Positions 1 to 64,000 of a stretch of DNA of 64,000 nucleotides are shown here, in pieces. The notes beneath the pieces are model-generated. The model was not told the origin of the DNA and did not search any database. It saw only the letters and a list, made by a program, of their open reading frames with translations. Origin of the DNA: Heterodontus francisci (Eukaryota); assembly GCF_036365525.1 (NCBI RefSeq), contig NC_090371.1, forward strand, positions 164,225,307 through 164,289,306, read 5' to 3'. A program made the position numbers and the translations under genes. Within the stretch, counting starts at the first letter, position 1, and each line of letters begins with the position of its first letter.

Positions 1-71
1 GAGTTTCTAGAGTGTGTTCAGGAGAATTTTCTACATCAGTATGTTTCCAGTCCAACAAGAAAGGAAGCATT

Positions 72-1054
72 CTGAAGGGATCGTTCCCTCCGCGACACCC
101 TGGTCCACTCCTCCATTACCCCCACCACCTCGTCCCCGTCCCAGGGCACCTTCCCCTGCAATCGCAGGAGGTGTAATACCTGCCCATTTACCTCCTCTCT
201 CCTCACTATCCCAGGCCCCAAACACTCCTTTCAGGTGAAGCAGCGATTTACTTGTACTTCTTTCAATGTAGTATACTGTATTCGCTGCTCACAGTGTGGT
301 CTCCTCTACATTGGGGAGACCCAGCGCAGACTGGGTGACCGCTTTGCGGAACATCTCCGCTCAGTCCGCAAGCAGGACCCTGAGCTTCAGGTTGCTTGCC
401 ATTTCAACACTCCCCCCTGCTCTCATGCTCACATCTCTGTCCTGGGATTGCTGCAGTGTTCCAGTGAACATCAACGCAAGCTCGAGTAACAGCATCTCAT
501 CTACCGATTAGGCACACTACAGCCTGCCGGACTGAACATTGAGTTCAATAATTTCAGAGCATGACAGCCCCCCATTTTACTTTCATTTTTAGTTATTTTT
601 TCTTCCTTTTTTTTACATTCTTTTTTACATTTTTTACAATTTTTTTTGCATTTATTTCATTTCATCTTAGTTTGTTCAGTTTGCTTACCCACTGTTTTTT
701 TTCAGGTTTGCACTTGCTGCTGTTCAATATTCAGTGTATTAACACCTAATCTGTACTAATGCTTTATCTTTCAACACACCATTAACATATTGTTTGCCTT
801 TGCTCCGTGACCTTTTGGTCAGCTATGTGGCCTGGTCCAATCTAGACCTCCTTTGTTATCTCTTGCCCCACCCCCACCTCACTTGCTTATAACCTGTGAC
901 TTTTCTAATATTTGTCAGTTCCGAAGAAGGGTCACTGAACCGAAACGTTAACTCTGCTTCTCTTTTCACAGATGCTGCCAGACCTGCTGAGTGGTTCCAG
1001 CATTTCTTGTTTTTATTTCAGATTTCCAGCATCCGCAGTATTTTGCTTTTAATT
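72..1054 (+). mobile_element. Penelope-like element, 5'-truncated (GIY-YIG endonuclease + 3' pLTR)
   Basis: VVYCIRCSQCGLLYIGETQRRLGDRFAEHL GIY-YIG motif; 15-bp TSD AAGAAAGGAAGCATT at 57-71 and 1055-1069. Confidence 0.9.
916..954 (+). ncRNA. Minimal type I hammerhead ribozyme motif in PLE terminus (core mutated to CCGAAGA)
   Basis: AGTT-CCGAAGA-AGGGTC-ACT-GAACC-GAAACGTT-AACT; stem I AGTT/AACT, palindromic ACGT in place of stem III. Confidence 0.65.
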
Positions 1055-2335
1055 AAGAAAGGAAGCATTGCTGGATCTGGTTCTGGGGAATGAGCTGGGT
1101 CAAGTGACAGCAGGGGTGCATTTAGGGGACAGTGATCATAGTATCATAAGGTTTAGGCTGGTTATGGAAAAGGACAAGGAACAATGCAGAGTAAGAATAA
1201 TTAATTGGGGTAGGGCCAACTTCAATCGGGTGAGAACAGATCTGTCTCAGATAAATTGGAATCAAAGATCAGCAAGCAAAACTGTTATGAAATAATAGGC
1301 TGCCTTTAAAGAGGAGATATTTTGGGTACAGTCAAGGTATGAAGGGGAAAGGTAGGACAAACAAATTCACAGCTCCCTGGAAGACGGAAGAGATAGATGA
1401 AGCAGAAAAAGGATGCATATGACAGATGTCAGGTAGGTAATACAATTGAGAACTAGGCTCAATATAGAAGATTCAGAGGGGAAGTGAAAAAACAAATAAG
1501 AGAAGCAAAAAGAGAGTATGAGAAGAGACTGGAGGCCAACATAAGAGGAAATCCAAAAGTCTTCTATAGACACACAAACAGTAAAAGGATAGGAAAAGGA
1601 GGAGTGGGGGCAATTAGGGACTTAAAAGGGGATTTACAATGGAGGCAGGTGGCATGGCTGAAGTACTAAATGAGTACTTTCCATCTGTCTTTACCGTGGA
1701 AGAAGATACTGACCAAGTCATAGTGAAAGAGAAAGGAGTTGAGACACTTCATGGGCTAAAAATTGACAAAGAGGAGGTATTAGAAAGGCTGGCTGTACTT
1801 AAAATTCATAAGCCACCAGGACTAGATGAAATTCATCCAAAGATATTGAGGGAAGTAAGGGTGGAAATTGCAGAGGCACTGGCCGTAATCTTCCAATCCT
1901 CCTTAGATACAGGGATGGTGTCAGAGGACTGGAGAATTGCAAATGTTGCACCCTTGTACTAAAAGGGTGCAAGGCTAAGCCTGGCAGCTACAGGCCAATC
2001 AGTTTAACCTTTCTGGAGGGGAAGCTTTTAGAAATAATAATTTGGGACAAAATTAAGTCACTTGGGCAAATGTGGATTGATTAAGGAAAGTCAGCACAGA
2101 TTTGTTTTAGGAAAATTGTGTTTAATTAACTTGATTGAGTTTTTTGATCAGGTAACAGAGAAGGTTGATGAAGGTAATGTGGTTGATGTGGTGTACATGG
2201 ACTTCCAAAAGGCATTTGATAAAGTGTCATATATCAGGCTTGTGAGCAAAGGTAGAGCTCATGGAATAAAAGGGACACTAGCAGCATGGATATGAATTTT
2301 GTTGAGTGACTGGAAACAAAGACTAATGGTGAACG

Positions 2336-3051
2336 TAATAAAAACAGACAGTTCTGGAAATACTCAGCAGGTCTGGCAGCATCTGTGGAGAGAGAAGCAG
2401 AGTTAACATTTCAGGTCTGTGATCTTTCATCAGAACTGGCAAAGGTCAGAAAGGTTAGGTTTTAAGCAAATGAAGGGGGTGGTGGGGGGGGCGTGGTTGG
2501 TGTTGGTGGGGAACAGAACGAAAGGAAGGTGTGTGATAAGGCAAGGGCAGGAGAAATTAAATAACAAAGCTGTTGTCCTGGGACAAAGGAAAAGAGTGTG
2601 TTCGTGCTTGTGGTGAAAGACAATGCATTAGTCCAGAGAGAGTGTTAATAGTGGATTAATGAGTAGCTCTGTCTACATGAAAAACAGGCACATGGTTAAA
2701 AAATAAAACAAAATTAAAAATATAAAAAAATGCTCTGAAGTTATTGAACTCAATGTTCAGTCCGCAAGCCAGTAGAGTGCCTAATCGAAAGATCAGGTGC
2801 TGCTCCTTGAGCTTGCATTGATGTTCACTGGAACACTGCATCAGGCCAAAGACAGAAATGTTGGCATGAGAGCAGGGGTGGAGGGGGAGGGGGGGGGGGC
2901 GGGCGGGGTGTTGTTGAAATAGCAAGTGACCGGAAGCTTGGGGGTCATTCTTTTGGACTGAGCAGAAGTGTTCCGCAAAGCGGTCACCCAATCTGCGTTT
3001 GGTCTCCCCAATATAGAGGTGACCGCATTGTGAGCAGCGAATACAGTAGAC
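2336..3051 (-). mobile_element. Penelope-like element, 5'-truncated, inserted in CR1 RT
   Basis: GDRFAEH...EQHLIFRLGTL...GLNIEFNNFR; 9-bp TSD TGGTGAACG (2327-2335) / TGGTGAATG (3052-3060). Confidence 0.88.
2401..2437 (-). ncRNA. Minimal hammerhead ribozyme motif in PLE terminus
   Basis: Minus strand AGTT-CTGATGA-AAGATC-ACA-GACCT-GAAATGTT-AACT. Confidence 0.65.
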
Positions 3052-4438
3052 TGGTGAATGGTTGTTTTCATACTGAAGGAAGATTTATAGTGGAGTTCCC
3101 CAGGGGTTAGTGTTAGGACCCCTGCTTTTCTTGACATATATTAGTGACCTAGACCTTGGTGTATAGGGCACAACTTCAAAATTTGTGGATGACACAAAAC
3201 TTGGAAGTATTGGGAACCGTGAAGAGGATAGTGTTCAACAAAAGGACAGACATGTTGGTGGAATGGTTGGACAAGTGGCAAAGAAAATTTAATGCAGAGA
3301 AGTATGAAGTGATGTATTTCGGTCAGAAGAACGAGGAGAGCCAATATAACATAAAGGGTACAATTATAAAGGGGGTGCAGGAGCAGAGCGACCGGGGGAT
3401 ATATGTGCACAAATCATTGAAGATGGCAGGGCAGGTTGAGAAAGTGGTTAACAAAGCATACGGGATCCTGGGCTTTATAAATCGGGGCATGGAGTACAAA
3501 AGAAAGGAAGTTATGATAAACCTGTATAAAACATTGGTTCGGCCTCAAATGGAGTATTGTGATGCTTTAGGAAGGATGTGAAGGCATTAGAGAGGGTGCA
3601 GAAAAGATTCACGAGAATGGTTCCAGGGATGAGGAACTTCATTTACATGGATAGATTGGAGAAGATGTGGCTGTTTTCCTCGGAGAAGAGATCGTTGAGA
3701 GGAAATTTGATACAATTGTTCAAAATCTTGAGGGGTTTGGACAGAGTAGGTAGGGGGAAACTGTTCCCATTGGTGGAAGGATCGAGAATCAGAGGACACC
3801 GATTTAATGCGATTAGCAAAAGAAGCAACGTGGAATATGGTTAAGATCTAGAATGCACTGCCTGAGAATGTGGTGAAGGCAGATTCAATTGTGGCTTTCA
3901 AAAGAGAATTCAATAATTATCTGAAGAGAAATTTGGGGAAAAGGCAGGGAATGGGACTAGGTGAGCTGAACTTGCAAAGAGCTGGCACTGACATGACAGG
4001 CCAAATGGCCTTCTTCTGTGCTGTAAACATTCTATGATTCTGTAAACCTTAGCAAGTTGCTGCAGTGCTTCTTGTAGACCTAGAAATATCCATATAACCT
4101 CTTCACATGTACCATATTGGTGAACTGGTCAGAAGATTGATGTAACTCAGACATTTATCATGAGGAGTTTACTATTCTTGGCTTTTGTGTGGAAAATATC
4201 TGGAAGCCATTTGATGTGTATCCTTACTTAATATTGAAGGCTATTCTTTGCAATGGCTTCTGTCTTTTCAGCTTTCCAGGCATCATTATTGATTTATACG
4301 TTTTATCTGAAAAAGTTCAACAATACAAGAATGTATCTCACTACAGATCTTTCCAACCATCACAGCAAATTGTCACTGCGCTCATTTTGAACTGCCAGAC
4401 TTGGTGTATTGCACCAATTTGTTATGAGAAAATAGTAT

Positions 4439-5304
4439 TGTTATGATCAGGTGAGAAATGTGTCTAGGGGTATTTTTCTGTCTTTACCTGGTCTTATTGT
4501 AATAGGGTTTTATTTTTAAACACACTTTGTTTTGAGCTCCCCCTTTTTGGGAATCCTTGTTCACAGTTTTCCAATTATAAGGCAAAGAAACCAACACACC
4601 AGGTTTTCTCGGGTTTAAACAAGAAAAGTGAAGCTTATTAAAACTTAAACTCTAATACGGTTCACGCATACAGATAGACATGCCCACGCTAGCATGCTCA
4701 TGCGATATACACATGCAGATAGGGACAGTAAAGAGAAGAGGGGTTTGAGGCAATATCAGAAGAGTTTCTTGTTTAATGTGCATCGAGCTCGCTTGATTGT
4801 AGGTAGTCTTGCTGTTCGTCGGGGCCCAGTGTTCCTCTTAAACCTTGTTCATGTAGAAGACTTTTCTCTCTTTGAGTTTCACGTGTTTTTATAAGATTCA
4901 GTTCCGTGGGAAAGATGGAGGCAGGCAGGACTGGAGAGGTTCTGCTTCAGTTCCAGGGGCACATGACTTTCTGAGTTCCAATCCTCTGTTGGAAGTTCGA
5001 ATTCAAAAACTCCAACGGTCAGTCAGTCATGTGACCAAAACTGGTCTGACCACTTCTTCTGTGTATTCGGCCATCTTAGTAGTTGACCTGGAATGCTTCA
5101 ATGTCTGGGAATCAAAAGTCCATTGTTGGTTGAATGTGTCAGGGCATGGTCCTTTGTCTCTTGTTCCAACACTGCCTGTTACCATGCAAATGTCTTTCCA
5201 GTCAGGGGCTTGCAATTTTAAGTTTTAATGTTCATGTGGCAAAATAATGTGTGCCTCAGTCTTGGCAGGTGGGGGGGTGGGGGTGGGGTGGGGTTTGCCT
5301 GACA
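4439..5304. mobile_element. Solo LTR
   Basis: Starts TGTTATGA, ends CCTGACA; flanks GTAT/GTGT (4-bp TSD, 1 mismatch); homologous end to end with 23758-24638. Confidence 0.7.
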
Positions 5305-5667
5305 GTGTTTTTATTAGGAATATAGGCAGGATCATTCATATTGGCAGGAATTTTACCAGGGCTTTGGAGACAGCCCCTTATCCTGAGACTGTCCCCACCC
5401 CCCCCCCCCCCCCCCCACCCCGTGTTTTAGATTCCCCGGTCAGCAGAAAGTATCTCAGCATCTAGCCAATCCAGCCCCTTCTTTTATCCTTCAGAATCTT
5501 AGTTGCACTTGCACAGAGCTGGCATATAGATAATGGCACAAATGGCTTCCTTCTGTGCTGTAACCATTCTATGATTCTGTAAAAATATGGCAAGTGTTGG
5601 CTGTACTATTATTGTATTGCTGGCCATCAAGTGCATTGCTATCTTTTATTGTGTTATCAAGTTACCG

Positions 5668-5940
5668 CAGGCATCTGCAAACTTTGTGGGAACACCACCA
5701 TCTGCAAGTTCCCTTCCAAACCACACACCATCCTGACTTCGAACTATATCGCCAATCCTTCAGTGTCACTGGGTCAACATCCTGGAACTCCCTCCCTAAC
5801 AGCACTGTGGGTGTACCTACACCATATGGACTGCAGCTGCTCAAGATGGCAGCTCACCACCTTCTCAAGGGCAATTAGGGATGGCAATAAATGCTGGTGT
5901 TGCCAACAACATTCACATCCAATAAATGAATAAAAATAAA
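5668..5940 (+). mobile_element. 3' end of the tRNA-headed LINE family (see 45720-48956)
   Basis: GGGAACACCACCATCTGCAAGTTCCC...CAAGGGCAATTAGGGATGG...CACATCC + ATGAATAAAA tail. Confidence 0.8.
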
Positions 5941-5954
5941 ACTGTGTTTGTATA

Positions 5955-6110
5955 CGAACATATGTACGAACATATGAATTAGGAACAGGAGTAGGCCACT
6001 CAGCCTTTCGAGCTTGCTCCGCCATTTAATAAGTTCATGGCTGAACTGATTACTCCACATTTCCACTGACCTCCAATAACCATCCACCCCCTTGCTGATC
6101 AAGAATGTGT
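5955..6110 (-). mobile_element. CR1 3' UTR fragment
   Basis: Reverse complement of the CR1 3' end seen at 63000-63085 (GGAGTAGGCCACTCAGCC). Confidence 0.7.
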
Positions 6111-6632
6111 ATGAATACACGCCCGATTTGTTCAAGAGAGACAAAGTGCAACACATTAGTTATAAACCAAGCTTCTTCACCATCCAACATTTTCTTCATG
6201 TTTTTTAGCTTGCATTTAGCTGAGTGGCAATATTGGGCTCAATAGATTGAACGCCTTTCTCACCTGTCTAATTTCCTATGACTGGAGTCAGTTGCAGATG
6301 TAAAATAAATTCAAGGAACTGTTCAATAAATCACTTCAGATTTTATTGTTAATTATGTCATTAGATTCCCCTTCCTGTGTTACGGCCATAGAGGCAATAA
6401 ATTATATTTATACGTATAGGGTATCCATGGATACTGGTTTGGCACACACTTCTGTAATTCTATGTGGTTGCCATCATGGACATAATGTATTAAGCTTCAC
6501 ATCTGTTAAGTCTCGATTAATTATAGTGACTAGCTGTGATTTGTTTTTGCTTGTTTCAATGTTACAAATTAAGCAATCAAAAATAAACTTTGATGCATTC
6601 ATTCCAATGGATTTTCAAATTACTAGAAAGCC

Positions 6633-6945
6633 TTTTTTTATTCATTCATGGGATCTGGGCATTTATTGCCCATCCCTAATTGCCCATGAGAAGGTGGTGG
6701 AAAGCCACTCTCTTGAACAACTGCAGTCTATGTGGTGTAGGTACACCCACAGTGCTGCTAGGGAGAGAGTTCCAGGATTTTGACCCAGCAACAGTAAAGG
6801 AGCAGCGATATTGTTCCAAGTCAGAATGGTGTGTGACTTGGAGCGGAACTTGCAGGTGGTGGTATTTCGATGCATCTGTTGCCCTCCTCTTTCTAGGTGA
6901 TAGAGGTCGTGGGTTTGGAAGGTGCTGTCGACGGAGCCAAAAGGC
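6633..6945 (-). mobile_element. 3' end of the tRNA-headed LINE family
   Basis: Matches 45720-46030 (TTTTTTTATTCATTCATGGGAT...GGTTTGGAAGGTGCTGTC). Confidence 0.8.
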
Positions 6946-8075
6946 ATTTGACAACAGACCTGTGAGCAATGTTATAGATCACGAAATAAAAGGGACAGTA
7001 GCAACATGGATACGAAATTGGCTGAGATACAAAAAGATAGTGGTTAATGCATGTTTTTTGGACTGCAGGAAGGTTTGTAGTGGAGTTCCCCAGGGGTCAG
7101 TGTGGGGACCCTTGCTCTTGCTGATATATATTAATAACCTAATTATATATTAATATACAAACTGGGTGGTTTTATTTTAATAAAAAAAAGTCAACAGCCG
7201 AACAAAGGTGTACAGGGCACAATTTCAAAACTTGGAAGCATTGTGAATTATGAGGAGAATAGTGTAGAAATTCAAAAGAACATAGACAAGTTGGTGGAAT
7301 GGGCGGACAAGTGGCAGATGAAGTTCAATGCAAAGTGTGAAGTGATTCATTTTGGTAAGAAGAACATACAGAGACAATACAAAGTAAAGTGTACAACTCT
7401 AAAGGGGTGCAGGAGCAGAGAGATCTGGGTGTATATGCGTGTACGTCATTGAAGTGGCAGGACAGGTTGAGAAAGTGGTTATTAAAGCGTACAGTACCCT
7501 AGGCTTTATTAATAGGGACATAGAGTACAAGAGCAAGGAGGTTATACTAACCTTGTATAAATTACTGGTTCGGCCAGTTCTGGGCACCGCACTTTAGGAA
7601 AGATGTGAAGGCATGGGAGAGAATGCAGAAAAGATGCACAAGAATAGTTCCAGGGATGAGGAACTTCATTTACAAAGACAGACTGGAGAAATTGGAACTG
7701 TTTTCCTTGAAGAGAAGGCTGAGAGGTGATTTGATAGAGGGATTCAAAATCATGAGGGGATCTGGACAGAGGAGATAGGGAAAAACTGTTCCCACTCATG
7801 AAAGAATGAAGAACAAGAGGGTTCAGAGTCAAAGCAAAAGAAACAGTGGCAACATGAGGAAAAGCTTTTTCACACAGCGAGTGGTTAGAATCTGGAATGC
7901 ACTGCCTGAGAGTGTGGTGGAGGTAGGTTCAGTCGAGGCATTTAAAAGGGAATGAGATAGTAATCTGAAAAGAAAAAAACCTGCAGGGTTAGGAACAAAG
8001 CGGGAAAATGGCACCAAGTGAATTTTTCATTCTGAGAGCCAATGCAGAAATGCTGGGCCTATTCTGTGATTCTGA
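6946..8075 (+). mobile_element. CR1 LINE 3' part (decayed RT + 3' UTR)
   Basis: SGVPQGSVWGPLLLLIYIN, WADKWQMKFN; ATTCTGTGATTCTG tail. Confidence 0.85.
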
Positions 8076-8256
8076 GCATTGTCTAATTACTGCAGTACAT
8101 CTTGTAGAATGTGCACACTGTGCGCCGGTGGTGGATTTTCCTATACTTGGATGTTGGCAATAATGAAAATTACCAATAGAAGTGATTACATACCGCTGTC
8201 ACATATACCTAAAACAATATCGCATTGCTGTATCTACCTGAAGGTAATATTGCAGA

Positions 8257-8355
8257 CACAAAAACAAGAAATGCTGGAATCACTCAGCAGGTCTGGCAGC
8301 ATCTGTGGAAAGAGATGTTTCAGATTTCCAGCATCCGCAGTATTTTGCTTTTATT
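8257..8355. mobile_element. 99-bp PLE terminal-repeat insertion with internal inversion
   Basis: Two oppositely oriented pieces of the PLE terminus (compare 960-1050); perfect 13-bp TSD GTAATATTGCAGA at 8244-8256 and 8356-8368. Confidence 0.8.
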
Positions 8356-8398
8356 GTAATATTGCAGAGTTTGGGCTCTCTGTGAACTCTAACCCCTC

Positions 8399-8412
8399 GT
8401 TACCTTAGCGAC
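8399..8412. promoter_or_regulatory. Candidate RFX X-box upstream of RAB28
   Basis: GTTACCTTAGCGAC versus X-box consensus GTTRCCATRGYRAC; ~620 bp upstream of the ATG of a ciliary gene. Confidence 0.6.
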
Positions 8413-8657
8413 CAAATTGCACCAGGATTGGAAGAGTCCATCACTAACATAGGGGGTAACAATGGAATAAGCCACATGTCGGTTATATAAAAATAAACCA
8501 TTACAGGCTAAAACTTCATTAGAAAACTACTTTTGAAATTATAATGTCATTCGCGTTTTTAACATCTGTTTCCCTCTCTTCCTAGTTATGGCAGAAGGAG
8601 TGAATAGCTAGATTTCTCCCCACCACCACCTTGCAATATTCCACTGTCCCCAGTGTG

Positions 8658-8675
8658 AAAATGGCTCCTGGCAAC
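8658..8675. promoter_or_regulatory. Candidate second X-box half-site overlapping a YY1-like motif
   Basis: AAAATGGCTCCTGGCAAC: CCTGGCAAC RFX half-site plus AAAATGGC; lies at the start of the purine-rich, repeat-free region leading to the ATG. Confidence 0.45.
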
Positions 8676-9029
8676 GGCGAACCGGAGCAGTGAGCGCAGT
8701 TTGGGCATAAGGATTGGGATAGAGTGGAGCCCAGGGAATAGGGACAGCGCTAAGAAATAGAGATAGGCAGGAAAGAACACAGCCCAGGGAATAAGGATAA
8801 ACAGGAGAGAGCTGGGCCCGGGGCAGAAGAACAAGGGGCGAGGGAGAGGAGCCCGGGGCACAGGGACAAGGGGGGAGAGAGGGAGAGAGCGGAGCCCAAC
8901 CCAGCAGCAGTAGTGAAAGCTCGGAATCTGATGGTAAGGGCAGAGACTCCCAGACAGAGTAACAAGAGAGCTGGGTCCGGCCCGGTTTGATCCGACCCAT
9001 CCTAGAGCGGCTCCTAATCAGGCTGCACC

Positions 9030-9104
9030 ATGTCCGACTCTGAGGACGAAACTAACGACCGGCAACTGAAGATCGTCATTTTAGGGGACGGCGCATCAGG
9101 AAAG
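9030..9104 (+). CDS. RAB28: Ras-related protein Rab-28, coding exon 1
   Basis: GCACCATG Kozak context; [25 protein letters not shown] (P-loop); donor GTGAGA. Confidence 0.97.
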
Positions 9105-9242
9105 GTGAGAGGCCAGGGGTCGCGGTCCGAAAATTAAAACCCTGGAAACCGAGCCTCCTCCTGGTGGGACCACTCGCTCCCTCCTGAAGATTGATGGAAA
9201 TTATTCCAGATCCTGTGTATTAACCAGTGGTTTCTGTTGCAG

Positions 9243-9339
9243 ACCTCTTTGGCAATGCGTTTCGCCCAGGAAGCTTTTGGGAAACAATATAAGCAAACAA
9301 TTGGGTTGGATTTTTTTCTGAAAAGACTATCTCTACCGG
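9243..9339 (+). CDS. RAB28: Rab-28 coding exon 2
   Basis: Acceptor TTGCAG; [32 protein letters not shown](G); donor GTAAGA; 97 nt, phase 0 to 1. Confidence 0.97.
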
Positions 9340-9944
9340 GTAAGAACATTCAGCAAAGCTACACTGTACGAAGTGTAAAATATATTCATTGGAATAGTTG
9401 TATTTATATAAATTTTGCAATTGTTTGGACTTCCTATACCATTATAAATCCTTATCTCCGTATTTATGATGGGAAATGTCCGTATAAATTGTCACACTGT
9501 AATTGCGCCCTCCCCACAGTGGTGGCATAATTGTGCCTCACTTTTGTATTTCCCAGCTTTTAAGTTTGTACTGCAGTGAAACTTTCATGCTCCACCAAAC
9601 TTTATTTTTCCTGCTTCCTAAACCACAGTAGGTTTAACTTTTTAATTTAAAAAGAAATGAGAAAAAAAAACTATATAAAAGTAAGACTGGAATGTATAAC
9701 TTTAAAATGGGGATTAATTTATGTCTGTCCAGCCTGAACCAATTATCTTCCTCCCTCCAGCTGCTGAACTGGAAGACAACTTAATGTTGTTTTTGGTCAT
9801 CTATCCTAATATCTCCTGTAACTTGGTGTCAAAGCTTATTTTTATTGGTCTAGCTCCTATCAAGTACTTTGGGATGTCTTACTATGTCAAATGCAAGTTT
9901 TTTTTCTGCCATGATAAATGTAATTAACTCTATGGGCTTTCACA

Positions 9945-12030
9945 GAATGGTTAGTGCAGAAGGAGGCCATTTGGCCCAACGTGTCTGCACTGGCTCTTAG
10001 CGCAATTCCCTCAGTTCTAACCCCTTGCCTTCTCCCTGTAACCCTGCACATTCTTCCTTTTTTATATAACTGTCTAATTCCCTTTTGAATGCTTCAATTG
10101 AAGCAACCTCCACCACGTTGTCAGGCAGCACATTCCAGACCTTAACCACTCGCTGCTTGAAAATGTTTTTCCTCATATCACTCTTGCTTCTCTTACCAAA
10201 TACTTTAAATCTTTGCCCTCCTGTTTGCGATCCTTTCACGAGTGGGAATGATTTCTCTCTACTCTGTCCAGACCCCTCATGATTTTGAATGCCTCTATAT
10301 CAAATCACCTCTCAGCCTTGCCTTCTCTTCAAGGAAAACAGTCCTAACTTCTCCAATCTATCTTCATAACTGAAATTCCTCATCCCTGGAGCCATTCTCG
10401 TGAATCTTTTCTGTACTCTCTCCAATACCCTCACGTCTTTTCTAAAGTGCAGTGCCCAGAACTGGACACAATACTCCAGCTGAGGCCGAACTAGTGTCTT
10501 GTACAAATTTAACATAACTTCCTTGCTCTTGTACTCTATGCCCCTATTAATAAAGCCCAGGATACTGTGCTTTATTGACTGCCCTCTCAACCTGTCCTGC
10601 CACCTTCAATGACTTATGCACATATACACTCAGGTCCCTCTGCTCCTGCAGCCACTTTAGAATTGTACCCTTTATTCTATATTGTCCCTCCATGTTCTTC
10701 CTACCAAAATGAATTACTTCGCACTTCTCTATATTGAATTTCATCTGCCACCTGTCTGTCCATTGCACCAACTTGCCCACGTCCTTTTGAAGTTCTACAC
10801 TATTCTCCTCACAGTTCACAATGCTTCCAAGTTTCGTATCATCTGCAGACTTTGAAATTGTGCCCTGTGCACCAAGGTCATTAATATATAACAGAAAAAA
10901 CAAGGGTCCTAACACTGATCCCTGGGGAACTCCATTACAACTCTTCCTGCAGCCCGAAAAACCTGCATTAACCACTACTGTTTGTTTCCTGTCACTCAAC
11001 CAATTTTGTATCCATATTGCTGCCTTCCCTTTTATTCCATGAGCTACAAGTTTGCTCGCAAGTCTGTTGTGTGGCACTGTATCAACACATCAACAACGTG
11101 GCCCTCATCAATCCTCTCTGTTACCACCTCAAAAAAAAAAAAAACTCCAGCAAGTTAGTTAACCATGATCTTTCCCTTACGAAATCTATGCTGGCTTTCC
11201 TTAATTAACTCACATTTGTCCGTGTGACTATTGATTTTGTCCTGAATTACTTTGTTCAGATGTTTTCTCACCACCGAAGTTAAACTAGCCTGTAGTTGCT
11301 GGGCTTATCTTTACACCCTTTTTTGAACAAAGGTGTAATGTTTGCAATTCTCCAGTCCTCTGGCACCACCCGAGTCTAAGGCAGACTGAAAAATTATGGC
11401 CAGTGCCTCTGTGATTTTCCCCCTCACTTCCCTCAGTATCCTTGGATGCATCTCATCTGGTCCACTTTATCCACTTCAAGTTCAGACAACCTAACTAATA
11501 CTTACTCTTCATCAATTATAAACCCCCCCCCCCCAAAGTGTCTGACTTGTGTCCTCTTTCAACATTGTCTGGGTTTCATCATCATCCTTGGTAAAGATAG
11601 ATGCAAAGTATTCATTTAATACCTCAGCTATGCCCTCTGCCTCCGTGTGTAAATTCCCTTTCTGGTCCATAATCAGCCCCACTCTTTCTTTTACCACCCT
11701 TTTACTATTTATATGCGTATAGAAAACTTTAAGATTTCCTTTAATGCTAGCTGCCATGCTCTCTCTCTTTGCTTCTCTTATTTGCTTTTTCTCTTCCCCT
11801 CTAGACCTTCTATATTCAGCCTGGTTCTCAATAGTATTTTCTATCTGGCATCTGTCAAAAGCACGCTTTCTTTATTTTTAATCTCGACCTCTTTTGTCAT
11901 CCAGGGAGCTCTGGATTTGTTTGCCCTACTTTTGCCCTTAGAGGGAACATACCTCAATTGTGCCCGAACTATGTCTTCTTTGAAGGTAGTCCATTGTTCA
12001 TCTTTTTCTGTTTTCTTGCCAGCTTTTGAT
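9945..12030 (-). mobile_element. CR1 LINE, decayed 3' ~2 kb
   Basis: GVPQGSVLGPLFFLLYINDL, ADDTKLG, YKTLVRPQLEYCVQFW on minus strand. Confidence 0.9.
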
Positions 12031-12164
12031 TCCTTCTAAATAATATTTCTTACAAGCGCGCTTAACATTAACTTTGCTCAAAGTTTTGCATGTTGTAATA
12101 CTGATTCCATATATCTTGAGTAATAAAGCATAGACACCATTATCTCTTTCTCCATATCTTTCAA

Positions 12165-12425
12165 AGTAATTGGTAAAAGAAGCAAAAGCGACATGAGGAA
12201 AAACTTTTTCATGCAGCGAGTAGTTAAGGAATGCATTGCCTGTGTGTGATGGAGGCAGGTTCAATTGAAGCATTCAAAAGGAAATTAGACTGTTATGTGA
12301 AAAGGAATAGTGTGTAGGGTTATGGGGGGAGTGGCACTAGGTCAATTGCTCATTCAGCATTCTGGTGCAGACATGATGGGCTGAATGGCCTCCTTCTGCA
12401 CTGAAACAATTGTGATTCTGTGATC
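12165..12425 (+). mobile_element. CR1 3' UTR fragment
   Basis: GACATGAGGAAAAACTTTTTCATGCAGCGAG...TGTGATTCTGTGA tail. Confidence 0.75.
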
Positions 12426-12533
12426 TGCAAAGTTAGAGCATTAGGTAGCCATGATTTCATATGTGTATGTATATAAATGGGTATGTGTTCTAGTTTCCCT
12501 CATTCTTTAAAATGATTTCTGGATGCTTTGAGA

Positions 12534-12965
12534 GAGACTTACATGCATATGGCGTCTTTCATGACCTCACCCTCTCAAAGAGCTTAACAGTCAGTAAACT
12601 ACTTCTGAAATGTCATCACTGTTGTAGGGGATGCTGCAGCTAGTTTGCCCACAACAAGCTCCCTCAATCAGTAATGTGATAATTAGAATCTGTTTGTGAT
12701 GTTGGTTGAGGGATAAATATTGGCCAGAACAGGGATAACCTTGCCCCCGCTCTTCGGAATTGTCATGGGATTTTTTATGCCACTTTAGAAAGTAGACGGG
12801 GCCTCGATTTAATGTCCCGTCTGAAAGATGGCACCTCTGACAGCACAGTACTCACTCATTACTGCCCTGGAGCGTCAGCTGAAATGTTTGTGCTCAAATT
12901 TGCTGGGATGGGGCTTGCACCCACAATTTCTAACTCGGAGGTGAGAGTGTTACCAACTGAACCAG
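12534..12965 (-). mobile_element. tRNA-derived Deu-domain SINE (SacSINE1/AmnSINE-like)
   Basis: Minus-strand tRNA-like head TGGTTCAGTTGGTAACACTCT...GGGTGCAAGCCC, Deu-like core and CATGAAAG tail; reverse-complementary to 13085-13478. Family name from memory. Confidence 0.7.
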
Positions 12966-13084
12966 AGCAGACAGCCAGTTGTCTAGTACTGTAGTGCTAA
13001 TTTTTTTTGATGTGTTGGCAGTGCAGTATCTGTTGTAGGAAAAGTAATATTGCCTTTACACAGTTGTGAAGTGAAGTTTATCTT

Positions 13085-13478
13085 GCGTGCTGTGATTGTG
13101 GTGGGACTAAGTAAGTCCTCCTGTACAGACTTGAGCTCAAAATCATAGTGTAGTCCTCCCTCTGTACTGTCAGGTGTAGGCTTTCAGATGAGATGTTAAA
13201 CTGAGGCCCTGTCTCCCCTCTCAGATGGGTGTAAGAGTCCCATGGCTCTATTTTGAAGAAGAGCAAGGTTGTTCTCCCTAGTCTTCTGGCCAATATTTGT
13301 TTTTTAAAAAAAAAATTATCTGGTCATTATCTCATTGTTTGTGGAAATTGCTGTGCACTAATTGACTGCTGTTTCTTGCATTACAACAGTCATTACATTT
13401 CAAAAGTACCTCTGACTATAAAACACTTTGGGGCATCCTGAGGTCATGAAAGGTGCTATAGAAATGCAAGTTCCTTTT
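13085..13478 (+). mobile_element. Deu-domain SINE (SacSINE1-like)
   Basis: CAGATGAGATGTTAAACTGAGGCCCTGTC...CCCATGGC...GAAGAAGAGCA...CCTGAGGTCATGAAAGGTGCTATAGAAATGCAAG. Confidence 0.7.
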
Positions 13479-15182
13479 TTAAAAAAACTCTTTTCCCTCT
13501 CTCCCTCACTTTTTTTTCTTTTTCCCTTTTTTCTTTTTCCTTTCCCTTTTTTTTTAGGTTTTCTGAACTGAAAACAAAAATGTACAAAATATCCATTTAA
13601 ACCTCAACAGTGCCCCTGTGATGAATGGAAAATTTGGTGCTCCTTTACCCATAAATTATGTTTCTTTTTCTTACTCATGGGGGTGACTGTAACTCACTTT
13701 TGGAAATATATTTCATGGGGAGACACTGAGCATCCTCTGCTTAATTGGCAGTGATCTGAGTCTGCATTGAGGTTACTACTCTGTCTGGAAATTGAGGTAA
13801 ATCTAATTGTAAAATTAGTGAAGGAGTAACTTGGATTTTGCAATCTGGAGCCTTGCCTATTGGAAGCACACATCGGAATTTCAGGCACATGTCTATATGA
13901 TTTTCCAATATCTGTCAGTGAGGCTTCTCCTTCCCCTCTCCTCCTACACTATGGTAAACACAGTTGGCTAGTAGTTCTCTAGGTTTTGCTGAGTAATTTT
14001 AATAGGACTGTCTTGCATTTTTTAAATTTCTGGTCATTGTAAAGCCTTTTAGCCCAATCAAGCAGCAAATGTTCTTTTGAATACTGTGCATCCATGTTCC
14101 CAGTGTAAGATCTGGAAAGGAGGAAATTTTTATTTTCCTTTTGAATTATTGAGTTTCAAGTAAGTATTTATGGTCAAACTGAGCTAACATTCATATAAAA
14201 TATAGAATTGAGAAACCTAAAGATGAGAAAAGCACTCTGGATTCAAGAAAAAGTACTTGTGATTTCTATAGTTACTCTATCTTCAAAATAAGAACTGGAG
14301 ATGTATTCAAACTCATTGATTTTTAAGGGAGTATTTTTAAGTCTTGCTCTTTACTTTTGTATTTATTTTGTATGTAGTACATCTCATTCCTTTCTAAGGA
14401 GGTGTTTGCAAATTCTTCAGGGTGGTTTGAGTCAAGAAATTGGAAAGCCCTGGTGGAATTTCCACATACTATTAAAAATGAGAATGAAGCAGAAGCTGAG
14501 TGGAAGAAACTATCCATTTATAACTCGACAAATTTCCCTATCTCTCTCTAGCGTAGCGTAATGATTTTGTTAATTGCCTGTTGTTCCAGCAGAGGAGGAT
14601 AATGTGGAAGTGACACTCTTGAACATATGTATTAACTTTTCTCCTTTTAAGCCCATTGACTTTTTCAGGCCCAGTTAGCATACATTCTAAAATACTGAAG
14701 GAGACCCGTAAAGGCATTAGCCATAACTTTCTGAAAATCTTTGGAAAAGGGAATTGTGCCAAATGATGGAAGGTGATAAATGTTATATCCCTTGTTCAAG
14801 AAAGTGGAGGTTTTTTCTGGGGCGGAGGGAAGAGAGAAAGAGAAGATAAGGTATAAAATTATAGTGCAATTAGTCACTTCAGCTTTCAAACTTTGAAAGG
14901 TTTGCACTTCTTGTAGTGAGCTTTGGGATGACCTGAAGCTGTGAAAAGTGCTACATAAATGGGAGTTCTTTCTCTTTTTTTCAAAAGAAAGAAGTCAGTC
15001 GTTAGCCGGGATTTCGAAAGAGCAGCTTTATGCTTGACTAATTTCATTTGCATTTTTGAGTAGATTCAGATGTGTAGATAAAGATAATGTGATGGATATT
15101 GTATTTTTGGATTTTCAGAAGATGTTTAATAAAATGCAACTCACTGAAACTTAAAGCCCCTGGTATTAAAGGAAATGTGACT

Positions 15183-15461
15183 TAAAGCATGGCTGCCCGA
15201 CCCGAACCCGACTACATGTGTTGGGTTCGGGTCGGGTCGAAATTCCGAGGCCAGCATTCGGGGTTGGGCCGGACGCTATTGCTTCCGGGAATTCACTGAA
15301 TCAGGCTTCCCCATGATTCCCCACAACTCCTGCTGCCGGAACAGACGGAGATTCATATTGTGTTGGACGCAAAAAAAAAAATTTAAAGGGCTCGTGCTCG
15401 GCTGGGTTCAGGTTGGCTGTGGTCGGGTCGGGTTTTAATTTTATACCTGAGCCAGGCTTTA
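15183..15461. mobile_element. hAT-superfamily MITE (279 bp)
   Basis: TIR TAAAGCATGGCT / AGCCAGGCTTTA; perfect 8-bp TSD ATGTGACT (15175-15182, 15462-15469); subterminal CCCGA/TCGGG repeats; sits in an old CR1 RT fragment. Confidence 0.85.
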
Positions 15462-16189
15462 ATGTGACTGCACTCTGCCCTCCAGCTATTGCTGGACCGA
15501 TCCAAAGAGTGGTTGTAAATTAATATTCAGATTAGTGGGGCATAACCTTTTCCATTTTATTTGAATCTTTTGGATATAGGCAGAAGAAGAATGCTGCTGA
15601 ATGCTAAAGGTTGTTCAGACCAAACTGGAAAAAGACTAATGGACTGCATGGGTTGGCAGAGTGGGCAGATAGGTGGTAGGTGCAGTTTAATATAGATAAA
15701 TATAGTACATTTTGAAAAAATAAGTGAAAGGAAGTATATCCTCATTGAAAAGAATCTTAACATAGTGGAAGAATGGAGCGATCCAGTGGTTCAGATGCAT
15801 ACCTCTCTTTTTAAGGTGAGACAACAGGTTATTTAAAAAAAAACTTTACGTTAAAGACCCTATATAAATAATGAAACATCCTAAGGCTTGTCACAGGAGC
15901 ATTGTAAAACAAAATTAGATACACATAAGGCGATATTACGGCAGATGATCAAAAGCTTGGTCAAGAGTTGGTTTAAAGGAGCATCTTAAACAAAAAGAGG
16001 CAGAGAAACTTATGGAAGGAATTTCAGACCTTGGGGCCTAGACAGCTACAAGCAGCAAATTAACCAGAATATCGAATTAAAAGTGATGTTTGAGAAGAGA
16101 TGTGTGAAAGATAGGTCTTTTTTTCCTCACTGGATCGGGGAACATTATGGGCTGGGGGAACCTTTTTTTAAGAGTTAAAAAATGTTTTA

Positions 16190-17030
16190 AAAAAAATTAT
16201 TTGTTCTTGGGATGTGAGTGTCACTGGCAAGGCCAACAGTTATTGCCCATCCCCAATTGCCCTTGAGCAGGTAGTGGTGAGCCACCTTCGAGTCATAGTC
16301 ATAGAGAGATACAGCACTGAAACAGGCCCTTCGGCCTACCGAGTCTATGCCAACCAACAACCACCCATTTATACTAATATTCCCTACTACATCCCCACCT
16401 TCCCTTAATTCTCCTGCCGACAATAGGGGCAATTTACCATGGCCAATTTACCTGCAGGTTTTTGGCTGTGGGAGGAAACCGGAGCACCCGTAGAAAACCC
16501 ACGCGGTCACGGAGAACTTGTAAACTCCGCACAAGCAGTACCTAGAACTGAACCCAGGTTGCTGGAGCTGTGAGGCTGCGGTGCTACCCACTGCGCTGCC
16601 CATCTTGAACTGCTGCAGTCTATCTGGTGTAGGTACACGCACAGTGCAGTTATGAAGGAATTTCCAGGATTTTGTTCCAGCGACAGTGAAGGAACGGCAA
16701 TATAATTCCAAGTCAGGATGTTGTGTGGCTTGGAGGGGAGCATGCAGGCGGTGGTTCTGCCCTTGTCCTTCTGGGTGGTAGAGGTTGTGGTTTGGAAGAT
16801 GCTTGGTGAGTTGCTGCAGTGCATCTTGTAGATGGTGTACACAGCTGCCACTGTGTCGATGGTGGAGGGAGTGAATGTTGAAGTTGTTGGATGGAGGTGC
16901 CAATCAAGTAGGCTGCTTTGTCCTGGATGGTGTCGAGCTGGTTCAAAATCCTGGAACTCCCTTCTTAACGGCATTGTTGGTGTACCTATACCCCAAGGAC
17001 TGCAGCAGCTTAAGGCAGCTCACCATCACC
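16190..17030 (-). mobile_element. 3' portion of tRNA-headed LINE family, split by an HE1 SINE, with an oppositely oriented 3' UTR piece at ~16938-17030
   Basis: Homology to 45720-46160 on both sides of the SINE. Confidence 0.75.
16290..16601 (-). mobile_element. HE1-type V-SINE
   Basis: Reverse complement of 19331-19689; CTATGA-repeat tail. Confidence 0.85.
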
Positions 17031-17369
17031 CCCTCTACTATAAACCATCCATGGGCAACAGAGAGACAGTTGCCCCTGCTCAATACAACTTTGAAATTGA
17101 CTGTTAGGAGCTCTGTGTGTCTGGGATTGTTCCCCTGATCCATCTTTTTTGTCTTGCTTCCTTATGGACAGTTAACTTGCCTGCATTCCAATATTTACTA
17201 ACGAGAATGTAGAGGAGATTATGTCTACAAGCCAGGGTAGAGGCTGGTTACTGTGCAGTGCGAAGCTCACTTCCTCATCCCTGAAAGCCTTTTCACCAAC
17301 ACTCAAGCCAGGACTCTGGGATACTCAACATTTGCCTAGATGAATGCAACTGCAGCAACACTTGACGAG

Positions 17370-18575
17370 CTCATGGTGTTGGGGGGGTAATAAATTAGCT
17401 TGGATAGAAGATTGGCTAATGAACAGGAAACAGCCAGGATAAATGGGGCATTTTCAGGTTGTCAAACTGTAACTAGTGGAGTGCCACTGGGATCAGTGCT
17501 GGGGCCTCAACTATTTATGATCTATATTATTGACTTGGATGAAGGGACCATTGTAGCCAAATTTGCAGGTGATGCAAAGAAAGATAGTAAAGCAATAATA
17601 TAACAAAAGCAAAATACTACAGATGCTGGAAATCTGAAATAAAAACAAGGTGCTGGAAAATAGTTAGCAGGTCTGGCAGCATCTATGAAGAGAGAAGCAA
17701 AGTTAATGTTTCATGTCGGTGACCTATCATCAGAACATTTTAGGTAGGAAAGCAAGTTGAGGAGGACCCAATGTTGCTGCAAAGAGATATACATGGGTTA
17801 AGTGAGTGGGCAAAAATTCAGCAGATGGAATGTAATGTGGGAAAATGTTAGGTGGTCCATTTTGGTAGGAAGAATAGAATAGAAAAGCAGAATGTTATTT
17901 ACACGGAGAGAGACTGCAGAATGCTGCGGTACAGAAGGATCTGCGTGTCCCTATGGATGAATCACAAAAGAGTTAGCATGCAGGTACAGCAAGTAATTAG
18001 GAAGGCAAATGGAATGTTGGCATCTATTGCAAGGGGGATGAAGTATAAAAGGGAAGTCTTACTGCAAATGTGCAGGGCATTGGTGAGACCGTACCTGGAC
18101 TACTGCATACGGTTTTGGTCTCCTTACTTAAGGAGGGATATACTTTGCATTGGAAGCAGTTCAGCAAATGTTCACTAGGTTGATTCCTGTGATGTAGGGC
18201 TTGCCTTATGAGGAAGCAGGTTGATTAGTTTGGGCCTGTATTCAATGGAGTTCAAAAGAATGAGTGGTGATCTTATTGAAACATATGAGATTGTGAGGGG
18301 GCTTGATGGGGTAGATGCTGAGAGGATGTTTCCCCTCACGGGGGAAATCTAGAATGAGGGGATATAGTTTCAAAATAAGGGGTCTCCCTTTTCAGACTAA
18401 GATGAGGAGGAATTTCATAGAATGGTCTCTTCATCCAAGTCAATAATATAGATTGTAAATAGTTGAGGCCCCAGCACTGATCCCGGTGGCACTCCACTAG
18501 TTACAGTTTGACCACCTGAAAATGCCCCATTTCTCCAGAGAGCAATGGAGGCTGGGTCATTGAATATATTCAAGT
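17370..18575 (+). mobile_element. CR1 LINE 3' part containing a PLE-terminus insertion (~17598-17737) and an inverted internal duplication (18421-18532)
   Basis: VTSGVPLGSVLGPQLF, ALVRPYLDYC; 3' UTR motifs. Confidence 0.85.
17701..17736 (-). ncRNA. Minimal hammerhead ribozyme motif in solo PLE terminus
   Basis: Minus strand GTT-CTGATGA-TAGGTC-ACC-GACAT-GAAACATT-AACT. Confidence 0.55.
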
Positions 18576-21385
18576 CTGTGTCAAAATGGCAGGGGGATGG
18601 GAACCTTTGCAAGGAGTCAGAGGAGGGGGGATCAAAGATATGAACAAAAGACAGTAAGGGGAATAAGAAAAGTGATAAGCAGAGAAATCAAGGGCCAGAA
18701 TCAAACAGGACCACAGTGAAAAATAGTGGGTAGGGGACAAGTAATGTTAAAAAGACAAGCCTTCAGCTTTGTGCCTTAATGTGCGGAGCATTCACAATAA
18801 AGCGGATGAATTAATCGCGCAAGTAGATGTAAGCGGGTATGATATAATCGGGATTACGGAGACCTGGCTGCAAGATGACCAGGAATGGGAAATGAACATC
18901 CAGGGATATTCAGTATTTTAAGAAGGACAGACAAAAAGCAAAAGGTGGTGGAGTTGCATTGCTGGTTGAAGAGGAAATTAATGCAATAGTGAGGAAAGAT
19001 ATTAGCTCTGATGATGTGGAATCTGTATGGGTAGAGCTGAGAAGCACTAAGGGGCAAAAAAAAACGTTAGTGGGGGTTGTATATAGACCCCCAAACTGTA
19101 GTGGTGATGTTGGGAATGGCATTAAACAGGAAATTAGAGATGCATGCAATAAAGGAATATCTGTAATTATGGGTGACTTTTTAATCTGCATATAGATTGG
19201 GCAAATCAAGTTGGTCACAATACCGTAGAGGAGGAATTCTTGGAGTGTATACGGGATGGTTTTCTGGATCAATACGTTGAGGAACCAACTAGAGCACAGG
19301 CCATCCTAGACTGGGTATTGTGTAATGAGAGGGGGCAGCACAGTGGCGCAGTGGTTAGCACCGCAGCCTCACAGCTCCAGGGACCCGGGTTCGATTCCGG
19401 GTACTGCCTGTGTGGAGTTTGCAAGTTCTCCCTGTGTCTGCGTGGGTTTTCTCCGGGTGCTCCGGTTTCCTCCCACAAGCCAAAAGACTTGCAGGTTGAT
19501 AGGTAAATTGGCCATTATAAATTGTCAATAGTATAGGTAGGTGGTAGGGAAATATAGGGACAGGTGGGGATGTTTGGTAGGAATATGGGATTAGTGTAGG
19601 ATTAGTATAAATGGGTGGTTGATGTTCGGCACAGACTCGGTGGGCCGAAGGGCCTGTTTCAGTGCTGTATCTCTAATCAAATCAAATCTAATTGACAATC
19701 AAGTGGTGCGAGACCCCTTGGGGGCGAGCGACTGTAATATGATAGAATTCTTCATCGAGATGGAGTGTGACATAGTTGATTCTGAGACGAGGGTCCTGAA
19801 CCTTAGTAAAGGAAACTACGAAGATATGAGGCGCGAGTTGGCCATGACGGATTGGGAAATGTTACTTGAAGGGATGACGGTGAATGGGCAGTGGCAAATA
19901 TTTAAAGAGCGCATGGATGAACTGCAACAATTATTTATCCCTGTCTGGCGCAAAAGTAAAAGAGGAAAGGTAGCCAAACCATGACTTACAAGGGAAATTA
20001 GCGATAGCATTAGATCCAAGGAAGAGGCATATAAATTTGCCAGGAAAAACAACAGACCTGAAGATTGGGAGCAGTTTAGAATTCGGAAAAAGAAGACCAA
20101 GGGATTGATTAAGAAGGGAAAAATGGAGTACGAGAGCAAGCTTGCGGGGAACATAAAAACTGACTGTAAAAGTTTCTATAGGTATGTGAAGAGAAAAAGA
20201 TTGGTGAAGACAAATGTAGGTCCCTTACACTCAGAAACAGGGGAATTTATTATGGGGAACAAAGAAATGGCTGACCAACTAAATGCATACTTTGGTTCTG
20301 CCTTCACAAGGGAGGACACAAATATCATACCAGAAATGTTGGGGAACACAGGGCTTAGTGAGAGAGAGGAACTGAAAGAAATCAGTATTAGTAGAGAAAT
20401 GGTGTTGGGGAAATTGATGGGATTGAAGGCTGATAAATCCCCAGGGCCTGATGGTATGCATCCCAGAATACTTAAGGAAGTGGCCTTAGAAATAGTGGAT
20501 GCATTGGTGGTCATCTTCCAAGATTCTATCGGCTCTGGAACAGTTCCGACAGATTGGAGGGTAGCTAATGTAACCCCACTATTTAAAAAGGGAAGTAGCG
20601 AGAAAGCAGGGAATTATAGACCAGTCAGCTGACGTCGGTAGTGGGGAAAATTCTATAGTCCATTATCAAAGATTTTATAGCAGAGCACTTGGAGAACAGT
20701 GGTAGAATCAGACAGAGTCAGCATGGATTTACGAAAGGGAAATCATGCTTGACAAATCTACTAGATTTCTTGGAGGATGAACTAGTAGAGTTGATGAGGG
20801 GGAGCCAGTGGATGTGGTGTATTTGGACTTTCAGAAGGCTTTTGACAAAGTCCCACATAAGAGATTAGCATGTAAAATTAAAGCGCATGGGGTTGGGGGT
20901 AGTGTATTGCGATGGATAGAAAATTGGTTGGTGGACAGGAAGGAGTAGGGATAAATGGGTCTTTTTCCGAATGGCAGGCAGTGACTAGTGGGGTACCGCA
21001 GGGATCGATTCTAGGACCCCAGCTATTCACAATATACATTAATGATTTAGATGAGGGAACTAAATGTAATATCTCAAAATTTGCAGATGAGACAAAACTG
21101 GGTGGGAGGGTGAGTTGTGAGGAGGATGCAGAGAGGCTTCAGGGTGATTTGGACAAGTTCAGTGAGTGGGCTAATGCATGGCAGATGCCGTATAATGTGG
21201 ATAAATGTGAGTTTATCCACTTTGGTAGCAAAAACAGGAAGGCAGATTATTATCTGAACGGCTATAAACTGAGAGGGGAATGTGCAGCGAGACCTGGGTA
21301 TTCTCGTACACCAGTCGCTGAAGGTAAGCATGCAGGTGCAACAGGTGGTAAAAAAGGCAAATGGTATGTTGGCCTTCATAGTGAG
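18576..21385 (+). mobile_element. CR1 LINE ORF2 (AP endonuclease + RT), decayed, 3' end missing
   Basis: LCLNVRSI, YDIIGITETW, VGVVYRPP, IMGDF, KSPGPDGMHPRILKE, GVPQGSILGPQLFTIYINDL, FADETKLGG. Confidence 0.92.
19331..19689 (+). mobile_element. HE1-type tRNA-derived V-SINE inserted in CR1 endonuclease
   Basis: A box TGGCGCAGTGG (19344-19354), B box GGTTCGATTCC (19388-19398), V-domain GCGTGGGTTTTCTCCGGGTGCTCCGGTTTCCTCCCAC, CR1-like tail GGGCCGAAGGGCCTGTTTC. Confidence 0.92.
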
Positions 21386-23278
21386 ATGTACTACAGCAAC
21401 TCACGAATGTTACCTTGAATAGTGTTTCATAGCTCTGTGACCTCTACCACCAAGACTGACGAGCAGTAATGTTCTGGAAAGAATAGCAATTTAAAGTTCC
21501 CTTCAAAGCCTCACAGTTCTAACTTGGATAGATACCACCATTACTTCATTACTCGGTCAAAATTCTGCATATCCTCACTCAACATCAGCACAAGGTTTGG
21601 GATGGTTCGAGAAGATCCACCATCGCCACCTCGGTGAAACTAGGAATGGGCAATAAGTGGCCTTGCCGGAATTGTGAATATTTTGATGCAGACCCTTTTT
21701 GGTCCTGCTGTACACTGTCATTTATAGTGCTAAATTGTATGTATTTAATATAAATATTCAGGTACAGACATTTGAAAATTGGGTTTTGTACAGTTCATTT
21801 TCTCTGAAGTACATCAAATCAGTTTAAAATTTATTTTTAAACAATATTGCCTTGAAATTTTTTTGGCTCAAATTTCTGTTGTGAAAGTAATGCCCTTCTT
21901 TCTCTTCAGTTTTTGACAGTGTGGAAGGTAAGAGGCCAAACCAACTTTGATTCGAAATAGTAAAATAAATTTCAGTGATTTATCTAATTTTTATTTCGGA
22001 GCATCAAAATTGAGTGCAAGCATTTTTAATCGTACATAGTTGTTTGGCAATGAAGTATCTAAAATTGAGGATGTTGGATGCTTCTATGCTTAATGCTACT
22101 TTTTAGATTAACACGTTGGTGATTGATTTGCTGCTATTTGTGGAAAATATTCATTTAAACTGCTAAATATTTTGAAACTATAGAAGGGTATGTTTCTATC
22201 AAAACACTAAAATTGGTGGTTGAGGAGCACTGATTGAAAGGGGTAAGTTTGAAAGAAATGTGTGATTGTGCATCATTACATGTGCTCACAGTTTTGATTT
22301 AATATAAAGTAAACTCTTTTTTAAAGGATCTACTGTAAAATGTTTTAATAGGCATTTGGGTAGCATCCAGTAAATAGGTTTATCCCACTGAATGGATTAT
22401 TTCAGTCTTGTTAATGAAAAATAGCCAAAGTAATGTTTTTAGTTCCATCCTTGGCTTTTGACACTTAAAATAAGGTTAAGAGTTGTGCCAAGAATATTTT
22501 ACAAGGTTAATGCTAAGTCCCATTGGTGGTTTTAAATTCAGCCCAGTATGAACTGGTCAGTGTGCTGGCCTAGTTTTTTTTTTAGTGCAATGTAAATTTT
22601 GTTGATTTTGTTTATTTCTCCCATTGCTACCATTTGTCACCTTCCTGTAGTGTTTGGTGATGGAGAGGAGACAGTCCTTGAAACACTCAAAAAGACCTCT
22701 AGTGTATGTTAGATAAATACCTGCTCTCTAATATGTTAACTGTAGCTGCCAAATGTAAACTGCTGCAAAATGTGTGGCAATAAATTTTAAATATTGATTT
22801 TGATTTAGTCTGCATTTCAGAAATTATTGACATGTTTACAAATATCACTGCTCATTATTAACAATTAGAAAAATATTAAACGCAAGTGTACATTTCAGGT
22901 CCACGTTCATTTGTGATTCCATAGTTGGATACTGTGTAAACTACTTGTGTGGTTTTAAGATGAAATTCTAAGTTGAGATAAAATACACATCCAAATATTT
23001 TTAAGTTTAGTATTTATTGTAATTCAAATGACTTTAATAGTTAGACTTCATATTCTACACACAGATCTTGCATTGAGTATACAGATCAAGGATTCAAAGA
23101 AAGCATTAACTGTACTTTTATCTACAAAGGTGATGTCACTTTAACTTTTAACTACTCGTTTAGCACAGTTGCACCATAGGAAAATGAACTGAAATCATTT
23201 GCTTTTGTGTGTGGAAAATTAATTCTGCCAGCTCACGTACAACTGGTTCTGAGTGTGCTCATGTGTTTCCTTGTGCAG

Positions 23279-23367
23279 GTAATTTAAATGTTACACTGCA
23301 AGTCTGGGATATTGGTGGGCAAACTATAGGAGGAAAGATGTTGGACAAATACATCTATGGCGCTCAG
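23279..23367 (+). CDS. RAB28: Rab-28 coding exon 3
   Basis: Acceptor TGTGCAG; (G)[29 protein letters not shown] with the Rab28-type WDIGGQ G3 box; donor GTGAGA; 89 nt, phases fit exons 2 and 4. Confidence 0.97.
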
Positions 23368-23757
23368 GTGAGAACTTCTGTTTTTAATCTCCCTAAATAC
23401 TGAAATATCTACCTATATTATAAAGCATTAAAATAATCTTTTGATCTGAAGGCTCTGGGATATACATTATACCCTTGATTGGAAGAAATATTCTTGAAAT
23501 GTTTTGAATTTGATTTTATTTACAGGAACTCGGTTAGTCCAGAATGTTGCATAAATATAGTACAAGTATAGTAATGGCAAGATAATTTTTTTTTTTGTGG
23601 AGATGCTTTTAAATTGGTCAGCCTTCATAGGTATAGCTTGCAGAGAGAAAATGTTAGATTGTATAAAGAGGACCATGTGTGTTGCAGCTGCCTTCTGTAC
23701 GCCTTTAGTACTGTTTGCAAACATTACTGTAAGAGGGTGATAGTGTCTCTGTACTTA

Positions 23758-24638
23758 TGTTACGACCAGGAGAGAAAGGTGTCGAGGGGTCTTTTGCTGT
23801 TTTCACCTGGCCTTACTGTAACAGGGTTTTTAAAATTTTAAACGTTCAGTTGATTTGAACTTCCCCTTCAGTGAATCCTTGTTCACAGCTTTTCAATTAT
23901 AAGGGAAATAAATGAGCACAAACAGGCTTTCTTAGGTTTAAAGGAGACAAATAAAATTTATTAAACCTTAAACTTAAACTCTAATATCGTTAACGCCTAC
24001 GAATATATGACGCGCCCACGCTAGCATGCACATGCGATACACACACATGCAAATGGAGACAGAAAAGAGAAGAAAAATAAAATGGAGAGGTTTGAGGTAA
24101 GATCTGAAGAGTTTCTTGTTTACTGTGCTTCGAGCTGACTGTAGTCCTTTTGTAAGTAGTCTTACTTTCTGTTGGGGCCCAGTATTCTTCTTAAACCTTG
24201 TTTACTGTAGGAGACTTTTCACTCTTGGGGTTCATGTGCCTTCAGTGGTTTCTGAAGCTGATGAGAGCAGACAGGAGAGAGGTCTTCTCAGTCCAGGAGA
24301 AAAGTGCCTTCTGAACTTCAACCCTGTGGCCAGTTCAAATTCAAAGAACTATAGCAGTCATGAAGTCATGTGACGAAACTGGTCTGACCACATCTGTTTG
24401 TGTATTGTGTATGCTTCAACATCTGGTAAACAAAAGTGCATTGCAGATTAAATTGGAGCAGGGAATAGCCCCTTTGTCCTTTTTGAAATACTGTCTGTTG
24501 TGCTAATGTCTCTCTCCAACCAAAGTCTCCAATTGTTTTTTAAAGCAAATTCTTTCTTCAACAGTCAAGTCCAAAATCAATGTTCATATGGCAAAACTAA
24601 TTTTCCTCATTCTTGGCAGGTGGGGGACTTGCCTGACT
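23758..24638. mobile_element. Solo LTR, same family as 4439-5304
   Basis: Starts TGTTACGACCAGG, ends GCCTGAC; shared internal motifs such as CCCACGCTAGCATGC and AAACTGGTCTGACCAC; TSD not clear. Confidence 0.65.
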
Positions 24639-26169
24639 GTGTATTGTCATTGTTATGTCTGTCATTTTTAATGTTTTTCTAGTCATTCTGTTTTTCTATA
24701 TTTGATTTTTCTGCCTGTTTTTTTTCCCTTCACTCTCGCTTGCTTTATCTCTTATTGATCTTGCATTGGTATTGATATTCACTTTATTCCATTTTTGATG
24801 GCCTGTAATGCACACTCTCAGTTGTACAATTAATGTTTCAATCTTTTATCTTTACCCATATAGATTCTCTTCATGTAGCTTCCTGGAACCTCCTTGCATT
24901 CTGGTGCTGTGATAAGATCCTTTATTAATATGGCTGCTCCTTTTTTTTCCCCTCCTTATCCCTCCATAGAATCATCGGCTGAATGGCTACCATTTGTGCT
25001 GAATTATTCTATTGTGCCTCTGATGGCTCTTTGGTCGAACAGTAAACTAGTCCAGTTTACCCTGCTTTATTCTTAAAACCATTTTGATATTGAACATCTC
25101 TCTGACCTCCTTACCTTTTTCTCTGCTCCAAGGAGAACAACCCCAGCTTCACCAGTCTCCCCACATTTGAAATCGTGTGCATGTGCGTCCCCGTTTCGCC
25201 TCGCCCCCCCCCCCCCCCCCCGGCTCTATGGCCACCTTGAATGACCAGTCGCATGCTTTTTGTGGCATTAAATAACGGTTTGTATTCATACATTCAACCC
25301 AACCATGCGTTGTGGGCCTGATGTACAAGGCTTTTTCACTCCTGAAGTACGGTTAGGTGGATTTGATACCTGGAGTTGTATATTGAAGTCGTTGCAGATT
25401 CTCTGAGGTGGATTTTCAGCAGTTAGCTGCTGGTAGTCTCATTAGTAGGCAGTTGGTTTTCTGTACTGCTGGACTTGGAAAAAGAACTGGTTCGGACATG
25501 TTACAGCCCCGAGTTCTTTTAAGGCATGATGGTACTCAAATTGTAAGAATAGCTTGCCAGATTTGTCCCCTCAATAACGCGTCATTCCTTAATCATTGGG
25601 CACATTTATAAAAATTGCTTCACCCATGGGGAACATGGCTTCCCTCCAGTCTGGAGAAAAAAAAACTTCACCGCTACTCGTTGGTTTCTGCCCCTTAACC
25701 AATTTCGTATCCAACTTTCCCTTGAATCCCATGGGCTTCAATTTTGCTAACAAATCTATTATGTGCTACTTTGTCAAATGCCCTTTGCCTATATACAGAT
25801 AGAGAACATCAACCACGTTATCCTCATTAATTCTCTCTCTCCAGAAAATGTTAGGTTTCGACACGATTGGGAACTTAAGCCATGTTTCAGTAATGGCTAG
25901 AATATCCTACTGTTCCATTGCTTTGAAACTTTTAAATTTAAAATAAAATGCCTTGCACATTCATTTGCATATCACTTGATGGTGACTCCCAATTTTTGAT
26001 GACTCTTGTATTCCTTTTCCTAGTTTTCTCATTTAAATTGTTGTCCTTAACCCTAGTCCAACAGTGTTTTTGTATGTCACTACCATAAAATCTCTTGTTC
26101 CTTTTCTCCTCGAGTACCACTTTCTTACTTTTTCAGCTTAGCTTTTTGCTTCTACAACAATAACTATTA

Positions 26170-27250
26170 ATAAAAGCAAAATACTGTGGATGCTGGAAGT
26201 CTGAAATAAAAACAGTGCTGGAAATACTCAGGTCTGGCAGACTCTGGAGAGCGAGGCAGAGTTAACATTTCAGGTTTGTGACCTTTCATCAGAGCTAGCA
26301 AAGGTTAGAAATGTAATGGGTTTTAAGCAAGTGAAGGTGAGGGGTGGGGGGAAGAGAACAAAAGGGAAGGTATATGGTAGGGCAGAAGATAGAGATTAAA
26401 TGACAAAGATGTCATGGGCAAAGGCAAAGGGAGTGCTAATGGTTGTGGTGAAAGTCAAAGCATGAGCGAGTGTTACTGACAGAATAATGAATAGCTCTGT
26501 CCAAAAGAACAAACATGAAAAACCAAGTTTAAGGCAGGGCCACGGTTTAAAAATAAAAAATAATAGGCAGTTCTGCTCTGAAATTGTTGAACTCAATGTT
26601 GAGTCTGGAAGGCTGTAGAATGCCTAATGGGAAGATGAGGTGCTGCTCCTCGAGCTTGCATTGATGTTCACAGGAACACTGCACCAGACCAGGACAGAAA
26701 TGTGGGCATGAGAGCAGGGTGGTGAATTGAAATGGCAAGCAACTAGGAACTGAGTCATGCTTGACGACTGAGCCGAGGTGTTCCGCAAAGCGGTTACCCA
26801 ATCTGCGTTTGGTCTCCCCAGCGTAGAGGAGACTGCCTTGTGAGCAGCGAATACAGTATACTGCATTGAAAGTACGAGTAAATTGCTGCTTCATCTGGAT
26901 GGAGTGTTTGGGGCTTTGAGTGGTGAGGAGCGAGGAGAGAGGAGGTAAAAGGGCAGGTATTATACCTCCTGTGATTGCATGGAAAGGGGATGAGGTGTCT
27001 GGTGATGGAGGAGTAGACCAGAGTGTCATGGAGGGAACAATCCCTTTGGAATGCTGACGGGAGGGGAAGGGAAGATGTGTTTGGTGGTGGTGTCACGCTG
27101 GAGGTGGCAGAAATGACAGACGATGATTCTTTGGATGTATAGGCTGGTGGGGTGGAAAGTGAGGACAAGGCGAGCCCTGTCTTGCTTCTGGGAGGGTGAG
27201 GGCAGAAGTGTGGGAAATGGGCTGGACATGGTTGAGGGCCCTGTCAATCA
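26170..27250 (-). mobile_element. Penelope-like element 3' part (RT C-terminus, GIY-YIG, pLTR with hammerhead motif at 26260-26296)
   Basis: LVLTFHP, VYCIRCSQGSLLYAGETKRRLGNRFAEHL; minus strand CTGATGA-AAGGTC-ACA-AACCT-GAAATGTTAACT. Confidence 0.88.
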
Positions 27251-28105
27251 CAATCAACTCTGAGGATTCTCCCTCAATTGTGAAGATCCTCTAGTCCAGC
27301 GTGTCTCTTCCAACACTTGGCGGAAATGTGCTGCTCCATAGATTGCACACCAGTCTCTTGCACTACCGAAGTTAACAATGCAGACGACGATAACTGAACT
27401 CTTTCTAGAACCAAACTTGTAAAAATCAAATTCTGATTGCTCACTTTATGTAAGTGTTAATTATTAAAAGCAAAAGTTTCTTATCAACCAATTATGGCCG
27501 TACATCTTCAGTCCAATTATCCCTTCAGTGTCAATGACCTGAATGGAGCAAAACTTCCTCCCTTAAATCTTACACTATTTTTCACCAAAAAGAAAATGCA
27601 GGCAGCTTTTTTTATTGGTGCGTGTAGGGGGTTAAGTGGGCAACAACAATGTAGTTCTGCCATCTGGTGGCTTTAGCACAGGGGAAAAAAAAAAGTGATC
27701 CCTTACCTGGCCTAATCTTCTGCTCAGAATGAGTCCTTTTTTCACTCATTCAAAGGAGCTATTTTAACACTGGGGGAGAAATCACAGCAATCAACCACTC
27801 TTCTGTTCAACTCTGGACATGAGATAATGCTAGAAATACTCAGAGGGTCAGGCAGCATCTGTGGTGAGAAAAACCGAGCTAACATTTTAGGTTGGTGGCC
27901 TTATGTCACAACTGGAAAATGTTACAGAAACAAAAGATGGATCTAGGGAGGTGTAAATGGGAATAGCATAAACTTCTAAGACTGACCTCATCTCCTCTGG
28001 AGATCTTCCCTCCACAGCTTCCAACCTCAGAGTCCCACAACCTCGCACAGCCTGCTTCTATCTCCTCGCTAAAATCTGCAAACAGGACTGCCCTGGTAGA
28101 CCCAT

Positions 28106-28375
28106 TGAACTGAATTTTAATAGCGCGCTGCGCTCTCTACTCGGTGGCCTTCCGACATGGAAGTGCCGCCGAGAAGCACCCCCCCCACAATATTACATGC
28201 AGGGGCTCATTTAAATAGAAGGGGTGGAGTGGCTGCCCCCAATGTAGAAGGGGCAGCTGTCACGTCCCTGGCAACGATGTCCAGTGCCACCGTGCAGGTG
28301 CTGCTGCCATTTTTAAAGGGCTTTAAGCTCTTAGATGAAATTACAATTTTTAAAGGTGTAGCATTATTAATAAAT
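28106..28375. mobile_element. Probable Harbinger-type MITE fragment
   Basis: Begins after ATT with GAACTGAATTTT, resembling the TIR of 34774-35472; CpG-rich; other end not found. Confidence 0.4.
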
Positions 28376-28384
28376 TGAAAACTG

Positions 28385-31350
28385 TTAGATGGATCGTTAG
28401 AGTGCAAAAGGAGGCCATTTGGCCCATCGTGCCCATACTGGCTCTCTGGAAAATTCCCTTAGTTCCATTCCCCTGCCTTCTCTTCAACCCTGCACATTTT
28501 TCCTTTTCATATAACTGTTTAATTCCCTTTTTGAATGCTTCAATTGAACCTGCCTCCTCCATGTTTTCAGGCAGTGCACTCCAGACCTTAACCACTCGCT
28601 GCGTGAAAAAGTTTTTCCTCGTGTCACTTTTGCTTTTCTTGCCAAATACTTTAAATCTGTGCCCTTTCGTTCTCGGTCCTTTTATGAATGGGAACAGTTT
28701 CTTTCTATCTACTCTGTCCAGATCCCCTCATGATTTTTGAATCCCTCCATCAAATCACCTCTCAGCCTTCTCTCCTCCAAGGAAAACAGTCCTAACTTCT
28801 CCAATCTATCTTCATAACTGAAATTCCTCATCCCTGGAACCATTCTCGTGAATCTTTTCTGTACACTCTCCAATACCCTCACGTCTTTCGTAAAGTGCGG
28901 TGCCCAGAACTGGACGTAATACTCCAACTGAGACCGAACAAATGTCTTATACAAGTTCAACATAACTTCCTTGCTCTTGTACTCTATGCCCCTATTAATA
29001 AAGCCCAGGATACTGTGCTTTATTGACTGCCCTCTCAACCTGTCCTGCCACCTTCAATGACTTATACACCCAGGTCCCTCTGCTCCTGCAGCCATTTTAG
29101 AATTGTACCCTTTATTCTATATTGTTTCTCCATGTTCTTCCTACCAAAATGAATCACTTCACATTTCTCTATTTTGAACGTCATCTGCAGCCTGTCTGCC
29201 CATTCCACCAACTTGTCTATGTCCTTTTTGAAGTTCTACAGTATCCTCCTCACAGTTCAGTGCTTCCAAGTTATGTATCATCTGCAAACTTTGAAATTGT
29301 GCCCTGTACACCTAGGTCATTAATATGTATCAGGAAAAGCAATACTGATCCCTGGGGGACTCCACAAACCTTCCTCCAGCCCGATAAACATGCTCTTTGC
29401 TTCTCTAATTTGCTTTTTCACTTCCCATCTGGACCTTCTATATTCAGCCTGGCTCTCAATAGTATTTTCTACCTGGCATCTGTCATAAGCACACTTTTTT
29501 TTTTCTTTCTTCCTTATCTTAATCTCAACCTCTTTTGTCATCCAGAGAGCTCTGGATTTGTTTCCCATACTTTTCCCCTTCGAGGGAACATTCCTTGACT
29601 GTGCCTGAACTATCTCTTCTTTGAAGGTAGCTCATCTACTGATTTTCCTGCCAGCCTTTGACTCCAATGTATTTGCCCCAGCTCCATTCTTATCCCATTG
29701 AACTTGGCTTTCCTCCAGTTAATTATTCTTACCCTGGATTGCTCTTTGTCCTTTTCCATAGTCAGCCTAAACCTTATGATACAATGATCACCATTCCCTA
29801 AATTTTCTCTTACTGATGCTTAATCCCCTTGGCCCACCTCCTTTCCCAGAACCAGGTCTAGCAGTGCCTCCTTTCTCATTGAACTAGCAACATACAATTG
29901 TAGAAAATTTTCCTGAACATGCTGAAGGAGCTCTTGCCCCTCACTGCCCTTTACACTACTATTATCCAGGCTATCTTTGGATAATTAAAGTCCCCCATTA
30001 TAACTACCCTATAACTTTTGCACCTCTCTGTAATTTCCTTGCAAATTTGTTCCTCCATGTCCTTCCCACTAACTGGTTGCCTATAGACAACACCGAGCAA
30101 TGTAACCGCACCTTTTTTGTTCCTTGGCTCCAGCCAAATTAATTCTGTCCTCGACCCCTCTGGGACATCCTTTTTTTTTTTTCTCCAGCACTGTAATGCT
30201 CTTTTTAATTAATACCCTCACCCCTACCCCTTTTTCCCTTTCCTCTCTTTCCTGAACACCTTGTATCCAGGAATATTTAACACCCAGTCCTGTCCTTCTT
30301 TGAGCCAGGTCTCTGTTATAGCCACACATCATATTTCCACATGGCATTCTGCGCCTGTATCTCATCAGTCTTATTGACCACATTCTGTGCATTCACATAC
30401 ATGCACATTAACCCTGATTCAGACTTTATTACTTTCTCCCTTACTCTGACCCCACCTCATAACTTACTATTCCCTACTCTTGTGCTATCTATCTCCCCAG
30501 TATTCTGTGCCCTTTGGTATTCCTCTCTACTTGCTCCTGGTACTCACACCCCTGACGAGTTACCAGTTTTGCTTCCCTCCAATCTGAGGTCCCTCAGGTT
30601 CCCATCCCCCTGACCATTTAGTTTAAACCCTCCCCAACAGCACTTGCAAATCCCCCTACAAGGATGTTGGTCTCAGTCCTGCTAAGATACAACCTGTTCA
30701 TCTTGTAGAGGTCCCACCTGCCCTAGAACTGGTCCCAATGTCTCAGAAACCTGATGCCCTCCCTCCTATACCAGTTCTCCAACCACATGTTCAATCACTC
30801 AATTCTCCTATTCCTACGCTCACTTGCACGTGGAATGGGAGTAATCCTGAGATTGCTGCTTTTGATGGCCTGCTGTTTAATCTCCTTCTAAGATCTCTCA
30901 AATCTGCTTTTCAGGATCTTATCCCCCTTCTTACCTATGTCATTGATACCAATGTGGACCACGACCTCTGGCTGTTCACCCTCCCACAGAAGAATGTACT
31001 GCAGCTGCTCTGTGACATTCTTGACTCTGGCACCAGGGAGGCAACACAACATCCTGGAGTCACTTTTACTGCTGCAGAAACGCCTGTCAGTTCCCCTAAC
31101 TAATGAATCCCCTATCACTACTGCTCTTCTACTCTTCTTCCTTCCCTCCCCTCCCCCCCCCCCCCGCAGCTGAGCCACCTGAGGCACCACAAACCTGGCA
31201 GTGACGGCACTCCTCTGAGGAACCCTCGCCTTCACATGTATCCAAAATGAAAATCTGATTAGCGAGTGAGATCGTGCCAGGGGACTGTTGCACTACCTGC
31301 CTGGTTCTCTCAGACTGCCTGGCGGTCACCCATTCCCTTTCTGCCTGCAT
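28385..31350 (-). mobile_element. CR1 LINE with ORF1 esterase domain and ORF2 carrying a large internal deletion near 29390
   Basis: VVIGDSLVRGTDRRFC...CLPGARV...VVVHIGINDIG (SGNH/GDSL esterase of CR1 ORF1); RT sequence jumps to post-endonuclease sequence at ~29390. Confidence 0.88.
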
Positions 31351-33254
31351 GCTTCCTTGAAAAGAGGCTCAACCTGTCCCCATCCACCATCACCCTCCTC
31401 TGCCTGGCAGAACTTGTTCTCACATTGAACAACTTCTCCTTCAACTCCACTCACATCCTTCAAATAAAAGGTGTTGCTATGGTACCTGCATGGATCCTAG
31501 CTATGCCTATCTTTTTGTGCGATATGTCTAACATTCCTTGTTCGAGTCCTACTCGGGCCCCCTCCCCCAACTCTTTTCCTGGTACATTGATGACTGTATC
31601 GCTGCCTCTTCCTGCTCTCCCCCTGAACTGGAACACCTCATCAACTTCGCTTCCAATTTCCACCCTTGTCTCTCCTTCACACGTTCCATGCCCGAAGCTT
31701 CCCTTTCTTTCCTCTACTTCTCTGTCTCCATCTCTAGGATAGGCTGACCACTAGTATTATAAGCCCAACGACTCCCATGACTACCTTGATTACCCTTCCT
31801 CACACCCAGTCTTCTGTAAGAATTGCATTCCATTATCCCAATTTCTCCATCTCTGACGCATCTGTTCCGATGATGCAACCTTCCACAACAGCAACTCTGA
31901 TATGTTTTCCTTTTTCCTCAACCGAGGATTCCCCACACTGTGATTGATGGGGCCCTTGATTTGTGTCTGACCTATTTCCTGCACTTCTGCCCTCGCTGCA
32001 TCCCCTCCCTCCCCAGAACTGCAACAGGTTTCCCCTTGTTCTCACTTTCCACCCCTCCAGCCTCCACATCCAAAGGATCATTCTCCGCCATTTTCTGCCA
32101 TCTCCAGCGTGATGCCATCACCAAACACTTTTTTTTTTCTCTTTTTTCGCCCCCACCTCCCCTGTCAGCATTCCGAAGGGATCGTTCCCTCTGTGACACC
32201 CTGGTCCACTCCTCCGTCACCCCGACACCTCTTCCCTTTCCCACAGCACCTTCCCATACATTCAGAGGCTATGTAATACCTTCCTTTTACCTCCCCTCTC
32301 CTCACTACCCAAGGCCCCAAACACTCCTTCCAGATAAAGCAGTGACTTACTTGTACTAATTTCAATTTAGTATACTGTATTCCGCGCTTACAGTGCGGTC
32401 CCCTCTATATTGGAAAGACCAAATGCAGATTGGGTGACCGCTTTGCGGAACACCTCCGCTTGGTCCGCAAGCATGATTCTGAGCTTCCGGTTTCTTGCTA
32501 TATTAATTGTCCACCTTTGTTCCCATGTGCACGTTTCTATCTTTGGTCTGCTGCAGTGTTCCAGTGAACATCAATGCAAGCTCCAGGAGCAGCACCTCAT
32601 TTTCCGATTAGGCACTCTACAGCTTTCTGGACTCCATATTGAGTTCAATAATTTCAGACTATGAGCCCCATGATTTTTTGTTTGGTTCTTTTTATTTTTT
32701 TAACCATGTGCTAGTCTTAAACTTTTATTTTTCATGTTTTTGCTTTCATACAGACCTGTTCGTCGTTTTGCCGTTAGCACTCTCTCTGGACTTGTACTTT
32801 ATCTTTCGCTACAACTATTTAGCATTCCATTTGCAGTGTATTCCATGACATCTGTCATTTAACCTCTTTCCCCCTTCAGTTCTATCACTGTCCTTCCGCC
32901 TTGTTCTTCTCATCCCGCCCCACCCCCCCGCCTTGCTCAAAGACTAATACATTTCTAACTTTTGCCAGTTCTGATGGCGGGTCATAGACCTGAAATGTTA
33001 CTCTGTTTCTGTCTCCACAGATGCTGCCGGACCTGCTGAGTATTTGCAGCACTTTCTGCTCTCATGTCAGAGTTCCAGCATCCGCAGTATTTTGCTCTTA
33101 GCATAAACTTCTCCCTTCACCATCCCCCGCCCCCCCCCCCCCCCCCCCCCCCCCAGACGTCAGGTCCTATTGTCTCCTGTAGATGCATCTTTTGTATCTT
33201 TGCTTGTCCCATTCCCACTCCCTTTTACCTTGCACCACATCCCTTTTGTTATTT

Positions 33255-34630
33255 AAAAGAAGTAGCTGCAGAGATGGTGGATACATTGGCTGTAATCTTC
33301 CAAGATTTCCTAGATTTTGGAAAGGTCCCAGTGGGTTTAGAAAGTAGTTGCATCAGGATTTTCTAAATAAACTGCTATCAGGCAGAGTCAACAGGGTTTT
33401 ATGAAAAGGAAATTGTGTTTGACAAATTTATTAAAGTTCTTTGAGGATGTAACCAGCAGGATGGGTAAAGGGGAGCGAGTAGATATATTGCATTTGGATT
33501 TCTAAAAGGCATTTGATAAGGTCCCACATAAAAGGTTACTAAACCAGATAAGAGCTCATGGTGTTGGCATGGAGAGAGGATGGGCTAACTAACAGGAAAT
33601 GGAGTCGGGATAAATGGGATATTTTCAGGTTGGTAGACTGTAACTAGTGGAGTACCATGGGGATCAGTGCTGGGGGCTCAACTATTAACTATATATTAAT
33701 GACTTGGATGAAGGCACTGAGTGTACTGTAGGCAAATTTGCAGGTGATAGAGATAGTTAGGAAAGCAAGTTCTGAGGAGGACACTCTGCAAAGGGATATA
33801 GATGGGTTAAGTGAATGGGAAAAATTTTGGCAGATAAGAGTATTATGTGGGAAAATGCAAGGCTGTCCATTTTGGCAGGAAGAATAGAAAAGCAGAATAT
33901 TATTTACATGGTGAGAGACTGCAGAAGGCTGAGATACAGAGGGATCTGGGTGTCCTTGCACATGGATCACAAAAACGTAACATGCAGGTAACAGCAAGTA
34001 ATTAGGAAGGCAAATGAAATGTTGGCATTTATTGTGAGGGGGATGGAGTATAAAAGTAGGGAAGTCTTGCTACAAATATACAAGACGTTGGTGAGACTGC
34101 ACCTAGACTACTGCCTACAGTTTTGGTCTCCCTAGGAGGGATATACTTGCATTGGAAACAGTTCAGAGAAGGTTCGCTAGGTTGATTCCTGGGATGAAGG
34201 GCTTGTCTTATGAGAAAGCAGGTTGATTAATTTGGGCCTCTATTCTATGGAGTTTAGAAGAATGAGACGTGATTTTCTTGAAACAACATATGAGATTGTG
34301 AGGGGGCTTGATAGGGTAGATGATAGAGGATCTTTCCCCTCATCGGGGAATCTAGAACTAGGGGGCATAGTTTCAAAATTTTCAGACTAAGATGAGGAGG
34401 AATTTAATCTCTGAGGGTTGTTAACCTTTGGAATTCTCTTCCCCAGAGAGCAGTGGCGGCTGAGTCATTGAATATAATCAAGGCTGTGTTGGACAGATTT
34501 TTGACCTACAAGGGAGTAGAGTGTTATGGGTGGCAGGCAGGAAAGTGGAGTTAAGGCCACGATCAGATCAGCCATGATCTTAAATGGTGGAGCAGGCTCA
34601 AGTGACCGAATGGCCTCCTTTCTTGTGTTC
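33255..34630 (+). mobile_element. CR1 LINE 3' part
   Basis: LKEVAAEMVDTLAVIFQ, RT motifs, 3' UTR GATCAGATCAGCCATGATC. Confidence 0.88.
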
Positions 34631-34773
34631 TTATTAATCACTTCTGCTTTCAACCCATCTTAGACCTTGCTTTTTGTTCTTTCACCCTTTTTCCTTGCAG
34701 CTGTTCTTGCTTAAAACCTGTTACATCAAACCTGGAAAATGTTACAGATGAAAGGTCACAGAGCTGAAAGATT

Positions 34774-35472
34774 GGGCTGAAGTTTCTGGGATGAATTCCA
34801 GGTCGGGAACCCAGAAGTGACTGTGGCAGGATGATGGCCGAGATCTTCCCGGAGATGGCCAATTAAGAAGCCGCCTCCAGGCGCCCCATCCAGTTGGGGA
34901 CGCAGCCTGGTTCCAGTGTTGGGAGGTCCAATCAGCGCAGCCCATGGGTAGAACCGCTGGCCGCCTTTGCAGTGTGGGTGATGCTCGACCGTCAGCAGAA
35001 GCGGCAGCGGTGCCATGGAGGCACCTTCTGTGGGAGGGAAGTGACTGCCATTGAAGCAGGGCAAGCATTAGTGGAGACGATCAGTCTCCATGAAATGGCT
35101 GCAAGGGCGTGCTTGCTTCTTGGGGATAGATTCCCTTTGTGAATTAATGCCAGCAAATAAATCTAAATCCTCAAATGAGTCTCAGGTCGGACCTACCCTA
35201 CGAAGCCACCTCTGATCAGTTGTTGGGCTCCTGACACAGCCAAGGGCCTGTGTGGCGTCAGGAAAATCTTGTGGCTTGGAAAATTGCAGATAAGTGGCTC
35301 ATAACCATCCTTAATTGGTTTCAAGCTCCTGCCATGTGGGTTGCCGTTGGATCCGCTCTGGGAAAAGGACTCGAGGCAGGAATGCATCGGGGAGCCAACC
35401 CGATGCAAATCTTTCCAAATTTCGCGCACTCCTGCCTCAAGCCGCCGCGATGGAGCTGGGGAAATTCAACCC
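34774..35472. mobile_element. PIF/Harbinger-type MITE (699 bp) inserted in a PLE terminus (34650-35550)
   Basis: TIR GGGCTGAAGTTTC / GAAATTCAACCC; 3-bp TSD ATT (34771-34773, 35473-35475); flanks rejoin into the PLE hammerhead motif. Confidence 0.75.
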
Positions 35473-35619
35473 ATTAACTCTTGTTCGTTCTTCACAGATG
35501 CTGCTTGACCTGAATATTTCCAGCATTTTCTCTTTACATTTCAGATTTTCTGCCTGTGGATGCAAGGTGATGGGTTTCGTAGGTCCTCATTTTAGTTTCA
35601 CTGAGTTAAACTAAAAACA

Positions 35620-35962
35620 GCCACAGATAGATCTTGGCGCATGAAACTCACCTTCAGCATTCCATTTTGTGTGTTCTGAAATGATTCTGGTGGAAAAACA
35701 GACTTTGTTGATCAGCTGGTGTCCTGGGAAGCCACAACGTCATCAATGATGGCCTTGATTTCCCAGGAGCCATCGGGAGACATGCTTTTCGGGAGCCAGA
35801 AGTGGAGGACTGCCTTAAAATGAAGCATTGTTGTTCTCCTGGAAAATGAGCATTAACTTGCATCATGACATGCTTCTGGTCATAAATGAGACTGTGGCAT
35901 TCTTTCTTGATCATGTGTGCTCCCTTGATCAGTGCATTCAAGACCCTATTGGTGGAATCCAT
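35620..35962 (-). pseudogene. Decayed Harbinger (HARBI1-like) DDE transposase fragment
   Basis: RVLNALIKGAHM..KKECHSL..YDQKHVMMQVNAHFPG...FILRQSS and WLLGNQG in another frame resemble Harbinger motifs as I recall them (GAIDGTH / RKGFHS / ARFPGSxHDAFIL / WLLGDxGY). Confidence 0.6.
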
Positions 35963-36804
35963 AATTTTGTGGTCGCTGTCTAAAACTGCAGTACCCTAAC
36001 AATGGCGCTGTCAGTTTTCCATTGGGGAAATCAGTGAACTGGCTTGCTTTTGCAAACAGTGCCTCTGTTAAGGTGGCCAGTCGCCCAGTTTTATACCAGA
36101 CAGTCTGGCTTTCAGATAGCCTGTCCCCTGTCCAGTACCCGATCTGAATCAGATGCCTTATTCATTTTAAAAAAATATTTTGAAGTGCCCAGTCTCGAGG
36201 GAAGCCTTTATGATCGAAATTATTGGTCCTGCGAAAGACTGGCCCAGGGCTACTGTACCGGCCCCACATGCATCCTATTGGGCCTATCCACGTGTTCAAC
36301 GTTATGATGTCCTCATGCTATGTTGCTTTCGTGTGATTAATGTAGATGTAGAGCCATAATGATGCACACTGTTCTTGAGTAGCTGCCATGAGGAGAGACA
36401 CAACAACCTGGTAATAACTCTCTAAATCTGTGCCTTGCTTTTGCTCCTATTCTCAACCTGGATATTGCTGCTCAGAAAATGGATCGCGTTACGAGGCAGT
36501 CTCAACACTTGTGTACACAGTTCCTGAATAAAAGCATCACTTTTATTAAAAAAAAAAAATCTGCTTTAGCTCTTCCAAGGTTCAATATAAGCTGGAAATG
36601 TACAAGCTCATCAAGTTTAGTTCACTCTAAGACACTGGATTCAATATGTAAGGTATTCCTGCTTGTTTGAACAAAAGGTCCAAACCAATAAAAATGAAGT
36701 GCGCCAATGCGTGTGTTTGGGGGTTGGCAGGGATGTCCGGTATACTTGACGTCTTGTCGTTGGTCATCCTAGCTTCTGTGTACAAAGCTGACTTACTAAT
36801 GTCA

Positions 36805-36975
36805 GTAAAAACAGAAAATGCTGGAAATACTCAGCAAGTCAGTCATTCTGATGAAAGGTTATTGATCTGAAACATTAACTCTTTCTGTATCCACAGATGC
36901 TGCCTGACCTACTGAGTATTTCCAGCATTTTCTGTTATTTCAGATTTGCAGCATCTGCAGTATTTTTTTTTTTGC
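36805..36975. mobile_element. PLE terminal repeat, inverted pair, with hammerhead motif at 36845-36880
   Basis: AAAACAGAAAATGCTGGAAATACTCAG is reverse-complementary to CTGAGTATTTCCAGCATTTTCTG; CTGATGA-AAGGTT-ATT-GATCT-GAAACATTAACT. Confidence 0.75.
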
Positions 36976-38202
36976 CAATGTTTGTGATGTCCTTGGTAGC
37001 ATTAAAGATCAGAGCAGCTGTGAACCTTCTACAGTCACTGGCAATGCAGTACCTATAGTGGAGGTGGACTGTAGGTTACTTTGAAGACGTGACATAGCTT
37101 TTTGTGAAGCACAGCTTCCTCGAGCACTGTTCTTGGCTGAACTTTTTAGGATTTTATTTGGCTACTGCCTCTTTAAAACACATTGTACATAGTGAGTTTA
37201 ATAGCTATCTAAATTAGTCTTGCATCAAAGCCTGTTCTGAAGTACTGTTGAGAAGTTTGTCATAGTCTCCCTGGCAACAGGCTTCTAAGGGGAACTATTA
37301 CATAAAAATTACATTGTGGAAACCAGGTGTTTGAGCCAACAGGTCCATATTAATCTTTGTCCTCCCATGAGCAGTAATCCTAATCCCATTTGCCTGTTTA
37401 GTTTTCATTTCCCTTTTATTTCTGTCTGCTTTGACCACCTTTCAGATCTATTCATAAATGTTGATTATTCTTTGCTTCAATCAATGTCTCTGGCAATCCA
37501 TTCCAAGCCTCAAAACCCTCTTTGTTTTTTTTAAATAAATGTTTCTCGTGCTCTCCCTCCTAAATCTCTTGCGTTTGATCTTGTATCTATAACCGTTTGT
37601 TCTTAGCATCTTAATCAATGGAACCAGTCTGTTTCTGTCTATTCTGTCACAATGCTGCTTGACTTTTAAATACCTCCATCAAATCACCTCTTGATGTTCT
37701 TTGTTGTAACAAACATAGCCCTCATTTTTCAAGTCTTTTTGGTATTTTTATTTCCTCATAGCTAGCAGAATCTTAAGTCTGTATTGTGCTGTCTCTGGCT
37801 TAAGCATTCTTAATACTATGTAGAACCCAAAATTGCATAGTGCTCCACCTGTGATCTTACTAAGGTTTTATATAAATTCATTACTATATCTTAATCTTTA
37901 TATTTTATAGCACTGCCATAAAGCCTCATAGTTTTTTTCCAGCAATATACTTTATTCATAAATTTGTGAAAAAAACTGTTCAAATTTGACATTTTAGAAG
38001 ACAGCTTGAAATGATACCTGGACTTCGCCAGTGACCTTTGGCTGGAAGACGAGAAGAGTAGTCTGCAGCAGTGCATCTGTCTTCCTAAATCTCCCAAGTC
38101 TGATTTCAGTGAATGAGGGAAAGGAATAGAGTTCTGCACTGTTTCAAGTCTTCTTTTGGGCCTCCTTATCTCGAGAGACAATGGATACGCGCCTGGAGGT
38201 GG

Positions 38203-40446
38203 TCAGTGGTTTGTGAAGCAGCGCCTGGAGTGGCTATAAAGGCCAATTCTGGAGTGACAGGCTCTTCCACAGGTGCTGCAGAGAAATTTGTTTGTTGGGG
38301 CTGTTGCACAGTTGGCTCTCCCCTTGCGCCTCTGTCTTTGTTCCTGCCAACTACTAAGTCTCTTCGACTCGCCACAATTTAGCCCTGTCTTTATGGCTGC
38401 CCGCCAGCTCTGGCGAATGCTGGCAACTGACTCCCACGACTTGTGATCAATGTCACACGATTTCATGTCGCGTTTGCAGACGTCTTTATAACGGAGACAT
38501 GGACGGCCGGTGGGTCTGATACCAGTGGCGAGCTCGCTGTACAATGTGTCTTTGGGGATCCTGCCATCTTCCATGCGGCTCACATGGCCAAGCCATCTCA
38601 AGCGCCGCTGACTCAGTAGTGTGTACAAGTTGGGGATGTTGGCCGCTTCAAGGACTTCTGTGTTGGAGATATAGTCCTGCCACCTGATGCCAAGTATTCT
38701 CCGAAGGCAGCGAAGATGGAATGAATTGAGACGTCGCTCTTGGCTGGCATACGTTGTCCAGGCCTCGCTGCCGTAGAGCAAGGTACTGAGGACACAGGCC
38801 TGATACACTCGGACTTTTGTGTTCCGTGTCAGTGCGCCATTTTCCCACACTCTCTTGGCCAGTCTGAACATAGCAGTGGAAGCCTTACCCATGCGCTTGT
38901 TGATTTCTGCATCTAGAGACAGGTTACTGGTGATAGTTGAGCCTAGGTAGGTGAACTCTTGAACCACTTCCAGAGCGTGGTCGCCAATATTGATGGATGG
39001 AGCATTTCTGACATCCTGCCCCATGATGTTCGTTTTCTTGAGGCTGATGGTTAGGCCAAATTCATTGCAGGCAGACGCAAACCTGTCGATGAGACTCTGC
39101 AGGCATTCTTCAGTGTGAGATGTTAAAGCAGCATCGTCAGCAAAGAGGAGTTCTCTGATGAGGACTTTCCGTACTTTGGACTTCGCTCTTAGACGGGCAA
39201 GGTTGAACAACCTGCCCCCTGATCTTGTGTGGAGGAAAATTCCTTCTTCAGAGGATTTGAACGCATGTGAAAGCAGCAGGGAGAAGAAAATCTCAAAAAG
39301 TGTGGGTGCGAGAACACAGCCCTGTTTCACACCACTCAGGATAGGAAAGGGCTCTGATGAGGAGCCACCATGTTGAATTGTGCCTTTCATATTGTCATGG
39401 AATGAGGTGATGATACTTAGTAGCTTTGGTGGACATCCGATCTTTTCTAGTAGTCTGAAGAGACCACGTCTGCTGACGAGGTCAAAGGCTTTGGTGAGAT
39501 CAATGAAAGCAATGTAGAGGGGCATCTGTTGTTCACAGCATTTCTCCTGTATCTGACGAAGGGAGAACAGCATGTCGATAGTCGATCTCTCTGCACGAAA
39601 GCCACACTGTGCCTCAGGGTAGACGCGCTCGGCCAGCTTCTGGAGCCTGTTCAGAGCGACTCGAGCAAAGACTTTCCCCACTATGCTGAGCAGGGAGATT
39701 CCACGGTAGTTGTTGCAGTCACCGCGGTCACCTTTGTTTTTATAGAGGGTGATGATGTTGGCATCGCGCATGTCCTGGGGTACTGCTCCCTCGTCCCAGC
39801 ACAGGCATAGCAGTTCATGTAGTGCTGAGAGTATAGCAGGCTTGGCACTCTTGATTATTTCAGGGGTAATGCTGTCCTTCCCAGGGGCTTTTCCGCTGGC
39901 TAGGGAATCAATGGCATCACTGAGTTCCGATTTGGTTGGCTGTATGTCCAGCTCATCCATGACTGGTAGAGGCTGGGCTGCATTGAGGGCAGTCTCAGTG
40001 ACAGCATTCTCCCTGGAGTACAGTTCTAGGTAGTGCTCAACCCAGCGGTCCATCTGTTTGCGTTGGTCAGTGATTATGTCCCCCGATTTAGATTTGAGGG
40101 GGGTGATCTTCTTGATGGTTGGCCCAAGAGCTCTCTTCATGCCATCATACATTCCTCTGATGTTTCCGGTGTCTGAGGCCAGCTGAATATGACTGCATAG
40201 GTGTTGCCAGTAGTCGTTTGCGCAACGCCTAGCTGTTCTTTGTGCAGTACTTCTGGCTGCTTTAAGTGCTGCGGATGTTAAATCGCTGGGGGCTTTCTTG
40301 TAGTTCAAAAGTGCAATGCGCTTAGCGGCTATGACAGGTTCCAGCTCTTCATTATGAGATTGAAACCAGTCTGCATTTCTCTTCGCACTTTTGCCGTAGG
40401 TGGTCAAAGCTGACTCATAGATGGCGTCTCTGATGTGGGCCCACTT
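38203..40446 (-). CDS. RTE polyprotein, RT + C-terminal C2H2 zinc finger (747 aa, open)
   Basis: NYRGISLLS, AFIDLTKAFD, GVKQGCVLAP, LLFADD, FTYLGS, CSTCGRACHSRIGLYSH. Confidence 0.92.
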   Translation of the reverse strand, partial: KWAHIRDAIYESALTTYGKSAKRNADWFQSHNEELEPVIAAKRIALLNYKKAPSDLTSAALKAARSTAQRTARRCANDYWQHLCSHIQLASDTGNIRGMYDGMKRALGPTIKKITPLKSKSGDIITDQRKQMDRWVEHYLELYSRENAVTETALNAAQPLPVMDELDIQPTKSELSDAIDSLASGKAPGKDSITPEIIKSAKPAILSALHELLCLCWDEGAVPQDMRDANIITLYKNKGDRGDCNNYRGISLLSIVGKVFARVALNRLQKLAERVYPEAQCGFRAERSTIDMLFSLRQIQEKCCEQQMPLYIAFIDLTKAFDLVSRRGLFRLLEKIGCPPKLLSIITSFHDNMKGTIQHGGSSSEPFPILSGVKQGCVLAPTLFEIFFSLLLSHAFKSSEEGIFLHTRSGGRLFNLARLRAKSKVRKVLIRELLFADDAALTSHTEECLQSLIDRFASACNEFGLTISLKKTNIMGQDVRNAPSINIGDHALEVVQEFTYLGSTITSNLSLDAEINKRMGKASTAMFRLAKRVWENGALTRNTKVRVYQACVLSTLLYGSEAWTTYASQERRLNSFHLRCLRRILGIRWQDYISNTEVLEAANIPNLYTLLSQRRLRWLGHVSRMEDGRIPKDTLYSELATGIRPTGRPCLRYKDVCKRDMKSCDIDHKSWESVASIRQSWRAAIKTGLNCGESKRLSSWQEQRQRRKGRANCATAPTNKFLCSTCGRACHSRIGLYSHSRRCFTNH

Positions 40447-40482
40447 GCCCGAAAGGTGGACTGATACACCGCACCAAACAAC

Positions 40483-41568
40483 ATGAAAAAAGGAAAGAAG
40501 GTACCAGCCCTTCGCTTTGCAAGCTGGAACGTCAGAACTATGTGTCCTGGCCTGTCGGAAGACCTTACACAAATCAACGATTCTCGGAAGACCGCCATCA
40601 TTAACAACGAGCTCAGTAGACTCAATGTGGACATTGCAGCACTTCAGGAGACTCACCTCCCCGCGAGTGGCTCTCTAGCAGAGCAAGACTACACCTTCTT
40701 CTGGCAGGGCAGGGATCCTGAAGAACCAAGACAGCATGGAGTGGGCTTCGCCATCAGAAACTCCTTGCTCAGCATGATAGAGCCTCCCTCAAATGGCTCG
40801 GAACGCATACTGTCCATCCGACTGCTCACCACCTCTGGTCCAGTACACCTACTCAGCATCTATGCTCCAACACTCTGTTCCGCACCTGAAGCTAAAGACC
40901 AGTTCTATGAACAACTCCATAACATCATTAGCAGCATCCCCAACACCGAACACCTATTCCTGCTGGGGGACTTTAATGCCAGGGTTGGGGCCGACCATGA
41001 CTCATGGCCCTCCTGCCTTGGGCGCTATGGCGTTGGAAGGATGAATGAGAACGGGCAGAGACTGCTTGAGTTGTGTACCTATCACAACCTCTGCATCACC
41101 AACTCGTTCTTTCACACTAAACCCTGTCACCAGGTTTCATGGAGGCACCCAAGATCACGTCGTTGGCACCAGCTGGACCTCATTGTCACAAGGCGAGCCG
41201 CCTTAAACAGTGTTCAAATCACACGCAGCTTCCACAGTGCGGACTGCGACACCGACCACTCCCTGGTGTGCAGCAAGGTTAGACTCAGACCAAAGAAGTT
41301 GCATCATTCCAAGCAGAAGGGCCACCCGCGCATCAACACGAGCAGAATTTCTCACCCACAGCTGTTACAAAAATTTCTAAATTCACTTGTAATAGCCCTT
41401 CAAAACACTCCCACAGGGGATGCTGAGACCAAGTGGGCCCACATCAGAGACGCCATCTATGAGTCAGCTTTGACCACCTACGGCAAAAGTGCGAAGAGAA
41501 ATGCAGACTGGTTTCAATCTCATAATGAAGAGCTGGAACCTGTCATAGCCGCTAAGCGCATTGCACTT
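40483..41568 (+). CDS. RTE polyprotein N-terminal AP endonuclease (inverted segment, open)
   Basis: ASWNVRTM, DIAALQET, SIYAPT, LLGDFNARVG, LDLI, DTDHSLV. Confidence 0.92.
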
Positions 41569-42247
41569 TTTCAAGTCTTAATCCTGGAGAAAAGCATACT
41601 AAACAGAGGACACTTTTAATCCATCAGACCTAAATGCATGTTATCGTTTTAATCTGTCTTATGTGTGTGTGTCTGCATGCATGTGAGAGTGGGTGAAGTT
41701 GCATACATTCTCTGATCTTGTATAATAACCATTTATCTATCTTTCAAACTTACGAGAAAATCTGTCATTTGTCTGGTTTGTTAACCATTAAAACGCTTGG
41801 GATAAAACAATGTTTTTAACAAAACGCTGTCTTTGGTCAGCTGAGGGGTGAAAAAGGGGCAACCATTCCTATCAACTCCCACCTGTCCATAAAAATGTCT
41901 TCTGATATATCTTTCAGTCTTTCCCCCACTTGTAACTCTTCAATTTGATTCTCTTATACCCTCTGCATTTCTCCTGCCTGCTATCCTTTTTTTGTTTTAT
42001 TTTTTTTAATTTGGGTATTTCATCTTAACTATTTCTACCCCTTCTACTTAATCTTCAGGTGTTTTTATTTTCCCTGCTTCTTTCTTTCGTAATTTAAAAT
42101 GATTCTCCACTTCCCTGTATCTGACTTCTGTCTGATGTTTGAAAACAAATTGTGTAATAGTAGATCATCATGTTCATGGTCATATCTTAATTTATTTTGA
42201 TGTAGAAAAGATAAGATCCATGTGTGTAGAAAAAGTAAATTATTGAT

Positions 42248-44832
42248 CTTCTTTGGCCTCCTTGTCTTGAGAGACAATGGGTAAGCGCCTGGAGGTGGTC
42301 AGTGGTTTGTGAAGCAACGCCTGGAGTGGCTATAAAGGCCAATTCTAGAGTGACAGACTCTTCCACAGGTGCTGCAGATAAAATTGGTTGTCGGGGCTGT
42401 TACACAGTTGGCTCTCACCTTGCGCTTCTGTCTTTTTTCCTGCCAACTGCTAAGTCTCTTCGACTTGCCACATTTTAGCCCCGCCTTTATGGCTGCCCGC
42501 CAGCTCTGGCGATCGCTGGCAACTGACTCCCACGACTTGTGGTCAATATCACAGGACTTCATGTTGCGTTTGCAGACATCTTTAAAGCGGAGACATGGAT
42601 GGCCAGTGGATCTGATGCCAGTGACGAGCTTGCTGTACGATGCGTCCTTGGGGATCCTGCCATCTTCCATGCAGCTCACATGGCCAAACCATCTCTGGTG
42701 CCGCTGGCTCAGTAGGGTGTATATGCTGGGGATGTTGGCCGCCTCGAGGACTTCCGTGTTGGAGATGCGGTCCTGCCACCTGATGCCAAGGATTCTCCGG
42801 AGGCAGCGAAGATGGAATGAATTGAGACGTCGCTCTTGGCTGACATGCATTGTCCAGGCCTCGCTGCCGTAGAGCAAGGTACTGAGGGCACAGGCTTGAT
42901 ACACTCGGACTTTTGTGTTCCGTGTCAGTGCGCCATTTTCCCACACCCTCTTGGCCAGTCTGGACATAGCAGCAGACACCTTTCCCATGCGCTTGTTGAT
43001 TTCTGCATCGAGAGACATGTTACTGGTGATAGTTGAGCCTAGGTAGGTGAACTCTTGAACCACTTCCAGAGCGTGGTCGTCGATATTGATGGATGGAGCA
43101 TTTTGACATCCTGTCCCATGATGTTCGTTTTCTTGAGGCTGATGGTTAGGCCAAACTTGTTGCAGGCAGCCGCAATCCTGTCCATGAGTCTCTGCAGACA
43201 CTCTCTTCAGTGTGAGATGTCAATGCAGCATTGTCAGCAAAGAGGAGTTCCCTGATTAGGACTTTCCATACTTTGGTCTTCGCTCTTAGACGGGCAAGGT
43301 TGAACAACCTGCCACTGATCCTGTGTGGAGGAAAATTCCTTCCGAAGACTTGAACGCATGTGAGAGCAGCAGGGAGAAAAAGATCCCCAACAGTGTAGGT
43401 GCGAAAACAGAGCCCTGTTTCACGCCACTCAGAATAGGAAAGGGGTCTGATGAGGCGCCGCTATGCTTTCATATTGTCATGGAATGAGGTGATACTTAGT
43501 AGCTTTGGTGGACATCCAATCTTTTCTAGTAATCTGAAGAGACCACATCTGCTGATGAGGTCAAAGGCTTTGGTGAGATCAATGAAAGCAACGTAGAGGG
43601 GCGTCTGATGTTCGCGGCATTTTTCCTGTAGCTGGTGAAGGGAGAACAGCATGTCAATGGTGGATCTCTCTGCTCGAAAGCCACACTGTGCCTTAGGGTA
43701 GACACGCTCAGCCAGTTTCTGGAGCCTGTTTAAAGCGACTTGAGCGAAGACTTCCCTACTATGCTGAGCAGGGAGACTCCACGGTAGTTGTTGCAGTCAC
43801 CCTTGTTATAGAGGGTGATGATATTGGCATCGCGCATGTCCTATGGTACTGCTCCCTCGTCCCTGCTTGAGTTGTGTACCTAACATAACCTCTGCATCAC
43901 CAACTCGTTCTTTCATACTGAACCCTGTCACCAGGTTTCTTGGAGGCACCCAAGATCACATCATTGGCACCAGCTGGACCTCGTCGTCACAAGGCGAGCC
44001 TCTTTAAATAGCGTTCAAATCACACACAGCTTCCACAGTGCGGACTGCGACACCGACCACTCCCTGATGTTTTAGCAAGGTTAGACTTGAACCAAAGAAG
44101 CTGCATCACTCCAAGCAGAAGGGCCGCCCACGCATCAACACTAACAGAATTTCTTATTCACAGCTGTTATGTAAGTTTCTAAATTCACTTGAAAAAGCCC
44201 TTCAAAACACTCCTACAGGGGATGCAGAGACCAAGTGGGCCCACATCAGAGATGCCGTCTATGACTCCGCAATGACCACCTATAGCAAACATGTGAAGCA
44301 GAATGCAGACTGGTTTCAATCTCCCTTTTTTGAAGAGCTGGAACCTGTCATAGCCGCTAAGTGCATTGCACTGCTGAACTACAAGAAAGCCCCCAGCGAG
44401 TTAACGTCCGTAGCACTTAAAGTAGCTAGAAGCGCTGCACAAAGAACACCCAGGCGCTGCACAAATGACTACTGGCAACACCTATGCAGTCATATTCAGC
44501 TGGCCTCTGACACCGGAAACATCAAGAAGCTCGCCCCCTGAAGTCTAAATCAGGGGACATGATCACTGACCAGCACAAGCCAATGGACCGCTGGGTGGAG
44601 CACTACCTAGAACTGTACTCCAGGGAGCATGTTGTCACTGATACCGCCCTCAATGCAGCCCAGTCTCTGCCAGTCATGGATGAGCTGGACGTACAACCAA
44701 CAAAATCGGAACTCAGTGATGCCATTGATTCTCTAGCCAGTGGAAAAGCCCCTGGGAAGGACGGCATTACCCCTGAAATAATCAAGAGTGCCAAGCCTGC
44801 TATACTTTCAGCACTCTACGAACTGCTTTGCC
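42248..44832 (-). mobile_element. Older RTE-clade LINE, 5'-truncated and 5'-inverted, decayed
   Basis: 42248-43862 on minus (tail, zinc finger, RT); 43863-44832 on plus (LLELCT..NLC to YELLC); frameshifts; degenerate TSD AAATTATTGAT/AAATCGTTGCT. Confidence 0.9.
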
Positions 44833-45369
44833 AAATCGTTGCTAATACCCTACATTTTAGTGGAGAAGTTGGAGAAAGTATAACTACTAGATTTCATAAG
44901 TGGTTAATCATGAAGATTTTTCAATGTAAATCAGCTTTTTCAAAACCAGAAAAAGAGAGAAGTCACGGTGAATACTTAGACATTCATATTATTTGACGCA
45001 TTCCATCTAAAAGGCAGTTAATTAATACTACCAAAAATGTTCTGTATTACTGTGTATCCTTAATTAACCATAAATGGATAAAATATCCTTTTGGGGAGTT
45101 GAACATTGAAGCCCTTCCGCGATTATATTATTTAACTGCCAGGGTCCTTCATTGGTCCACTAGAGAAAAATAGTAGTGTAGTGATGATTTTTTTTCTTGT
45201 TTTGGACTAACTGGATGTTTTTGAACTGTAATTGCAAACAGAATCACACAAGACCTTTTATCATATGGAAAGATGGAGTGGAGTGGGTTTTTACACAGTG
45301 GAACTAAACATTCTATCATTATGGCAAAAATGACATTGCTGTTACAAAAATGGTTGTGTGTATTTGTGG

Positions 45370-45560
45370 AGGTTAGAGGGGTGCTGTGTGTATGGGGTGG
45401 GGAGAGGGGTGCAGTGTGCGCGTGGGGGGGGGCCAGGGGCATTAAGAGTATATAGGGTCGACAGGGATGCTGTATGTGTATGTCTGGGGGAGGAGGGGCG
45501 CTGTGTATCGCGAGGGGTGGGCGTGCAGTGTGTGGGGGGTTCAGGGGTGCAGTGTGTGTA
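45370..45560. repeat. G/T-rich low-complexity tract
   Basis: Degenerate GGGGTGCAGTGTGTG units. Confidence 0.6.
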
Positions 45561-45719
45561 TCCTATAGTAAGTAAATCATGGGAAGTTTCACTTTTTTCC
45601 CTCAAATTTGGGAGGAAATCCATTTTAATCAATTCATGGCCCCTAAAGAATCTGGGAATTTACTGGTGAAAGTTGGGGAAAAACTGATTGTAAAGGTCTC
45701 TATGTATATGTTACATCAC

Positions 45720-48700
45720 TTTTTTTTCATTCATTCATGGGATGTGGGAATTGCTCACATTTATTTCCCATCTCTAATTGCCCTTGAGAAGGTGGTGGTG
45801 AGCTGCTGCCTTGAACCGCTGCAGTCCATGAAGTGTAGGTACACCCACAGTGCTGTTAGGAAGAGAGTTCCAAGATTTTGACCCAGCGACAGTGAAAGAA
45901 CGGTGATCTAGTTCCAAATCAGGATGCTGTGTGACTTGGAGGGGAACTTGCAGGTGGTGGTGTTCCCATGCATTTGCGGCCCTTGTCCTAATTGGTAGAA
46001 GTTGCGGGTTTGGAAGGTGCTGTCAAAGGAGCCTTGATGCGTTGCTGCAGTGCATCTTGTAGATGGTACACACTGGCACCCCATCCACAAACATTCGCTC
46101 CCTTCACCGACGCACAGTGGCAGCAATCAAGAGGGCTGCTTTGTCCTCTGGTGTCGAGCTTCTTGAGTGTTGTTGGAGCTGCACCTATCCAGGAAAGTGG
46201 AGAGTATTCCATCACACTCCTGACTTGTGCCTTTGTAGATGGTGGATAGGCTTTGGGGAGTCGGGAGATGCATTACTCGCCGCAGGATTCCTAACCTCTG
46301 ACCTGCTCTTGTAGCCACGGTATTTAGATGGTTACTCCAGTTCAGTTTCTGGTCAATGGTAGTCCCTAGGATGTTGATTAGTGTGGGATTCAGCGATCGT
46401 AATGCCATTGAATGTCAAGAGTGAATGATTGGATTCTTTCTTGTTGGAGATGGTTATTGCCTGGCACTTGTGTAGTGTGAATGTTACTTGCTACTTTTCA
46501 GCCCAAGCCTGGATGTTGTCCATGTCTTACTGCATTTCTACACAGACTGCTTCAGTATCAGGGGTCACGAATGGTCCTGAACATTGTGCAATCATCAGCG
46601 AACAGCCCCACTTCTGACCTTATGATTGAAGGAAGGTCATTGATGAAGCAGCTGAAGATGGTTGGGCCCAGGGCACTACCCCGAGGAACGCCTGAAGTGA
46701 TGTCCTGGAGCTCCGATGATTGTCCTGCAACAACCATAACCATCTTTCTTTGCGTTAGGTATGACTCTTCCAACCAGCGGAGAGTTTTCCCCCTAATTCC
46801 CATTGACTTCAGTTTTGCTAGGGCTCCTTGATGCCATACTCGGTCAAATGCTGCCTTGATGTCAAGGGCAGTCACTCTCAGCTCACCTCTTGAGTTCAGC
46901 TCTTTTGTCCATGTTTGAACCAAGGCTGTATTGAGGTCAGGAGCTGAGTGGCCCTGGCGGAACCCACAGTGAGCGTCACTGAGCAGGTTATTGCTAAGCA
47001 AGTGCTTCTTGATAGCACTGTTGATGACGTCTGCCATCACTTTACTGATGATTGAGAGTAGACTGATGGGGCGGTAATTGGCCGGGTTGGACTTGTCTTG
47101 GTTTTTGTGTACAAGACATACCTGGGGAATTTTCCACATTTCCGGGTAAGTGCCAGTGTTGTAGCTGTACTAGAACAGATTGGCTAGGGGCACGGCAAGT
47201 TCTGGAACACTGGTCTTCAGTACTATTGCTGGAATATTGTCAGGGCCTGTAACCTTTGCAGTATCCAGTGCCTTCAGTCGTTTCTTGATATCATGCAGGG
47301 TGAATTGAATTCTCTGAGGTCTGGCATCTGTGATGCTGGGGACTTCAGGAGGAGGCAGAGATGGATCACCAACTCGGCACTTCATTGCTGAAGATTGTTG
47401 CAAATGCTTCAGCCTTCTCTTTTGCACTGATGTGCTGGGCTCCCCCATCATTGAGGATGGGGATTTTGTGGAGCCACCTGCTCCAGTTAGTAGTTTAATG
47501 GTCCACCACCATTCACTGCTGGATGTAGCTGGACTGCAGAGCTTTGATCTGATCACTTAGGTGTGTCTATTGCATGCTGCTTATGCAGTTTGGCATGCAA
47601 GCAGTCCTCTGTTGTAGCTTCACCAGGTTGACCCCTCATTTCTAGGTATGTCTGTTGCTGCTCCTAGCATGCCCTCCTGGACTCTTCATTGAACCAGGGT
47701 TGGTCTCCTGGCTTGATGGTAATGGTAGAGTGGGGGATAGGCTGGGCCATGAGGTTATAGATTGTGGTTGAGTACAATTCTGCTGCTGATGGCACACGGC
47801 GCCTCATGGATGCCAAGTTTTGCATTGCGAGATCTGTTCGAAATCTATTTAGCACGGTGATAGTGCCACACAACACAATGGATGGTGACCTCGTCTCCAC
47901 AAGGGCTGTGCAGTGGTCACTTCTACCAATATTGTCATGGGCAGATGCATCTGCAGCAGGCAGATTGATGAGGACGAGGTCAAGTATGGTTTTTCCCTCT
48001 CGTTGGTTCCCTCACCACTGCCGCAGACCCAGTCTAGCAGCTATGTCCTTTAGGACTCAGCCAGCTGGGTCAGTAGTGGTGCTACAGAGCCACTCTTGTT
48101 GATGGACATTGAAGTCCCCCACCCAGAGTACATTCTGCGCCCTTGCCACCCTCGGTGCTTCCTCCAAGTGGTGTTCAACATGGTGGAGTACTGAGTCATC
48201 AGCTGAGGGAGGGCAGTAGGTGGTAATCAGCAGGAGGCTTCCTTGCCCATGTTTGACCTGATGCCATGAGACTTCATGGGGTCCAGAGTTGGTGTTGAGG
48301 CCTCCCAGGGCAACTCCGTCCCGACTCTGTACTACTGTGCCATCCCCTCTGCTGGGTCTGTCCTGCCTGTGGGACAGGACATACCCGGGGATGGTGATGT
48401 CTGGGACATTGTCTGTAAGGTATGATATCGTGAGTATGACTATTGCTTGCTGTTGCTTGACTAGTCTGTGGGGCAGCTCTCCCAACTTTGGTACAAGCCC
48501 CCAGCTGTTAATAAGGAAGACTTTGCAGGGTTGACAGGGCTGGGTTTGCCGTTGTCGTTTCCATTGCCTAGGTTGATGCCGGGTGGTCCGTCCAGTTTCA
48601 TTCTTTTTTTATTGACTTCATAGCGGTTAGTTACAACTGAGTGGCTTTCTAGGCCATTTCAGAGGGCATGTATGAGTCACCCACATTGCTGTGGGTCTTG

Positions 48701-48956
48701 AGTCACATGTAGGCCAGACTAGGTAAGGACAGCAGATTTCCTTCCCTTAAGGACATGAGTGAACTAGGTGGTTTTTTACAACAATCGACAATGGTTTAAT
48801 GGCCATCATTAGACTAGCTTTTTAATTCCAGATTTATTAATTGAATTCAAATTCCACCTGCTGCTGTGGTGGGATTCAAACCCATGTCCCCAGCATAATA
48901 CCCTGGGTCTCTGGATTTCTAGTCCAGGGACAATACCACTACGCCACTGCCTCCCC
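45720..48956 (-). mobile_element. Apparently full-length ~3.2 kb LINE (AP endonuclease + RT, no ORF1) with a tRNA-derived SINE-like 5' head; decayed copy
   Basis: Head GGGGAGGCAG-TGGCGTAGTGG...GGTTTGAATCCC; APE motifs KVFLINSWGL, LLITTYCPP, WVGDFN; RT motifs PANYRPISLLS, LDIKAAFDRVWH, GVPRGSALGP, LFADD; tail ATGAATGAATGAAAAAAAA. Confidence 0.88.
48871..48946 (-). promoter_or_regulatory. Type 2 RNA polymerase III internal promoter (A and B boxes) at the LINE 5' end
   Basis: A box TGGCGTAGTGG at 48946-48936; B box GGTTTGAATCCC at 48882-48871 (one change from GGTTCGAATCCC, at a CpG). Confidence 0.75.
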
Positions 48957-49327
48957 TGTCTGTGGATGAGCAATGTCTGCATTATCCAATAATCTGCTAA
49001 AACACTGATGCTGAATGTTGTTATCTAACAGCTTTATGATCATACTGTTAATCTTGTGAAAAGCATATTTTCTTTAATAATCTGTTAGTGCACTGATATT
49101 CCATGTTAATATTGCTACTGAAATGTGGACTATATGTTCCAAAGCAAATGTTGACCCTGATTCTCCAGCAGAATTATTAAAAGTTGAATCTGATAAAATG
49201 GTCTTGGATTTATTGATGCCAACTTTTGCAATTTTACAGATGCCATTATTATGTTTGTTTTCTTATCTCCAAGCTAATGCTAATATTTCTTTTGAAGTGA
49301 CTAAAGTGCTGTTCCATCATCCCCCAG

Positions 49328-49457
49328 GGTGTCCTGTTGGTTTATGACATAACAAACTATCAGAGTTTTGAAAACCTTGAAGATTGGTATGCTGTGGTGA
49401 AGAAAGTAAGTGAGGAATCCGGACAACAACCAGTGGTTGCATTAGTTGGAAATAAAA
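49328..49457 (+). CDS. RAB28: Rab-28 coding exon 4
   Basis: Acceptor CCCCCAG; [43 protein letters not shown]; donor GTAAGT; 130 nt; frame continuous with exon 3. Confidence 0.97.
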
Positions 49458-50705
49458 GTAAGTAATTTGTTATTTTAAGTAGCACACTTAATTTGGAGAA
49501 TGTTAACATCCAAACTCATTTTTAAGACCATTGCACTATGAGTAGTGTCTGATGCCTTTAAATATGAAATCCGGAATCAGAAAAGGTTATTTGGTTCCTC
49601 ATGCCTGTTCCATTCAGAGATGGTGCAATATTATGTTATCAGTAATGCCTCCCACCTACTGATTTCTGAATTTAATTTCTTTTATTTCCCATTTTCTTAA
49701 GAAATAAACACTTTTTAAAAAAAAAAATATCTTCACTCTTCTAGATCAATATAATTCCATTTCCCTATAAAAGATGTCCACTGACCCCAAATCTCTTTTT
49801 TTTTTTTTTGCGGTTTCTGTTCCACATGTCTATCATCCAGTGGTGAAGAAAAGATTTCCCCCTAATTTAACCTGGCAGTAAGGTTTGTGATTTTGTACTT
49901 ACGACCTATAACCCTATATGCGCTGTCCAAGTTAAATAGCTTGCTTCTGTCTTTAATTATTATTGAGGCCTGTGTTCCCTTAGTCCATAGTTTATTTGCT
50001 GCCCATCATAATTTTAATCTCTAAAGCCTAGACTCATCCTGGTCACCTTTTCTCTCCATTTCTAATGCATGTATATCCTTTTGTGATGGGGATAGCATGC
50101 TCCAGAATTGGGCTCACCCACCTGATGAAGCCCAAAATCTGATTTGTCTTCTGGTTAACTACTTCACAATGATCAGAGACTTTCAGTATATGCTCAATGG
50201 TTACTTATCAACCTCTGACTGAATTTACAAAAGAAGATTCTTTCCCGTTACACACATTCTTACTATTATCTGCCCTAAATGTGTTAACCTGTATTTATAT
50301 CCATATTAAAATCCACCTGCTGTGCTGTGCATGTAGTCTTTATATGATGGCTGAATTTTTGTTCTTATCAAAGTGAAGAAGGTTGGTGTTGGGGACTATG
50401 TTACATTTAATCTTATTTTTAAGACTCCGTATCTATATTGAATGTGAGTTGCAGTCTGATTTTTTTTTCAGTATTTTCCCCCTCCAATTTTCTCTCTCCT
50501 GTTAAAGATGCAGTTCCATTGGTATTGATTACTGTTTGGTACCTTGCCAAATTTTCATGTTTTATTTTTGAGTCTATACAGTAGTGTTGACAAGCTGTTC
50601 TATCACGAGGATGATAACCAATCCAAATCCTGTTTTAGCTTCTCGCATGGGCCTTGGATAATTGAGGAACAGAAATCCTAACTGAGCACCCAACATATAT
50701 TTAAA

Positions 50706-51443
50706 TGTTTACCCGGTTACCAATAGGGTTAATCATATACTCTTTATCCCAGAATAAAATGAGGCAACCAAGTTTCTTAAATAAACAACAAAATTAGCAG
50801 TTTATTATAAAACAAGACTTTTCCAGTAATGTTACAAAGCATTAACAGATTGAAATATGTAAGTTCCCTTTTACCTTAGACACACACACGTTAACCGAAA
50901 AATAGACATTTCCTTTGATATGTTGTGTCCCAAAATGGCATATAGCCTGGCAGCCAAATACATGTAGATGGGTCACTGGAATCTTTTTTGGAGCAGTTCT
51001 TTTCAGGCAGTGTCGAGAATTAATCTGGCAAGCTTTCCAGGAGCTCCTCAGGAAAAATGTGGCATTTTACAGAGACAAGAGGAAGGAGGCAAGCTGGGTT
51101 TTTCTCTCTTGGCAGGTTGATCTCCAACACAGTCCTCACCCCGACTGCACCAAAACTATCGCTCAGATGTGAAACCAAACAGCAAGTCATAACCTCCTGA
51201 CCCTCAAAAATCGTGACATGTCACTTCTCTGTAAACATCTCCCCCAAGTCACCAAGGTTTCTTTTGTTTATTGAGCTTAAGGCATGTGACTTCCAGTAAA
51301 TATTGTTTTCAAACAAGACCCCAAGTGTCCTTCCGGGACCTTTTTTAAACAAAGTCCAACATCTACTTCAGTTCTCCAATGAATCCATCTCCACAATTGA
51401 CACACAAATCCTCAAAAGAAAATTTAGAAGCAGCTTCATAACA
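50706..51443. mobile_element. Possible solo LTR
   Basis: TG...CATAACA ends and general resemblance to the other solo LTRs; no TSD recognised. Confidence 0.4.
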
Positions 51444-52298
51444 CATGAAGTACATATCTTGAGGCTAATAGATCACGCACACAGATTAATTCAACAGACC
51501 AATAAATTGTATAAAACTCAATCTGTGGATCTTGGGGTTCTGATTTTGGATTTATTTTGCCATTGCAGTAACAATACAAAAGAACAGCCCTTTCAAACCT
51601 GTGTGTAAAACATAAATGTAAATAGAACTGAGCTGCTTCAGCTCCTTGGACTGGATTGCTGAGAATGGAAATGGCTCTAGCCCTATTGGACGAATAAGCC
51701 TGTTTTATTCTGAGAGACCCCTTTACAAAGTATGGTCATTGGGTCTTGAGGATAAAAGATAGATTATTAACCTATTTAAAAGGAAGGTAGTCATAAAGGA
51801 GCAAAGTAGCAATAGTGGGATTAAGTGGGATACCCCAGGGCAATGTGTTGGGACTAGCCTGCTGTGAGTGGTGTGTGTGCGAAATCTGAATAGCTTAAAT
51901 TTGGGGAGAATATTTAAGCTGGTGGGGCTGTGACATGCGGGATGGGAGCCCAATCTTAAAGCGAACTTAATGAAGTTCGGCTGATTAGTAGCATTAGCTG
52001 ATTTAGTATCACAATATCTTAAACAGTGTGAAGTAGTTAAAAATATAGCAAGTGAATGCTGAGTTACATCTCCAAATCAGTTGAGTTCATGTCCCAGAGA
52101 CCATGCTGAAACTCTGCTTTGCTTTGGTCAGGTTGTATCTACATTTCTAATCACGATGTGAGGGAATCCTTTTGAGAGCTAGAAGCAGTGTAGGGGAAAA
52201 CAATGAGTGACTTCACTGTCAAAGAGAAGAAGCATAACTAATACCTTGGTGACTTGCGGCTCTTCAAGCTCAGAGAGGACTTCATGGAGGTATATGGC

Positions 52299-53376
52299 TG
52301 TCACGCTCACGCAAGGAACAGTTATGAACTAAAGTGAACTGGAGCAATTATGAAATGAAAAAAAAAAATGAACTGATGAACTAAACTCCAAAAAACGGAC
52401 ACTCTTTTTCTGCAGACAAGATAGAGCAAGAGGTCAGCTGACCTCCTATACTGCAAATATACATAGTAACTGTTGGAGACTAAACCCATCATGTCTGGAC
52501 TAGTCCTGGGGAAGGCACATTAAAATGCTAAACACTCATTCAATGCTAAATGGCTCCTATCTTCTAAAATTAGGTTGAACAAGGCCTTCACAGACAGAGC
52601 GACTCTGGATTCAAAGGTAAGATAATAGATGGGACATAAAACCACTTTATCAAGATAAGCCACATTCAAGCCCCATTGGGTAACAATGGCCACATGTTCA
52701 AAGACATTGTTTGAACACACCAGGGGAGAGCATCTATGGTTACCTGATCGAAATCAAGCTCGATAAGGTTTTTCTTTTTTAAAAAAAAAAGCACTCTCTG
52801 AAAGACAGACACAGAAAGCAGGTCATTCAGGAAGCAGACAGATCCTTTCCAGCCAAGAAGAAGTCCGTCTGTAATGTATTTAAACCACAGAAGCAGAGAC
52901 TGCAAGGTGACCTTGAAAACTCCCCACCTGAGAAATCATAACAGGATTCTCACCACTGACTTTGACTGAATCTTAACCAGAGGAGTCTGCAATTCTTCAA
53001 TGAACCAAGAAAAGAAACACCAGGCCTGCAATGTTTTTAAAAAAAAAATCCTCCTGGAAAACCAAGAAGGTTTCAAAATGAACACTCTTTTGTACAACAA
53101 TCTGACTTAAATTCATGCTATTCTCGAATCCCTCTAATCTCTATCTCTTCTTGTGCATGTACATCTGAGAGTTGGTGAGATGGTGAATATTTTTGGGTAT
53201 TGTTTAGTAAATAATTTATCTATCTTTTTAATCCAACGAGAGAACCTGCTGTGTATGTCTGTTGATTTCATCCTTGTGCGTTTTCGAGGTGAAATAAATA
53301 TTTTTAAAAAAATGCTGTCTGCAGTTATTTGGGAGGTGAAAAGTGGAGTCATCTACACCATCTCCCTTGTCTAACA
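52299..53376 (+). mobile_element. Solo LTR (~1.08 kb) inserted in an old CR1 fragment
   Basis: TGTCACG...CTAACA; 5-bp TSD ATGGC/ATGAC; 3' part resembles 41580-41890. Confidence 0.7.
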
Positions 53377-53425
53377 ATGACACTTAATTGGATAGAGAAG
53401 ATTAAATAATTCAGATACACTTGAG

Positions 53426-54527
53426 CAGGGTTGTCCAACATACGGACCGTGGGCCAGCATCCGGGCCGCCAAAGATTTCCAACTGGCCCTCGGATGTCTT
53501 CTTTCAGACCAGCTTTCTAAAAGATGGCGCTGTCAGTTTCACAGCTGCTGAAATCGGGAACAGCAGTTTTTGAACTTTGGACAGTGTTACGACCAACCGC
53601 TCAAGTCAAAGCCCCCAATCAAAATATACAATTCTGATGGTGGGAGAAATGCACTGTTGATTCAGTCCTGTCTCTCCACAGATCACCTAACCTACCATTT
53701 TAAACTTTCAAAATTAAAGAATGACCCAGCCAAATTGTACCATCGATCATCCCCTGAATGAGGATAACCAAACCAGGTATCTTTAGATCAACAAATTAAC
53801 TGCTTAATTAGAAAAACTAAATAAGATATAAAAGAGTCCTTTTGTATATTTACGTTCCTGCCGAAGTGAAATCTTCCAATGTGGAATAGTCCAAGGTTGC
53901 TTGAAGTCCTCACAGCCATCTGATGGGGGAAAGAAAAGGTTCTTCAACAGTAGAACAGTCCGTAGTCTAATTCAGCAGTTGAATTGATGCTCTTTTCCAG
54001 CGATGAATTTCAACAATTACAGTTCAGTAGTTAAAGGAATTTGGTTATTTTCTGTTAAGAAATTAATCTGGCTTGACATCAGAATTCTGAGAGTATAATA
54101 AATAAGAGCGCTCTCATTTCCTTCATTATATGCTGGTCCAGTTGTTTGTCTGTGTCTCTGTAAAATAACAGTTTTTCAGCTAGTTTCAAATGTCAATTGG
54201 CAACAATGTATCTCGTGTTTTTGGTCCTGAGTGGCTGTATCCTATGTCAACAAGAATGCATTTTTTGACTCCGTCTCGGAGTGGCTCTATCCCGGGACAA
54301 TAAGAATGCATTCTTTGACTCAATATTTGGAACTTGTTGCCTTAAGGTAGTACTGCTCCTTTTCCAGCCTTAAAGGCACACCGCATTCTTCCCAGAAAAA
54401 AAACTACAGGATCATAACAGATTTGGGGTTTTTCGGCAGGTTCTGACATTTTTGCAAAAGCCCGCTGGAAAATCTGTCTGAAGGTCAGAAACTGCCATTC
54501 TCCAAGTGAAAAGGTTGGACAACCCTG
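53426..54527. mobile_element. hAT (Charlie-like) non-autonomous transposon containing a nested solo LTR
   Basis: Perfect 14-bp TIR CAGGGTTGTCCAAC / GTTGGACAACCCTG; 8-bp TSD CACTTGAG/CATTAGAG. Confidence 0.85.
53585..54419. mobile_element. Solo LTR nested in the hAT element
   Basis: TGTTACGA...TCATAACA inverted termini; internal ~50-bp tandem duplication near 54230-54320. Confidence 0.6.
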
Positions 54528-55149
54528 CATTAGAGCAACAAGACCAAAGGACACAAGTTCAGGGATGTAAAGGGTAAATTTAGGATGGATGTCGGGAAGT
54601 ACTTCTGTAGGGTAATCAGCTAGAAAGTTGAAAAAAAAACAGTGGTTGAGGACAATACACGTGGCTCATTTTTAAAAAGGACCTAAATATTGTAATGGAA
54701 AGGTTTAGTATTTGGGAAGGAGGAGACAAGTTGTGTTGAAAGACCTTCATCCGAACCCATCTTGTGATGAAGCTTTAATATTGGAAAAACATGAAAAACT
54801 CTACAAAAGCTACTCTTCAGCCTTGAAAGGAAATGAATGAGATGGCATCTTGGACAGCAAGGCAATGTATTGAGTAACTTTTATATGACACTAAGTAGAC
54901 TTAAAAAAAAAAAAGGTTAATCTGGAGTACTGTTTCAGGTAAATCATGGCAGTGGGGAAAAGGGGACATAAGTACAAGTTCAAGACGGATCATACCTAAA
55001 ATAACTTTCTGGTTAACATAGTGGAGGAAAAGAACTCTGGAATTATTCCAGAGGAAGTTGGATGTAATGGAGGTAGGCAATCAAATCTACCTTATTTGGA
55101 AGGATGATCCAACGATCCTTAAAATTGATTTATAAATTTCCCTCCTAGA

Positions 55150-55580
55150 ATATAACGTGTAATAGGAGTAGGAGAAGGACATATGGCCCATCAAGCCTTC
55201 TCTGCCATTCAATAAAGTCATGGCTGAACTTCTACATTAACTCAAGTTTCCCGCCCTATCTCCATATACTTTGATTCCTTTTGTGCCCAAAAATCTATCT
55301 ATTTCAGTCTTGAATATACCCATCGACTGGGCATCCACTGCTCTCTGGGGTAGAGAATTCGAAAGATTCAACCCTCAGTTAAGAAGTTTCCCCTCATCTC
55401 ATCCTAAATGACCAATCCTTTATCCTGAGATTATGACTCCTAGTTCTAGACTTTCCAGTTAGCACAAAGAGTCAGTGTCTCCTCTGTCAAGCCCTCTTAA
55501 GAATTTTATATGTTTCAGAGAGATCACCTCTTGTTCTTCACTCCAAAAATATAGGCCAATTCTAATCAATATCTCCTCAT
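55150..55580 (-). mobile_element. CR1 3' end fragment
   Basis: Reverse complement of CR1 RT C-terminus and 3' UTR. Confidence 0.75.
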
Positions 55581-56035
55581 AGAACAGCCAATTATGGCAT
55601 CGTATAGGGCATGCATGGTTGAAAATATGATTAGTCACCAAATTTCCAAATGGTTAGTGGAGTATATTTTTACATTGCTATCACTTAGGCAGTATTTTTG
55701 TTGGTATGTATTCAGGATCATTTGATTTTCTGTACAGCCACATTTGGGTTAACTTCAAGGTTAATTGATGGATCGTTTGTAAAGTTACCACTTTGAACAA
55801 TTCTCAGACTTCCATCAACCATATGTGACCTACTTATTTTAAAGTCTGTGCTGACTATTCATTTTTGGTTTCTAGCATTTTTCTATTTCTCCTTTTAGTA
55901 GGAATTTCATTTTTTTTCTATGATCAAGAACTTGTCTACATTCCCTGGACTTGTACTATCTCCCTTTTTTTAGGTATAATGTTGGCTATCTGCCAGTCCC
56001 CTGGCATTAGACCTTTTTTCTAATGAATTATTCAT

Positions 56036-57518
56036 AGCAGGACTAGCTGTGACCCTAGCGAAACTGTTCCAGTACAGCGACAACACTGCCTCTACCTGAC
56101 AATGTGGAGGATTGCCCAGGTGTGTTCTATCCACAAAAAGCAGGGCAAATCCAACCCGGCCAATTACCGCCCTATCAGTCTACTCTTGATCATCAGCAAA
56201 GTGATGGAAGGTGTCGTCAACAGTGCTATCAAGTGCCACTTAAAAGATACCTCCTCACCAATGCTCAGCTTGGGTTCCGCCAGGGTCATTTGGCTCCTGA
56301 TCTAATTACAGCCTTGGTCCAAACAGGGACATAACAGCTGAACTCGAGGTGAGAGTGATTGCCCTTGATATCAAGACAGTATTTGACAGAGTGTGACATC
56401 AAGGAGTCTGAGCCAAACCTCAGTCAATGGAAACCAAGGGGAAACCTCTGCACTGGTTGGAGTCATATCTAGCACAAAGGAAGATGGTTGTGGTTGTTGG
56501 AAGCCAATCATGTGAGCCCCAGGGTATTGTTGAAAGAGTTCCTCGGGGTAATGTCAGAGGCCCAACCATCTTCAGCTGCTTCATAAATGACCTCCCTCCC
56601 TCATGAGGTCAGAAGTGGGGAGTTTTGCAGATGATTGCACAATGTTCAGTACTATTCGCAACTCCTCATACTGGAGCAGTCCGTGTTCGTATACAGCAAG
56701 AATTGGACAGCATTCAGGCTTGGGCTGATAAGTGGCAAGTAACATTAGTGCCACACAAGTGCCAAACAATGACTATCTCCAATAAGAGAGAATCTAAACA
56801 TTTCCCCAACAGTTAATGGCATTACCATCGCTGAATTCCCCCACGATCAACATCCTGGGTGTGACCAAAGACCAGAAACTGAACTGGACCAGCCGCATCA
56901 ATACTGTGACGACAAGAGCATGTCAGAGACTGGGAATTCTGTGACGAGTAATCCACATCCTGACTTCCCAAAGCCTGTACACCATCTACAAGACACAAGT
57001 CAGGAGTGTGATGTAATACTGTCCACTGCCTGGATGGTGCATCCAACAACATTCAAGAAGTTCGACCATATCCAGGACAAATCGGCCTGCCTGATTGGCA
57101 CCCCTTCCACCACCTTGAACGTTCACTCCCTCTACCGCCGACCCACAGTGGCAGCAGTGTGTACAATATACAAGATGCACTGCAGCAACTCTGCACGCCT
57201 CCTTCGACAGCACCTTCCAAACCCGCAACCTCTTCCACCTCGAAGGACAAGGACAGTCAATGCATGGGTACACCACCATCTGCAAGTTCCCCTTCAAATC
57301 ACACACCATCCTGACTTGGAAATATATCTCCGTTCCTTCACTGTCGCTGGATCAAAATATTGGAACTCCCTCCCTAACAGAACTGTGGATGTACCCGCAC
57401 CAGATGGACTGCAGCGGTTCAAGAAAGCAGCTCACCACCTCCTCAAGGGCAATTGGGGATGGGCAACAAATGCTGGCCTTGGCAGTGATACCCACATCCC
57501 ATGAAAGAATAAAAAAAA
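56036..57518 (+). mobile_element. 5'-truncated copy of the tRNA-headed LINE family, inserted in an old minus-strand CR1 (~55940-58780)
   Basis: KSNPANYRPISLL, FADDCTMF, same 3' UTR and CACATCCCATGAAAGAATAAAAAAA tail as 45720-48956. Confidence 0.85.
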
Positions 57519-59744
57519 TCTCTAGATTCTTCCAAAATGCATGAATGCAATCCATCTGGACCAGGGGTTTTATACGCTCCAAGTTTGATTAGTTTATTTA
57601 ACATTTTTTTTATTTTATTTTAAGTGCAGTTCTGTCATTTCTAATCTCATTTTCTGATGTCGTGTCCACCTGATCTGTCTCCCTGATTTAAATACTGAAA
57701 CAGAGTAATTGACGTTTTCTGCCATTTTGCTATTGCTACCTATGATTTTTATCCTGTTGATCCCTTAGTGGCCCTACTCTCATCCCAACCAACTTTTTAA
57801 ATTTATATGCCTGTGTAATACTTTACTATTTTGTTTTATGCTCCTTGACAATTTAATTTCATAATTCCACTTTGCCTTCTAATTGTTTTTTGACTTTTCT
57901 CCAAACTTCTTAGTATTCTCACTTGTCATGCTCTCCCCTGCTGTCCATGTACTTAGTGTATACCTCTTTCCTTGCCCTCCATTTTTAATTTTTCCCTCCT
58001 AATCTTTATTCACCCATGGTATCAGTTAGTGTTTAGTTTGTTTTTTAGCAGCATCTATTTTCCTGGAATTGGTTGAACACCATTTTGAATATTTTCAGTT
58101 GCTGTCCTACACCATTTTTTGCCACTATTCATTTTATTTTCCCAAATTCTGCTCTGAGCTCCTCCAAAATTGGCTTTTCTCCAGTTTCTTACCCTGGTCT
58201 TTATTATGCTTATGTCCTTTTCAATTATTGCCTTTTTAAAGCATCCCATGTTTATGTGCACTATTGCCTAGATGATCCCCTACTTTTACTTCTCTTATCT
58301 GTTCTGGTTCATTCTACACTACCAGATCCAGCAGCAAATCCTCCCTTGTTGGGCTTCAGGCACACTATTGGAAAGGAGTCCTGTACACATTGTATTGTGG
58401 AAATGCCTTATCCCTGTTACCTACCCCTTCTGGTCAATTAATTTCAGGGTAGTTGAAATCCCACATGATTATTATTTGTTTTGTTTTTCTACTTTTACTA
58501 ATTTGTTTGCATGTTTCTTTTTCCACCTCCCATCCATGATGAGGTGGTCTGTAGACTTAGTATTAGTGTGATTGATCCTTTATTATCTTTTATCTCCATC
58601 CACATGGATTCTGTTTCCATCTTACTGATGGCTATGTCACTTTTTTCTATTGTTACCTCTAATAAATATAGCTACTACACCTCTTTTTCCCTAACTTTTC
58701 TAAATATTTTATACCTTACAATGTTTAATTCCCAGGATTGATTACTTCACAGGCCAATTTTATGACCTCCAAGTAAGTCTGTTGAATTACAAGCAGTCTT
58801 GTACTATAAGCCTGCACACAAAATGGCCTGCAGTTTCTGCTTGATTGTACTGTATTTCCCTCCCGTCGTAATCGCCGCAAAATTTTAAGCGTAAACTATC
58901 AGACCCGCAAAAACATTTCCGGTGCAATTAGTTTCTTTATTGCAACAGTACTTCTTTAAATCTCCATTTCATCCTTCCCATGCCATCCCCCTCTTGCCAT
59001 ACCAATCCCAAACCTTTCATCCCCCATCCCACCCCTCCTTCCTTTGCCATCCTGATCCTCCATTTCTACCCCTCTGTGCATTCCACCCCTCCCCCACCCC
59101 CATGCAAGTAGAGTCCCTCCAACCCCTGTGTCCCTACCCCCGTGCTTCCCCGCCCCACCCACGCGAAGTCTCCACGTGCTCTTTCCACCACCCCCCCCCC
59201 CAGCTTTGTGAATTTAAACATCAGTCAGTAAATGTTATTTTACACAAGATGTTTTAGTACTTTTATGCACTGTTTAGGACAGTTGCCATCAGTGCTGTAA
59301 CAGCTATTGCAGTTTATTATTCCATGCAAGGAAGCTTAAACCTTGAGTAGATAAAATCAGGTTGAGAAGAGGTGAAATGTACAATCTAGGATTAGTGTAT
59401 AAAAAGTTCAATGGGAGTTAAAAGGGCTTGTGCTAACTTTTGGCTGTGGCGGAAAGTTGGCGGCTGTATAGTTGGCAGCTATTCCACGCTGTCTGTTTTC
59501 TGCCAATGCCAAAAGTTAAAATCAGCCCTAAAATCTTTAGGTTATAAGCTACAAGCATATTTTGCGGAAAGAAAGGCAGACTATTTATTCTGGGTTCTGA
59601 TTTGCTGCTTGAAGTGCAATTGAACTCTGACTTTACCCCAGACAGTTGTCTCACCGAGCTGAGATTCTGTTCATTTAAAATGGTTAGAATTTGTGGCCTT
59701 AAAAAGACTCCTTAGCAGGCGACTAATATATTGTGAATTACATT

Positions 59745-60405
59745 TTACAATGGTCAGCAATTAGGAAGGCACATGACATGTTGGTCTTTATTGCAAGGGG
59801 ATTGGAGTATAAGAATTAGGAAGTCTTGCTACATTTGTACAGTGTTTTGGTAAGACCATACCTAAAGTACCTTGCATAGTTTTGATTTCCATATCTAAGG
59901 AAGGATATACTTCCATTGGAGGCAGTATAGCTAAAGTTCACTAGATTTTTTATTAGGATGAGAGAGTTGTCCTTTGATAAGAGGCTGAGTAAATTGGACC
60001 TATACTCTCTGGAGTTTAGAAAGTGAGAGGTGATCTCGTTGAAACATACAAGATTCTGAAGTGGCTTGACAGTGTAGACAGCAGTGGTTGTTTCCCCTGG
60101 CTGGGGTAGCTAGAGCATGGCACAGTCTCAGGATAAGGAGTCAATCATTTAAGACTGAGATGAGGAGAAATTTCTTCACTTAAAGGGTTGTGTATCTTTG
60201 GAATTCTCTACCTCAGAGGATGGTGGATGCTCTAGTGTTGACTATATTTAAGGCTAAGATACACGTTTTTGGTCTTGAGGAATCGAGGGATACGGGGAGC
60301 AGGCGGGAAAGTGGAGTTGAGGCAGAAGAGCAGCCATGATCGTATTGAATGGCGGAGCAGGCTCGAGGGGCCATATGGTCTACTTCTATTTCTCAGTTCT
60401 TATTA
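59745..60405 (+). mobile_element. CR1 LINE 3' end
   Basis: RT C-terminus plus 3' UTR GAATGGCGGAGCAGGCTCGAGGGGCC. Confidence 0.85.
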
Positions 60406-60864
60406 AATTTAAAAAAAAAAAAGCCCATCATTCAATTTAATATGACCAATGCCACAAGAACTGTATATAAAATATGTACATTAAATATCTGTCTGCATCG
60501 AGTTCCTGGTAACTCTTAATTATAAATTCCTGTGCCCACATTTACAATGGAAACTGCTTGTGGATATGGCGAAGATTACATAGTGAAAAAAGGACAGAAG
60601 TGGGAAAGGACAGAGAAAATATTATTCAGGATATATTTATTCAGGGTATAGAGATGACTTATTATGTCTCTAAATCTCCACTTATTCTATGTTCAAAACT
60701 GCATTTTAGAGGTAGCTTGGGAAGCAAACTCATTGTGACATGAAGTTCAGCCAGTTGACATTGTAATTGGGTAACTATACCAACAATTCATTGCAATGTT
60801 CATTATATGAATGGCCAGAGCATTCTCATGCCATGGGAGGAGATGTTCGACTGAAATGTTTTAT

Positions 60865-63085
60865 TATGATTGAATTTTAATTTTAGTTTGAGGGAGAGAA
60901 GAATGGGTCCAAGACTAGTATTTTAAACTTAAATCAGTGCAATTATGAGGCCATGAAAGCGGAGCTAGCTTAAAGTGAACTGGCAAATTAGATTAAGGAC
61001 AGGTCAATAAGATACAGTGGCGGACATTTTAAGAGGATATTTCCGAATACACAAAATAGATACATTCCAAGGGGAGGACCCAGTATCTGTGGTTAACTTA
61101 AAAAAAAAAAGTTAAAGGTAGTATCAAACTTAAAGAAGAAGCATATAATTGCACAAAGATGGGTGGCAGGTCAGAAGATTAGACAGAATATTTAAAAAAA
61201 AAAGCAAAGAATGACAAAGATTGATAGAGGGAAAAATTAGAATACGAGGGAAAGCTAGCTAGAAATATAAAACATAGTAAGAGTTTCTATAGATATTTAA
61301 AAAAGAAAAGAGTTAACAAAGTGAGCATTGGTCCTATAGAAAGTGAGTCTGAGCAATTAATGATGGAAAATGAATTGAACAGTTTTTTCGCATTGGTCTT
61401 CACTGCAGAGGAAGTAACATCCCAGAAATAGCTGTAAATCAGGAAATGGAAGGGAGGGAGGAGCTCAAGAAAATTACATTCACTAGGGAAGTGGTGCTGA
61501 GCAAATTGTTGGAGCTGCAGGCTGACAAGTCCTGATGGACATCATCCTAGGGTCCTAAAAGAAGTGGCTAGTGAGATAGTTGATGCGTTGGTTTTAATTT
61601 TCCAAAATTCCCTAGATTTGGGGAAGATTCCATTCGATTGGAAAATAGCCAATGCAACTCCTTTATTCAAAAAGGGAGGGAGACAGAAAGCAGGAAACTA
61701 CAGGTCACTTAGCTTAACATCTGTCTTGGGGAAAATGTTAGAAGCTATTATTAAAGACATTACCTTGAATTTTTCCAAGTGCACTGCTATAATCAAGCAG
61801 AGTCAGCATGGTTTTGTGAAAGGGAGATCATGTTTAACCAACTTATTGGAATTCTTTGAAGAAGTAACATGTGCTGTGGATAAAGGGGAACCGGTGGATG
61901 TACTGTACTTAGATTTCCAGAAGCCATTTGATCAGGTGCCACATCAAAGGTTATTGCGGAGAATAAAAGCTCATATTGTAGGGGGTAACCTATTGGCTAA
62001 CTAACAGGAAACAAAAAGTAGGCATAAATGAGTCATTTTCTCATTTGCAAGATGTAATGAGTGGTGTGCCACCGGGATCTGTACTGAAGTCTCAACTTTT
62101 TACAATTTATATAAATGACTTGGCTGAAGAGACCGAAGGTATGGTTGCTAAATTTGCTGATGACACAAAGATAGGTAGGAAAGTAACTTGTGAAGGGCCA
62201 TAAGGAGGTTAGAAAGGGAATTAGATAGGTTAAGTGAGTGGGCAAAGATCTGGCAAATGGAGTATAATGTGGAAAAATGTGAAATTTTCCAATTTTCTTT
62301 TTGACAGGATGAATAAAAAAGCGTATTATCTAAATGGTGAGAGATTGCAGAGCTCTGAGATGCAGAGTGATCTGGGTGTCTTAGTGCATGAATTGCAATA
62401 GGTTAGTATGCAGGTTCAGCAAGAAATTAGGAAAGCTAATAGGATGTTATCGTTTATTGCGAGGGGAATTGAATACAAATATAACGAGGTTATGCTTCAG
62501 CTATACAGGGCATTGGTGAGACCACATTTGGAGTACTGTGTATAGTATTGGTCTCTTGATTTAAGGAAGGATGTAAATGCATTGGAAGCAGTTCAGAGAA
62601 GGTTTCCTAGACTAATACCTGGAATGGGTGGGTTGTCTTGCGAGGAAAGATTGGACAGGCTAGGCCTGTATCTGCTGGAGGTTAGGAGCGTAAGAGGCGA
62701 CTTGATTGAAATATATAAGATTCTGAGGGGTCTTGACAGGGTGGATGTGGAAAGGATGTTTCCTGTTGTGGGAGAATTTAGAACTAGGGGTCACTGTTTA
62801 AAAATAAGGGATTGCCCATTTAAGATAGATATGAGGAGAAATTTTCTCTCAGGGTCGTGAGTCTTTGGAACTGTTCCTCAAAAGGCAGTGGAAGCAGAGT
62901 TTTTAAATATTTTTAGGGCAGAGGTAGATAGATTCTTGATAAGCAAGAGGATGAAAGGTTATTGGGGAGTAGGTGGGAATATGGAGTCGAGGTTACAATC
63001 AGATCAGCCATGATCTTATTGAATGGCATAGCAGGCTCGAGGGGCCGAGTGGCCTACTCTTGCTCCTGATTTGTATGTTTGTATG
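60865..63085 (+). mobile_element. CR1 LINE, 3' ~2.2 kb, decayed
   Basis: DWKIANATPLFKKG, QHGFVKGRSCLTNLLEFFE, YLDFQKPFD; GTATGTTTGTATGT tail. Confidence 0.9.
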
Positions 63086-64000
63086 TACCTTACCAGATGC
63101 AAAGCATTACTGATGCTAGGTCCAGAAAACTTTGCTACAGCTTCCTTATTTAGTTGATGCGTATTATCTGCTGCACATTGCTTGTTTCCTTGATTTTAAA
63201 TGTTCAGGATAAATTTTGATATTGCATCACATTGATTTAAATTGAAGATGGATTCATTGATTTAAAAGCTACTGGTAAAAGGTTTATGACTTGCAGAACC
63301 GTTTTATCCTGTTAGTAGACTTTGAACTAGCTAACTAGTATTTTTATATTGTATATGTCTGTATGTGGTGATATTTCTATTATGTTTAATTGTATGTTGA
63401 GAAAAGTATTTGTGTGTGTGTGATAGGAAATTGCTACACAATCATAACATTGCATGAGGTTATTTGATTTGATAGAGATTATTTTCCAATGGTTTTTGAT
63501 GGTCTTTGGATTTAAAAACCAGTGTTTTGACACAGGAAAGGGGTATTTTTGATGTCTGGACATATTGTGCATTCTTCTAAAAATAAGTTTGTACTGGAAT
63601 TGCGATACATGAATTTTGCACTGCTGTATTGATTTTTTTTTTTGTTCTTTAAAGTGCCAGAAACGCATGAACTAAATTGACTATTCTTAAGGGCATCTAA
63701 CTCATCTACATTATTATTGTGTTTTATGTATATCTTCTGCTTTTAATATTTATCATATGTTGCAGTTCACTTACTATTCTTGTATTATAGTTAATAGTAA
63801 CTGGTCTGCAAACCTAAGATCTATGTGGTAATAGCTGCCATGTCAGAGAATTTGACTCTAGAAACTTTTTTTTTTAAATTTAAAAAGCAAGATCCCAGAT
63901 TGAAATTTGAACTTTAAGATGTATTATCTGCTATGTACTTGAAAAAGTTAAAATCAGATTTATTTTTAAAATAATTCTTGCAATTTTTTAGCTACTAAAA

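Follow-up and report, generated by a model that had tools for sequence, protein, structure and literature searches.

The window analysed here, a stretch of 64,000 nucleotides from Heterodontus francisci (contig NC_090371.1), contains on its minus strand a LINE copy that begins with a tRNA-derived head; the features are collected in Table 1. An earlier interpretation made from the letters alone, hereafter the sequence-only reading, had proposed a tRNA-like head on this strand, followed by endonuclease and reverse transcriptase (RT) coding sequence without an ORF1. Both parts of this description are correct. ARAGORN finds a single tRNA-like gene in the window, at 48862-48950 on the minus strand, and the A and B boxes can be placed; the broken frames contain the Pfam domains Exo_endo_phos_2 and RVT_1, and there is no ORF1, the leader measuring 353 nt and the longest AUG-started frame before the ORF about 20 codons. 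The copy differs by 8% from the column majority of its family and carries stops and frameshifts; its head reads as Ser(AGA), and as Thr(AGT) in less-decayed copies. The sole Rfam hit is a weak one to tRNA-Sec, which at 26 bits does not reach the gathering score, and no ribozyme family was matched in the element.

Table 1. Features of the tRNA-headed LINE copy and of its sister copy (positions in the window)
Feature	Position	Strand	Basis
Full-length but decayed single-ORF Zenon-type LINE copy	45720..48956	-	Alignment to the family; first 400 nt against the consensus by eye
tRNA-derived head	48862..48956	-	ARAGORN; 5' end of the family 10 nt upstream of the A box
A box	48936-48946	-	Matched in 52/65 family heads
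B box, CpG-decayed in this copy	48871-48882	-	Among 65 heads, 44 intact and 9 CpG-decayed
Conserved non-coding leader segment, retained in SINE derivatives	48635..48771	-	Comparison of old and young subfamilies
46-codon upstream ORF, out of frame, from AUG 48599-48601; dispensable	48461..48601	-	Copy alignments
Broken AP-endonuclease and RT frame with basic N-terminus, lacking an in-frame AUG before the endonuclease core	45774..48602	-	Pfam, frames
AATAAA about 40 nt before the tail	45760..45765	-	Intact in 52/70 family tails
(TGAA)n and A tail; in other copies a T1-T11 run between the two	45720..45741	-	Tail comparison
Sister copy, 5'-truncated, older, 78% identical, one T4	56038..57518	+	Alignment, T counts

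The element belongs to a LINE family of 3.28 kb with a single ORF for endonuclease and RT, present in thousands of copies. Exo_endo_phos, Exo_endo_phos_2 and RVT_1 are all found by Pfam in one natural frame of 743 aa, so that AP endonuclease (APE) and RT belong to one ORF; this is the longest natural frame, and an intact copy of the family was not found. Like a tRNA SINE (SINE2), the element has a 5' tRNA-derived head with A and B boxes, but at 3.28 kb it is neither non-coding nor short, and these two traits of the class are seen only in its short derivatives. The family corresponds to the Zenon LINEs described from elasmobranchs by Stuart et al. 2026 (PMC13343379), as judged by eye on the first 400 nt of the rows of the supplement (30 of 41 places). 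The rows CarCar, HypSab, RhiTyp, ScyCan and SquAca have the same 5' sequence by eye, the same length (2.9-3.3 kb), no ORF1, APE and RT, and an A tail; over these 400 nt the element is not different from the published Zenon. In the same portion, also by eye, seven elasmobranch consensus rows begin with the same head and contain 0 T4, and the rows from hagfish (two) and coelacanth (one) have no head and do contain T4+ runs. The main text of PMC13343379 has no occurrence of the terms tRNA, promoter or polymerase III, and does not discuss the head, the purging of T-tracts, the missing AUG or the SINE derivatives; the head is apparently unremarked in a family that already has a name. No description of a tRNA-headed or Pol III-made LINE was found in the literature searched, which lies outside subscription journals and Repbase.

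The tRNA(Thr)-like A/B-box head is the fixed 5' end of the family. A genome query made of head and ORF start, which by its design favours the junction, gave 16,900 candidates, and all the 40 matches that were scored (39 others and the copy at 45720..48956) span the head-ORF junction; 23 of the 39 others align in one piece over the full 3.2-3.3 kb. With a head-free query, giving 21 loci that correspond to 20 of the 39 matches plus the query's own locus, 17 of the 21 copies have their 5' end in the first 20 nt of the head, and the remaining 4 are cut short in the leader. Thus, the objection considered by the sequence-only reading, that other full-length copies might lack the head, does not apply, since with either query other copies are found to carry it. 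The edge is sharp: a matching A box is present in 52 of 65 heads, which show mostly G from position -10 onwards, preceded by a mixed flank, and the spacing between A box and B box is 64 nt in 41 of 44 heads. The tRNA fold is called by ARAGORN in 10 of 17 family heads besides that of the window, and the head, with a divergence of 13.7%, changes faster than the ORF. Target site duplications of at least 6 nt were found in 0 of 22 analysable full copies (mean 1.32, null 1.28). ARAGORN, which misses 7 of 17 true heads, detected tRNA heads neither at 47 metagenome loci of relatives nor at 11 control-family loci, although many of these loci may lack their 5' ends. The LINE-side junction between leader and ORF has at least 4,365 exact matches in the genome and control patterns have 0; these matches refute a chance SINE insertion beside a truncated LINE, as does the presence by eye of the same junction in the published consensus rows of five elasmobranch species (PMC13343379). 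Nothing beyond the existence of free SINE forms speaks for such an accident, whose probability is practically nil.

These free forms are frequent. A direct junction between leader and tail has at least 5,594 exact matches in the genome, with 0 for control patterns, and among 29 of 39 head-only matches that were examined 17 run on into the ORF and the other 12 pass directly to the tail, with breakpoints ranging from 322 to 462. The head-plus-tail forms are SINE-like internal deletions of the family that have arisen several times.

The sense strand of the element is poor in T-tracts. The plus strand of the window contains no AAAA from 45680 to 48999 (3,319 nt), which is the longest gap of this kind, the next one being 1,789 nt; on the same strand the element has 15 T4+ runs, corresponding to A4+ runs on its sense strand. 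The counts made by eye in the sequence-only reading hold on recounting: the sense strand has no T4 and more than ten A4+ runs, the sister copy has a single T4 at 56623, and six neighbouring LINE stretches contain 3-12 sense T4 runs each. The sister copy has 5 TTT vs 16 expected. In the family, 16 of 24 full copies are devoid of any T4, and the nine internal T4s in the 24 copies are all private except for one CpG-decay site found in two copies. Old and young subfamilies differ in 140 of 1,885 columns, some old loci aligning poorly; neither has a T4 by column majority and none is shared in the body, so the consensus does not contain the T4 runs that could have spoken against the proposal. The older subfamily was defined by 300 exact pattern matches in the genome. 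The absence of T4 is by itself a weak signal: shuffling of bases, dinucleotides or trinucleotides gives probabilities of 0.005-0.015, 0.09-0.16 and 0.23-0.68, respectively, for 0 T4 in the element, and for the natural 743-aa frame the value with synonymous shuffling is 0.093.

The wider depletion of T-tracts is instead a strong signal. Runs of three or more T number 7-10 vs about 23 expected (Poisson P 1e-4 to 1e-3), and for each of the 24 copies the observed/expected ratio (O/E) of TTT on the sense strand falls in the range 0.24-0.48. In the same genome, two LINE families matched in composition (T 21% and A 28%), sampled at 12 loci each, show values of 0.96-1.11 and 0.87-1.23 and 2-5 T4 per copy, and the values of a CR1 family are 1.03-1.43. 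A further comparison used 80 metagenome loci, 57 of which yielded a related ORF of at least 400 aa and 23 did not; TTT O/E in these ORFs has a minimum of 0.54 and a median of 1.16. For gapped motifs with four T in five positions, O/E is 0.12-0.43 in the family vs a minimum of 0.64 in these ORFs. AAA is not depleted (O/E 0.80-0.89), so that the loss is confined to T-tracts of the sense strand; avoidance of endonuclease targets was rejected as its cause, since it predicts a loss of A-runs too. Synonymous codon shuffling gives 6 TTT observed vs 12.9 (P 0.008), with P 0.07-0.2 for three control ORFs. Base composition fails, against matched controls, to explain the T-tract depletion. The same shuffling for the 4-of-5 T motif is not specific, because it is low in the three control ORFs as well (P <0.002 to 0.044). 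A low Phe content (2.3% vs a median of 3.9% in 75 proteins) contributes to the depletion, and the related 1.2-kb ORF L155 also has no T4, its contig having four T4+ runs elsewhere. Among variants in public runs (40 of 235 rows), 8 are changes to T, and none affects any of the 42 positions at which a T4 would result. Since all copies share ancestry, the depletion is close to a single evolutionary observation, albeit a well-controlled one. Human Pol III is halted by T4 and, to some extent, by gapped T-tracts, which are weak terminators, and not by isolated T3 (PMC3141230); the T-tract loss seen in the family corresponds to this spectrum as it is described there.

At the 3' end the family carries the AATAAA listed in Table 1. 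In 89 tails, the number of T between (TGAA)n and the A run is 0 (7 tails), 1 (49), 2 (12), 3 (7), 4 (3), 5 (6), 9 (3) or 11 (1), with 1 tail unparsed; the single T of 49 tails is not a terminator. T4+ occurs at this junction in 13 of 89 tails vs 2 of 89 in a flank window, and recurs only there, just before the A-tail and downstream of AATAAA. The combination of AATAAA, variable T-run and A-tail resembles the layout of T+ SINEs and fits transcription by Pol III. The terminators of T+ SINEs are described as shortening upon retrotransposition and lengthening again with the age of the tail, and T-elongation can arise after insertion (PMC8466645); the tail T-runs could instead be due to such post-insertion slippage.

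The start of translation poses a particular problem. The leader contains two AATAAA and, in its first 345 nt, 7-11 AUGs. Counted from the first motif of the endonuclease, an in-frame Met is reached only after 131-238 codons in seven copies, at codon 26 in one copy, and is absent over 150-165 codons in two; the numerous leader AUGs and the position of this Met in the seven copies argue against cap-dependent scanning. The basic N-terminus of the ORF resembles the N-termini of related proteins. The sequence-only reading had taken an AUG at about 48620 as the nearest upstream one, put out of frame by an A7 run, but this is not the case: the triplet 48619-48621 is ATG in 6, ACG in 12 and ACA in 6 of 24 copies, the AUG being a product of CpG decay and not a family feature, and the nearest upstream AUG is 48599-48601, which is present in 23 of 24 young copies, is offset from the endonuclease frame independently of the A7 run, and is replaced by ATA in 24 of 27 copies of the older subfamily. 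The A7 argument applies therefore to the copy at 45720..48956 alone. Substitutions between subfamilies in the endonuclease-RT frame are 19 synonymous to 17 non-synonymous and, in one 650-nt stretch, 19 to 7, vs 6 to 30 and 1 to 25 in the frame of the AUG; the endonuclease-RT ORF is under purifying selection between subfamilies, and these ratios indicate that both lineages translated it although it has no AUG of its own.

The leader segment 186-325 differs between old and young subfamilies in 5 of 140 columns (3.6%) vs 5.7-7.2% in the ORF, and the conserved part listed in Table 1 may represent a candidate translation or RNA-binding element; no leader fold stands out against shuffles as IRES-like (z from -1.7 to +1.0). 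Two other solutions were considered and discarded, the second of them as a general mechanism. Read-through of a mini-ORF AUG-GCC-UAG is in frame only in the A5 subfamily, and is out of frame in seven copies with a longer A run and, by eye, in the published dogfish row. A -1 frameshift from AUG 48601 through the heptamer CGGAAAC lacks a consistent stimulator fold, and the old subfamily has ATA at this AUG in 24 of 27 copies. A further candidate is a conserved near-cognate start: TTG in old and ATA in young copies occupy the same position, but this is not kept in several published rows (by eye). In reporter systems, translation of Pol III transcripts is possible, and L1 ORF2 is able to start without AUG. 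A precedent is also offered by R2 RNA, which is made by Pol I, is uncapped and is proposed to use an IRES-like initiation (PMC6765202).

Taken as a whole, these features slightly favour an autonomous Zenon-type LINE whose 3.3-kb RNA would be made by Pol III from the A and B boxes and translated without cap or AUG. The three sequence-level objections anticipated by the sequence-only reading did not materialise, whereas its argument on the AUG at about 48620 holds for the copy at 45720..48956 alone; new support for Pol III comes from AATAAA with a T-run before the A-tail and from SINE derivatives with the same head. TFIIIC and Pol III would initiate in the G run that lies 10 nt upstream of the A box, where a start from a type-2 Pol III promoter is expected; the polymerase could cross 3.2 kb because T4 and gapped T-tracts are purged, and would stop at the tail T-run or in the flank, the RNA being polyadenylated through AATAAA as in T+ SINEs. 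Ribosomes may enter internally near the A-rich tract that follows the conserved leader and begin at a non-AUG codon, as proposed for R2 RNA; the protein would then use target-primed reverse transcription to copy its own RNA, and would mobilise the internally deleted SINE forms as well. As for the origin, an ancestral elasmobranch Zenon probably captured a tRNA-SINE 5' module, given that the hagfish and coelacanth Zenon rows have no head.

Transcription by Pol II only is an unlikely alternative, albeit one to be taken seriously. LINEs are regarded as Pol II units (PMC5786205), and the captured SINE-derived 5' module may act as, or adjoin, a Pol II promoter, U-tracts being avoided for another reason at the RNA level (splicing, decay or slippage). 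The T4 statistic alone, weak under dinucleotide shuffling (P 0.09-0.16), agrees with this possibility, and so does the strong 3' bias in the depth of assembled contigs from four public runs, as expected for read-through of truncated copies. On copy L032 these contigs cover all 30 bins, with loose ends at the head start. However, composition-matched LINEs of the same genome show no T-tract depletion, A and B boxes are kept at their 64-nt spacing (41/44), two AATAAA and 7-11 AUGs occur in the leader, and the start is located at the type-2 Pol III start position. The family and its SINE-type joint are present in 4 of 4 public runs (contigs, with small shares and an RNA status mostly guessed); these four are uninformative on start, strand or polymerase, and the 23 runs in total are all assembled contigs.

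Alternatively, the roles may be split, with Pol III making the template RNA and the protein being provided in trans by capped Pol II read-through of other copies. This would account for head and T-tract purging without translation of an uncapped RNA, and the thousands of SINE derivatives show that the protein works in trans; nonetheless it is a rather doubtful solution, as the purifying selection that acted on the ORF along master lineages (in one 650-nt stretch, 19 changes are synonymous and 7 non-synonymous) is easier to understand with cis preference and a capped RNA would still face the missing in-frame AUG. The head could also be a processing signal, freeing the element from longer Pol II transcripts by an RNase P-like cut, similarly to the R2 ribozyme. 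The tRNA fold retained in 10 of 17 family heads (ARAGORN) and the uniform 5' ends are in line with this role, which is however very improbable: the tRNA called by ARAGORN starts a few bases inside the copies (at 405 in L032, where the element begins at 400-401), and the strand-specific loss of T-tracts is left unexplained. Pol III synthesis of the full-length RNA, common to the favoured explanation and to the split of roles, is on these sequence features a probable event.

The element shares traits with several known systems. T+ SINEs such as B2, Dip and Ves have a tRNA head with A/B boxes, AATAAA, a variable T-run and an A-tail (PMC8466645, PMC10572872), but are described as non-coding and a few hundred bases long, while in the Zenon element head and tail enclose 2.8 kb of coding sequence. 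R2 is likewise a single-ORF non-LTR element, and its RNA is made uncapped by a polymerase other than Pol II, with a proposed IRES-like translation, as would be the case here; unlike the Zenon element, R2 is site-specific and equipped with a different endonuclease, and its RNA is co-transcribed by Pol I and released by an HDV-like ribozyme (PMC6765202). Bipartite derivatives of Bov-A/Bov-tA, RTE, Ingi, Vingi and R2 arise by internal deletion with retention of the LINE 5' and 3' ends; in the four clades reported there, a tRNA head is added only to the non-coding form (PMC5786205), whereas in Zenon, which belongs to the CR1 group, the coding parent itself has the head. In cartilaginous fishes the tRNA-headed SINEs described are SacSINE1 (Deu, L2 tail), CmiSINE (CORE), HE1 (V, HER1 tail) and MetaSINEs (PMC5499810, PMC3747384, PMC4824008), the heads of the latter being Thr-like as in Zenon. 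By description these shark SINEs stand apart, having L2 or CR1/HER1 tails and no reported coding parent that shares the head; motif look-ups for shark SINE motifs and central domain in two supplements were negative, at the level of motifs rather than of alignment.

In the standard division LINEs are coding and transcribed by Pol II and SINEs are non-coding and transcribed by Pol III, and SINEs are held to be unable to encode a protein (PMC5786205). The structure found here is real and family-wide, and would be categorically unusual if transcription by Pol III holds, since a Pol III-run LINE of sharks and rays would break this division. On balance, its sequence makes it somewhat easier to accept than to reject that sharks and rays harbour a natural 3.3-kb coding retrotransposon that Pol III transcribes over its whole length, whose RNA is polyadenylated in the manner of T+ SINEs and translated, by way of the conserved leader, with neither cap nor AUG, and which is the direct parent of its own SINEs, that is, an autonomous SINE. 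If this is true, it would provide a natural case of a multi-kilobase Pol III mRNA, in a vertebrate LINE kept across sharks and rays, together with a new cap- and AUG-independent translation element and a direct route from LINE to SINE by simple deletion. The old question of whether Pol III transcripts serve as real mRNAs in vivo thus becomes directly testable.

Besides the Zenon copy with its tRNA-like head (45720-48956) and the 5'-truncated older copy (56038-57518), the window holds three short Zenon pieces and copies from two other LINE families (table). Zenon copies or head-plus-tail SINE forms were also found inside other Zenon copies, at the loci L055 (3695-3710), L031, L076 and L096; at L055 the overlap appears to span just a few bases, at an A-rich site.

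Zenon fragments and other LINE families in the window
Feature	Position	Strand	Loci
Short 3' fragment, Zenon family	5687-5940	+	
Short 3' fragment, Zenon family	6633-6938	-	
Short 3' fragment, Zenon family	16604-16851	-	
Very young LINE family	38689-40368	-	L200-L211
Second LINE family	42600-43800	-	L224-L235

Within the head, the hairpin of the variable arm is not the same in the L032-type subfamily, the L239/L240-type subfamily and the first 400 nt of the elasmobranch consensus rows in the PMC13343379 supplement; compared by eye, its pairing appears to be kept despite these differences. At two loci of the older subfamily (L261 and L262, about 1470-1500) the head is replaced by foreign upstream sequence common to both, perhaps because the locus was duplicated or because the two belong to a chimeric sub-lineage.

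One metagenome relative, L155, carries a 1.2-kb ORF without T4 (642-1844; TTT observed/expected 0.54); T4 runs lie directly downstream of this ORF, in a locus without its 5' end.

The second LINE family, used as a control only, has a base composition equal to that of Zenon and about 91% identity among copies. The very young family, for which RTE is the label of the sequence-only reading only, shows 98-100% identity across 1.6 kb in 39 other scored matches, and its 1,069-aa frame is intact in L201, L203, L204 and L205; because of this identity and these four intact frames, the family is probably still active.
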